The notes beneath the pieces are model-generated. The model was not told where the DNA came from. It saw only the letters and a list, made by a program, of their open reading frames with translations, and made no database searches. The position numbers and the translations under genes are program-made. From assembly GCA_038496445.1 (NCBI GenBank), contig JALMLS010000436.1, forward strand, positions 1 to 64,000: 64,000 nucleotides of DNA, written 5' to 3'. Every line of letters begins with the position of its first letter. Position 1 is the stretch's first letter. This document shows, piece by piece, positions 1 through 64,000 of the stretch. The DNA is from Trichosphaerium sp. ATCC 40318 (taxonomy: Eukaryota; Protista; Tubulinea).

Positions 1-830
1 CCAGCAAATTGCAGCTTTAACTCATCAACTACGCCTGTTGTCATTGATGATGTTGTTTTAGACGCCAGAAACTATACTATAATTGTTCAAGGTAACTAAG
101 ATCCTTAAATTGATCGAAGCTCACGATTAACGTTAGGAAACTTGACGTTTTTACGATCAATTGTCGTTGTTAACGAGCATACGCACATCGAAGTTGAACA
201 GTGTCCTCTTTTTCTTGATTCAACTGTTCGCGTTTTATCAAACAAAACTGTTGTTTGGTTTGCTGCATTCCCTTTAAACTGCTTCATGGACACAAACACT
301 GTAACACTAGATGCTGATAGCGAATGTTCCGCATTAAAGAAAGGTAACAAACTTGTTTCAATTGGGTAGGTAATTTAACACTTTTTTTTAGAACCATCCA
401 AAATAGGCACTTTTGTTCATCTGGGTTTTCACACAACATGTCGTGCCAGTGTATTATCAAGTTACAAACTATTGACGATTATACTCGGGATAATATTGGT
501 ACACTTATTTCTGCCAGAGGGATGAAAGCAAAGCAATATTGCTAGAGAAAAATAAAACCGAACAATTTTTTTTACAACACTTAATGGCGGCTTTCTTGTA
601 GAGACTATCTACTACGTTGCTTACGTCAGCGATAGTATACATTCCAATAATCTCAAACGTGTCACTTACTGCGTAGTATTTAAACATGACGCATTGTTGT
701 ACCTCGTACTACTTGCTTACCAAAATTGGTAATTCTGAGTTCAGACATTGACATGTAAATGTTTAAGACATCAACACCTTGAAAGTACGTTACAAATTAC
801 TCCAACATGTTTCCTTTATGGATCAGTAGA
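1..830 (+). CDS. 3' part of a multi-exon single-pass membrane protein (5' end outside window; stop approximate)
   Basis: Open exons separated by short GT-AG introns; beta-rich Cys-containing ectodomain followed by hydrophobic LLTIILGIIG/TTLLTSAIVYIPII segment. Confidence 0.4.
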
Positions 831-1112
831 TAATTTAATAAAAGAGTATCCTGTAATTTCATTATCTAAAATACTATCTGGGAACTCAGCAGTAGCCACA
901 ATTAGTTTGTTGAGATTATTTGTTTTAGCCTTAACACAAAACGGTACTTTCGTGCCTGCTCACTTACAGCAAACAACTATCAAGCAGCGGTCAATAAACG
1001 GAGTCCTGTGACGTTCCTAAAAGAGATTCCTTTTGCTATTTGTTGCTTATGCTGCAAGTTTAAAGAACAGTTTTATTAAGTGAGTGAAAATTAATGTATG
1101 AAGAAAGTAGCA

Positions 1113-2333
1113 TTATACTTCAGAGTATTCATCTCTCTTTGTGACTAAACAAATAGTGGGAACGAATTCTCGTACTTGCTAATACGGAAAAACATACCTA
1201 GTCCGACTAGAAACATAACACCATCTTTGCAAAGCCCAGGAATGCTGAACCAGAAGTCCTATTTGGTAAAAAGTAAATACCAATTGTTTCTTTTAAAGTT
1301 TATTTTTGGATAACTGAGCAAGATACGCACTTTGTGAGGAATTTTCTCTCCATTTTTCCGGACTATATTGAAAGTAACTGTTCCAGCTACGTATGCAATG
1401 ACACCAAGCAAGAGTACAATAAGCATAATGGAACCAATACTTAATCCTTTCTTTTTGTTACTACCATCTCCTTTGCCGCCACCGCTACCGCCTCCACTTG
1501 TGGGGCTGCCGCTATTGGTCTTACAAGCGTGGATAGATGAGGCTGTCATTCTATAGTGAAGCCCTTCATTATCAAAGACCTGGAAATTGGTCCATGCTAG
1601 AAGAAAACTATCAGCATGAAGCCAAAAAATGTGTCAAGCCAAACTGAATACCATCTGTTCCGCAAGATATTGTCACTAGTAACAAATCATGTTAGATAAA
1701 AAAGTGGTTAAGTATGCTCTATGCACTTACGTTCAAAAGTTCGGTGTAGATAACCACCAGAGTAGCTCAGTTTAACACCTCCATTGTTATCAAGACCAAT
1801 TGCTTGTTCTGTATCTATTGTACCAATCGAGTACTGAACAAACAATTAGACGAACTAAGCGAAGAAGAAAGAACAATCCAACAGAGTTCGATTCCATATC
1901 GAGAAATTTCGGAACATCTCCTTGGAAATATCACTGTACCATTGCTCCTTGAGCATTATATTGCCCCCACGCTTGACAACCAGCGAAGTATTGCTATGGC
2001 GTGGTCAGCAAACAGATTGAAAGCAAAATGTGACCAAAAGACGCACATTTTGGCAAAGAACGTTCGATTCTTTGCATATAGATACGCGGTATTGGTATTT
2101 ATCTTTCTACAATAGTAGTAAGTGGAATGTTCGCTTTTTTGTTCACTTACCCCTCCACCGCAGCCATCACACTTTACAGTACCGTATCCGGTTACTAGCT
2201 TACCAATAAGCGCAGATAGATCATATTGTGACCCGTCTTGGGCTACTATCGACCTACAATCTGCGTATACCTTTGAAAGGCATAGTAGGCTTACAAATGC
2301 CACCAAGAAGAGTTGGTGTTGCGAGTACGACAT
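1113..2333 (-). CDS. Mannose-6-phosphate receptor homology (MRH) domain type I membrane protein, CD-MPR/Atg27-like
   Basis: Signal peptide; C..GSQYDLSAL start of MRH domain; ACK end of domain; TM GLSIGSIMLIVLLLGVIAYVAG; IPHK-DFW..PGLCKDGV.F tail typical of M6PR/Atg27; ends KRDEYSEV* (Yxx-phi). Confidence 0.8.
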
Positions 2334-3006
2334 TTTCTTAATAGTATTCCAACTGTTTCTCGAAAATTGACGAAATTTTTCTCAATTTGGAGCATCTAAA
2401 TTTTACGGTATATCTTCTTGTAGTTGTAAGTGCTTATTATCTTGTGCTTCATTTGATTTCTTTTCATTTAAGGATCTCTTATATGAATTTGTTGGGGTCT
2501 GGTCAGCATCTTCTACGGGACTTACAGACCTTTGTTTTCTGTACGAAAGAATTGTAGTTGGATACAATCAGTGACGCCTAAAAATACAACTGGGAAAGTT
2601 CGAAACGAAAAAGTTCGAAAAAACTACTTAAAAAAATTACAGACTAGCAAGGTTTCTTCTAATTGTTTCTGCTGGGGAGTGCTGACAACATGTGCAAGTG
2701 TTATGTAAAAGATACTACTAATCGTGACAGTGAAGCTAGTCGGATTCTTGTGCCAATCAAAATGTAGCAAGCACGGCCATTTTCTTTGCGAAGTACTTTA
2801 CATCCTTGTTCTATGTTGCTACTGTACCAGTAGACTCATACTCAGTTAGAAGAACATATCTAGTTCAGAGGATGGAAATTGCGTAGACTAAGCTGAGTCG
2901 AAAGATGTTTTTTAAAACGCTCTTAAAAAGGAAACTGTAAAGAAAAAAAAAAGTTTGTTTCATTGAATTATTAACTTTATTTTCCCTCCAAACAAACAAT
3001 AATTGT

Positions 3007-4688
3007 ATGGACAATACAGTAAATGATATTGACGATTGGATACCAGAACGCGTACTAAATAAAAGAACGTTGAAATCCGTACGAGCGAGAATAGTTTTTT
3101 GTTGACTATTTATACGCCTTAAAGGGCGCTATAGAGTATTTAGTAAAGTGGGAAGGTTGGAACGTTGAACACGCTACTTGGGAGGTAAGTATAACATTTT
3201 TTGGCTTTATATCGCTATAAACTACTTATTTCGCTCAAGCACGAAGACGACCTTGAATGTGACATACTTTTATGTAAATTCAACTTAGAACAGCGGAAAA
3301 AAGCTCAAACGTCAAAACAACAACGCAAACACAGCAACGACGCTCGTACTATACGTAAAAAGCATGAAAAACAGTTTGTATACTCACGTGAGGCTATTTT
3401 CGGAAATCTTAATGTCCAGCAATCGAAAAAACAGAATCAAGAACGATCATACCAAGAAATATGGCAAAACATTGATCACTCGAAGATGTTTTCAAAGTAC
3501 CCTCGCAAAGGCGATTACATGCTTTCTTTTGAACCAACAGAACCAGAAAAGTACTTGCCTGTTCTAGCACAGTATGGGTTTGTAGTTATAAGAGTATTAA
3601 ACAAAGAAGAGTGTGTTAAATCTCAAAAAGCACTTTTTGAAGAAGCCAATGAAGATGCTTGTTCTCATCAGGAAGTCAAGCTTGATCGCTCAAAACCTTG
3701 TACATGGGAAACAAAGAACTGGCCTTCGGGTAGTAAGTATTTATTCAGACGACCTGCATTACATAAGGTAGCATTTGAGAATAGAATAAAAAAAACAATT
3801 TATCGGACTTTTTGTGAGATTCATGGAACAAAAAAGTTATGGACTACTATAGACTATTGGGGTGTTATGAGAGGAACAAAGAACCTTGATTTTGTTGGAT
3901 CAGAAACTAAAAAAGAGAGACCCGCCTGGAAATTTAATCTTCAACTTCATTGGGACTTGAATCCATGGCAGTAAGAAATAGCCAAGTAATTCTCTGAACC
4001 AATTTATAACGGTTTTTTTAAGGTACATGGAAGAAGTTACAGATGGCTTGACCGCAAGATACCAAGCTCTTATCGCTTTAGGTACGCACATACATTGAAA
4101 ACTAATAATTGAATATTCAAGTATTAACTTGCAAATGATAGACGATTGCCCTGAAGAAGTTGGTGGATTTCTAACTGTTCCCGGATCAACAAGGTTTTTG
4201 AACAAGTGGTAAGTTTTTTTTACCACGTGTTTTTGCTTAACCAAGATTTTTCAGGCGAAATACACATATTAAACCACACAATAAGAATATATTAACACGT
4301 GTACCGCCATCAGACCCAATACAACAGTACACGCAAAGAGTAAGATATTGTCCTTCTGAAATTTTGTTGTACTTTTAACAGTGCTTCCTCTTTGTTGGCT
4401 TTGTGTTTACCGTTTTGTGTTTACCGTTTTGTATAGGTGCCTTTACGTGCAGGAGAGATGGTTATTTGGAATTCAGGACAAGCACACGCTAACTATGGAA
4501 ACACTTCGAATAAAATGAGATTGATTCAATTTGTAAAGATGATTCCTGCAAAAGATGAATGCTATATTCGTGAAAGGCGCACAGCAAAAAGAACACTTGA
4601 TGAGATTCCTGAATATAGACCATATGTTGATAGACTTGGTCTTGATGATTTTGGACTTAAACTATTTGGTTTAAAAGATTGGGAGTAA
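3007..4688 (+). CDS. Chromodomain fused to PhyH-like 2OG-Fe(II) dioxygenase
   Basis: Spliced exons 3007-3078, 3125-3184, 3240-: WIPERVLNKR/GAIEYLVKWEGWNVEHATWE/HEDDLEC is a chromodomain; downstream YGFVVI, LHWDLNPW (HxD), RYQALIAL, VGGFLTVPGS, PLRAGEMVIWNSGQAHAN..RLIQF are PhyH-family motifs. Confidence 0.8.
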
Positions 4689-4964
4689 CAACTACTGTTG
4701 TAACAGTTGGTAGTAACATAATGTAACGTCTCGACATAGGCACTACTGCCCTGTCGTATTCAGCCAAGCAAGTTCAATCCCTACATTTTACACCTGAAAC
4801 AATTTGGGTTCTTGTACAAGGTAATTGGAGTTCATTGGTGTAAATATAGACTAAATAAAATCAAAATCTGTTGCCAACACAAATGTATTTTTTTTCCAAA
4901 GATGTTGGTAATCTAAGTAACTTTATGAAACCATTAATGACACTTTACTCGCTTGTAATTACTA

Positions 4965-7938
4965 CTAAGTTAATTTATTCTCATGTTGTACTAATAGAAA
5001 TAAGAAATAATTAAAACAAACACGTGCGAAGGAACGAGAATAAGTAAAAACTTTAACGTACACTGTTTCGGTGGCATGAAGCAAGTGCCGTTCTTGGTCA
5101 ACTTCTTCACCAGCTACATATTCACTATTGTTATATGGCACCCATGACCAAATGGCGAATGATACGCCTACAGCCACAGTAACAAAAAGTATCATCAAAC
5201 TAGTAAAACTCCATGCAGGGAATCCAAGAATTATACTGTCAAGTTCACCAGGTGTTCTGAAAAACGACAATGATAGTATAAACAGGAGGAACCATAGTAA
5301 CCAATACATGTTATACTGTGCAGGATCCTTATCATCCTCTAAAACCCAAATAATTAGCCAAACAAAACAAGACATCCAGTAAACAAAGGTATTACTTTGT
5401 TTGGCTTTTTTTTCTACATACCAAACATAGTGTCAACATCAATACTTAACGTAAGAGGACCTTTAGGGCTTTTAAGCAATCTATCGTTTATAATTTGAAC
5501 TGCTAGCAGCACAATTATATTCGCAGTAAATCCATATACACCGGGATCAATACCAACTACAATCAAGAAATCAAACTAAGTTATTGTAAACTTCTATTAC
5601 TTACGTAAATTATCACCACCAGTAGCGATTATCATAATAACAGTGATTACAATACCTACTATACAACCGCAGAATAAACTTATCCAACGTATCCAACCCA
5701 AGTACAACCCCTACATAAAAGAATAAATAAGCACTGAAGGAAAAAAAACTGAAGTTGACTATAATTGTTTAACACGAAATCAGGCTGATCTGATGCTTCT
5801 TCAGTTGTTTTTCAGTATAGGTTACTCGTTTTTACGTACAAGTATAAAGCTTGGAGTTGCTTGGATGAGTATGTTACCAACAAAGAGCAACATGACATAT
5901 AAGTTAAATTCAATGAAAACTCCAATGATAATTCCGACAACAACCAATAAAACAGTCACAAATTTTGAAGCAATGAGAAGATGAGATTCCTTAGACGACG
6001 GCCATAATGGTTTAATAATATCTATAATTATTATAGAAGTTGCAGACATTAAAAGAGAATCAGTAGTGCTCATTCTACTCGAGTGTTAATGTTCCATTCA
6101 CAAAAACATAAATAAAATTGATAAATCTTTTTACGTACATTGCTGCTACTGAGCTTGCCAATAATAACGCTAAAGATAATAAGAAATATACTCCAATAAT
6201 TAGCAAGTACATGCGACAAAGTTAGAGAAACCTCCTTTAAGCAAAAAGTCCCTAGAGGTGAAGAGATAAGTTACAGAAATAACGATTTGTGTTACTGAAT
6301 TGATATGTAAGCTCACCCAATGACAATTGAAAGAATCTGGTCAGATTCATCATCACTCAAATCAGGATGACTGACACGGCCCAGGATACCAATAGTTATA
6401 CTGAACAAATAGTCAAAAACCTTCGTACAACCGAATAAAGTCGAAGTCAATCCGACAATCATGAAAACCGAAATAAACTGTAAAGTTTCTTTACCACAAT
6501 TAATTGTTGAAATATTTTGTTCAAATTAAAAGAAAGCACGTGCCTGGGTAAGTAAGCAAATCCTTGTACAAACACAAGCATCCAAATTCCAAGTTTAAGT
6601 TTCTTCTCGCTTTGTACTGCAAATATTCTTTGAAGCATATGAGGGTAGATCATTGAACTAAGCAAACATTAAACAATAACTATGTAGGTATTACTGGTAC
6701 CTAACGTTTAAGATAATGAAAGAGTACCAAGCAAGTTTAGCTGTAGGTCCAGGGACAGCAAGAATATGCTCTGGTAATAGCTTTGCTTGCTTAATTAAAC
6801 CTTGAACATGTAAATGAACCAAATAATGGCTTAATAACTTTTTTCTCACCTCCTTCTTGAACAACCCCAATCACAATAACGGATATAAACGCAAACATTA
6901 TCATGCTACCCTAGGATACTTATGAGCTTCTATCAAAGTTATCATAAAGTGCTATAAAAGTCACTTAAGTGACAGTACTTGAACAATATCAGTCCATGCA
7001 ACAGAACGCATTCCACCCTTAACCAAAACTTAGTATTAAGAATTAAAACAACAAGAGCACCAGCATCTCGTATATCAGCATAACTACACCAAAGCCGATA
7101 GCTCCCCAAATGCCATCCACAGTGTTATTACTTAGTCCCTTTCAACCGTTGAGATTTGGATACTTCATAGAAGAGTACAGAGTCATTACGAACCTCCGTG
7201 GATTGACCTATCGCTTTAAACTGTCCAATGATGTAGCATATATTAGGTACAAGTAAACACAGAGCTATAAGCGTTCTCAGCAACCGTGAACCGAATCTAC
7301 AGTAATGAGGAGAAGAGTCTTGTTGACTGCAAGTACCTATCACGTATAAACTCAGCCGGTGAAATGTACTTCCTTGCCTACCACCACAATCAAATTCACG
7401 CCCAAAACAAAGCCACGACATACTTTTGCTATACGATACAGCCTAGGAGCAATAGCTAAAAGCGGACCAGCTGTCCATAGAACTGATCTAAAGCAAAAAG
7501 AAATATGTTATCAAGTAATAATTATCGACTATCGGAATTTTCTTGTTGTTTTTTTTAAAGTACCCAGCCATCCAAACTAATGCTAGATAACCTCTTCTAT
7601 AAGCGTCTCCAGGTACACCGACAATAGTAAAACCAGAGTAAAATCTTTTTGAAACAAAAAAATCACGTGTTAGATGTAGCGGCTGTACCACGTGATAAAA
7701 ATTGCTTACGAGGCGAATGCCGTGCAAAAAAATACAAAAAAGCTCATTCGTCCTCCAACGATGTAATGTTCACCTCAAGGGTACTCTTAGTAAGCGTAGA
7801 GACAGTTGGAATAAATTTATAGCGACATTTACCTAGAGAGTTGTTTCGCTTCATAAAGAAGCCAACTACGCCTAATCCAAGGAGTACTATCAAGTACGCG
7901 GCTAATATTACCCATACTGTAGCACCGTAAGAAGCCAT
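4965..7938 (-). CDS. Sodium:solute symporter (SSS, PanF/PutP-like) with C-terminal two-TM extension
   Basis: MASYGATVWVILAAYLIVLLGLG; FYSGFTIVGVPGDAYRRG; GGMRSVAWTDIVQ; YPHMLQRIFA; AAMSTTDSLLMS are SSS motifs; many short introns; 3' end approximate. Confidence 0.85.
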
Positions 7939-8238
7939 TTGTGGCTTAGGCTTTACTCCAGAATAGAAATAAAAAAATGGTTTAAGTACGTTTGTAACAA
8001 TTGAGTTACCAGAACTGATTTCAAAGCATAACAATTGGCACAATCTGAAAGACTCTCAAGTGGTTCAAAAGGTTTGAAATCATGCATTGTAGTTCCACGT
8101 GAAAGTACGGAACAGTGACCAAGGTATCAGTACTTACTTCAATTTTCAATGAAACAAATACTCGGTGTCATCGATAGTGTGGTATTGTTTATTGTTTTTG
8201 ATTAAACCTCCACAAGACAAGCTAGAACTTAAAAGAAT

Positions 8239-10398
8239 TTAATTTGGAAATCTTGCGTTTTTGATCCAGTTAGAGAACATAACTAAAAATAACTTAGTAC
8301 AAATTGGAAATAAATAGGTTGCTTACTGTATGCTCTCTCTGGTTGGAAGTAAGGTACTTGATGTCCAGCATTACGGACAGTAGCGAAAGTCATTGTATCA
8401 TATACAGTGACGTATCCGCCAACTTGTTTACCACTGTCATGCCATGGACGCCATTCGTCTTTAATGTGCCTAAAAAACAGATCAGCAAAAAAAAACAAAA
8501 ACTGGTTCCACATACAAATTGATGCTGTTGATCCATCTTTGTGTTCCAAGCCATGGTACAATAGCGTCAACATCTCCGGCGTATACAAGAATATGTTGAT
8601 TTGTGGTAAAGAGTTTCTCGTATACAGGAATAACACTCTTCTTAACATCTTCGTAGTTGTAGTGAACCTATCGATAATAAATAAGCCAACTATGTGTCAG
8701 TAGCAACATACCGTTTGTGAGCAAGCTTCCCAGTGTGTAGGATCGGCATGTATGGCTTCTTGAACTGCAGGAGTCTATTAAACAAAGAATGTTAGGATTA
8801 AGCAATCAACAAACAAATTGTTGTGAGTATCCGTACGTTTAAGTATTTTGTGATATCAGCAGTGAGGCAAGCATCAAGACCATGTTCGGTTTTAGCAACC
8901 TTATTCAAAGCGCTGTGGAATGGAGAACCGGCTCTTGCAAATGCACCAACAACATCATTTAAAACACAAACATCAGCGTAAATATCGTAAATCTAAACCA
9001 ATGATTAGCACATACAGTTCCAGTTAAGATTTATAGCGTACAGATACATCACCCATTTGTTTGTTAGCTTTAGCTACAGCATTATCGCAAGCTGAATTAT
9101 CGACGCTACGCTTGGATACAAGTGGACCTAGTAGATTAGCTTAGAAGCTTACTTGTAGCAACAGCACAATCTGAAATAATTACCGTAGTTGGAGAGGTTG
9201 CAGTGTTTTTTGATTTCATCAATTGTACTCTCAGGTACCAAAGCACGTTGCCACCTTTAGGGTATCGAGATTAGATTTGTGCATTCTCAATAAATAATAA
9301 AAGAGTACCATGAATCAATAGCAGCAGTGTTATCAACTGGCATATGAGTCCACGCGTTTCCAACCAAAAATCCTTGAATATTGATTTGCGCTTTGTTCTC
9401 GAGATTTCCTTCGTGAATACGAAGAGCTAATTCAGGTACGTAGTGTCCTAACTTCTTTAGCAAACAACGAAGTAATGAGTTGAAAAAAAATTATCATACC
9501 TCCATAGGATTCTCCAGTAATCCAGAATTCACGACCAACAAACTCAGGAAATTCTTCATGAATGAATTTCAACAAGAAAGTGTAAGTATCATTCGCTAGA
9601 GATAACGTAAGTTGTTTAGAACGTTGGAAGCGACAAAAAGAGATTAAATCTTAGTTACCGGTCTTAATATCATTTGCATCATAATCCATAGGATCTCTAA
9701 CAGTAGAGAAACCTACACCAGCTATTTTTCCAAAATTAGAACCTTTAACCATAAAAAGCAAGTTGCCTTAGTTCCAACTATGGACTTTTCAATGTAAATT
9801 TCAAGAAAAGAATTCATGACGTTGAAATACATGAACCTTCGCTTGAATGTTGTTAAAAACGTACCAGGTGATTCAATCCAGATAACGTTTGCTTCTAGAT
9901 TCCATGAGTATTCGTTAGCGTATAGAGAATCTCCGCCAATGTTCATTGTGTACGGACCGTTCTCCTAGGTATAATTGAGCGTTTTTGAGTCGGAAAGGGT
10001 AGTTTTTGATGGAAAGTTGGAGAAAAGGCCTCTTTGAGCGTAAAATACGTACCCCGAGGGTTGCAACGAGTCCTGAGCATCCAGGGCCACCAGTAAGCCA
10101 TAATATAAGTGGATCTTTGGCTGGGTTGCTTTGAGATTCTGCAAACCTTTAAAAAGCGTTAGGCGTTTTCAATATTGTGCGCAAGCGTACCAATAAAACA
10201 ATCTGCGGTCTCTTTGTTCATTTGCTGTAATATAACCAGAATACTGTTTAAAAGCTGGAATATCAGGCTACACGAGCGTCAGTTTGAGCTAGTAAGCTAG
10301 TTGAGTACCAAACCAGGCAAATTTTCAATAAGGGCGCCATTGGACGCAAAAACGCAGCAAAGTGCGCATAAAACTCCGAGTAATACACTTGAGTACAT
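8239..10398 (-). CDS. Serine carboxypeptidase, peptidase family S10
   Basis: Signal peptide; FKQYSGYI; [14 protein letters not shown]; ENGPY; [15 protein letters not shown]; [14 protein letters not shown] (catalytic Ser); YSGDVD (Asp); [10 protein letters not shown] (His). Confidence 0.95.
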
Positions 10399-10508
10399 GT
10401 TTGCAATTTGAAAATAGAAAACCGCGATAAGTCAGTTTGGGCTTAACCTCCAAAAAAAAGGGTAAAAAGAATACAAGAAAACAAGTTTTATGATACATTT
10501 CGCAGCCT

Positions 10509-11760
10509 TTATATCGTACAATGCTCTTCTTCTATGGAATAGCAACGAGATGCGCCAGACTATCGATTCTTAGAGCTCTTAGGGATTGTGAAGGATAACG
10601 TTGTTCATCTCATTAAGCGTTTTGCTCTGTGAATATCCGGGCCTTTTGTTCGCTTCTTACTATTTCTTTTGGGCGCTAGCAACGTAAATAGATTACCTCC
10701 TAAAGCAATGACAATTAGCACATGCTTGAGATACTGTTAAGTACAACCTGTAACAGCACAAATCAAGATCAGTGATTCGCGCAAAAGAACAATAACCACT
10801 CGGTTAAAAAAATCAAAGTGAACAGCATTTACACTGTTAACATCTCCAACACGTGATGTCTGAGTCCAAGCTTCTTCAAGAGTTCTCAAATTTAACAATG
10901 CAATCTTCCTTCCACAATTAGAGTATTGTCGTACATATACAAGGTAATCTCCAAACAAGGAGTTAACACTTGAAAAAAAAGAAAAAAAAAGAAGTCACGC
11001 TACCTCTGTCTTTGTAGTAAGTGTATACAGCCACTTTATGACGGCTACTCGCAAGAAAGTGTTTATGCCCGTTATTTTTAAACAATAAACAAGCACTCAC
11101 TCCTGTTGTTACATCAAAATCTCCTCTTGACTCTGAGTAATGACAAAATGATTCTTCTTTACATGATGTTTCACTATCACGTGCATTTTTCATAATTATA
11201 CCATTCGCAACTGTACACCAATTATCAAAACAACAATCGTTGAGCGTCTCAAAACGTCTTTGTTTGAATCAAACCGTCGAACAATCAAAAAAAAAAAAAA
11301 AGGAATAAAAATGGTTTAAACGGCGTCGTACGACTTCCAAGTATCTGTTGCGTGTTGTGAAATAAACTAAATCGATCTTTAGTCAGATAATTGTTTCAAG
11401 TTGTTAAAAAAACTTACCTTTGCCTTCCAGTTGTTGTATGGCGCGCATGTACTTGTATGAGATAAAGATTGCTTCCAAAAACATTCATCTTGTACTATTT
11501 TATTCCATCCCTTGCATACATACCTTACAACGCCATTTTAGAGTTATTTAATGGTAATTCATGTGTACTCAATGGCCAGAAGCGATTTTCCAGATACCAT
11601 AACCCAAATCATACATAAACACTCCACAGGCAAAGAGAATATGTCTACTATACCCTCGTCGTACAAAATAGACGAAGAGGTTTCTAACAAACAGTTTTTA
11701 GCTAACATTAAGCGCTAAAATTGCGGTGTAGAGGACTAACGTACCTGAGCGGACAAGCAT
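10509..11760 (-). CDS. F-box protein with a putative beta-propeller-like C-terminal region
   Basis: Spliced DIFSLPVECLCMIWVMVSGKSLLAI/YVCKGWNKIVQDECFWKQ matches the F-box consensus; downstream exons at 10.5-11.2 kb; boundaries approximate. Confidence 0.6.
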
Positions 11761-11836
11761 GTAGCAAATTTAGTTAACGTCATTCTTGAACGGGCTTAAT
11801 CAGCATAATTCTTCGCTATTCTTCATTCAACGCCTG

Positions 11837-14800
11837 ATGGCGCTTGCTATAGGGCTATTGGTTATACTTACGATACTTAACCTTGGCGCAGTAATACCAG
11901 ATACAATTGTACGTAAAAGTAACTACCGCGCTTGTTCTTCGCTAGTTTAACGTGGTTTTAGTGGGCAGATCAGAATAACCCTTATATTATCACTGGGACC
12001 AACAATACCATCCAAAACCTCACTATAGAGGAAGGAGTAACAGTAGAGTTATACAGAGCGAGTATTCTCGTTGAAAACTTCCGTGTATTCGGTACAAAGG
12101 AGAAACCCGTAATCATTAAGGTAAAGAACCTGCTTCAGGCAAAAATAGGAATAATCCCAAATTTACGCTATGGAATTGCTATGTAGTTTTTTTTCGTTCA
12201 ATACACAACACTACAGTTTTGTTAAACTATATACATCTTGCGGTAAAACCTTTTGCTTGAATTAAAAACGTACTACGTTGCACGTGAATGCAATGTTTGA
12301 AAAACTTTTTGAAATCGTTGGTTTTTTTTTTATTGGTAATCTCTACCACATGATGGAAATGGTATCATCTTTAAGTAGACGAATATTATCGCTATGAGTA
12401 CTATCAGTTCTCGACACAATGCAAATTGTGTTATTTAAATCTACAGGTTCTTAGTGAACCACAATGAACCATGAGATTACCAACGAAAAAAAAATTACCA
12501 AAATTAGAAGTTTTGTTCTCGGTTTTTGCTTATTGTTCTCATTAAATCGCGTGTGTTTGCTTTTAGACGTATGAAAAATAAACCATTGAATGAAGGGCGT
12601 TTGATAGCCGCTTTAACTTTATTGCTATTTGCACAATTCCTAACTAACAAATTCTCGAAACTTGTTTTGTTGTTTGCAGTTTACTTACACCTTTTGTTGT
12701 AGAATTCTAACTTTACAGGGTATAGCATTAATTCAACAGTGTATACGAACATTACTTATGCAATATTTGATACTGGGGGCTTGCACGTGGTTTTTTTGAA
12801 ACAATAACAATTTAGAGATTTTTTTTCGAAATTTTTTGAAAAAAATCAAAAATTTACTGACTGGTTTGTTTAGAGCTACTCGTGGTAATAGTGCCCATGT
12901 GAAGAACTCTATTTTTAAATATTGTCACACAGCTTTTTTATCTGAATCGCATTCTTTAAATGTGTCTAACAACGTATTCTTCAACGTTGTAGGAGCCGTT
13001 TATGCTTTTGGTAATGTTGAAACAGTATTTTCCAACAACGCCATTGTTGCTTCCAAAAACGGATTAGAAGCTAATAACAACACTAATATAACGAGTAACT
13101 TCTTTTCATATCATACAGATACTTGCATATCAAGAAATGGTACAGGAAGCGTAAGGATTCAGAACAACTTGTTTAATCAAAACAAAAAAGTAAGAAATAC
13201 AATCTTTTGTTTTTGCGCTTATTAACACCACATCACCCTTAGGCTTTTAAATTGGGGATTGCTAATGAAACTATCTCTTCTATAATATCCAGTAATGATA
13301 TTAAAAATACAGATACAGTTATAGAGGGTGTACATAATGGTGTACTAACAAACTTTACGTTTAATTCTGTAACGACATATAAATCACTTGTGGTTACAGA
13401 AGTACTTCTCACAGAACCTATGCCAAGCAATTATTGGGGAACAAATGATACGAGACGTCTAAATCAAGTGTAAGTCCTTACCACCCGCTAGATAAACTAA
13501 CAAGGACAAAATAGTAAGGATGGAGGACAATTTGATATGCCAAGCTTGGAACCATTTTTAACTTCTCCACCTGTATCATTTGTTCATTACGAGATGAATT
13601 TACCTCTTTGGCATGAATCAAGAAAGAGGTTGGTAATCAATAGAATTGAGCGTTGTAGTGCTTATGAGTGCGAGTACGTTTGTTTTAAATTACTCTTTAA
13701 AACAACAGAATTTGGTTTAAATTTAAATCTAGAAGTATACAAACAGACATGTGTGACGTTTGCAGTCTAGTCGTGAATTTTCCGATAATCTTTTCACAGC
13801 CATCATCAGACGCACCAGGACCAAGTGTACCACATACACCATATTCTATGCCAACAACGCTTGCACCGACAACACCTGCATCAGGATCAAGTGCACCAAA
13901 TACGCCATTTGCACCAAACGCTCCAACTTCGGAAGCACCACCTACAACACCAGCAATATCTTTTATACCAACAACGCCTGAACCGACAAGACCTGCACCG
14001 TCAAGTGTTGGTGTACCAACAATTGCACCAAACGCCCCAACTTCGGAAGCGCCACCTACAACACCATCACCAACTTCTCCACCAACAAACTCTACACCAA
14101 CATCAGACCCAGGGGTACTTCCAGCTCCGAAATCAGACTCTCTAAACAACACTGTATTGATTGTTATCATTGTTTCAATATTAATCATTGTTATTGTCAG
14201 CTTAGTGCTTATAGCAGGCTACTTTACTTTTTACAGGAACAACTATGGGAAAACAAGAAGATTGGCAAAGAATAGCATAAGTGGTGTAGATAATCAAGCT
14301 CTAATAGATAGCTACGAGCATAAAGATGGAGAACAATCACATATAGACAAAGAGAGCTTGTTAGGTGCTACTTTAGTTTCTAACAGTAACGCCGACGTTT
14401 ACTTCTCCAGCTACATACTTGATAAGAATAACGACACAATTCCGCTACAAAACATGGAGACGGAAACACGTGTTTCATTAACCAGTGGAAGTGGTTTCGT
14501 TGATGTACCGAGGCTAGAACCAAGTGAACTTTATACTGTTAAAAAGATTGGACAAGGCTCATTTGTACGTTTAGTCTCAAGCAAAAAGTGTTATTTTGCA
14601 AAAAAATGCTTCGCTTGAAAATCATTTTTTTCTCTTGTACTTACCTGTTTTTATCTTTACAGGGTGTAATATTTCTAGCGAAATATAGAGGAGCATTAGT
14701 AGCAGTAAAGAAATTGCAAATATTTGATGTAAATCAAGCTATACAAGAAGCAGCGTTGATGATTAAGATGAGTACACATCCAAACATAGTATCAACTTTT

Positions 14801-15810
14801 GGTATTTCACAAACTCCTGAATCATTCGGTATCATTATGGAATACTGTCAAAAGGTAACGTCGTAATACCTATAATATCTATTCCTAATTCAAAAAGGGT
14901 TCGTTGTGGGACGTGCTAGAGAGAGGAGATGAAATTACATCTGAAGAAATTTTTTCTATTCTAGCTGATGCAGCAACAGGGATATATCACTTACATTGTG
15001 AAAAACTTCTTCACAGGGATATTGGTACGTCTCATTATATTCTATAATACTCTTCTATGCTTACAGTACTTCGTTTTAGCTGCTAGGAATGTGTTAATAC
15101 GAAATAACATGCAAGCAGCAGTTGGAGACTTTAGTCTTTCAAAAATTGTTAACTCAACGTTGTATCATAAATCAGTTGCTTTTATTGGTCCTGTTAGAGT
15201 ACGTTTGTTTTGATTATACCTTGCTAAATATTGAATTAGTACATGGCACCTGAGTCTATATCTAATAAGCGTTACTCGAAGGCGACAGATGTATTTATGT
15301 TTGGAGCAATGTTATATGAAGTTGTACGCCTTTGTTTTTTTTTTTTCCTTGAAAAATCCACAATGTCTTTGTACTACATGCAACGTTCTGGCTTTTATTA
15401 ACCATAAGTTGTGAGTACCATGATAAAGCACAAATTCAATCGTTTTAAGTAACATTTCCAACTTGTTTAACACGTTGGTTTTGGACACATGTGTAATTTT
15501 TTAATCTCAATTCCTGTCACTTACTATGTTTTTTTAGATGATGAAAGACGAACCCTATAGCAATATGGATAATATAGATGTGGCTCTAGCTGCAAAGATG
15601 AATACTCTACCGCCTCTCAATGTTGATGGGAATGCTAACCCTATATTAAAGGTACACAGCGCGATATTAATTTGCATTGACTTGTTTTAGGACCTTATGA
15701 TACAGTGCAGACAAAATGACCCAGATCAACGTCCTACACTTGTATATATCATTAACAAATTACGTAAAGGACCACTCACAACACCGCAATACATATTAGA
15801 TACGGATTAA
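11837..15810 (+). CDS. Receptor-like kinase (TKL group): beta-helix ectodomain, Pro/Thr stalk, TM, kinase
   Basis: Signal peptide; Asn-rich right-handed beta-helix-like repeats with NYWGT; P/T stalk; TM VLIVIIVSILIIVIVSLVLIAGYF; kinase motifs IGQGSFG, VAVKKL, HPNIV, HRDIAARNVL, DFSLS (DFG variant), GPVRYMAPE, DVFMFG. Confidence 0.9.
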
Positions 15811-16189
15811 ACAGTAAACAATCATGTGTAGCAAGTTTGTACAATACGTTTGTAACAATAAAAAAATCAGTAAAACCTTTTTATGTTCTTCAAGCAATAT
15901 TCATATTACGGTGTCTCACATGGTAAATTCGCCGATGTATGTTGATGCAGCCATACGATTGAGTGACTTATTATTAGCTTATGAATTGAATGAGTTTCGA
16001 ACGAAGCATGACAACTCTGGGAACTAGCAAATGTGATGTAATATTCTGCGACAATTTATCATTTGATACTTGGAACATAAACAAGTGATTGCTTGTACAT
16101 CACAACTGAAGATTTGCATTCTAACTAAACTTCTACAAACAACGTGGTCTGTTATCTATCCAAAGGTCTTTGTATTTTTCTTGTCAACA

Positions 16190-18066
16190 TCAATAGTAGT
16201 TCCTGTTTCTGTGCCATATGCTTGTCTTAGTTTGAAAGGAAAAATCGTGTCTCTGAATTCCTACTCACACAATAAGTACTTCACAACATTATTTGTTTTC
16301 TACGTACTGGTACATAGTAAGCAACGGTCATTACTATGACTATTGTCAAGAGCACAAGTAATACTGTAACACCAATAATGACATACTTCCACCAATCAGT
16401 ACATGTATCTTTGACACGGATAACAAGTGAGAACCTAGTTGAACTCCATTTTTGGTCATACTCGACTGTTTTACACGTGTCACCATGAATAACTTGTATA
16501 TTTGAGAAGCCATCAGTATTATTAATAAGACATGTATACTCAAACAATATACTTTCTGTGGCTCGTTTCTCATTTGTATGAACAACAAGACTTCCAGAAG
16601 GATTAAAGCATCCTTTTTGTACAAAAAAATTAAGAAAGAATTTGGAATACAAATATCATTAACTATACCTGTTATGTTCACATGTCCTCCTTGACGAAAT
16701 ATGATTGTAACGTTTTGATTAAGCATAATATTGCCATCCAAAACTATCAACTTGGTTATCTCCGTGTTTAGCGTTGGTAGTACAGATTCAGTTGGAGGGT
16801 TTGTTGGTTGACTAGAAGGTTCAACAGTAGGACTGACTACTCCGTTTGAAGGAGAGACAATAGGGGCTGGGGTAGGCGATGTAGTCACACTACAGCATGG
16901 ACGAGTGGTAGGTCTAAAATAGGTTTAAGGATTGTATCAGAACCTAATTGTAACTGCGTACGGAACTCTTAACTCAACACGGTCATTATTGAATGTTGAA
17001 ACCGTGACATTTTTTGATTTAACAGTTGGCTCATAGTTATCCTCAAAGTCAAAGTAGTACAACAGATCTTGGTCCACAACCTCATCACTAGAGTAAGCTC
17101 TACTAATAATCTCGCTGTCCGTTAACTCCCTGTATACCAATCAGCAAACAAAGCAAGTTGCAATTGTGTACTCATGTACCTTTTCCATATACTCAAGTCA
17201 TCAATGTCACCCTACAATAACGGCACTTTAGTTTACTCACTTACAATTAAAACAAATGACGTACAAAGAACCCAAATTGAGGTTTGTTTTGAAGACTAGA
17301 CAAACAGCCTATCGTAAAGTATTCCTATAATAAATGTTAGTATCAAACGTTTTTATACATGATGGCGTACTCGTTCTGAGCTAGATAATGAGGGTATTAT
17401 TGTAGTATAGCTGTTAATTACTGCACTGTTTGATACAGACTTCAGTGTTATCTTTTTTCGGTTCAAATCACGTGAGAAATAAACATATGTCTAAAAGCGA
17501 TTAAGATAATTATTCGTTGTACTGGATGCACTTACCCAATCATGTGATAGCGTTTGAGGGTGAATAGAAGAGTTAAAACGAGCGCCAGGGCATTTTACAT
17601 GTGCAGTGCCGTCGTATGTTTCAAATGTGAGTTGCCGAGGATAACTGGACGCTGAGAACGTCCCAATGTAAAATAGAGAACCAGGAGTACCACTCCTACT
17701 ACTAGAAAATACTGTGTTTATCGTACAAATACTAGGTGGTGTGCAGTCCCTATAACACGCAAGTGAACAAAAACAATTAAAAAAAACCACCCAACTAACC
17801 TATCGTAGTATATCCAAGCGCCAAGTGAAATTACTGTGTGGGTGCTAAAGTTTTCTCCATCTACGCGAATACCATCATTAACCGCATTAATAGTGCTTCC
17901 ATCGCCTGAAAAATAAGCCGCGCTTCCAGCAGGAGTGCCTTTAATTAAGATCTTTAAAGGTAAAGTGGACAGAATTTCTTTTTTGGTAAATTAACACTAA
18001 GCACGGCGTACATTGTAGTAATACAAGCATCACTATTCGTACTAATAAACCCTTTGTTGTATACAT
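16190..18066 (-). CDS. Type I membrane protein with a LamG/pentraxin-like domain and P/S/T stalk
   Basis: Signal peptide; AAYFSGDG; GDIDDLSIWKRELTDSEI..LLYYFDFE (LamG/pentraxin C-terminal motif); stalk; TM WWKYVIIGVTVLLVLLTIVIVMTVAYY. Confidence 0.65.
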
Positions 18067-19832
18067 TTAATTAATGGCGTAAAAGTACTTGACTATAGCT
18101 TCTTGAGCTTTTTGGAATGTTTGAGCTGATTTCGAAATAAGCCGTGGTCGGTTTCGAGCCTAAAAAAAAAAGGTGGGACTTGTTTTCCTGATTTATCACG
18201 TGATTGCAAAGGAAACTTATAAATTGACCTACCAACGCAAACTAAATATTGCAACTCAAAGACAGCCACAAAGTATCTCAAGTGCATGTTAAGCGAGGTC
18301 AAATCGCAAATATGTGACTTGAAACAGCTATCAACTTTATCGAGATAGAAAAAGTTAGCGAACTTGTCTTCCCGACATTTCCAAATCATTGCACAGTACA
18401 CCAATGCTACGATATACCTTTAAAATAGCTATCCATGCGTAGGACGTAGCGTCGATACGTCCTAGACCATTTTCGACTAAAATAATGGCCCAACAGTTTT
18501 TAAGAGCTGGATCACTCTAAAATAAATACACAACGCATGCGCAAATACGAATCCGAGCGAGCGGAGACTTTTTACGACGTTTCAGACCCAAACCGGCAGA
18601 TCACGTTTTTATTAACCGTTACCTGCGTAAAACAGCCATTTACGCTATCAATGTTGCTAGTAGTATGTATAGAAGCTATGAACAACAGTGGTAGTGATAA
18701 AACAACAAACGCTCCAGCTTCTACCCGCTCTGATTACTACGTCTAGTAATACTGCACTACTGAGTAAAATTGGATGGGCACCGTTAATTAGAGCAAAAAA
18801 AACAGTATGTGCAATAAATAGAATTTTGTGGAATTGTTGCAGGTTCATCTACACGAATGTTCACATTAATGTTACGTGCGAGTATGATCTTGTTATGAGT
18901 ACAAGCTATCGCTAATAGTTTAATAGGAGACGTAATGTTGCGCAATTGCTTGCACGCCAACTTACTCCATATCAAACCAAACCAATTTCAACCCAGCTCA
19001 AAAAGGTGTTCGTTCAGAGTTGCAAAAGGGATTTTGAGTGCCTACTAATGTCCATCCATTAGTGCGGCGAGGGTCCTGCGTTATACAAGAGGCAGGACTC
19101 CTGAGGAATTGTTGTATGATAGTCAGACCACCTTACTTCCTGGTATTAAAGTTTCAATAGTTTATATTTAATCACTCGCAATCCGTCAAGAAAAAAATTG
19201 TGGGTTTAACACTTGGGAAACTGCTGCGAAGTTTCAATGAATCTATGATCACGTGATAGGGTGCTTATCCGAAAGTTACAAGCTCATAGTTTCATTGAAA
19301 ACGAAAACGGGGTTTTTTTGAATCAATTTTTTCGCTTCTCTGTGGCTTCCTCTCCTCACATGATGGTTTTAATACTTCACTGACATCTAACCGTTATTCT
19401 TGAGTATGTGTACCTCTAGAGGTGTGCGTAAGTTCCGAATAGAAACTCACAGAGCAGTTCTGTACAAAATACACAACATTTTGGTTTTAGTTTTATGGTT
19501 CATAGAATAAAAAAAACCCATAAAATGACATAGCAAGAATATAAATAGAGCGTTGAATAGTTAGAACGTTAGCAAAGCTTTCTGGAAGATGTTGTAAAAA
19601 AAAAGAGGATATTTGTTTTTTAACTGCAATAATTTCACACGCGTTCCCATTCCTTTCCCGTTTTCCAAAAACATCCTTAAATCAACAAACTTTACTCTGC
19701 CTAAAAAACCTACCAGTTCTTGTAAAAGAATTTTCTTACAATAGCATGTCAGTGAAGACAAGGACACAAGAAGGCTCGCTTTGTGAAAATAATGTTGTTT
19801 TTTTTTTCTTTGGTTAACATGTTAGTTACAAG

Positions 19833-20906
19833 CTACCAGTTTGTTATTATCTCATTTGCACCAGACAAAAACGTGATGCCCTTACTGGTCACTAATCTAC
19901 ATTCACATAAGCGGATAGTGTGAACTTGTGATAACGCTCTCAACCCTTCATCTGTTACATTTGTGCTAGATAAATCAATCGAATAGACACCTCCCAGTGC
20001 TTTTATACCAACATCAGTTACACTTGTTTCTTGTAAAGAAATATGATGTGCACCAGCCAATGCTTTAATGCCTTCATCTGTTATACGTATGCACCCATCC
20101 AACACAATAGTGTGTACACCTGCTATCGCCTTCAAACTGTCATCTGTTACATTTGTTTCTGTTAAAACAATGCAATGTACACCTACCAATGATTTGATTC
20201 CTGTGTCTGTAATCAATTTACATCCCGACAAGATTATAGTATGTACACCTCTCAACGCCTCTAATCCTTCATCAGTAACACTTGTTCCTGATAAACCAAT
20301 CTCGTGTACACCTGCCAATGTCTTGATGCCTTTATCTGTTATTAACTCACAACAATTCAAATGGATAGTGTGTACACCAGCTAGTTCTATCAAACCTTTA
20401 TCCGTTACTTTTGTATAACTCAAATGGATCTCATGTACACCTGCTAGCAGTTTTAATCCTTCATCTGTAACTCTCGTTTGTACTAAGGCAATCGTATGTA
20501 CACCTGCAAGTGCCTTTAATCCTTCATCAGTCACAAGTGATCCAGATAAATCAATGTCATGTACACCGGCCAATGAACTGATGCCTTCGTCTGTTATTTT
20601 TAGACAATAGTTCAGTTTGATTGTATGTACACCTCCAAGCAAACGCAAGAGGCTGTCGTTCGCGAAATATGAATTTAAGATAAGCGTCGTGTTTTTTAGT
20701 AACAAAGGACGTGCAGCAAGCATTCTCATATCGTTTGGGCTTTCAACTTTGATTTCATTGTATCCAACGTGTTTATGGACAATATCTCTTAAATAGCGGC
20801 ATGTTTGGGCTGAACGAAGTGCAAACTTTCCCTGTTTAAGAATATGAACTATTAATTCGACTGGGAGCTCAATAAGGTCGAATATATGCTCTGTGTATTC
20901 TTGCAT
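19833..20906 (-). CDS. F-box + leucine-rich repeat protein (intronless)
   Basis: LIELPVELIVHIL F-box; about 11 regular 22-24 aa LRRs (vTDEGLkaLaGVHtIdLs); first ATG is MQEYTEH. Confidence 0.9.
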   Translation of the reverse strand: MQEYTEHIFDLIELPVELIVHILKQGKFALRSAQTCRYLRDIVHKHVGYNEIKVESPNDMRMLAARPLLLKNTTLILNSYFANDSLLRLLGGVHTIKLNYCLKITDEGISSLAGVHDIDLSGSLVTDEGLKALAGVHTIALVQTRVTDEGLKLLAGVHEIHLSYTKVTDKGLIELAGVHTIHLNCCELITDKGIKTLAGVHEIGLSGTSVTDEGLEALRGVHTIILSGCKLITDTGIKSLVGVHCIVLTETNVTDDSLKAIAGVHTIVLDGCIRITDEGIKALAGAHHISLQETSVTDVGIKALGGVYSIDLSSTNVTDEGLRALSQVHTIRLCECRLVTSKGITFLSGANEIITNW

Positions 20907-21137
20907 CTCTGTATACGCTGCTTCTGTATGAGATAAGTGAATAATACTAGCCACGTTGATAATATGAAGTCAAAGCAAAGTCAAACATTATTCTTGCTTA
21001 ATACTGAAATAAAGCCGGAAGCCCAAATGTGTAGAATTTTGTTCGCCACTACCTACCGTCCATTATGACGTAACCGTCAAAAAGAATATTTACTGGACAG
21101 TGTCACATTGTTTCATTCTCGTACTAGCACCCCGAAA

Positions 21138-21890
21138 ATGACAGCTAAGTAAGATGAATGAGATTACTGAAAATAACTCGCTGTCATCCCTGCTTCTACC
21201 ACCAGATTGTACCTAATAACCTACATGTAGCTTCAACGGTAAAAATTCGCCCTTTGTGTTACCGGTTCAGGTTGTTTGCTTCGTTGTTGTACAGTCTTGC
21301 AGATTAAAGGCGAGTGTGCAACACTGCGTGTGAAATTATAATGCCCAGGCTACTCTTTCAGGTTTTTTGTAAGCAAAATTTGATGCATTCTAATAGCGTA
21401 CCATAAGTATCAGGACATATGGTGCTGAATACTTTGAAGCTGCAACCTTTCTTTTTTGATGAGTTGTTACATTTACCGAGGTACTGTAAAGATTGCTGCC
21501 CGAATAGGTGCTCCTTTAGACAAAACACAAATAAATGTTCATACCAAACATTTTTCAAGTCCACGTGTAACTTCAAAAATGCATTGTGAAACAAAGCATC
21601 AATTTCCTGAACTCCAAATAACCCAATTATTTGATTGTCGCTCATTGATTAACATATGTTTTACGTGAATAGTACATAATGAACTCATGATTACGGCTTG
21701 ATCACCTTAAACTAGTTATACTAGTGCTACTGCACTAATTGGTCCGTTGAATAGGACACAGATTTTAGCACTTAAACAAACTGGACTTCTTTATTTGATG
21801 AACTTACATTTTAATATTGACAAAATACGGTTTCAAACTAAAGAACATGATATGGATGCGGAGGAAATTGATGTACTTAGTAAGTTGTAG
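21138..21890 (+). other. Possible small multi-exon gene or degenerate gene, function unknown
   Basis: Series of GT...AG-bounded short segments typical of this genome; no recognisable domain and no clean frame established. Confidence 0.25.
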
Positions 21891-22295
21891 ATCAACAAGA
21901 ACACGTCGAATCTAACCTTCTCAAGCTACTATTCTCCTTGTTTCACATTGTTAACGTAAGTGCATCTTCCTTTTACATTGTAACAAATATACTTAACCTT
22001 TATAGTATCCCACTATTTAAAGTTAGCATGTGATGTATAAACCTTTATCAGTATATTATGTGTTGATAGCGATGCTTTATAGCACACATGCCGCCAGCTA
22101 TACCGTCCACAATGTCTTTCTAGAGTGCACTTATTAAGATTGTTTACTTCTATGTGCTTACATTTCCAGAGTAATAAAATGAGTTCTTTTTGAGTACAGC
22201 AACGTCATGACTTGTAAAATATAAGTGTTTTATTCTGTTCTGGATATGTTGTAACACAGGCAACATCAAAGTTTACAAATTGTTGTTTTAGGATG

Positions 22296-23669
22296 CTACA
22301 TCACAAGCTCATCTATACCATTTATGTAGGTACGTTGTGTCTTTATGTCCACTTTCATACCATTTACGTAGGTATATTGGATCTTTAATTGTCCATTTTC
22401 ATACCACTTGTTATATTCTCCTTCAAGCTTACCTTTGATAAAATTACACTGACTCTCTAATTGGCTGTTTTCATACCACTCCTTTTTTTCTCCTTCTTCT
22501 TTACCATTGATAAAATTACACTGAATATATAATTGTCCATTTTCATACCACTCATTATATTCTCCTTCTTTTTTACCATTTACGTAGGTATATTGGAGCT
22601 TTAATTGTCCATTTTCATACCACTCGTTATATTCTCCTTCAAGCTTACCTTTGATAAAAGTACACTGAACATTTAATTGGCTGTTTTCATACCACTCCTT
22701 AGATTCTCCATGTTGCTTGTCATTGATAAAGACACACTGTCTCTCCAGTTTTCCGTTTTTATGCCATTCCTGAAATACTCCTTCCTTTTTACCCTTGACA
22801 TAAGTAGTTTGGAACCACAATTCCCCAGTTATGTACCACCCTTTGTATTCTCCTTGTAGCTTGCCGTTAACATAAGTACATTGACTTTGCAATTCACTAT
22901 TTCCCTTGTTTTTTTCCTCATGCTTGTCAAAGATGTTTAACCGTTCTAGTTTATGCCATTCCTTATATTCCCCTTCTTTTTTGCCCTTGATGTAGTTACA
23001 CTGGTTTCGCAATTGACCATTATTATACCACTCCTTATATTCCCCTTCTATTTTGCCCTTGATGTTATTACACTTGATCCGCAATTGACCATTTTTATGC
23101 CACTCCTTATATTCCCCTTCTAGTTTGTCCTTGCTGTAGTTACACTGGTTCTGCAATTGACCATTTTTATACCACTGCTTGTGTTCCCCTTCTTTTTTGC
23201 CCTTGATGTAATTACTCTGGATCTGCAATTGGCTTTTAATACCAAACCAGCTATTTCTGTATTCATGCCACTCTTTATATTCTCCTTCTATCTCACCATC
23301 GACATAAGTAAATTGCTTATTCAATTGCCCATTGGAGCACCAACGATTGTACTCTCCATGTTTTAGACCATGTTTCCAATACTCTTGCTGTACAACTTTG
23401 TTCTTTACTCTTCGAACCCATTTTCCGTGCTTTTTCATCTCACCATCAAACCTTATTGTCGTTGCCGCCTGTTTCGAAAGAAGTGGCCAATTTAAATACA
23501 CGGACCAGTCCAAATCGATAATATCAAGCTGAAGCTCAACTGGAAGGTGTAATAGGCGGCAACCACGTGATTGTACAGTAAATCCCTGTTTGTGTGTTGT
23601 TAGATACTACGTTTACGATTAAAAGGATTCTAGTACGTTGGATGGGATAATTTCGGGAGATTTGAGCAT
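22296..23669 (-). CDS. F-box-like + MORN-variant repeat protein
   Basis: Exon1 MLKSPEIIPSN spliced to GFTVQSRGCRLLHLPVELQLDIID (F-box-like); then many GEYKEWYENGQL..QC.Y.NGK repeats in one long exon. Confidence 0.85.
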
Positions 23670-23966
23670 TCTACTGATAAATTAACACAAAGGTGTGCGT
23701 AGGTTGCTTTTTTTGCGTTATTCTTAAGTTTACGGAATAGCACTTTTTTAATTTATTTTTCGCCTGGATGGTCACGTTTTTTACACAGTTTTTTGCAATT
23801 GTTAGTATTGTAAGACGTTACCTTATATTTTCTCTACAAAGTCTGCTGTGCGTAGCACGTGAGTTTTTTAGCAACTTTGGAAGTAATTCGAGTCAAAGTT
23901 AGTCTTTGAAACTATTTTTAAATTTCAGTGACACAATTACAGAAAAATTGACTAGGGAAGACAACA

Positions 23967-24637
23967 ATGGAAGCTAAAGTTGTTGTAGTGGGCCAAATAG
24001 GAGTTGGAAAGAGCGCTCTAACGCTTAGTTTCATTACGGGAACGTTTCATGGTGATTACGACCCTACAATCGCTGATACATACCGCAAACAAGTGGATAT
24101 TGATGGCCAGCGCATATTAGCCGATATTTGGGATGTATCGTATGATGACGGTCAACCCGGAATGACTGCAGGTAGAGAGCATAGAGCAGCTACATCAGTA
24201 ATTTTGGCGTATTCTATAACAGACAAGGCAAGTTTTGAAGCTCTTGCAGGTACAGTGGATGTTATTCGAAGGTACGTTTTTTGGACGCAAAAAGTAAAAA
24301 AAACTGAGAAATCAAAAATGAGTTTTTTGATAAAACTTCACAATGTTCTTCTTGTTTTAATGTGCTTTGCAGAATAAAGGATGTGGACGAAAAAGAAAAG
24401 TTCCCTATGGTATTGGTAGGCTGTAAATCGGACCTCAGTGAAAGACAGGTTCCCGAAAGTGAAGGTAAAGAACTAGCTGACTATTTTGGTTGTGGGTTTT
24501 ATGAAACATCGGCTAAGGAAAACACAAATATAAGTGAAGCATTCGAATATATTTTAAGAGAAACAAAGAACTTTTTAAACGAACCAAAGGAGAAGAAGAG
24601 TCGTCGCCGTAAACCTAAACGTTGTACAATAATGTAA
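23967..24637 (+). CDS. Ras-family small GTPase, atypical, with CaaX
   Basis: G1 GQIGVGKS; effector YDPTIADTY; G3 divergent (DVSYD); G4 CKSD; G5 ETSAK; polybasic tail + CTIM*; one intron at about 24272-24372. Confidence 0.92.
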
Positions 24638-24741
24638 ATTTGTATATATTTTAAGAGAAACAAAGAACTTTTTAAACGAACCAAAGGAGAAGAAGAGTCG
24701 TCGCCGTAAACCTAAACGTTGTACAATAATGTAAATTTGTA
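24547..24741 (+). repeat. 97-bp direct tandem duplication of the Ras 3' end
   Basis: atattttaagag...aatgtaaatttgta occurs twice with period 97. Confidence 0.95.
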
Positions 24742-25122
24742 AAGAAAAAAAAAGTTCTGTTTCCTTATCAACTTTATTTTACTTCTCAAACACGTGATAA
24801 CACATAACATGACTTGTATACTCTCACATGAAACTCGGCACTAAACCTTTAGTAATGACGACTACACAATGCAAATAACGATCAGCAAGAGAATGTATCA
24901 GAACAGCACTTTACGGTGGCCGTATAACCTAAGAATGACATCAAATTGTGCGTCACATCAAGTCATTTCAACTGGTGGGTTGCTATCTAACAAATACGCT
25001 ATGAAGTACTTCTTGCTCAAGTTGGCTTTTAGTTCTGATGAGTATTACTTCGTCTCAAGGATTGGATTTTGATGAGCAAAGTCTGCGCTTTGTTTTAGTA
25101 AACGTAAATTTTTGTTGTGACA

Positions 25123-26686
25123 ATGGAATCTAAAAGAGAGCTATTAGGCCTTCCTCTGGAAGTATTACTCACAGTATTACGCCACGTGCCCGCGTTTTCG
25201 TTGATACGCTCGTTACCTGTATCTAGAGCGTGGACGATAATCATAATGTCCTCACCAGAACTAAAAGTGCGTAATACCTCTGATTAGTGTTAAACTCGTC
25301 AAACATCCTCAAAGAGGCATTACCTAACTATTGGCATTTAGAGCGTTCAATTTTATACAAAACCTCTCTGCTCTGGCTTTTTTATTCTCCGAGAAAGTCG
25401 TCACCACATTCGAGTCGGTGAGTGTTCAACACAAGAATAACACGTGATTAATCACTGACCTATTTGACATTTCATGTTGGCAATGAAAAAAACTTCCGTG
25501 TTCACGTGACAGTGAATACAATATTCATGGCTTTTTGACATAACTGTAGGTACATTCAGCCTACTATTTGGAAGGCGCTACTTTGTGTGTTTGACAAGAT
25601 CACAACTACTTGTTTACGAAACAGAAAAAAAGGTATGGAGAAACAATGTTTCAACAGATCTAAACTAATTTGTTATCGAAATATAGACTACGTTATTTGT
25701 TGCAATCCCATTTGAAAGAGCACATGTCTATGTTCGAACAGCTCAACTACAATGTGATACAGTTAAAAATGGTCATTACTGTTCTCTAAGGTTTTATGTA
25801 CCAAAGCTGGGAAGGGGTTATATTCCTGACATGAAAACCTGGTCTGATTATGTACTAAAGCTGTATGCTACTTTTAACCATATAAATCTCTTGTTTCGGC
25901 TTTGTAGACGAGCGAGTGCTCTATTGACAACACTTGAGGTCCTAAATTTGTTTCTTTTAGCTAATAGGTTTCTTAGCAAACATCGTACTCCTGAGAGGAA
26001 AATTCTTGTTCTAGGGAGTGAAGGAGTTGGCAAAACTAAATTTATCGAGAGATATGTCAAAGGTAGTCTATCAAATGAACATTATAAACCGACTATTGCT
26101 GTTGCAAAGGTACTCGCTCAAAAGATTTTTATGTAAATCACGTGCTTGAACATGTTATAACCTTCTTCTATTAGAGTGTTAAACATTCTGAATACACATA
26201 CAAAGAACTAGCATATAGAGCGAAATTAAACATATGGGATCTGAGCGGAGACTTAGCATACAATGTAAGGCCACATAGGTTCTTTGAAGCACACATTTCA
26301 CTTCTACTAACATGGCTTCAGAAAAGATCTATTAGATGGAGCTATCTTAGAGACTCTTCAGGTTTGATTCACGTGTTTGATATTACAGATGTGAGTTCGT
26401 TCGAAACAACACAAGCGCTGCTGGAATACTTTCATAAATCTACAATAGCTGTATTGATTGTAGGTAACAAAGTGGACCTAGAAAAAAATAGGAAAGTTTC
26501 TAGATATCAAGGGCAAGATCTTGCGCTAAAGTTTAATGCAGTCTATATTGAAACATCTGCAACAAAGGATATTAATGGTACAATAGCTAGTTTTACTTGT
26601 ACTGATTTTTTTCAACAGTCACACCATGTTTTGATATTGTAGAACGCCTTGCTGTAAAGAAAGAAAAATGGAGACTACCTTTTTGA
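25123..26686 (+). CDS. F-box - PH - Ras/Rab-like GTPase fusion protein
   Basis: Spliced model: MESKRELLGLPLEVLLTVLRHVPAFSLIRSLPVSRAW (F-box); PLCSGFFILRE..GRRYFVCLTRSQLLVYE..IPF..DMKTW (PH-like); KILVLGSEGVGKT, YKPTI, WDLSG, VGNKVD, ETSA (G1-G5); ends KWRLPF* with no CaaX. Confidence 0.75.
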
Positions 26687-26834
26687 GTGGGATGTGGTGT
26701 TGCTGCTCCATGATGTTATAAGGTTTGTAGGTTGTTGTTGTTGTTGATTTATGTGAAGTCAACTGAAGTTTACCCAAACGTCTGTGACGGAGTAAAACAC
26801 GTGACAGCCAGTAAATTAACAATTAAATCACAAA

Positions 26835-27190
26835 GTATCTTTCTTGTGTGCCAAACATCGACTGGTCTGCCGTATCCAGTCTTTCCTGTGCTTGTCTCAT
26901 ACAAGAACGCTAACTCTGGAGCAATGTACAAGACACTATAGACGTTACGCTCCGTTCAATATTGTACCTTTCCATAACTCCTTTAACACGCTATCATCCT
27001 CTACTTGCTAAAAAACAAAAGTGAACAAATGCAGGAATCAATTCGTGATAAACATGCTTGGCAGGTAATTAACCATTTTAAGACCAAATGTTGTGTGTTA
27101 TCCTTTACCATAATACCCTCTTCTTTCAACACGCCCTTTTCAAAGTATTCCTTGAACTCTCCTTCTCTTCTGTAACATAGTAACAATTTA
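26835..27190 (-). pseudogene. Gene-fragment mosaic: MORN-repeat remnant plus protein kinase remnant
   Basis: REGEFKEYFEKGVLKEEG (MORN) at about 27100-27170; YIAPELAFLY..GYGRPVDVW (kinase subdomains VIII-IX) at about 26845-26935; no complete frame. Confidence 0.5.
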
Positions 27191-27470
27191 TCCTAAATTG
27201 ACAAACAGGTACCACTACAAGGATTGTTTTAGAATGGGAAGACAAACTACTTGATAAGAGGTACATACAACACAGGTGGTTGCAGTGTTTCAGAGTTCTA
27301 AGCTTGTTTACTTTATGAAAGTACCTTCACGTGTTTGGAGAAGTGAATGAATAAAAAATCATGGTTGGAGACTACCGTTTTTGCTTTTCACCTGATAAAT
27401 TTTCACATTCAACTCGCACATTAAGAACAACAAGCTTGAGGTTTATGTCTTTATTGGAAATCTATTACAA

Positions 27471-28722
27471 TTACAAGTATTGAAGGTTACAAAATGCGAC
27501 AATACATAAAAAGTAAACCAAACAAACAGAGGAAGCCAATTTTACAGAGCTTGACGCTACATTGGTTGGTGCTGTTGTAGGAGTCGAAGAAGCTGTTAGT
27601 GTTGTTGTTGATTGAGTTGGAGCTAGCGTAGAAGGTTGTTGTGTGGTCAAAGTTATTGGAACAATAGGAGCTGAAGTACTTGGAGAAAGGGTTGATGGAG
27701 ATAAAGTAGTTGGAAACTTGGTCACAGGAGACAGCGTTGTAGGAGGTAGCGTAGTAGGAGGAAGTGTTGTAGGAGCTACTGTAGTTGGAAAAGCAGTAGT
27801 AGGAGTCAAGGTAGTAGGAGGTAGCGTTGTAGGAGGTAGCGTGGTAGGAGGTAGTGTAGTAGGAGGTAGTGTGGTAGGAGGCAGCGTGGTAGGAGGTAGC
27901 GTTGTAGGAGGTAGTGTGGTAGGAGGTAGTGTTGTAGGAGGTAGCGTTGTAGGAGGTAGCGTTGTGGGTGGTAGTGTGGTAGGTGGAAGTGTTGTAGGAG
28001 CTAGCGTTGTAGGAGGTAGTGTGGTAGGAGGAAGTGTTGTAGGTGCTATCGTGGTAGGAGGTATAGGCACGTACAGAAATTCAGAACTGAAGCTACCCTG
28101 TGGGATGAATTGAGGTTTAAGTGTAAAACTAAGAATATCAGAATTAAAGAAGAAAGCACTAAACATACGAGAATGTGGTGCGACAGCTAAGTTAGACGAC
28201 TTTAGATATAACCCTAACAAATCAAATTAAAGAGGAGGCGATAAACTAACTTAGATGCACGAAAACGTACCTGTAACAATAGCATTATTCATCACACAAG
28301 TAAATATTAAGTCAAAGTCGTTATTCCTAGGTTGATTTTCATTCATCGTGAGGGTTGTTGATGTTGAATCTATGTTTAGTTCAATTGCATAATTACTAAT
28401 CGGGGCAAAATACTCCGTTGCACTATCAGATACTATGAAGTTTGGGTTGTTTGGTTCAGATGAGTTATCAAGTAAATCAAAAAAAGCACCAGCTTGTACT
28501 ATTGCAGTGCATCTACCACCTTCACCAACATCTAAAAAGAATTAGTTTTATTTATTGCACTAGTCTTCTGTGTGTCATGGTAACAGCAACTATATTGAAC
28601 CCACACCATAACTGTGGTGTTCAAAAAGCTGACGTGACCCACACTTTAGTTGTCGTACTTAGTGATAGCGTTAGAGCACATAGCGTTGATAGTATTAGAC
28701 AATATAGACTTGCTTTAATCAT
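27471..28722 (-). CDS. PPTTL-repeat mucin-like, probably GPI-anchored surface protein, copy A
   Basis: Signal peptide MIKASLYCLILSTLCALTLS; small globular N-domain; long (L/F)PPTT repeat stalk; C-terminal ASSS + hydrophobic tail. Confidence 0.8.
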
Positions 28723-29880
28723 TGTGAAATAGTTAATTTTATGCCAATAATAGAATTTAACAACTTTACAAAAATAACTTTAAAATTATTTTACGGGCAG
28801 TATACTAATCGCATATTTCACGGGGCAGCAGTGTTTATACTAATCGCATATTTCACGGGGCAGCAGTGTTTATACTAATCGCACATTATCAGCCATTGGT
28901 GGGTATAGTGTGCCAAAACATTTGAAATTTCGGTAGATTTTGCACCCGATTATCCAATTCTCAAAAAATTAAGAGGTGGGTATAGCTCATGAACGGTTCC
29001 AGCATAAAAAAAAAAAAATCTTATTTTCCGATAACCGCTAAAAACAGATACCCATAATCAAATCAAGACCGTTTCCACTCAATACAAGTTTTTCGGTATT
29101 GTTGCCGAAATTAGATTTGCACTAACCGCCATTGAGGAGTAAGTTAAACGGGGTAGGCAGAGCAACAATACCAAAATGGTATGCCGATAAGCTAAAAATA
29201 AGTATTTTCTGACTGTGGTTAGTTTGTGTGATAACCAAATTGGTGTGAAACTCACCAAAGGTACCAAGCTAAATAAAAAAAAGCAAACTATTACTGGGCA
29301 CCAATGTGCTAAAAAAACTCGAGAGTGGTTTTTTGTTTTCTTCCAAAATTCCTGATAAAAGCTCACACTACCAGTAGATATAGTGCGGTAAAGTCTTGGT
29401 GAAAGGGCTATATATGGCGTTTAACAGCTAATTTCAATAGCTCATTAATTGCAAGAAGAAGCTCAAAACGTAATGAATTCAAGTAAAAAGCCCTTTGAGC
29501 GTGTTGAGTTGCCAAAACGCAGTTTTTTCGTGATGTGGTTTCAACAGTGAGCAACGATCTACTTGCGCTTGAAACGCAATAAACAAGCCTCATTACAAAA
29601 TTCAAGTGCCAATAATAACCCGTGAGTTATGGAAGCGCGTCCAAAGCCCTGAAACAAATTGCATTCAAACCGAAAAGCGTTGAGGGTTTTTGTTTTGAGT
29701 TTCCCAAACAGTTTACTGAACGTGAAAGTGACCAAATGATACAATTACGCATAGAAATCACGCTATCTAGATAGCGTGATTTTGGGTTATCATTGTTAGT
29801 TTAGCTTGTTTGAAAAAGCACGCTAAAAAAGGAAATACTGCGCAAAATCCATGGTTTTTTGCTACATTTTTACACCCACT
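28723..29880. repeat. Shared non-coding upstream repeat, copy A
   Basis: Alignable by eye to 32390-33300 (same orientation) and 39198-40544 (inverted); contains about 35-bp tandem units near 28793-28885 and a perfect 28-bp palindrome at 29755-29782. Confidence 0.85.
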
Positions 29881-30002
29881 TTAGGTATGAGTTATGCTAG
29901 CTTGTAATCCATCTAACAACAACGCCGTAATCATTCTACTCAGCACTTCGGTTGCCTCATCTATTAGCACCTGCAATTGAGAAAAGTACATCTGAATCAG
30001 AC

Positions 30003-30125
30003 AACTGCACGTTCCAGTTGAGATTCATATCGATATTATCGATTTAGACTCATTACATTTGCCGCTTCTTTCGAAACACAGCAGACCACAAGATTTAATG
30101 ATGAAATGGAGGTATACTGGCCGAC
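30003..30125 (+). pseudogene. Truncated paralog of the N-terminus of the 22.3-kb F-box-MORN gene
   Basis: QLHVPVEIHIDIIDLD..PLLSK; DNA similar to the reverse complement of 23445-23550. Confidence 0.65.
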
Positions 30126-30299
30126 TGTCAGCAAGGTCTACATATAGCAAAATTACTGTTATTATCTAGCAAAGCGTGAAGGAATGTAGGACTAACTGTT
30201 TTTTATAGAAAGTTTGTAACATCCATACAATCACAAGAAGGTCCCAAAGTCCACAATACTCGCAAGGATTACCACTACCGGTAACAACATATTCAAACT

Positions 30300-30870
30300 C
30301 TTTGATTAGTTTCTTGTAATTCGTTTTCTTTGCATTTAAAATACAGTATGTCCAAGTACGTGCTGTTGATTTCGCTCGAAGAGCAAGAAGTTGATTTCGT
30401 AAGCTCCTGTTTTTTGTTTCTGGCTTCTGTGTTGTCGTTTCCAACCAGCCAGTATAAGATCTATCTATAGATAGTTGTACCTCAGGGATCGGTGATGTGT
30501 AGGTACGCCATGACATATACCAAGTTGAGCAAGTCGTCTGAAGGACGGTACTTGTGGATTGCATTTGGGTTGAAATTTTGCAGAAGTTTGAAATCAGCAA
30601 ACTTTAGCCCTCCTTCAATAGTCAACGGCGCACCAGTCTTTACAGATTATCCCAATCTATCAGGAGGGGCTCATTTGTATCACCATTAATCACAATATTA
30701 GATACTGAAATATCTCTAAGAAAATAGTAAGAATATTGAAGTTTCACGTGATAAAACACTTTTTAAGAAAAATAAGAGCGTACCAACTGAGGAACACCAT
30801 CTGCCTGCTAATTTCTTTAAGGACTTAATCTCACTATTTATGGCGTCTCTATGGTGATCAGCAGTTCGCC
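30300..30870 (-). pseudogene. Degenerate protein kinase (FunK1/Crinkler-kinase-like) fragment
   Basis: EIKSLKKLAG..GVPQL; RDISVSNIVI; LLIDWD; YRPSDDLLNLVY, with stops and frameshifts. Confidence 0.6.
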
Positions 30871-30990
30871 AGACCATCTCCATAATAACTTGATACAGGT
30901 TCCTCTGAAGTGCAAGGGCGTTCAACCTTTAAAGTATCAATATACGAATTGACAATTGGAGCCACTTCTGCTGGCAACTGTGGTGACGTT
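30871..30990 (-). repeat. Near-identical 120-bp copy of an internal piece of the gene at 36727-37449
   Basis: Matches about 36998-37118 nearly base for base. Confidence 0.9.
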
Positions 30991-31234
30991 ACTATCCATT
31001 TGAAATGTACAAATCCATATGTGGCAGTTTTAACAAGATGGTGCTAGCTTAATTGGCAGGTAAGATAACCACTGTCTCTTGTATTAAGACTATACTTAAC
31101 TCTCACTCTTATGTTGTAGCGAAACTTTTTACAAGTCATGTTGTTATACTTTACATCACGGTCTTTATCTTTTTATCGCACAGAAAGAACAACAAGCTTG
31201 AGTTTTTTTTGTCTTTATTGGAAATCTATTACAA

Positions 31235-32389
31235 TTACAAGTATTGAAGGAGGTTACAAAATGCGACAATACATAAAAAGTAAACCAAACAAACAGAGGA
31301 AGCCAATTTTACAGAGCTTGATGCTTCATTGGTTGGTGCTGTTGTAGGAGTCGAAGAAGCTGTTAGTGTTGTTGTTGATTGAATTGGAGCTAGCGTAGAA
31401 GGTTGTGTGGTCAAAGTTATTGGAACAATAGGAGCTGAAGTACTTGGAGAAAGGGTTGATGGAGATAAAGTAGTTGGAGAGTTGGTCACAGGAAACAGCG
31501 TTGTAGGAGCTACTGTAGTTGGAAAAGCAGTAGTAGGAGTCAATGTAGTAGGATGTAGCGTTGTAGGAGGTAGCGTTGTAGGAGGTAGCGTTGTAGGCGG
31601 TAGCGTTGTAGGAGGAAGTGTTGTAGGAGGTAGTGTGGTAGGAGGAAGTGTAGTAGGCGGAAGTGTTGTAGGAGGAAGTGTTGTAGGTGCTGTCGTGGTA
31701 AGAGGTATAGGCACGTACAGAAATTCAGCACTGAAGTTACTCAGTGGGATGAATTGAGGTTTAAGTGTAAAACTAAGAATATCAGAATTAAAAAGAAGAA
31801 AGTGCTAAACATACGAGAATGTTGTAGTATTGAAGGTAATATCTGCCGGTGCGACAGGTAAATTAGACGACTTTAGATATAACCCTAACAAATCAAATTA
31901 AAGAGGAGGCGATAAACTAACTTAGATGCACAAAAACGTACCTGTAACAATAGCATTATTCATCACACAAGTAAATAGTATGTCGGTGTTTAGATTCCTA
32001 GATCGTGTTTGAAACAACGAGAAGGTTGTTGATGTTGAATCTATGTTTAGTTAATACACATATCTACCAACTGGGGCTATATACTCCGTTGCACTATCAG
32101 ATACTATGAAGTTTGGGTTGTTTGGTTCCAGAGAGGGGCTAAGCACATTTATAGTAGAACCATCTATTATTGCAGTGCATTTACCACCTTCGCCAACATC
32201 TAAAAAGAATTAGTTTTCTTTATTGCACTCCTTCTTTGTGTCAAGGTAACAGCACTATATCGAACCCACAGCAAAACTGCCGAGTGTTCAAAAAGCTGAC
32301 CTTACCCACACTTTAGTTGTCGTACTTAGTGATATCGTTAGAGCACATAGCGTTGATAGTATTAGACAATATAGAGTTGCTTTAATCAT
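31235..32389 (-). pseudogene. PPTTL-repeat surface protein, copy B, with an in-frame stop
   Basis: Same exon structure as copies A and C; TAA at 32051-32053 where copies A and C have GAA. Confidence 0.75.
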
Positions 32390-33300
32390 TGTGAAATAGT
32401 TAATTTTATGCCAATAATAGAATTTAACAACTTTACAAAAATAACTTTAAAATTATTTTACGGGCAGTGTTTATACTAATCGCATATTTCACGGGCAGCA
32501 GTGTTTATACTAAAATCGCACATTATCAGCCATTGGTGGGTATAGTGTGCCAAAACAATTGAAATTTTCGGTAGATTTATCCAATTCTCATAAAATTAGA
32601 GGTGGCTATAGCTCATGAACGGTTCCAGCTATCAAAAAAAAGTTGATTGTTGTTTTCGGATAACCGCTAAAAACAGATTACCCATATTCAATCAAGACCG
32701 TATTTCAGTGTGTTTCAGCCATGGTTTACCCAATAATAGTTTCAAAAATAGCTTTAATTATTGGATTTTGGTTTGAACTACATGCCAAAATGGTAAAAAT
32801 ATCCACTAAATTTGAAATGCAAGTTTTCAGTTTTATTTCGGTAAGCTTTCGGTATTGGTGCCTAAATTAGATTTGGTCATTTTTCTAACCGCCATTGTGT
32901 ATTTTTCATGCTACTACCAAATTGGTGGTGAAACTACTCACTGGCATTTTTTTTTCACGGAAAATTGGCCAAAACAACACCCTTTCTGATTAAAAGCTCC
33001 ATAAACCCACAGTAGCAGTACCTGTTGTAGATAGTAGTGCGCTAAAGTCTTGGTGAAAGGGTTATGGCTTTGAACAAGCTAATATGTCAAATAAACAAGA
33101 ATAACTCATTAATCGCACGAAAAAGGCTCAAAACGTAATGAATTCAAAGTAAAAAAACCCCTTTTGAGCGTTTTCAGCGTGTTGAGTTGCCTAACTGCGT
33201 TTTCTTGTGATGTGATTTTCAACAGTGAGCAAAACGACCTACTTACGCGTGAAACGATCTACTTACGCGTGAAACGCAATAAACAAGCCTCATATTTCAA
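32390..33300. repeat. Shared upstream repeat, copy B (truncated distal end)
   Basis: High similarity to 28723-29600 and to the reverse complement of 39480-40544. Confidence 0.85.
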
Positions 33301-33453
33301 AATTTAACTGTCCGAGTTTTCTTATTCATTGCTTCCAGCGAAAGTCGGGTTCTTGTCCCAAGCGTAGCAAATTTCCGACTGAACGCGAAAAAGTCATTTA
33401 CTCACTTGCGTCTCCTTCTAAAACAACACCTTTTTCGGTTGGTTTTCGGCATC

Positions 33454-34337
33454 ATGTTGGTATTGTTTCGGTGTAAGCTTTCGGTAATTGTATAGGTAAC
33501 TTTGTGTAGTAGTATACTAGTAAACTATGTTTTATTGTTTAGATGACATTGCAAAGCACCACAATTTGAAGTGTCTTATCTATTATATACAAGCAGCTAT
33601 CACATGTCAAGCACAACAGACTTATCTCGTACATGCATACAGACACTATGCACACTATTTATTGACAATTACCGCAACTATTTCTTTAGATTATACGTAA
33701 CAGAATATGATCCTGCTATGCGTTCAAGCATCTTTTTTTTTTTGCTTTCGAAGTTATAATTGGTGTTTCTTCTTTGGATGGATGATTGTTTTTTGGTTTA
33801 GTATGAAGTTAGCACCGCCAAATGCAAGAGCAACTATATCAGTTAGATCCCTAGACAACACTGAGATTTGTTCTAGATCCATTGGCCAAGGAATTACTGT
33901 TGGATTTTTTGATGACAATGTGTTTTTTGCAGTGAGCCGAGTGATTTACCGTTACCATCTTGATATCTCTAGCGTAGATAATTGTATAATGGGACCGATA
34001 TTGACTCGTACAATTACACCTCCAATGAACTTACATGGACGTACGTGGTTGTCATATGGTGTACCAGGTTTTTTTTTTCAAAAATTTTAACTCTTTTCCC
34101 ATACATCATCACTCATATCTTATTTGCTTGTTCTAGTGGTAAACTGTGGGGGTACTTTATTGTACCTATCTTCAGCTGATGGTAACATGCGAACATCCTT
34201 ACACATTGCGAAGTTATCTACTCTCTTTTCGGATTGAAATAGATCTATCATTACTTCCACAGCTTGGAGATACAATCCGAAATCCTTATGGTTTAGCTTA
34301 CATAAACCACACTAAAATGAAACAACGTACTCTATAA
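33454..34337 (+). CDS. Hypothetical multi-exon protein
   Basis: Open exons with GT-AG boundaries (MKLAPPNARATISVRSLDNTEICS...); no recognised domain. Confidence 0.3.
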
Positions 34338-34394
34338 GTTATTGAGGCGGAACCTCACACGATATTTATAATCTGTTGAACACGTGACAGAAAA

Positions 34395-36650
34395 ATGCGT
34401 AAGTCAGGCAAAGTATTAGTTGTTGCTGTAATGAACATCGCAATTCTTGCGCTGGTTCTTTGCGTTGTTGCTATAAGAGCTAGAGAGTTTCGTAAGACAT
34501 CAAAATCTTATGTTTCATTGTTTAACATAGTATAATAGGCTGTGATGTCTATGTAGCTCATTTTGGGAACGATTCCAATGTATTATAAGACAAAAATCAG
34601 GTTTTTTTCTTTAATCACGTGTTTATCACAAGTGTAGGCAGATGGCTCAAAAGAACGTCCCTATAGAAGTATTGAAAGAGCAACAACACCTAATAACACC
34701 ACAAACAAAATGCTTGTCGTGTGCGTTGGAGGTAATATTTAAACTCGTTTTGCGTTTCACGTGAATTTATTGAATTGATTTTTCAAACAATATTTAGGGA
34801 ACATAGTGTTCTATGACACTGACCGTGTCACAATACAATGGAACTATTTTCGTACCATCGTATTCAAAGCGGAATATTGGGATCCAAGGCAAACAGAGAG
34901 ACCTATTTTGAAGCGCATGGTACTCAAATATTTCTTGATAAATTCTGACTTTGAATATAGCGATTTAACGTATCAACACCAAAATTTTATCTTGGCTTTA
35001 TAGGTACTCTTTTAGTTTCCTTTGGCTGTTGGTGAATTCTTTTATAGGAATTGATCTTACAATGCAGCAGACCGACATAGTTCGATTGTCACTACCTTCA
35101 CCAAGAAAATCACTAAGAAACCAAGCTACTAACATATTTCTTCTGAATGTTACCTCTAAAGGTCTGATTGCGTTTGATTTCTTTGGACGTGTGGGTAGTA
35201 TATATATTTACAGTAGTATTATAAACCAACTTTCAGTGTTAAGAGGAGGAATGAAATCAACTGTAAGGTTGGAAAGTAGTTTCATACAGTATGCAGAATT
35301 TTACGGTATGTTTTTTTTTTTTGTCTTATCTTTCTAGTCTTGTGCTTACTTAAACATTTCAAGTACCAATACATTATATCAAAAACAGCTATATCGGTGA
35401 CAGACTGTGGTTAGGAATTGCTCAAAGAACTTCTATTACGAACTGTGTGTTTAATCGTGAGCTTTCTGTGGATGGCAAGAGAATGACTATAAACTTGACC
35501 AACAATACTTTTAATCTGATCTCTGAGAATGAATGGACTATTCTACATATAACAGCTATAACAGGATCTGTTCATTTGGAGAACAATACAATAAATCTTG
35601 CAAAGGTAAACATGAAAGAAACACGTGAAAGGAATGAATGATGACTTACTGTGTTTTAGCCTATTGATGCCTATGATCATTATAGCTCAATCATTCTTGT
35701 CAATTATATGGATTTTAGACCAGGTAGAATCTTAGTAACATTGGAAAACCAAGATATTGAACCCAGGCTTCTCAGTGCGTTAAGATCTTACTAATACGTT
35801 GAATGTTTGCATAGAGCTGATACGAAACAGGCACTTGTTTACCTGGTTACAAACATATGAATAGATTGGTTAACTGTAAGCCATGTGGAATGGGAAAGAC
35901 GTCACTTGGCGGTAACAGTACTTGTTTTGACTGTCCTGCAGGTATTAAAGTGCTACGTTAAGATTGAGCCTTAGTTTTTTAAGGCACAGAAGGACGGTTC
36001 TATGCTAATCCAAGGTGTATTCCATGCCAACTAAATGAATTTTCAGAACAGTAAGCTCTTTGTTTATCATTTGTTCTGTTTGACAGCATAAAGGGGAAGT
36101 TATTGCAAGTCTTGTAAATTACCAAACAATTCTACACAATGCATAACTCCAGTAATAGAAAGTACGTAGTTCTAAGAAGAAACTTTCATTTAAACAAACT
36201 ACAAACCACGTGATTATTGAAAGCTATTATTTTTTTATTTTCAACATACTTACAGAATAAACCAAGAGGATGTATTACCATGGACTGTTTTTTATTTGTC
36301 CGTTTTGGGACCAATCGTCATAACAATTATTGTTGTTACATTAGGTCAGTACTATAAAAATTATGACTTTACTTCGCTTCTGATTTTTGTTTGTAGCATT
36401 ATTATATGACTCCCACATTGCCAATATGAATACCTTTACAACCATGGAGTTGCAATAAAGTTAATTAACTCTTTTATATGTTACTTAGTTCTACGAGGAG
36501 GTTTTAAAGACGACAGGATTCTTAGTCTCCAAAAATTCTTTAGTGTATTTTAGATACCAAAAGCACGGAGGAGAATCAGAAACTCAAGAGAGAAATGGTT
36601 GTGTTTGTAAGTACTGACAACTTAGTGCAAGTAATAATACGGGTCCGTAA
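34395..36650 (+). CDS. Type I membrane protein: beta-helix (DUF1565/pectin-lyase-like) plus Cys-rich repeats
   Basis: Signal peptide; VYVAHFGNDS..DGSKERPYRSIERA motif; N-rich beta-helix; CKPCGMGKTS..CFDCPAG..CIPCQLNEFS repeats; TM near 36280-36345; 3' end approximate. Confidence 0.6.
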
Positions 36651-36726
36651 TTTTATTCAGATACTGTAGGAGGTGTAACAAAACAGAATTTATCCTTCAC
36701 TAGAATAAAAGAAGTACGATATGTTA

Positions 36727-37449
36727 TCACAGGCCAAGCAATATGTTCACCAAACTTTCTGCCCATTGATCACTATTGCCTACTTCCTGCAGCATTAAAA
36801 TATCTAACATATATTGAACAGCCTCTGTGGTATCTTCATCTTCACCAAATATGGTTTGTTCATTACAAGTAAGACTATTTTCTTGCCAGCACCCTGATTT
36901 AGTACCAGCGAAATAATCTTGAAACTCTAGGTGCACGTGACCTTTTGGTGTTTTCAATGATACAGCTGAAAATGAAAATCCTGCGCCTAGGTCACCAAGA
37001 CCGTCTCCATAATAACTTGATACAGGTTCCTCTGAAGTGCAAGGGCGTTCAACCTTTAAAGTATCAATATACGAATTGACAATTGGAGCCACTTCTGCTG
37101 GCAACTGTGCTGACGTTTTAAGAAACTCCTTAACTTTCGCTATACGTGCTTTGCTAAGACCACTATGTTGTAGGTTTTGTATAACCAGATCTTGTACTTT
37201 TTTATCGTCTTGCAATAGACCAAGAGATACACCGTTCATATTAAAAGAAAACATATTTTTTATAAGTTCCGTGGCGTAAATATCAGCAAGGCGGATGCAA
37301 ATTACATGGTCAATTGGATAGGAAAATTTTAGTTGTGCTGCCTTTGGTATATCGCTGTCAGGTAGTTGTTGGCATGCCAATGTTGTTAATTTTTCTATCC
37401 ACCGTTTTTTGGCTGGCGGAGCACCCTCTTGTCCTTGTGAGCGTTTCAT
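36727..37449 (-). CDS. Intronless hypothetical protein with an N-terminal NLS-like PPAKKR
   Basis: 240-aa ORF with ATG; no recognised domain. Confidence 0.6.
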   Translation of the reverse strand: MKRSQGQEGAPPAKKRWIEKLTTLACQQLPDSDIPKAAQLKFSYPIDHVICIRLADIYATELIKNMFSFNMNGVSLGLLQDDKKVQDLVIQNLQHSGLSKARIAKVKEFLKTSAQLPAEVAPIVNSYIDTLKVERPCTSEEPVSSYYGDGLGDLGAGFSFSAVSLKTPKGHVHLEFQDYFAGTKSGCWQENSLTCNEQTIFGEDEDTTEAVQYMLDILMLQEVGNSDQWAESLVNILLGL

Positions 37450-38229
37450 TATCCTTTAGTTGTTGTATTCAAGAGCAAAAATTAATGAATAATAAAATAT
37501 TGTACAGTAGTTTGACCTAGCTTGAAGAAAAAGTGATTGATTTTACTTCCAGGAATGAACGTTGGCACGTTTTTCTGAAGCATAATTATTCCTTCAACGA
37601 TCACTTTTCCACAAATTCTCAGAAGGCAATCTGTGTTACACAGAAACAAAAATGTTAAGGTCGTCTCAATAAAGAGGCTTACTTGAAAAAATGCTGTAGT
37701 TTCATGTGCATTGCCTAACAGCAAATAATGTGTCTTCATGTGAGATTCAAGGTATCTAAATCAAGTATTTAAGTAACGTTCACAGATTGTCGGAAACTAC
37801 CTGAGTTTCAGTTGGACGTTTTATTTTGCTTTAGCGTTTAGTTTATTGGTCCCTTATACCAAGCGATAAATACTTTGGTCTTTTAGGAGACTGCTTGATA
37901 GCATGTTTTGTCATTGTTGTCCGTATCATTCAAGTTTGCAACGTTTTGGCCGAAGAAGTATCAAAGTGTAAGATCTTGCAAGATCTGTCAGCTCTTGTCA
38001 GTTTGCTAGTTCTTGTAAGTTCCGTCAGATCTGTTAAAAAGTTGAAGATCCAGCGCAAGGTGGATGCATCACATTCCACCACTCCAGTCAATGTACCTTG
38101 CTTACGTACCTTAAGGCAAGAAAAAATATGGATGAATATGTAATCATTTCAGGCGTTTGAATTCGTGAGACCGAAGCTCAACATTGATCTCAACAGAAGA
38201 CACATTAACTCAATTAACTATGGCTAATA

Positions 38230-38640
38230 TCAACAACACCCACAAACCCAACCAACTTGAACACCCTATACCCCCCTTACCAAATTCAATCAAACCTAAT
38301 GTTACTAAACCGCCAAACCTTGCTGCCAGAGAGTGATCAGTGTGTAATCATAGGGACACACTCAAGGGATATTGATCAGCAATCAAAGTATTACGGCACC
38401 TCGAGTGCCAAGTGATTGAAAACTATGGTGATGAATATTAACACCCACAAACACCCTAACCAAATTCAATCAAACTCAAACATGACTAAACCGCCAAACC
38501 TTGCTGCCAGAGCAAGGTTGTGTCTAGTGATCAGTGTGTAATCATAGGGACACTCAAGGGATAATAGTCATCAATCAAAGTATTACGGCACCTCGAGTGC
38601 CAAGTGATTGAAAACTATGGTGGTAGAATATTAACACCTG
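38230..38640. repeat. Two tandem units of about 180-195 bp containing hairpins
   Basis: ccaaattcaatcaaac...ggcacctcgagtgcc...gaatattaacacc repeated twice. Confidence 0.85.
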
Positions 38641-39197
38641 TATCCAACCCTTGAAAACTTCATTTTCTCTCCAAAACTTTTTCCTTTTCTTTTTTCCAAT
38701 TTTCGTTTTTCTTATTTTTCAAATTCACATCTTTGATGTAATGTAATTCGCACAAGTGCGCTGTAGTGTTTTATTATGTACAAATATACACGACATCAGT
38801 GTGCTATTGATAGCCACTAAGACGTTGTCTTTCCTCCCAAACAATCGCGTGTTAGTTGTCTAGCTGGCGCAACGGGTATTCTAACAATGTCAAAGTGACA
38901 TCTAACAAGACTATTGCAGTATTTCGCGTAGGTGCGCTTGTAAATGCTGCACTCACCAAGAAGCGCAAAGGATCCGAACAAGACCAAAAAGTACGAATTA
39001 CTTGATATTTGTTGGCTAACATACTGCGTACTAAAAATATAAAATAAAATAAATATTGGTGCAGAAAAATGGGTTGAAGAAAACCTCCGTTGGTGGTTTA
39101 CATCTCGACAATAAACACGCTAGCCATCCCTCGTAGCGGTCACTAGTACGTGAGAATATTGCGCCTTCCAGCAGTATGGTGCGCGGTAGTAAAGTAG

Positions 39198-40544
39198 AGT
39201 GGGTGTAAAAATGTAGCAAAAATCAATAGATTTGTATTTCCTTTTTTAGCGTGCTTTTTCAAACAAGCTAAACTAGCAATGATAACCTCAATCACCCTAT
39301 CTAGATAGCGTGCTTTCCATGCGTAATTGTATCATTTAGTCACCTTCAAAACGTTCATGAGAAAACCGTTGGAAACTCAAAACAAAAACCCTCAATTACG
39401 CTTTTCGGTTTGAATGCAATTTGTTTCAGGGCTTTGGACGCGCTTCCACACTTCATGAGTTATTATTGGCACTTGAATTTTGTAATGAGGCTTGTTTATT
39501 GCGTTTCACGTGTAAGTAGATCGTTTTGCTCACTGTTGAACAAGAAAACTGCGTTTTGCAACTCAACACGCTGAAAACGCTCAAAAGGGGTTTTTACTTT
39601 GAATTCATTACGTTTTGAGCCTTTTTTTTGCGATTATTGAGTTATTCTTGTTTAGATGACACATGCTTGTTCAACGCCATAACCCTTTCACCAAGACTTT
39701 AGCGCACTACTACTTATAATAGGTACTGCTACTGTGGGTTTATGGAGCTATCAGGAAGGTGTTGTTTTGGCCAATTTTCGATGAAAAAAAAATCAAAAAA
39801 ACCAAAAAAGCAATTTTTGGTGCAAAAAAATGGTTATTGGTACTCGGTAATAGTTTGCTGTTTTTTCTTTAGCTTGGTACCTTTGGTGAGTTTCACACCA
39901 ATTTGGTAGTGCCACTAAAAGTACAACAAAAATACTTATTTTTAGCTTATCGGCATACCATTTTGGTATTGTTGCTCTGCCTACCCCGTTTAACCCACCT
40001 CCTTCATATTGACACCAAAAATATACTCAATGACCGGCTAGTGCAAATCTAATTTCGGCACCAATACCGAAAGCTTACCGAAATAAAACTGAAAACTTGT
40101 ATTTCAAATTTAGTGGATATTTTTACCATTTTGGCATGTAGTTCAAACCAAAATCCAATAATTAAAGCTATTTTTGAAACTCTATTATTGGGTAAACCAT
40201 GGCTGAAACACACTGAAATACGGTCTTGATTGAATATGGGTAATCTGTTTTTAGCGGTATCCGAAAACAACAATCAACTTTTTTTGATAGCTGGAACCGT
40301 TCATGAGCTATACCCACCTCTAATTTTATGAGAATTGGATAAATCGGGTAGTGCAAAATCTACCGAAATTTCAAATGTTTTGGCACACTATACCCACCAA
40401 TGGCTGATAATGTGCGATTAGTATATAAACACTGCTGCCCTGTGAAATATGCGATTAGTATAAACACTGCCCGTAAAATAATTTTAAAGTTATTTTTGTA
40501 AAGTTGTTAAATTCTATTATTGGCATAAAATTAACTATTTCACA
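39198..40544. repeat. Shared upstream repeat, copy C (inverted, most complete)
   Basis: Reverse complement of the copy A and copy B upstream regions. Confidence 0.85.
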
Positions 40545-41663
40545 ATGATTAAAGCAACTCTATATTGTCTAATACTATCAACGTTATGTACTCTAACGCT
40601 ATCACTAAGTACGACAACTAAAGTGTAGGTAAGGTCAGCTTTTTGAACACTCGGCAGTTATGCTGTGGGTTCGATATAGTTGCTGTTACCTTGACACAAA
40701 GAAGGCTAGTGCAATAAAGAAAACTAATTCTTTTTAGATGTTGGCGAAGGTGGTAAATGCACTGCAATAATAGATGGTTCTTCTATTAATGTGCTTAGCC
40801 CCTCTCTGGAACCAAACAACCCAAACTTCATAGTATCTGATAGTGCAACGGAGTATATAGCCCCAGTTAGTAGTTATGTGTATGAACTAAACATAGATTC
40901 AACATCAACAACCTTCTCGTTGTTTCAAACACGATCTAGGAATCTAAACAGCGACATACTATTTACTTGTGTGATGAATAATGCTATTGTTACAGGTACG
41001 TTTTTGTGCATCTAAGTTAGTTTATCGCCTCCTCTTTAATTTGATTTGTTAGGGTTATATCTAAAGTCATCTAATTTACCTGTCGCACCAGCAGATATTA
41101 CCTTCAATACTACAACATTCTCGTATGTTTAGCGCTTTCTTCTTTTTAATTCTAATATTCTTAGTTTTACACTTAAACCTCAATTCATCCCACCGAGTAA
41201 CTTCAGTGCTGAATTTCTGTATGTGCCTATACCTCTTGCCACGATAGCACCTACAACACTTCCTCCTACCACACTACCTCCTACAACACTTCCGCCTACT
41301 ACACTTCCTCCTACCACACTACCTCCTACAACGCTACCGCCTACAACGCTACCTCCTACTACCTTGAATCCTACTACTGCTCTTCCAACTACAGTAGCTC
41401 CGACAACGCTGTCTCCTGTGACCAAGTCTCCAACTACTTTATCTCCATCAACCCTCTCTCCAAGTACTTCAGCTCCTATTGTTCCAATAACTTTGACCAC
41501 ACAACAACCTTCTACACTAGCTCCAACTCAATCAACAACAACACTAACAGCTTCTTCGACTCCTACAACAGCACCAACCAATGTAGCATCAAGCTCTGTA
41601 AAATTGGCTTCCTCTGTTTGTTTGGTTTTCTTTTTATGTATTATGTATTGTCGCATTTTGTAA
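40545..41663 (+). CDS. PPTTL-repeat surface protein, copy C
   Basis: Intact spliced frame; a small duplication near the 3' end changes the last residues to MYCRIL*. Confidence 0.8.
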
Positions 41664-42004
41664 CTCCTTCAATACTTGTAATTGCAATAGATTTCCAATA
41701 AAGACAATAAAAACTCAAGCTTGTTGTTCTTTCTGTGCGATAAAAAGATAAAGACCGTAATGCAAAGTAAAACAACATGACCTGTAAAAAGTTTCGCTAC
41801 AACATAAGAGTGAGAGTTAAGTATGGGTTTTAATACAACAGACAGTGGTTATCTTACCATTGGTATAGCTGTAAGCTACCACACCATCTTATTAAAACTG
41901 TCGCTTATGGAGTTACACATTTCAAATGGGATTGTAATATGTTTATAAGAGTGGCACGTGGGCATGTATGCCAGTAGAGTAGAGTTTATTCCTTTGCGTA
42001 CATA

Positions 42005-42110
42005 CAATTGCTGTGTCTGGGACTACACTTACAGAAGAAGGGTTGAAAGTGTTGGTTGGTGTTGATGATGTTGAATGCGAAAATCTATCAGAAGAAATAG
42101 AAAAAAATTA
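42005..42110 (+). pseudogene. LRR-gene remnant
   Basis: TIAVSGTTLTEEGLKVLVGVDDV resembles one repeat of the 19.8-kb LRR protein. Confidence 0.45.
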
Positions 42111-42125
42111 TTCAATCATGATTTT

Positions 42126-43922
42126 TTATTCATTTGCTTCTCCAATACGCTTTTTTTCAATTTTTTTACGAACACGTGATGGTAGTTTCATAAAGCATCT
42201 GGCAAAAACAAGTTTAGAACTGTGAAACTGCAACAACCTGTGTTGTATGTACCTCTTATCAAGTATTTTGTCTTCCCATTCTACAACATTCCTTGTACTA
42301 CTGAAAGGTTTATCGCAAATTGAGCACGTGAAGCACTCAGTATGGTACATGTTTCCTTTGAAACTAGAAATGCAACAGTTTAATTGTCAAAATAATAAAC
42401 AGGATGCATACCGAACACCACAACCAGAAACAACACCTTTTCCACAACGATGACAAGGGTTACCAGCAGTGAAGTGGTCTTCACAGTAAGCAAAACCATC
42501 CTTCTCAAAAAATGAAGACACTGAAAATGGTTTGTTGCAAGTCTCACAAGTGAAGCACTCTGGGTGATATACGTTTCCCAAAGCGGTTATAGAACGTCCT
42601 TGAATAGGATAAGCAATGAGACAAAAATGTTTCAAAACAAAGAAGAACGTCCTCCGGAAAGGATTTAGAAATGAGGCAAAAAACGCTTCAATAAACAAGC
42701 AAATACAAAGTCAGCAAAGGTCACAATGTTAAACATTGTTGTGGATACGTACCTTCTACAAGTTTCTGGCATGTTTTGCACGTTTTTAGGAATTGCCGGT
42801 AATGTTCTGAACAATATAGTTGCCCCTAAAGTACATTAGACTAAAAATGATATCAAAAAAATATGATGAACCTCTTATTGCTTTCGTTACTAAGTGTTTC
42901 TACATACCTCAAATTCATGAGCGTTACCACCTGTAAGCTTACCACCGCACTCTTCACAGTGGAAATGTTCTGGATGTACAAATTGTCCTTGAACAACAAT
43001 GTATTCTCCAACAATAGGTCTTTTACAGAAGTGACATATTTTGACTTCAGGAGCTAAAGTGAAATAACAACAAAGTAAGTTCCAAGCAGGAAGTACATAC
43101 GCATTGGACTCCGTGTGTAGCAGTATTCACAATAAACTTCAGCTTCGCCTTCTAAAGGTCTATATTTACATCCATTTAATGGAACACCACAACCGTAACA
43201 AACAAAGTGATGTGGACAAAACACTAAGTCTTCTACTTTTATGTAAGTACCAAGTACCAAACTTAAAAACAAACTACTTACCTCTTATTCTTATACATTT
43301 CCCTACAATAGGCTCACAACATACATTACAACGTGGTGCGAATAACTCATTGTAGTCTTGCTCACAGTATGGATCATCCTCATGAACAATGAACTTACCT
43401 AACCACAGTCTTGTTAGACTGATAAATTGGCTATAAAAACGGACATCAAACACAACAAAAAAGTTGTCTGTATCCTTCTTACGTACCTCCAGGAAATGGT
43501 TGTGAGCAATAAGTGCATATGAAGCAATCTGGATGATATTGTTTGGATAGAGCGTTGATGAATTCACCAATAATCATGTCACCGCAAGTTGCGCAAGATG
43601 GTCCCTGTAAAGCCTTTGAGAAAATGTTACATTGAACAGACGATAGCTACCCAGTGATAAGCAGACCGACTACCAGGTCCACGCATTAGCGATCTCTGTC
43701 GCTTCCATTCTAGGCCTATACCACGAGCATACACAGGCGTAAAGAGATTACCTCCACCAGGGCCAGGAGCAGGCAGTGTTAAAGGGTCTAATCCTAGTTC
43801 TGCTAATATGGCATCTACTTCTGCTCTACAGTGGTTTATTAGCTCAAAATTAATACAAACGACTATTTGTGAGCCAACAAGGCCAATTAATCGTTGGTAA
43901 CGTACATATCTACTTCAGCCAT
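42126..43922 (-). CDS. Five-LIM-domain protein with an N-terminal LD-like motif (paxillin/PINCH-like)
   Basis: AEVDAILAELG; repeated Cx2C..HPxCFxCx2C..YC LIM motifs across spliced exons. Confidence 0.88.
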
Positions 43923-44068
43923 GTAGTATGGTTTACAGTGGCGTATTTCTTACTGTGGCTTAAAACAATCAATACATTCACCGTTAAGGTTCAGTGAAAC
44001 ATGTTTGGCTGTTTACGTGTTTTACTCCGTTACAGACGTTTGGGTAACTTCAGTTGACTTTGTGTAAA

Positions 44069-45269
44069 TCAAAAAAAACAACAACCTACAAAGCTTAAAC
44101 AACATGGCGAGCAGCAATCACCCACATCCCACCCAAAAGTTTCCTTTTCAATTTGTTTTTTCAAAACTGTAAAAACCTTTCTTTTATTTTCCAAGTGTTC
44201 TTGTATAATATAACAAATGCTTGGCGCTACGCTAGAGCCACAAGACATTTTATCTTCCTCCCAACATTGTCTATAGTGCTCCTTGGTTAGTTGATAGAAG
44301 AAAGTCAACTGAGAGTGTTAGAACTCTAGAGGAGTTATTTTTGTTGTGTAGCACTTTATTTTCTATTGTTTCCATACATCAAGCTTGTTTGCGAGATAAC
44401 GTAATGATTCTTCTACTCCATTCAGAGCACTTGCACCTATGATATGCCAAGACTGTTTTAAGGTTTCTAATCCATATCTCTCAGATATTTCTTCAACACT
44501 CAATGCTGCTGTTAAATCCTAATAAATCTGTTTATAGTTGCAACTGTTTATTACCCTTAACATGAAGAAGACTTACTTGCTTATTGGCAATGACAAGAAT
44601 AACCACATCTCTATTTAAAGACTCACATCTTACTAACTTTTGAAAACCTATCGCATCTGAAGAGCGAGAAATCTTAGTATGTCACGTGCTTTTTAAACTC
44701 TCTTACACTCTTACCTTCTTCCATGATATCTAATGCTGCACTGTCAATAACGTAAATAATAGCTTTTACTACTGGATAGAAGTGATTGCGATACAAAGGT
44801 TCAAGTTTGCTATTTTCCTGAAAGTCCCATCTATTTTTAGGTCAAAAAAAAACGTTAAATCACGTTCCTTATGACTTATATTGTCCGTTTCAGTCAAGTT
44901 AGTCAACCCGTTATTTCGCCAATTATTTTTTTCGTCATAAGTGCTCCAATGCGTAGTACTACAATACAAATAAACTGCTTGAAGGGCGAAAAATAACTGG
45001 CAAAATAACGGGTTGACTAACTTGACTGAAACGGACAATAGATTGTCTGTAGCGTACTCATATATTCGAAATGGCTTACGAGCATACTCTCGCTTTATAA
45101 CATAATTACCTATATAAAACGGTGAAGCTACAGCGTTAATCTTGTCCCCAACACGCATTTTATACACTATTGTTGTTTTACCAGCATTCTGTCTCCCTGT
45201 TAGTATTATCAGCCAATCCTTCGTTACATAGTCATTGTAACACTTCTTTATATAAGGGATCATATACAC
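44069..45269 (-). CDS. Divergent Arf-like GTPase with a Cys-rich C-terminus (5' end uncertain)
   Basis: GRQNAGKTTIVYKM; spliced WDFQEN (DVGGQ equivalent); AIIYVIDS; ANKQD; WHIIGASALNG; tail GDCCSPCCLSFVGCCFF. Confidence 0.75.
44879..45040. mobile_element. MITE with about 55-bp terminal inverted repeats and flanking TA (Tc1/mariner-type), inside an intron
   Basis: ta-ttgtccgtttcagtcaagttagtcaacccgttattt... at left and its reverse complement at right, ending aaacggacaa-ta; lies within the Arf-like gene intron at about 44832-45057. Confidence 0.8.
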
Positions 45270-45895
45270 GGGTAGTTTAAGAGGCTGTGTTGTGTGTTTG
45301 TTAAGGTTTCTTTCAAAAAAACAAGCGACGTCATCTTTTCAGCAAACCTTAAGAATTCACTGCATGTTGCAGTACTGAGCTCTGGTCATTTTAGATCATA
45401 TACCCACAACACGATGATGCTAGACACTATGTGATGTATATACATACATAAACTTACGTTATCTTGTTACACTTAGTAAGACCACTAAAAAAACGCCAAA
45501 AAAAAAGAGATTAGCTGTTTATTGTCCTTATATTTGTAGTTCAGAGAGCCTCTTGAGTAATATAAATCAGTGCTACGGCATCGGGAATAACATAAAATAA
45601 TGTTTTAACGAAGATTATCACAACCCAGTAAGTATGTTGATGTCATCAACAATCTCAAAACCCTCAACTGTTGTATAGTGATTTCAGAAAAAATGCAAGA
45701 AAAAGTGCTTGTCATTCTTATCTACAAAATAGTTTAGATGGTTGGCGGTAAACTGTTCCATCTAATCAATAGTCTTTTGTTCCCAGGCGCATAAAAAGGT
45801 CTAACAAAAGCAGTGGGTTGCAAATAACAGCAATCTTAAATCACGACTGACGTTGACAAAACAAATTCTTTCTAGTTTGTTTTACAAGTATTAAT

Positions 45896-48800
45896 TTATT
45901 CTTCAACAGTTTCCCTTCTAAAGCAGTCACTACATACAGGTACAGGTTTTTTATATCCAATTCTTGGTAGAGGTAAATCATTAGAGCTCATACAATTACT
46001 ACAATAAACACTACCACATCGTCTGCAATTAAACTAAACATCTCTTTTAGTACAAACCAAAAAAAAAAACGCATAAAAACTGGAAACTTTTAATTTTGTG
46101 GCATTGCAAGCTTCAATCAAAAGCCCTATTCAAAATAACAATCTACATATATTGTGCTTTATATTTCAATGTTTATGTGTTTCAAAAGTTGGGAAGTAAG
46201 AAAGTTAAACGAAAACAAATACAAAGTAAAAGCTAAAAAAAAAAAGCAAAAAAAAAAAGAGGAAAAACAAACGGCGTTACCTTAGAACTACGGAAATGAA
46301 ACTTCTTTTGACATGAGTTACATTTTTTAGATGTAGCTTTATTAGACCAAACAGGTGGCGTAGAAGTAGCCTCAGTCTTCTTTGTCTTAATTTTTATGAC
46401 ATTAAAAGTTATAACATATCTTGGTATCGCTGCAAACAAGTAAGAAACCACTAGATTATAAGGGGAGCCAACTGAAGTCTTGGTATTTTTTCACGTGTTT
46501 GGTACCTTGATGCGGATGATAGATTATGTATTCGTCAAATAGTACACCACCAGATGTTTTAGTACCTCTAGGAGCAAAGACAGAGTCATGTCTAGAAAAA
46601 TGACAATTAGTACTGGCAAAACCTTGCAACAAAAGAGCAACTACTACGTACTCCTTTAATAGTTCTTTTTCATTTATTACTTTCTGCTTAGAAACTACAA
46701 CAAGAGCTTTTCCAACAGCAACTAAAGACAAGCTAATAAGAACAAAAGAAAAGAAATAAAAAACGCCTTAAGGCGTATTGCTCAATAAATAAAAATGGTT
46801 TGACAGTTTTCTCTTCCAAAAAAACAAACATACCTTCACACAACAACATCTTGTTGATCCCTTTCGCATACTACATGATTTCTTGTTAGAATATGATATA
46901 CTTTACAATGGTAATGACATACCTGAAGGCTCTTGGAGGAGTCAGTAGCAAAATAAATACCTCGACCAAATTTTCCAGGTGAAGCAGGTAACTTAAACCC
47001 ATCACGTATAATAGAGTTAAGTGCCTTTTCTGAAGTCCCATGAAACTTGAACAAAGTCGGTGTTTCCTTCTCTATAAGTGCCGATCTTCTTACATTGAAT
47101 TTCTCTTCAAGTGACTGAATTAAAAATATATGAGCACGTGCAACACAATTGGAAAAAATAAGATAAAATTAATAATAAAAAAATCTCGAGCAAAAAAAAT
47201 CACGTGCCTCGTTTGTTATTTGCTCAACGTCAACAACTTCAAGTTTCTTTCCTGATAAACCTTGGAAGAACCGTGTTACCTTATCTACAACTTCATAATA
47301 CTCAACATTACGAAGAGGCTCTAATTTTTCTGAATAAATGATTAGTATTAGTCAACATCACAATTGTTTCAGTCATACGCAGTTTAACAGTTGTCTGTGA
47401 TTGATTTTTGAAGTAATTTGTTAGAACTGGGTGCACAGCATACTCTCTAGGCTGTAAACCTTTGGCATCTTTTGCAGTAACATCGGCATTGTTACTGATC
47501 TACAATGAACTCAACACCAGTAATCTTTAATTTCATATGTTTAAAAATTATGCAACGTACTAGAGCATCAATAGCATTTATACTAGGCCATTCACCAGCT
47601 GTATAATTCTTTACATAGTAATGAAGTGGTGTCATGCCATTTGGTAGTGCATGATTGACATCTGCACCAGCGAACAGCAAATACTTTAGACAAGGCAAAT
47701 CAGGCGCTAAAAAAAATACTTAACTCTCTACGTTAAGTCAACCCGTTTACCTCTAAAGAGTGCTGTTTGTCCTTTTTTATCTACTACTGTTACTCTAGCA
47801 TCATATTCAACAAGCACACGAGATTTCTCAGCAGAAGCACCAAAAAGAGGTGTACGGCCATACTACTTCTTGTAAGCTATTAAAAGACTCAGTATTGTAT
47901 TACCTTATCCCTTGTGTTGGGACTGAGACCATTTGTGACAAGAAAACGGACAATCTGAGCATCCTGTGCAACGAAGAGTGCATGCTGTTTTTTATCATTC
48001 AAGGCATTTACATTCACTCCAATCTCTTCAACGAGGTACTTCACAATATCAACATTCTTTGGACGCATACAAGCGCGGAAAAACTAAAAGTGAAGAAAAA
48101 CATGAGAAAAAGTCCTGGCTACTCGTGATTTTGAAAAATGCTTCGTACCAGGTTTTCAGGATCCACACCACAGCTGAGTAAGAAATTAACAGTATGGGTT
48201 CTATTAGAACCAACATCAAGAGGTGAGATGCCTTCTTTGTCTATACTGTAAATATCAACGTTTTTCTCAACTAAACGCTCCCTAGAACCACTCAGCAACG
48301 TATAACAGAACTACAACATACATTACTCCACGATGGCCTAATACAGTAGCATGATGGAATGGTGTCCTTCCTTTCTTATCTGGAAAGTTGCGAAGCGCAT
48401 TTGAAGCAAGCTAAAGGCAAGATGAGTAAAACAAAGCAATTACCATTGTTTTACCAAGCATTCGACTATATCATGATGACCTCTGTTTATACTTATGTGA
48501 AGCGGTGTGAGACCATCTATACCATGCTGAGCATCTATATTTGCTCCTTTTGATGCGTCAGAAGATGAATAAAAGGTGATAAACCTATTGTTGTTCAAAT
48601 GTACCTTCATTGATCCAATACTTTACAAGAGGAAGATTTCCATCTCTTGAAGCTTCGAATAAGGAAAGTTCGCCATCAACAGAAGGCAATACGGATGTAG
48701 TAAGATTAGTAGTACGTCTACGATTCTAGAAAAAAGTGAGTTTTCAAATTCGTAGACTCATTGCTTCGTACAAGCTTTAAATGCTCTCGGACTTGCATCA

Positions 48801-51800
48801 ATATACGACCAAGCATATTATCACCAGCACCATCACGTCCTGCTCCCCAGAAAGAGTCTTTGCGACTGAATTTCAGATAAGCTTTACCTGTATCCAACAG
48901 TTTCTGTAAAGGAGATAATCATTAGATACAATAAAAAAAAAAAAAAATCTTAATAAAACAAACATACTTGACGCAAGTCTGCATGTTGTGTGAATTTTTC
49001 CTTGACAACTTGTGACATAACATCTTCCCTCACTTCTTCCCAATCCTTTCTAATTACAAAATCCTCTGTACGTCCCATAGAGGTAGCCTTAAATAAATGA
49101 GCAACAACTCCTCGCTTAAAGAATTTCCACGCACGTGACCTGGAGTAGCACTTTGGCGAATTTCTTCTTCGTAAACTGTACCACAAAACTTTTGAGCCTT
49201 GCAGGAGTGTTAACATTAAAGCAATACAATCTTTTCAACAAGAAAAACATACTTGAAAGAAGTGTTGTGCTGTAGGCCATATTTTGTCTTTGATACGGAC
49301 AGGATGAGAACTATAATTTGATAAATAACCATGAGAATCATCAACACGCCAAAACTCAATGACATCTTCCCAATTGCTAACTAGAGAACAATATACTGTA
49401 AGCACAATAACAAATACCTAAAGGATTACCTGGTATAGGCTTAATAGGTACACGCTCTGCAACAAGCAAGTTTGTTGGTACTGTTTGTCTTGGAACATCA
49501 TGAGCTTTTGATTTTTTCCTTTCCCTTGATGTTCCTGGCGCTGATGGTTAGCTCATTTATTCCAATGATACTCTAGAGAACAAAGAAACTCTATAACATA
49601 CTGGGAGGTTTTTTATCCTTGTCTTGAGTTCCTGGCAAGCTGTCTTCGTAAGAACCAGTACTGTAGCGTTTATGCGCGTCTAAACCAGCTAATGGAGGAG
49701 TTGGAGGCTTATTGAATGTTAGAACTTCACTACGTGACGCTAATACGTACAGAACTTGATGGTACAGGCGATGTCGTAGCCTCTTGTATAATATCTGGAA
49801 GACTTAAAAAGAAGGATAAGCGAAAGAGAAAAAAAAAAGAAGTCCACTGCTTTCTTACATAGAATAATGACATTCATGCTGGCTAGTATCCTCTGGTTTT
49901 TCTATTGTAAATACAGGATTTTGTGGTGTTGGAGGCGGAGGTTGAGATGGTGCACTACTCAATGGAGGTAAAGTGCTGTAAAAAGGAGAAGGGCCTCCTA
50001 GTTTACTTGGACTATACAATAAGTTAGTTGGTGTTTGCTTTGTTGATGATACTACAAGAAACGTACTCTAGTAAACTAGGCGTTTTCTTAGGTATACTTG
50101 GTCTTATTCTATCAGGTACAGGCCTTTTATTCTCAGTAGAGCTGAAAAATGGTTTAGGCGCTGCTGGTTCACCTGAAGATGAGCATGTGGCAGCACTTGT
50201 ACAAGTATCAGATCTATCACGATGACTAAATGTAGCTTCTTCGCTTGATAACCTATGCATACATTAGCGCTTGTTAACACTGGAATAAAGAATATCAAGT
50301 AGACTAACGTAGGCAATCTGGGACGGAATTTTTCGCGTCTCGTCTGCGTAGAAAACTTACTCCGTTCGTTTCCGGGAGAACCAGGAGGCTTAGCACCTAA
50401 AACAAGGATTAATACAAAAACAAAGTGGCGAGTAGCCAAAATAAAAAAAATCAAACTATACCTCTATTCTTTGCCGGACTTACAGGTGCGGGAACACTAG
50501 GAGCAGAATTCGCTCTGACTGTTTGTTGAGGAATAGATAATTTGGACGTTTCTGACTTTATAGACAGCGATGCTGATATAACAGAAGTAGATAGTGCTGA
50601 TGATGATAAAGCAGAAGTAGATAAAGCAGAAGTAGATAAAGCTGAATTCGAAAGCGCCGAACGACCAGATTTTCCTGATTTGTTTGATTTAAATGATCTC
50701 ATAGACTGCTGAGAAGACTCAGATGATTCCATTGTACGACGCTTCGCTTTATCCGAGCGTCTTCGCGGTATCTTCTTTTTTTTACTAGAGCCGTGAGACG
50801 ACCTCAAAGGACGCGATCTTCCTGGTAAAGACGCAGCTATACTACTTTGAGAAAAAAAAATCTACACTGGTCTATCACAGCACAACGTACTTCTTCTTGG
50901 CTTTCTAGGCTTCTCTCTAGGTACAACCAATGCAGAGTTTGCAATAGTAGGACGTATTCCCTTATCTAGAGAAGCAGACGATGCAGATCTTGAAGGCTTA
51001 TTCTTGGAGGACAAAGATAGTTTCCTACGAAGCTTCCTCTCAAAATCAGGTGAAGAGCTTGTCCTCTTAGCCTTTTCTGTAAATGTCACTTTCGATGCAA
51101 CCCTTGTATTCTTTGGCAGGCTCTTATGCCTCCTAGACTCCTTGGTACTCTTTGTACTTCCCGTGCTATCTGATTCACGTATTGTATCGCGCATAGTTAG
51201 AAATCTTCTCTTTGAACTTGAACGTCTAGGTTTTGGTAGCATTGTATTAGCACGCTTCCTGAAAAGGTTCTTTGCGCCTTTTTTTTGTTTTTCACTCTCT
51301 ATCAAAAAAGAGTCAATAAGATATCACTATCGCCACCTCTTACGGCGTAGTAGTGGAGACAACATAAAATAAGAGCACTCTTTCAATGGTGTATTTAAAA
51401 AAAATAAGGCATGCAGTAATGTTTCACGTTCTCACGTGTTTTGCGTCGAAGTACAAAAGAACCAATTTTATACGCACCATCTATTGGTAGTTCACCTTTT
51501 TCGATTGACCATTGAACTTGTAGAATGCCTGTAAAAATACCATCCCTAAGCAAGCTTATCCAATCCGATGTTGGATCGAAGTTACGTAATTGCTGTCTTA
51601 CTTCACCTACCTTAGAGAAAAGCCAATAAATAAATCGGTCTAAAACACCCTCCCGTAATTTTTTTTTTGTTTTAATTTTGTAACGTACAACCCCTGTCTT
51701 GTTCCGGACGCGTATGCGCAAGTAGTCTTTTTTACCATTTTTTAAAGGCAAATCAAATTGCTGATTCCAACTAGGACACCCCTAATTACATTAAGTGATA

Positions 51801-52036
51801 AAAACGCATCGGATACAGATTATTTTTATGTAATGTATGCCGAAAATTAACCTGTGAGTGCTTTTCCTTTGTTGTTTGCGCTGTTTTGCTCCAGGATCCT
51901 TCAGAACCTGTTTCGAACTGACAATAAACTGGTTTACGCCCTGTATACTGTTCAGCACCATTTTAAGCACCATGACACTGTGTAACGCGTACGCACCTAA
52001 ATCCTTGCCTTCTAGTACGTTCAACCGCAAGTACAT
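45896..52036 (-). CDS. Multidomain protein: C2 - Ser/Lys/Pro-rich linker - NADAR (YbiA-like) - ankyrin repeats - PARP catalytic domain - FYVE
   Basis: C2: MYLRLNVLEGKDL..PSWNQQF. NADAR (about 48775-49370): IEFWRVDDSHGYLSNY..WPTAQHFFQAQKF..DWEEVREDVM..KFTQHADLRQKLLDTG..DSFWG..GDNMLGRILMQVRE. ANK: DGLTPLH, GRTPFH, GRTPLF, GMTPLH. PARP: FHGT, GKFGRGIYFA, HDSV, DEYIIY, PRYVI. FYVE: CNSC..CRRCGSVYCSNC..VCSDC. Linker-NADAR and NADAR-ANK splice junctions are in frame. Confidence 0.85.
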
Positions 52037-52351
52037 ACCAGAGAGGCTGTTTAGGCAATCTTAGTCTAACGTTTAGTTCACATTGGCACTCAGGATTTCA
52101 ACAAAACTTTACTTCAACGTAACATTCACTAGTAGTGTACAGTAAGCCAAAGTTGCGATGAGTAGCCATTTTTAATACTGTATGGCGCTATTTGCGGCGG
52201 AAGATGCACTCTCCGAGTTCGTTGTATAACGACACTATCTGACGCATTGCTTAGTGTCAAGTGTCTCTCAAACTGGCGAAGAAAAACAATGAGAAAAAAT
52301 ATTTTCCACAACAGTCAACTCTTCATAATTTTTTTTTTTGTTCCTGCAACC

Positions 52352-52634
52352 ATGTATTTGATGTACTATATTAACGAGAATGGTAAACGCGTATACACCT
52401 TAAAAGTACGTTCATAATTACACCAAAAAGAGCTAATTGGTGTAGAAAATTGGTCCTAACAAGAAACGAACCAAGTCAGCGCACCCAGGTAACATTTTTT
52501 TCTCAATTTAAACAATTGTCCAACACACTACTGTAGCGCGTTTCAGCCCAGCTGATCAATACTCACGACAAAGAATCGAAGCGAAGAAACGATTTGGCTT
52601 GTTGATTACCCAAAAACCTGAAAAACCGCTGTAA
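52352..52634 (+). CDS. NOP10: H/ACA snoRNP protein Nop10
   Basis: Three exons give [51 protein letters not shown]. Confidence 0.96.
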
Positions 52635-53095
52635 ATTAATGTCCTAATCGCTTGCTTGGTTTGTGCGCGAATTACGTGCCCAAAAAAACCATCGCTCCTC
52701 GTTTGAAGCTTCTGGCTCTCGAATTTTGTAAAAAGCATCCTTGTTACTTCTAAATAATAAAAACAAGTACGAGAAACAAAAGTGTCAAATGATTTAGTGC
52801 AAACTAAACTGCAACATGCTTACTGCAGCAAATCATCTTAGGATAGTACTAGGCCCTTACGCGGGCTAGGCGGTATTGAATTGCACAAAAGGAAACCACG
52901 CTTCGACTTAAAAACAACTTTACGAGTTGCTCTTCCAACCGTGAAGCGTACTTGCATCTATACATGGTGCTGCGCAATCCTTTAGTGCCGTCTACACGTG
53001 CGTACACAAGAAGTCTTCAGAAAGGGTCTGACTTTCAACTCCTAATTGGTTATGTTATTACAAGTGCCAGTATTTAGTGCAAGAGCGAGCGCATA

Positions 53096-56000
53096 ATGAG
53101 AAGTTCTCAACCAACAACCATCAGTAGGAAGGCTACAAAAAGTATACTCGATCAGGCGAGACGCTCACGCTCATTGGCGTTGGATAAGCAGTCCAAACGG
53201 AATTTATTGCTGGTAAATAACGAAAGATTATTAAACAGTCTCAAAACCCTATAGGACGGTACTAGTATGCAATTAATCAAGATTGCAGTGGACAAAAGTG
53301 GTCTAGACTTGAAACAAGAAACAGTTGGTGACACGGTGTACGATCTTTGCTTCCAAGGTACGCAATCGTACGTCACTCATATCTCCGTTGACGTCATCGA
53401 CTACAGGCACCGATTTGGTCGAAGTCTTTAAAACCGTACGAAAACAGCGTCTAATTCGTCTATTAACGCATAATTAGGCAATGGAATGTACAAATGACCA
53501 AGCAATCAAGTTTGGCGAGCAACTTTTTACAGAGGGACACATTTCCGCCGTAGATGCCTCAAACGTTGATAAGTTCGAAAATAAAGATCATACATACACT
53601 ATTCGCAAGGTAGGAAATCGCCTATGGCGAAATATTGCGTTTTTTTCATTTAGTTTTTTTATTCAGGCTTCCGTTGTCGAAACGACGTTTGTACCTCACC
53701 TTGAAGAGTTAACAGACAAGAATACACAAATGGTTGGTGGTAAAGTACTCAAAGTGCACCTTATTAGAGGAATAGATCTTGTAGCAGCTGATTCTAATGG
53801 ATACAGTGACCCGTACGTCAAAAACTTGAACAATTTAATTATTTTTTTTGGTTTTTTTTTATTGCGACTTTCCTTAATAGGAAATCATTGTAGGTTTTGT
53901 AAAATCACTTGTAATGGTACTTCGTACAAAACAAAAGTACACAAGAAGGTAATTAGAGCGTTTTGATGTTTGTAAAAGGTATGTTGTTGAAAAAACTGAA
54001 ATTGTTTTAGACGCTTGATCCTATTTGGAATGAAAGTTTTATTTTCACTGAGCAAGAGATAACAGAGATTGTTGTTAAAGTATATGACAAGGATACATTA
54101 TCTAGGGAGTTATTGGGTTCAGCAACAATAACTATGGACAATATCAGAGGTAAGAAAGTGCATGCAGTTGCCAGTGGAAGAACGAAAATTTTCTGAACTG
54201 AACAGAGATGTTAATGTTTTTTTTTTGTTTAGGGACGACAAACAAGTTTATAAAAGGGGAAGAAATTATTAAAACATTTTCGTTGACTGATGCTAAACAT
54301 GGCGAGATAGAAATCGGTTTCTTACCCGTCAATTTTGGTAGAAGTACGTCGTCTGTAGTTCCACGAAAATAAAAGCCGTACTGGCTTTTATCTTTCTTTT
54401 TTTTGGTGTTTTACTTGTGTTTATTAAAGGGTTCATAGCTATGACTCCACGATCAATGAGTTTTGAGGATATGCTAAAAGATAGCACAAAAGATTGGGAT
54501 CTTACTAAATTCCGAACAGACACAATAGATGCTGAGGTGTGTTGAAATAATTAAACTATTTTTTTGTTTAATCTCATTGCATTAGGTAACAATAAAATGC
54601 CCTTCAAACTGGCAAGTGAAAACAGATAGAAGAGTTGTAAAAGGTGTATTGTATTTATTCGAATGTATCAATCAAGTTGTACGTACACCACAAAGTGCTG
54701 TGTTTGTCTCACGGGTTTTTTCTTTACTTTGTTAGCTAGTTTCGAGATTGCTAACTTTCTTTGTTTGTTAGTCCAAGATGTACATCCTAGAGAGACCAGA
54801 AACAATTTTTTCTTATAGTCAATTAAACACAGTATATCAAATGCTTGCACCTAACAAACAAACAATGGCCTCACTGGTAGAACTTAAGGAGGAGGTATAT
54901 TACAAACAATCTAACCTGATTTTTTTTCCATCTTGGTTTAAAGTTCCCTTAGCGCATAGCTTATTATAAGTATAGATGTGTTTACTAATATTATTGCTAG
55001 GAATCTATTGTGTCAAATAATTTGGCATTAAAATATACTGCTGTGACACATTTGAAGAAAGATGATATTTATAAAGCTGAAGTAGCTTATCATTTTGAGT
55101 ACAGTAATCTACTCTATGAAGTACATTATTATAGTATCGGTGATACAGCCGAAGGCGTTAAAAAAACATTAAAGAAGATGGAGGAAGTACGTGCCAATTT
55201 CTTCTTATCACGTGATTGCTATTTGTTCCTGGTTTTTTCTTAGTTTTTTTTTTTTCTGTTTTCTTTCAGTATTCTAGCTTCTTTGTTTGTAATCGAAGTT
55301 ATTTAGGATGTATTTAATTGGATGGTAGCATCGCTACGTTTCACTTCCGAAAATCAAACAGAAAAATTAATGGCGAAGCGACTGGAGACATACCAATCTG
55401 CTTTGACTACCTTGTATGTCCTTTTCTTTCTTTCTTTTCATCTTGCAAGTAAAATACTCATTGTAACCCAAAAGACGTACTCGTAAGAACTGGTCTTCTA
55501 TTGTAGCAAAATGTAACAACGGTCTTTATGTACGAACTTGTTTTAACCTTTAATACCTTTTTTTCTTTTTTGGCGAGTTTCAAGCAATTGTCAGCTATAA
55601 AGCTGTCATCAAATTGAAGTAACTAGACCTATGATATCATAAAAAACTATTATCTAAGGTTCTGCATGCGACCTTACTTTTGTATTCTAGGTGGCTGTGG
55701 ATTATCCACCATATATGATACATCAGAGAAGTAAAGCAGTAAATCTTCTTGTATCTTATGAACCACTGGATCCTAATGATCCTATACATGGTGAATCTAT
55801 ACTTATTCATCCTTTCTGTAATGAAAAGAAGATTGACCATGACAAGATGGAAGCAATGGTAGATAAGTTAAAAGGTATAATGGCAAAGGAGAAGTTCAAG
55901 ATATGTCCAGGTACGCTTCTTAAAGAACAACAAAATATCACGTGTTAAAACACGTGTTGCCTTTTTGGATGACATTTTTGAGAACACGTGACCTTTGATG

Positions 56001-56384
56001 TTCACGCGAGCGTCAATAAACACGTGTCACTGTCTGCCTTCTCTGATTTTTGTTCGCTTAGGTGAACTTACAAGAACAATATCAAAAATGAAGGCTATTG
56101 GGTTTACTACAATACGTTTTATGGATACTTCATTTAATGTTACAACTATATACCTATTTGGTACTTTTCAAGTACGTTGTAAGAGTGATGGTAGTACAAG
56201 TGAAGTGACAGCGATGAAGTACGTTTTTTTTTTTTTTTTTTTTTTGAGTATCTTTGGTGTATTGTTTATTTTCATGTGTAGGCAACATGAAAAAAAATTA
56301 AAAGAAGTTTTCAGCTATGTACTAGATAGTGTTGTAGTAACTGAACTTCAAAAACCAGAAACTGAAGGCGATGACAGTCAGTAA
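53096..56384 (+). CDS. DEP domain + C2 domain protein with an uncharacterised C-terminal region
   Basis: CFQGTDLVEVF..DQAIKFGEQLFTEGHI..FENKDHTY (DEP); LKVHLIRGIDLVAADSNGYSDP..KTKVHKKTLDPIWNESF (C2); linkage of the last exons not fully verified. Confidence 0.7.
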
Positions 56385-56799
56385 CACAACAAAAAACCCC
56401 AGAAGCCAAAATAAAATTTTTAGAAACCATTTCTTTTTCTATGACTCATACCCTTCCTCGATCAAGTTTGAAAGCAATTCTCTATCAAAAGTAGCTAATT
56501 GCAGCGATTCTTGTACCGGCTTGTCTTGACATGGTATCGGTTTATTAAAGGTTGTAAGTGTATAAGCAGAAAACTAGAATTGAAACCAAAACTTAAAACT
56601 GCACGACAATTAAAGAATCCAACTTTTAATTAGTGCACTTTCATTTTACTACTCAAAGTAGGTATTGGCATTATCAAACAACCATCTCCTTATCACTACT
56701 CCTTTATGGTCAACCAATCTGGTTCCACCATGCGTACATAATTTACAATCAATACCTTGCATTTTGTTTACAGAAAATAAGAAATTGCTGGTCTAATAT

Positions 56800-58713
56800 C
56801 TATTGGAGTACTTTTCTGCCATTCTTCATAACACATTGTAGTGTTAGTTTTCCATTTTGATCCCATTCTTTGTACTCACCGTTATCTAAGTTATTCCTCA
56901 TCATACATTGAATACTTATTTGACCATTCTCATACCATTCTTTGTACTCTCCTTCATACTTTGAGTTCACACAGTAGCATTGTATACATAAATTCCCGTT
57001 TTGGTACCATTCCTTGTACTCTCCTTCTTTCTTACCTCTCTTTGAAGAGTGCTCACAACGAAGTTGACCACATTCATACCACATCCTAGCTAAACCTTCA
57101 GCTTGTCCATTGACACGAGTCAAGCATCGTTTCATTTGTCCATTGGGGTACCATTCTTTTTCTTCTCCATGAGGAATACTGTCCTTTACATAAAACTGTA
57201 AAAACAACTGTCCATTCCTGTGCCAACTTTTTACTTCGCCTTGTACTTTGTCATTCCATCGGTAGAGGCACTTTGACACTTGTCCATTATCATAGAACTC
57301 TTCATACTTTCCTGCAGTTTTTCCATTCTCTGCTGCATACCGTACTTGTAGTTTACCATTTTCATACCATTGCCTACACTCTCCATGTTTTAAGCCGTGT
57401 TTCCAAAATCGTTGAGATGACATCTGTCCACTACTGTACCAGCAATCATGTTCTCCTTCTTTTTTTCCATTGCGTATAGTATAAACCTGTTTCATTTGTC
57501 CATTTTCATACCACTCTTCCACTAATCCTTCCATCACATCATTGATATAACGTACACACAACGCAAGTTGTGTATTTTCATGCCACTGCTTGTATTTACC
57601 ATTCTTCTTTCCGTTCTTGTACTCGCAACTTTTTATCTTATTCCCATCTTTATACATGACATTCTTGCCATCCGGTATGCCATTCTTTACCTCAAGACTA
57701 CTTGTAATTTGTCCATCCTCATCCCACTTTTTCACAATACCATAAGGCCTACCATTGCAACAGAATCTTTCGGCTTTTCTTGTTCCATTTTCGTGGTAGT
57801 GCGTTTCTTTTAGACATTGCATGCCATGTATAATTTCCAAGTTGCCTTCTTTGATCATTTGTTGGTTATAGCAATCATCTGTGCTATCTTCGAAGAATAA
57901 ACAAGATTTAAGGTTCCCATTCTCATAATATTCTTTCTTAAACCGCACTATTTTATTGCAATGAACAAAGAAGTGTATCTTTAGTTTGCCATTTTTATAC
58001 CACATTTTTACTTCACCTTCTGATACTCCATTGTTTACACTGATAGAGGCTTCCATATTACCATTTTCATACCACTTTTGGAGTATTCCTTCGCACTTGT
58101 CATTTTTACACCAGCCTTGTTCAGATATCTGTCCGTTTTCATACCACTTTTGGAGCTTACCGATCTTCTTGCCATGTTCATACAAGCAATGGAATGCAAT
58201 CTGTCCGTTCGAGTACCACTGTTTTCTCTCTCCATGGAACTCGTTATTCAGGAAGAACACTTCATGATGCAGCTGCCCATTTTCATGCCACCACAATCCT
58301 TTTCCTGTTGCCTTTCCATACTCATGGTAGTAATGCACCTCAAGTTGTCCGTTTTTATACCAGTCTTTCGACTCACCCACAGGTAGTTGAATCATGGCCT
58401 TTAACTCTCCTGTTGAATACCACTGCTTCCAGGTACCCTTTTTTCTAAAGTCATTCGTAAAATGAGTGTTTTTAGCAGCTGCAGCAGACAGTAGGTGATA
58501 TTTTATGAACACTTCTTTGTCGAGCGAGCATATGGAACATTGAATATCGCTTGGTAATTGTGTCAGAAGACCATGTGATACTGAACGAGCTAAAGAATAA
58601 AACTTAGCCACTAAAAATACGAGAAAGTTATAGGTACGCACCGTGTATTCTCTGTATTTTCTTTTGTAAGGTTTGCATAAGTAATACCAAGAATTGTTCC
58701 AACGTGTCAACAA
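56800..58713 (-). CDS. F-box-like + MORN-variant repeat protein (true start uncertain)
   Basis: LLTQLPSDIQCSI F-box-like motif; about 20 GE.KEWYENGQL repeats in an uninterrupted ORF. Confidence 0.85.
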   Translation of the reverse strand: MLTRWNNSWYYLCKPYKRKYREYTVRTYNFLVFLVAKFYSLARSVSHGLLTQLPSDIQCSICSLDKEVFIKYHLLSAAAAKNTHFTNDFRKKGTWKQWYSTGELKAMIQLPVGESKDWYKNGQLEVHYYHEYGKATGKGLWWHENGQLHHEVFFLNNEFHGERKQWYSNGQIAFHCLYEHGKKIGKLQKWYENGQISEQGWCKNDKCEGILQKWYENGNMEASISVNNGVSEGEVKMWYKNGKLKIHFFVHCNKIVRFKKEYYENGNLKSCLFFEDSTDDCYNQQMIKEGNLEIIHGMQCLKETHYHENGTRKAERFCCNGRPYGIVKKWDEDGQITSSLEVKNGIPDGKNVMYKDGNKIKSCEYKNGKKNGKYKQWHENTQLALCVRYINDVMEGLVEEWYENGQMKQVYTIRNGKKEGEHDCWYSSGQMSSQRFWKHGLKHGECRQWYENGKLQVRYAAENGKTAGKYEEFYDNGQVSKCLYRWNDKVQGEVKSWHRNGQLFLQFYVKDSIPHGEEKEWYPNGQMKRCLTRVNGQAEGLARMWYECGQLRCEHSSKRGKKEGEYKEWYQNGNLCIQCYCVNSKYEGEYKEWYENGQISIQCMMRNNLDNGEYKEWDQNGKLTLQCVMKNGRKVLQ

Positions 58714-59359
58714 ACTTGTTGACCTGATATTTCTGCTTTTAAGTAAGACATTGGCTAAGTGTTGTGCACATTTGCCCTACTGTGTTACACAGTTATCCTT
58801 TGGTATTCTTAGAATACATGTGTATTTAGTCACGCTTTCGTCAATCAGAGCTATTTCCCTTTAGCTACTTAGGCGTTGTACGTTTTTAGAAGATAAACAC
58901 TACACGGTCGCTTTGGAGTTCACTAAGTTTTTTGGCTCATACATATTCACGTGGTGCCAATCGTTTCGCCTATTAAACTCCACTGAACTTCACTTTCTTA
59001 GATTGTGAAATTTATTGACCACGTGCCTATTGATAAACTGTTGATATTGGCTCAAAGATGCTGAGAAGTACCCTGCTAAATCGTGTAGGTAACACCAGTT
59101 ATTAAAGTGGTAGAGTGTTCACTTGTTTTTGGTTAGATCTATGTTAGCTCATCGCAGAGAGCCAACGCATGCAATGGATTGACCCTTTGGGCTCAAGTTT
59201 CACTTAGTTTTTCTTCGCAAGATATTTTATACGCGAGGCTTTAAGACGCGGCGTGTCATTGGTACAATCTGTAGTATTCTACTCAGTTTTTTGCGAAGTA
59301 TAAAGTTTATTACTTTAGATGTTTTTGACTTAGTACACGTGTTTCATATTTATTGTATT

Positions 59360-61891
59360 CTAAAGTTTTGATTTAATCATGTACTGTGGTTTTCTATTTG
59401 GGTCTGTTAATCTATACTGAGAAGGATACAATGGTTCCTTTGTTAACTTATCATAGCTTTCTTTTGATTTATCAATTTCAGGGAAGCATCCAACATCTTT
59501 TGCAAGATCATCCACGTAAGGTCCAAAACGTATAACCATACCGAACTTTGGCTTTCTCTTATTATATTCTTTTAATTTTTCATCTATCCATTCTTCTTTG
59601 ATAGCTCTTGTTGGTTTTGTAATACGACCTTAGAAAGAGAAAAAAGTTAACAAAAAAAAAATATCAAAAAAAAAAAAACAGAGTTGGGACAACTACGAGT
59701 ATCATATTTGATTCATCTCAGTTAAATTCGAGAATATATTATTTTAATATGTTTTTAAGATAATAAAGGAACGAATTTAACAAAAGGACTGAAAACGCAG
59801 GAGAAAAAACAATATTGTTTTGAAGAGTTTTTTTTTGCACCTGAGCTTATTCCTGCAGCCCACCTAGCCTGCATTTCTGCCACAACAAAGATAGCACCCA
59901 AAGTATCGCTCTGAGCGAGAAAGAATAAATTATCAAACTTCTCATGCATCACGTGTTTGTATAGCCTCATTCTACCAGGACCAACAGGAGCTACTAAGTC
60001 TTCATCGAAGAAAGGAAAATGTAGCAAATTATATCCAGTCGCCAAAATAACGATATCATAGGACTCATGATTACCATCTACGAATGTAACACCATCGCTT
60101 GTAAATGTATCAATATCTGGCTTACATACAAGTCGACCTGTTTCTAAATGATCAAGTAATAGAGGTACATCCTTAGATATAGAAAGTTGGATTTTTGATG
60201 GATGTTCTTTTTTTGGTTGAGGGAAACCAAGGTTTACTAAAGCTTTCGTTGTTGGTAAGCAGAATTGAAAGACATCTTTTGCTCTTTCTTCTGGAGTACT
60301 ATTATTCTTATCTCTTGTGATAAAGTATTGATCAAGTGGTATATCTTTTGAATCAAAATGTCGAGGAATAACATAAACACCACTACAAAAAAGTAAAGTA
60401 AGAAAAAACCCGACGAAAAATTATTGCATTCGGCAATTTTGTTCTACCACTTTTAGCACGTGGTTGCTGGTAAAAGAAGTTGTACAATTTACCAGAGATC
60501 TGGTAAGACCAAATACTTGGTGATTCAGTTTAGTTCAGGGCAGTCTTACAACCATTATGTTGTCCGAAAGCTTTTTTTTTAATTCTATTTGGGACTGGTA
60601 CGATAAAAATGATACGTACGTTCTTATAGCAATATGTGTTGATTTAGAAACAGAAGCTATAGCTATAGAAATATCTAGTCCACTATTTCCAGCACCAACG
60701 ATTAAAACACGTTTATCAACAAACTCGGAAACAGAGCGAACTTTCTGAGAATGCATTATTTTACCCTGAAACGTGCTTTTCCCTACAACAAACAACGATT
60801 AATACTAAAGATACAATAAAGAAATACATCAAAAACAACAGGTTTGCATTTGAAATGATTGCAGTCATCATAGATTTGAAGGACAAATGATCTTTAGGGA
60901 CAATCCAGAACGAACGATCAAAAAACAAAGGGGAGCATTTGCTTGCCTTTGAAAAATGGTATTTTAGGAGATGCGAATTGTCCGCTGCATACGAAGATAC
61001 CGTCAACCACAAGCCAAAGTACTTGTGACTTGTTTCTACATCTATAAGCCACTTTCCATTTATTTCCAACAGGTATAGCTCTTACGACTTTACATCCAAA
61101 CTAAAATTTTTTTTTAATGTTAGCCTTCCTTCTACAGTATTCAAAAAATCCAATCACAAAACGTCATTGCAAAATTAAGTATTTATCAATATTTCTCACC
61201 CAACGAAAACGCTCATACGATAAATAAGGGTATGAAGTTTCGATGAACAATAGAAGAAAAAAAAAATTCCACAAAAAAAAAAAAGAACACGTGCACTCAA
61301 GTGCCACGTTCTTGTTTGAGCTTTCTTGAGCGTAAAAAAAAATACGTTACACGTACTTTAATGCGCTGATAAAGGTCATACTTGAGAGCGTACTCTCGTA
61401 AGTAATCAACAATTTGCCTATGGTTTGCGTAGTGACTATCACACTTCATTTCAAAGTCCGAAAAGCCCATCATTTTAGCTGAAGAGTTTGACTGTAGAAA
61501 CTCATATGCACAAGCGTTACTTGACTCATCGCCTAAAACAGACGTAGTTTAGCGGTTTAATTCATGTTTAGAGTCGTTTAAATAAACAGAAAAGTTTAAA
61601 ACAGTCTGTAAGCGCCAAAACCGCCTAAAAAACGCGCGAGCGTTTAAATTGATAGTAATAAGCGTACGTTTTTCATCGTAGACCCAAACGCCACCCAAGG
61701 AGTCGCTTTGTTCGAATACTATTGGTATTAAGCCTTCTTCGAGAAGGGCCTTTGCGCTGGCTAACCTACAAGCGGTGTTTATAACGTTTAAGAAAAACCT
61801 TTTTTCATTACCCACTAGAACCTGCGCCAATGACTGCTACGGTACCGCGTCGTAGCGTGTGACGTACTGCTGTGAGTTTTGGTATGAACAT
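59360..61891 (-). CDS. Flavin-containing monooxygenase (FMO) with C-terminal SKL
   Basis: VAVIGAGSSGL (FAD); FEQSDSLGGVW; FQGKIMHSQ (FMO motif); VLIVGAGNSG (NADPH); ATGY; AEMQARW; ends MIKSKL*. Confidence 0.93.
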
Positions 61892-62424
61892 TACAAAACA
61901 AAGGAAGAAAAGGTATCACAACTTAACCAAAACCGATTACTTGTTGGTAGCTTTGGCCGGTACTGGTATAATTTTCTAGGCTGTAAAGTAGTCTATGTAC
62001 CTTCAGTTCCAAATGCTGTTGATGACACGAGACTGAACAGACATGGCAACAGTAGCGAAGTTTTGTTAGCCTGTAAGTTAAATCACGTGATTGAGTTTGT
62101 TTGGTTTTGGTAGTTTGTTCATTCCCACATGAACTTCAGCGCTTGAGGCTTTTAAAACTCCGGTATATGATTGTGTACAAAGAAATTATGGAGTAGTTAC
62201 CTTTGCTACAGCCACTAACCTCAAAGTAATGGACGAAAAATTGCCTGAAGTTTGTGTACCAATGGGAACTGTACTCCTACTGAGTTTCACCAGGTTACTT
62301 CCCGTGTGTACCTACTCAGCCTATTGTCTATAGCAGTGCTTATAGAACTGTACTTGTTAGCTTTTCAGTTGGCTATACCTAAGAAACGTGCTACTATAAA
62401 AATCAATCAACTTTTTTATTTACA

Positions 62425-62898
62425 TTAGCGTCTGATTTTTTGTACAAGTTTTGTAGTAGAAATATCGGTACAGTCATGTCTGATGTAAATAACTTTCACC
62501 TTATTCTCATCCAACCATGCCTTCTCTTCCTTGTTTATATTCTCAACGTTATAATCTGATCCTTTAGTCAAGAAATGAGGGTATATAAGAGGAAATGTAT
62601 TCAGCAAGTTAGGTTCGTTAAAAATATACACAAAGTCGACGCATCTCAGCGAAGTTAACATTCGTGCTCTATACTTCTGGTTCACAACAGGTCTCTCTGG
62701 CCCTTTTATCTTCGATACAGATTCATCAGAGTTTATAGAAACAACCAGAACATCTCCAAGCTTCGAAGCTGCTTCAAGATATGCCACGTGACCAGCATGA
62801 AGCATATCAAAGCATCCAGCTGCCATTGTAACGGTTTTACCTTCTTTTTTTACTCTTGAAATTTCATCTTTTAGTTGTTGTTTTGTTTGTAGAAGCAT
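62425..62898 (-). CDS. Cytidylyltransferase-family nucleotidyltransferase, RfaE domain II/HldC-like (intronless)
   Basis: GCFDMLHAGH (HxGH); GDVLVVSINSDESVSKIKGPERP; RARML..LRCVDFV; KGSDY; C-terminal ISTT. Confidence 0.88.
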   Translation of the reverse strand: MLLQTKQQLKDEISRVKKEGKTVTMAAGCFDMLHAGHVAYLEAASKLGDVLVVSINSDESVSKIKGPERPVVNQKYRARMLTSLRCVDFVYIFNEPNLLNTFPLIYPHFLTKGSDYNVENINKEEKAWLDENKVKVIYIRHDCTDISTTKLVQKIRR

Positions 62899-64000
62899 TT
62901 TGTTAATGCGGATACAGATCACTTTCATAGATTTGAGAAATCAGTTGACGTCCTGTTTCGTTCAGTAAATGATGTCATAAAACTACCAAAACCTCCGATA
63001 TCGTACAACGGTAGTTTTCGTGGTATTCATACCGTGATTGCGAACAAATATACAAATACGTAGGTACTAAGTGACAGAAGCAAGAGAATAACTCCGCCGT
63101 TACCTTTTTTCTTTATTTTACACGTGTTGTATAATTCCATTTTTTCTCGTTTTATTTACATGACCGGCACCTATAGCTCAAATCTTTACCCGAAATTAAA
63201 CGTCATTTTTTTCTATTGGTGCTTGCAAAGCTTGGAAGCACGTGATAAAAATATGTTGTGGTTTTGAGATGTACTTCTTATTTCTTGCTCTTTAGATATT
63301 CACTCGTTTATTTAGGTGGAAAAGCTGATACAAAAGACTGCTCATGGTGGTGTACGGTCCAAATGAGACTGTTAGATATTTTACAAAGACATACAAACAA
63401 TTGTTCTTTGACACCTTTTGCAAAAGCATCTTTTTTTTGGAAAGAAGTAACTTGTTTATTGTTTCTTAGGCTCTTTATGTGCGCGCCCAATTACAAAATT
63501 GGCTAAATGATAGTAAAGAAAGCTTATTAAGTGCTGTAGAACAATAAACAACTTTATATTTCTACCTATCGTCAAGTTTATGCACCCTTGCAAGTACTTT
63601 AAACGCTTTTGTTTATTTGGGAAGGCGATCTCGAGGTTTTTTTTGATGAGATACGTGCTTCTTTGAATAGCTTTTTTAGCCTTTTTTTTGTTTTAATCCA
63701 ATTCTATCACTTCTCTTGTTACTGCAATCTTTGATGAAAGTGCCCTGTTTTAACAATACTGTCTATGCAATGTCAAGTACCTTCGTAGTTACAATCTGTC
63801 AAATAAACAGCGTAATAATGTTTGACTAACGGCCGTTTTATTCTCCGAAGTAGGACTGTAATGACATTATTACAAACTTCTAATGCAACAATCCTTGGTG
63901 GCTTTTTGCCAATGAATATCGCGTTCTTTTAACATGCCAACAGGGGATTGTAAACGCTACTATGTCGCGAATCAACTGTTTTTACAAACAACTTGTAACC

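What the first reader, a model, noticed from the sequence alone, without database searches (positions are those of the whole stretch)
3007..4688. Chromodomain fused to a PhyH-type 2OG-Fe(II) dioxygenase
Seen: two tiny 5' exons missed by the ORF track splice in frame to give a chromodomain with aromatic-cage-like residues (W...KWEGW), followed by a basic linker and a PhyH-like domain with HWD...H metal ligands. Known: chromatin 2OG oxygenases are normally JmjC, TET/JBP or AlkB, while PhyH enzymes act mainly on small molecules. Inference: a non-JmjC chromatin-targeted hydroxylase or demethylase.
Basis: partly seen in the sequence, partly recalled or inferred. Interest (0 to 1): 0.72.

Follow-up and report, generated by a model that had tools for sequence, protein, structure and literature searches.

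The report
Chromodomain fused to PhyH-type oxygenase
An amoeba gene joins a chromatin "reader" of methylated lysine to an iron/2-oxoglutarate oxygenase of a class so far known only from small-molecule chemistry. None of about 150 relatives checked has this combination, but expression, splicing and substrate are all untested.

Summary
Window 3007-4688 (+) gives a clean seven-exon model: six GT..AG introns of 46-97 nt, no stop, 441 aa.

- **Chromodomain.** Exon 2 alone (20 aa) passes Pfam's Chromo cut-off and aligns best to CBX6/7/8 chromodomains. W11, W33 and W36 sit where the aromatic cage lies.
- **Evidence for the fusion.** Exon 3 is one open frame holding the likely last chromodomain helix, a basic linker and the first half of the oxygenase. 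It has no ATG before M127. A conserved family motif lies upstream of M127, so the start codon must come from the small 5' exons.
- **Oxygenase.** The domain belongs to a large uncharacterised PhyH clade. Its nearest solved folds are Gig2/DUF1479 and YbiU. All 19 near-invariant family residues are kept (H281, D283, H375, R386 and others).
- **Relatives.** The sister is a chromo-less Trichosphaerium transcript (56% identity). None of 125 relatives scanned with Pfam has a chromodomain, and no paper describes the fusion.
- **Gaps.** No RNA evidence could be obtained, and the substrate is unknown.

The scan had already noted this same fusion on at least five other pieces of this genome, one of them frameshifted. 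I rate it a new variant of a known kind (reader plus oxygenase), of moderate to high interest, with function inferred only.

The parts
3007..3078 (+). Exon 1 (aa 1-24). Start codon and first chromodomain strand, including W11, the candidate first aromatic-cage residue at 3037-3039.
   Evidence: It is the first ATG after an in-frame stop. The donor GTACGA resembles the homology-validated donor of intron 4. It gave no Pfam or PDB hit on its own because it is too short.
3079..3124 (+). Intron 1, 46 nt, GT..AG, phase 0.
   Evidence: If retained, the frame stops at 3103-3105 (ORF 3007..3105).
3125..3184 (+). Exon 2 (aa 25-44). Chromodomain core with the KWEGW motif; W33 at 3149-3151 and W36 at 3158-3160.
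   Evidence: Pfam Chromo 30.7 bits against a cut-off of 25.1. Aligns to CBX6/8/7/2/4, CHD1 and HP1 chromodomains, best E 8e-6.
3185..3239 (+). Intron 2, 55 nt, GTAAGT..AG, phase 0.
3240..3293 (+). Start of exon 3 (aa 45-62). Candidate C-terminal helix of the chromodomain (motif E-D-D-L-E-C-x-x-L-L-x-x-F).
   Evidence: It lies in the same open frame and the same exon as the oxygenase. The motif-level likeness to HP1-type chromodomains is from memory. No tool hit was obtained.
3294..3443 (+). Basic linker (aa 63-112), inside exon 3.
   Evidence: Residues 60-125 hold 15 K/R against 7 D/E. No word-sharing protein was found in the 5.8-billion-cluster collection.
3444..4685 (+). PhyH/Gig2-like 2OG/Fe(II) oxygenase domain (aa 113-441). 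It spans the rest of exon 3 and exons 4-7, starting at the conserved R-x-x-E-x-W motif. Key residues: H281 (3948-3950), D283 (3954-3956), H375 (4485-4487), R386 (4518-4520).
   Evidence: 56% identity to the Trichosphaerium transcript P0001, which is PF05721-positive. All 19 near-invariant family residues are kept. The exon joins 3/4, 4/5, 5/6 and 6/7 are colinear with P0001.
3971..4022 (+). Intron 3, 52 nt.
   Evidence: the junction is colinear with P0001.
4082..4141 (+). Intron 4, 60 nt, donor GTACGC.
   Evidence: the junction is colinear with P0001.
4209..4254 (+). Intron 5, 46 nt.
   Evidence: the junction is colinear with P0001.
4340..4436 (+). Intron 6, 97 nt.
   Evidence: the junction is colinear with P0001.
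4686..4688 (+). Stop codon TAA.

Best explanation
This is an intact seven-exon nuclear gene of a Trichosphaerium-like marine amoeba. Its 441-aa product has three parts: an N-terminal HP1/Polycomb-type chromodomain with three tryptophans at the aromatic-cage positions, a roughly 50-residue basic linker, and a complete Fe(II)/2-oxoglutarate oxygenase.

The oxygenase belongs to a large uncharacterised PhyH-superfamily clade whose nearest solved folds are Gig2/DUF1479 and YbiU. The gene arose in this lineage by duplication of a chromo-less oxygenase gene that is still expressed in Trichosphaerium. The duplicate gained two small phase-0 exons and a 5' extension of the first oxygenase exon.

Inferred mechanism: the chromodomain docks the enzyme on methyl-lysine-marked chromatin. 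There the oxygenase uses Fe(II), 2OG and O2 to oxidise a chromatin-bound substrate. That substrate could be a protein side chain (hydroxylation, or demethylation via N-methyl hydroxylation) or a nucleic-acid base.

Shown: the gene structure, both domains, intact catalytic residues, the paralogy, and the absence of this architecture in relatives. Inferred: splicing and expression, methyl-lysine binding, nuclear location, and the substrate.
For: - **Gene model.** The model is in frame with canonical introns of the size typical for the published Trichosphaerium genome (mean 75 nt, GC 37.7% against 36.7% here).
- **Chromodomain.** Exon 2 passes Pfam Chromo on its own and aligns to CBX/HP1/CHD1 chromodomains.
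- **Single open frame.** Exon 3 runs from the chromodomain-helix motif into the oxygenase. It has no in-frame ATG before M127 (3486). The stretch is 82 stop-free codons, P about 0.007.
- **Start codon must be upstream.** The motif R-x-x-E-x-W...F-x-(R/K)-Y, conserved in many family members, lies upstream of M127 at aa 113-131. Translating it needs a start codon from an upstream exon.
- **Splice signals.** The donor of intron 1 (GTACG) matches the donor of intron 4, which homology validates.
- **Catalytic core.** H281, D283, H375, R386 and 15 further near-invariant residues are kept.
- **Fold.** The AF2 model of paralogue P0001 has pLDDT 92.7. Its best folds are Gig2 6akz (Z 22.6) and YbiU 4rgk (Z 22.3), then PhyH-type enzymes at Z 15-20.
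- **Paralogy.** In the ML tree the window protein is sister to Trichosphaerium P0001 (UFBoot 98 / SH-aLRT 90). P0001 is a complete ORF with upstream in-frame stops and no chromodomain.
- **Other fusions in the clade.** Relatives carry macromolecule-recognition modules: MJ1316 RNA-end domain in Reticulomyxa P0033, F-box in P0089, and Ank and TPR in others. Many have basic N-terminal tails.
- **Genomic context.** Neighbours are ordinary cellular genes with no transposon features.
Against: - **No RNA evidence.** No RNA run was listed. No transcript-derived protein closer than 56% identity was found at 141-450 aa or at 44-140 aa, or among 1.84 billion representatives. The Trichosphaerium MMETSP0405 transcriptome is in those collections. 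I could not show that it comes from the same strain as this window.
- **Chromodomain parts untested.** Exon 1 and the exon-3 helix gave no tool hit on their own. The spliced protein could not be submitted to Pfam, PDB or AlphaFold because it has no reference.
- **Small-molecule neighbours.** Every characterised structural neighbour acts on a small molecule.
- **Fast evolution.** The window protein's branch is twice as long as its paralogue's (0.71 against 0.32). An earlier scan note reports one frameshifted copy elsewhere. Relaxed constraint is therefore possible.
- **Alternative forms.** Skipping exon 2 also stays in frame, and M127 could start a chromo-less isoform.
Confidence: 0.5

Rival explanations
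1. The fusion is real but the enzyme is not a chromatin modifier. The oxygenase keeps an ancestral small-molecule or metabolite substrate. The chromodomain only places it in the nucleus or on a non-histone methylated partner. A precedent is CDYL, which brings an acyl-CoA enzyme fold to chromatin.
For: All characterised structural neighbours (PtlH, SptF, TlxJ, AsqJ, KanJ, EctD, PHYHD1, PHYH) act on small molecules or acyl-CoA. The catalytic residues are unchanged from the chromo-less paralogue. CDY/CDYL as a chromodomain plus crotonase-fold enzyme is established knowledge.
Against: The closest folds, Gig2 and YbiU, have no known substrate, so 'small molecule' is not established for this clade. 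Other clade members are fused to an RNA-end recognition domain or an F-box, which points to macromolecules.
Confidence: 0.2
2. Gene-model artefact. The chromodomain exons are not joined to the oxygenase in mature mRNA. They would be a dead remnant or a separate tiny transcript, and the oxygenase would be translated from M127 (3486) as a chromo-less protein like its relatives.
For: No transcript evidence exists. M127 lies only five residues before the conserved Y-P...S-F core, and several relatives start about there. All relatives lack a chromodomain.
Against: The frame stays open for 82 codons upstream of M127 (P about 0.007). The conserved R-x-x-E-x-W motif lies upstream of M127. The chromodomain-helix motif is in the same exon and frame as the oxygenase. 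Both 5' introns are canonical, phase 0 and of normal size. The start codon sits eight residues before the domain. Unchecked earlier scan notes report the same seven-exon structure in other copies.
Confidence: 0.12
3. A decaying young gene family. The fusion arose by duplication and exon capture but is not under selection for a chromatin role, and the copies are drifting towards pseudogenes.
For: The branch is twice as long as the paralogue's. One other copy is reported frameshifted in an A7 run (unchecked). There is no transcript in the collections searched.
Against: This copy has no stop or frameshift across 441 codons and six introns. All 19 near-invariant family residues and all three cage tryptophans are kept. 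A single-base change in a homopolymer in a long-read assembly may be a sequencing error.
Confidence: 0.13
4. Cargo or derivative of a mobile element. Chromodomains are common in Ty3/gypsy chromoviruses, and the gene is multi-copy in this genome.
For: At least five other copies are noted on other pieces. Transposons with cargo genes are noted in this genome (unchecked).
Against: There are no terminal repeats, no second copy and no transposase, integrase or RT gene near this copy. Its neighbours are ATG27-like, a sodium:solute symporter and an S10 carboxypeptidase. The chromodomain core is closest to cellular CBX/HP1 types. The oxygenase is sister to a cellular Trichosphaerium gene.
Confidence: 0.05

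Closest known systems
Trichosphaerium sp. ATCC 40318 transcript P0001 (MMETSP0405), a chromo-less PhyH-family protein
   Same: It is the sister in the tree, with 56% identity over the whole oxygenase domain, the same catalytic and near-invariant residues, and colinear exon joins.
   Different: It has no chromodomain. Its N-terminus is a 40-residue acidic-then-basic tail, and the ORF is closed by upstream in-frame stops.
Gig2 (DUF1479) of Candida albicans, PDB 6akz, and YbiU of Yersinia pestis, PDB 4rgk
   Same: These are the nearest solved folds to the paralogue's model: Z 22.6 with 278 aligned at 3.0 A, and Z 22.3 with 291 aligned at 3.8 A.
   Different: Identity is only 13-14%. The Pfam Gig2-like model is not matched by P0001 and is matched only weakly by 3 of 125 relatives. 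They have no reader domain and no known substrate.
PHYH, PHYHD1 and bacterial or fungal PhyH-type enzymes (EctD, KanJ, PtlH, SptF, AsqJ, TlxJ)
   Same: They share the Pfam family PF05721, the double-stranded beta-helix fold, the HxD...H triad and the distal Arg.
   Different: They act on small molecules or acyl-CoA and have no chromatin module. Identity is 10-21% and Z is 15-20.
Reader-plus-oxygenase chromatin enzymes: PHF8/KDM7 (PHD + JmjC) and KDM4 (Tudor + JmjC)
   Same: The logic is the same: a methyl-lysine reader is fused to a 2OG/Fe(II) oxygenase so that one mark directs oxidation nearby (established knowledge).
   Different: Their catalytic domain is JmjC, not PhyH, and their reader is PHD or Tudor, not chromo. 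No JmjC hit was found here.
CDY/CDYL (chromodomain + crotonase-fold acyl-CoA enzyme)
   Same: An N-terminal HP1-like chromodomain brings a fold from intermediary metabolism to chromatin (established knowledge).
   Different: The catalytic fold and chemistry differ: it is a hydratase and uses no metal or 2OG.
CBX6/7/8 (Polycomb-class) chromodomains
   Same: They give the best alignments of exon 2, including the K-W-x-G-W motif that carries two cage residues.
   Different: By my count from remembered CBX sequences, the window protein has one extra residue between the first cage residue and the K-W motif. It has W at all three cage positions. Its C-terminal partner is an enzyme rather than a Pc box.

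Membership tests
Chromodomain (Pfam PF00385) | Profile match above the curated cut-off | tested here: met
   Exon 2 alone scores 30.7 bits against a cut-off of 25.1, covering profile positions 18-34 of 53. The full spliced domain could not be submitted because it has no reference.
Chromodomain (Pfam PF00385) | The two aromatic-cage residues in the K-W-x-G-(W/Y/F) motif | tested here: met
   W33 and W36 align to the W and W of KWKGW in CBX6 and CBX8 (printed alignments). Their role as cage residues is established knowledge.
Chromodomain (Pfam PF00385) | First cage aromatic at the start of strand 1 | tested here: inconclusive
   W11 lies 22 residues before W33, against 21 in HP1/CBX as I remember them. 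Exon 1 alone gave no Pfam or PDB hit.
Chromodomain (Pfam PF00385) | C-terminal helix packing on the sheet | tested here: inconclusive
   The motif E-D-D-L-E-C-x-x-L-L-x-x-F follows T-W-E at the start of exon 3. The 22-aa piece gave no hit alone.
Chromodomain (Pfam PF00385) | Binding of methylated lysine | not testable with these tools
   This needs peptide arrays, ITC or a similar binding assay.
PhyH family of 2OG/Fe(II) oxygenases (Pfam PF05721) | Profile match above the curated cut-off | tested here: inconclusive
   Only pieces of the window protein could be scanned, and exon 7 scores 13.4 bits against a cut-off of 22. The 56%-identical paralogue scores 34.1 bits, and 113 of 125 relatives match.
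PhyH family of 2OG/Fe(II) oxygenases (Pfam PF05721) | HxD...H iron-binding triad | tested here: met
   H281, D283 and H375 fall in the near-invariant columns of 125-150 relatives.
PhyH family of 2OG/Fe(II) oxygenases (Pfam PF05721) | Basic residue binding the 2OG C5 carboxylate, downstream of the distal His | tested here: met
   R386 aligns to the near-invariant R313 of P0001. Its role is inferred from the family.
PhyH family of 2OG/Fe(II) oxygenases (Pfam PF05721) | Double-stranded beta-helix fold | tested here: met
   Tested on paralogue P0001, not on the window protein itself. The AF2 model has pLDDT 92.7, with Z 15-20 to many PhyH-type structures.
PhyH family of 2OG/Fe(II) oxygenases (Pfam PF05721) | 2OG-dependent oxidation activity | not testable with these tools
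   This needs an enzyme assay.
Gig2-like / DUF1479 (Pfam PF07350) | Profile match above the curated cut-off | tested here: not met
   There is no hit for the window pieces or for P0001. P0004 scores 19.7 bits against a cut-off of 27, and only 3 of 125 relatives match at E <= 0.001. It is the nearest fold only.
JmjC, TET/JBP and AlkB chromatin or nucleic-acid oxygenases | Profile match to the family domain | tested here: not met
   None of these families appears for the window pieces or among the families listed for the 125 relatives.

The most novel reading that the evidence does not exclude
This would be the first chromatin oxygenase of the PhyH/Gig2 class. A methyl-lysine reader would direct a non-JmjC, non-TET, non-AlkB 2OG enzyme to hydroxylate or demethylate histones, or to oxidise DNA or RNA, in marked chromatin. 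By extension, the whole uncharacterised clade would act on macromolecules rather than small molecules. Support for that extension: other members are fused to an RNA-end recognition domain, an F-box, ankyrin or TPR repeats, and many carry basic tails.
Probability: 0.25. Interest if true: 0.8.

Novelty: new variant of a known kind. Interest (0 to 1): 0.55.

Why it matters
All known chromatin and nucleic-acid 2OG oxygenases belong to the JmjC, TET/JBP or AlkB families. A PhyH/Gig2-class enzyme tied to a methyl-lysine reader would add a fourth catalytic lineage to chromatin oxidation.

It would also give a first functional handle on a large protein clade that has no known substrate. That clade has thousands of members in protists, fungi, algae and bacteria, and includes E. 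coli's unassigned YbiU type.

The fusion supplies a testable hypothesis: where the enzyme goes, and therefore what it may act on. If the chromodomain only relocates a metabolic enzyme, it would be a second, independent case of CDYL-like logic.

Tried and rejected
1. **RNA evidence.** The look-up of sequencing runs listed no RNA run, so read laying could not be used.
2. **Transcript-derived proteins.** Word searches with the exon-3 ORF (141-450 aa) and with the 80-aa linker (44-140 aa) found nothing closer than 56% identity.
3. **Metagenome contig scans.** They found no close copy. The control failed as well: the known Trichosphaerium transcript contig L001 is not in that collection, so this blank carries no weight.
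4. **Is MMETSP0405 the same strain as this window?** Exact look-ups of two single-exon ORFs found nothing (the first two used wrong minus-strand ends). A homology search with the 167-aa ORF at 62428-62928 gave no hit above 54% identity and none from a transcriptome source (MMETSP/EukProt). This remains unresolved.
5. **Exon 1 and the exon-3 helix against Pfam and PDB.** Both are too short and gave no hits.
6. **Scanning or folding the spliced 441-aa protein or its 65-aa chromodomain.** I left this out. A spliced sequence has no reference, and I did not type it in.
7. **Transposon origin.** Rejected for this copy.
8. **Giant-virus origin.** One viral-contig scan found no relative, at limited sensitivity. 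The tree places the gene with amoebozoan genes.
9. **Literature.** Four paper searches found no description of Chromo+PhyH and no substrate for DUF1479/YbiU. The held parts of the supplements to the Trichosphaerium genome paper list phytanoyl-CoA dioxygenase genes but no chromodomain term.
10. **NCBIfam.** No family was matched.
Full report
**What is in the sequence.**
Reading 3007-4688 on the + strand and joining seven exons gives a 1326-nt CDS of 441 codons with no internal stop. The exons are 3007-3078, 3125-3184, 3240-3970, 4023-4081, 4142-4208, 4255-4339 and 4437-4688. All six introns are GT..AG and 46-97 nt long.

Window GC is 36.7%. That and the intron sizes fit the published Trichosphaerium sp. 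draft genome (GC 37.7%, mean intron 75 nt; PMC10521059). Earlier notes of this scan also name Trichosphaerium as the organism. I did not prove identity myself. My best protein hit is a Trichosphaerium transcript, and the next ones are other Amoebozoa.

**The chromodomain.**
- Exon 2 is only 20 residues, yet on its own it scores 30.7 bits against Pfam Chromo (cut-off 25.1).
- It aligns over its full length to solved chromodomains of CBX6, CBX8, CBX7, CBX2, CBX4, CHD1 and HP1, best E 8e-6. Its K-W-E-G-W lies on their K-W-K-G-W.
- By established knowledge of HP1/Polycomb chromodomains, the two W of that motif are two of the three aromatic-cage residues. Here they are W33 and W36.
- The third cage position is at the start of the first strand. 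W11 in exon 1 sits 22 residues upstream of W33, against 21 in HP1/CBX as I remember them.
- After T-W-E, exon 3 opens with E-D-D-L-E-C-x-x-L-L-x-x-F. This looks like the HP1-type C-terminal helix.
- Exon 1 and this exon-3 head are too short to give hits alone, so these two parts are assigned by motif and spacing only.
- I could not scan or fold the spliced domain, because a spliced sequence has no reference and I did not type it in.

**Are the two domains really joined?**
There is no RNA evidence (see "What is missing"), but the sequence gives four arguments.
1. The likely chromodomain helix, the linker and the first half of the oxygenase lie in one exon and one open frame (ORF 3201-3974).
2. 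That frame has no ATG before M127 at 3486 and stays open for 82 codons upstream of it. The chance of that is about 0.007 at this window's stop frequency.
3. A motif conserved in many family members (R-x-x-E-x-W...F-x-R/K-Y) lies at aa 113-131. It begins upstream of M127 and runs just past it, so translating it needs a start codon from an upstream exon.
4. The two 5' introns are phase 0, of normal size, and use the same signals as the four 3' introns. The joins of those four are confirmed by colinearity with a homologous transcript.

Two caveats apply. Skipping exon 2 also stays in frame, and M127 could start a chromo-less isoform.

**The oxygenase.**
- The exon-3 ORF finds four transcript-derived proteins. 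The best is P0001, at 56% identity over the whole catalytic domain.
- P0001 matches Pfam PhyH (34.1 bits).
- A profile search of 1.84 billion representatives finds 2836 relatives at E <= 1e-3 and 334 at E <= 1e-30.
- In alignments of the best 125-150, nineteen positions are at least 90% conserved. All nineteen are kept in the window protein. They include H281 and D283 (HxD), H375 (distal His) and R386 (the likely 2OG-binding Arg).
- Sequence searches find no close solved structure (best EctD, E 0.007), and no NCBIfam model matches.
- An AlphaFold2 model of P0001 is confident (pLDDT 92.7, pTM 0.89).
- Foldseek gives only PhyH-type small-molecule enzymes, at TM (by query) 0.40-0.50.
- The exhaustive structural search puts Gig2/DUF1479 of Candida (6akz, Z 22.6) and YbiU (4rgk, Z 22.3) first. 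PhyH-type enzymes follow at Z 15-20, including PHYHD1 and PHYH.
- I found no paper giving a substrate for Gig2 or YbiU. Papers cataloguing E. coli genes that lack experimental evidence of function mention YbiU.

The domain is therefore PhyH-superfamily, apparently active, and of unknown substrate.

**Origin.**
- P0001 comes from the Trichosphaerium sp. ATCC 40318 transcriptome MMETSP0405.
- Its ORF is closed by in-frame stops upstream of the ATG, and it has no chromodomain.
- In a maximum-likelihood tree of 44 family members, the window protein is sister to P0001 (UFBoot 98 / SH-aLRT 90). Its branch is about twice as long (0.71 against 0.32).
- The next relatives are other amoebozoans: Nematostelium, Cavostelium, Balamuthia and Phalansterium.

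So the fusion is a lineage-specific duplicate that gained chromodomain exons.

**Is the architecture known?**
- None of the 150 best relatives matches the window's N-terminal 125 residues.
- Of 125 relatives scanned with Pfam, 113 match PhyH and none matches Chromo.
- The 17 related metagenome loci carry no chromodomain.
- ESM Atlas neighbours are all plain PhyH/Gig2-like clusters.
- Four paper searches found nothing on such a fusion.
- Earlier notes of this scan report the same fusion on at least five other pieces of the same genome. One copy is called intact and one frameshifted in an A7 run. So it is a small gene family or a set of haplotigs, and the scan has seen it before. I could not read those copies.

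**Hints about function.**
- Within the same clade, other lineages have fused the oxygenase to macromolecule-recognition modules. Examples are an MJ1316 RNA cyclic-end recognition domain (Reticulomyxa ETO32717.1, P0033), an F-box (P0089), and ankyrin and TPR repeats.
- Many members, including P0001, Balamuthia P0005 and P0013, carry lysine/arginine-rich N-terminal tails. The window protein's linker is basic too, with 15 K/R against 7 D/E in aa 60-125.
- This is guilt by association. It makes a macromolecular, possibly nuclear, substrate plausible for the clade.
- Against it, every characterised structural neighbour acts on small molecules.

**Context.**
This copy sits between ordinary genes: an ATG27-like gene and a secreted Cys-rich ORF upstream on the minus strand, then a sodium:solute symporter and an S10 carboxypeptidase downstream. 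There is no second copy in the window, no long terminal repeats and no transposase. One viral-contig scan found no relative.

**What is missing.**
- No RNA run was listed.
- No transcript-derived protein closer than 56% exists in the collections, at any length tested.
- The metagenome contig scans are uninformative, because the control transcript contig is not in that collection.
- I could not establish that MMETSP0405 is the same strain as this window. Absence from that transcriptome is therefore weak evidence against expression.

**Verdict.**

My odds:
- about 0.85 that the fusion gene model is right;
- about 0.5 that the protein is a chromatin-targeted oxygenase as described;
- about 0.25 that it modifies histones or nucleic acids directly.

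I class it as a new variant of a known kind, a reader-plus-oxygenase with a catalytic family new to chromatin, and rate interest at 0.55.

Noticed in passing
window 62428-62928 (-): A single-exon 167-aa ORF of the bacterial RfaE domain II / heptose 1-phosphate adenylyltransferase type (PF01467). The best hits are 37-54% identical and come from metagenome, Logan and NCBI sources; all that carry a name are bacterial. No eukaryotic transcript was among 105 hits. It may be a laterally acquired gene.
   Followed up: partly
protein P0033 (Reticulomyxa filosa ETO32717.1) and P0089: Relatives of the same oxygenase clade are fused to an MJ1316 RNA cyclic-end recognition domain (P0033) and to an F-box (P0089). 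Other members carry ankyrin or TPR repeats. These fusions hint that this uncharacterised clade acts on macromolecules.
   Followed up: partly
protein P0005 (Balamuthia mandrillaris KAL6078392.1): This PhyH-family relative is named 'Sodium channel protein type 8 subunit alpha' in its NCBI record. That is evidently a wrong annotation.
   Followed up: no
window 27471-28220 (-), 31235-31714 (-), 41223-41663 (+): Three paralogous ORFs carry long P-P-T-T-L repeat arrays and a shared Ser/Thr-rich, hydrophobic C-terminus (mucin- or extensin-like). The first gives a sub-threshold Extensin_1 hit.
   Followed up: no
window 22296-23513 (-) and 56800-58713 (-): Two large MORN_2-repeat proteins (404 and 636 aa open stretches).
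   Followed up: no
window 19833-20954 (-): An F-box-like plus LRR_6 repeat protein in one long open stretch.
   Followed up: no
window 3079-3239: Skipping exon 2 (donor 3079, acceptor 3239) also keeps the frame. The result would be a protein without the chromodomain core, so an alternative isoform is possible.
   Followed up: no
PDB 8fnc chain 14 (structural match list): A subunit of the trypanosome RNA-editing RESC complex has a PhyH-like fold (Z 15.7 to the model). This shows that the fold also occurs in RNA-bound complexes.
   Followed up: no
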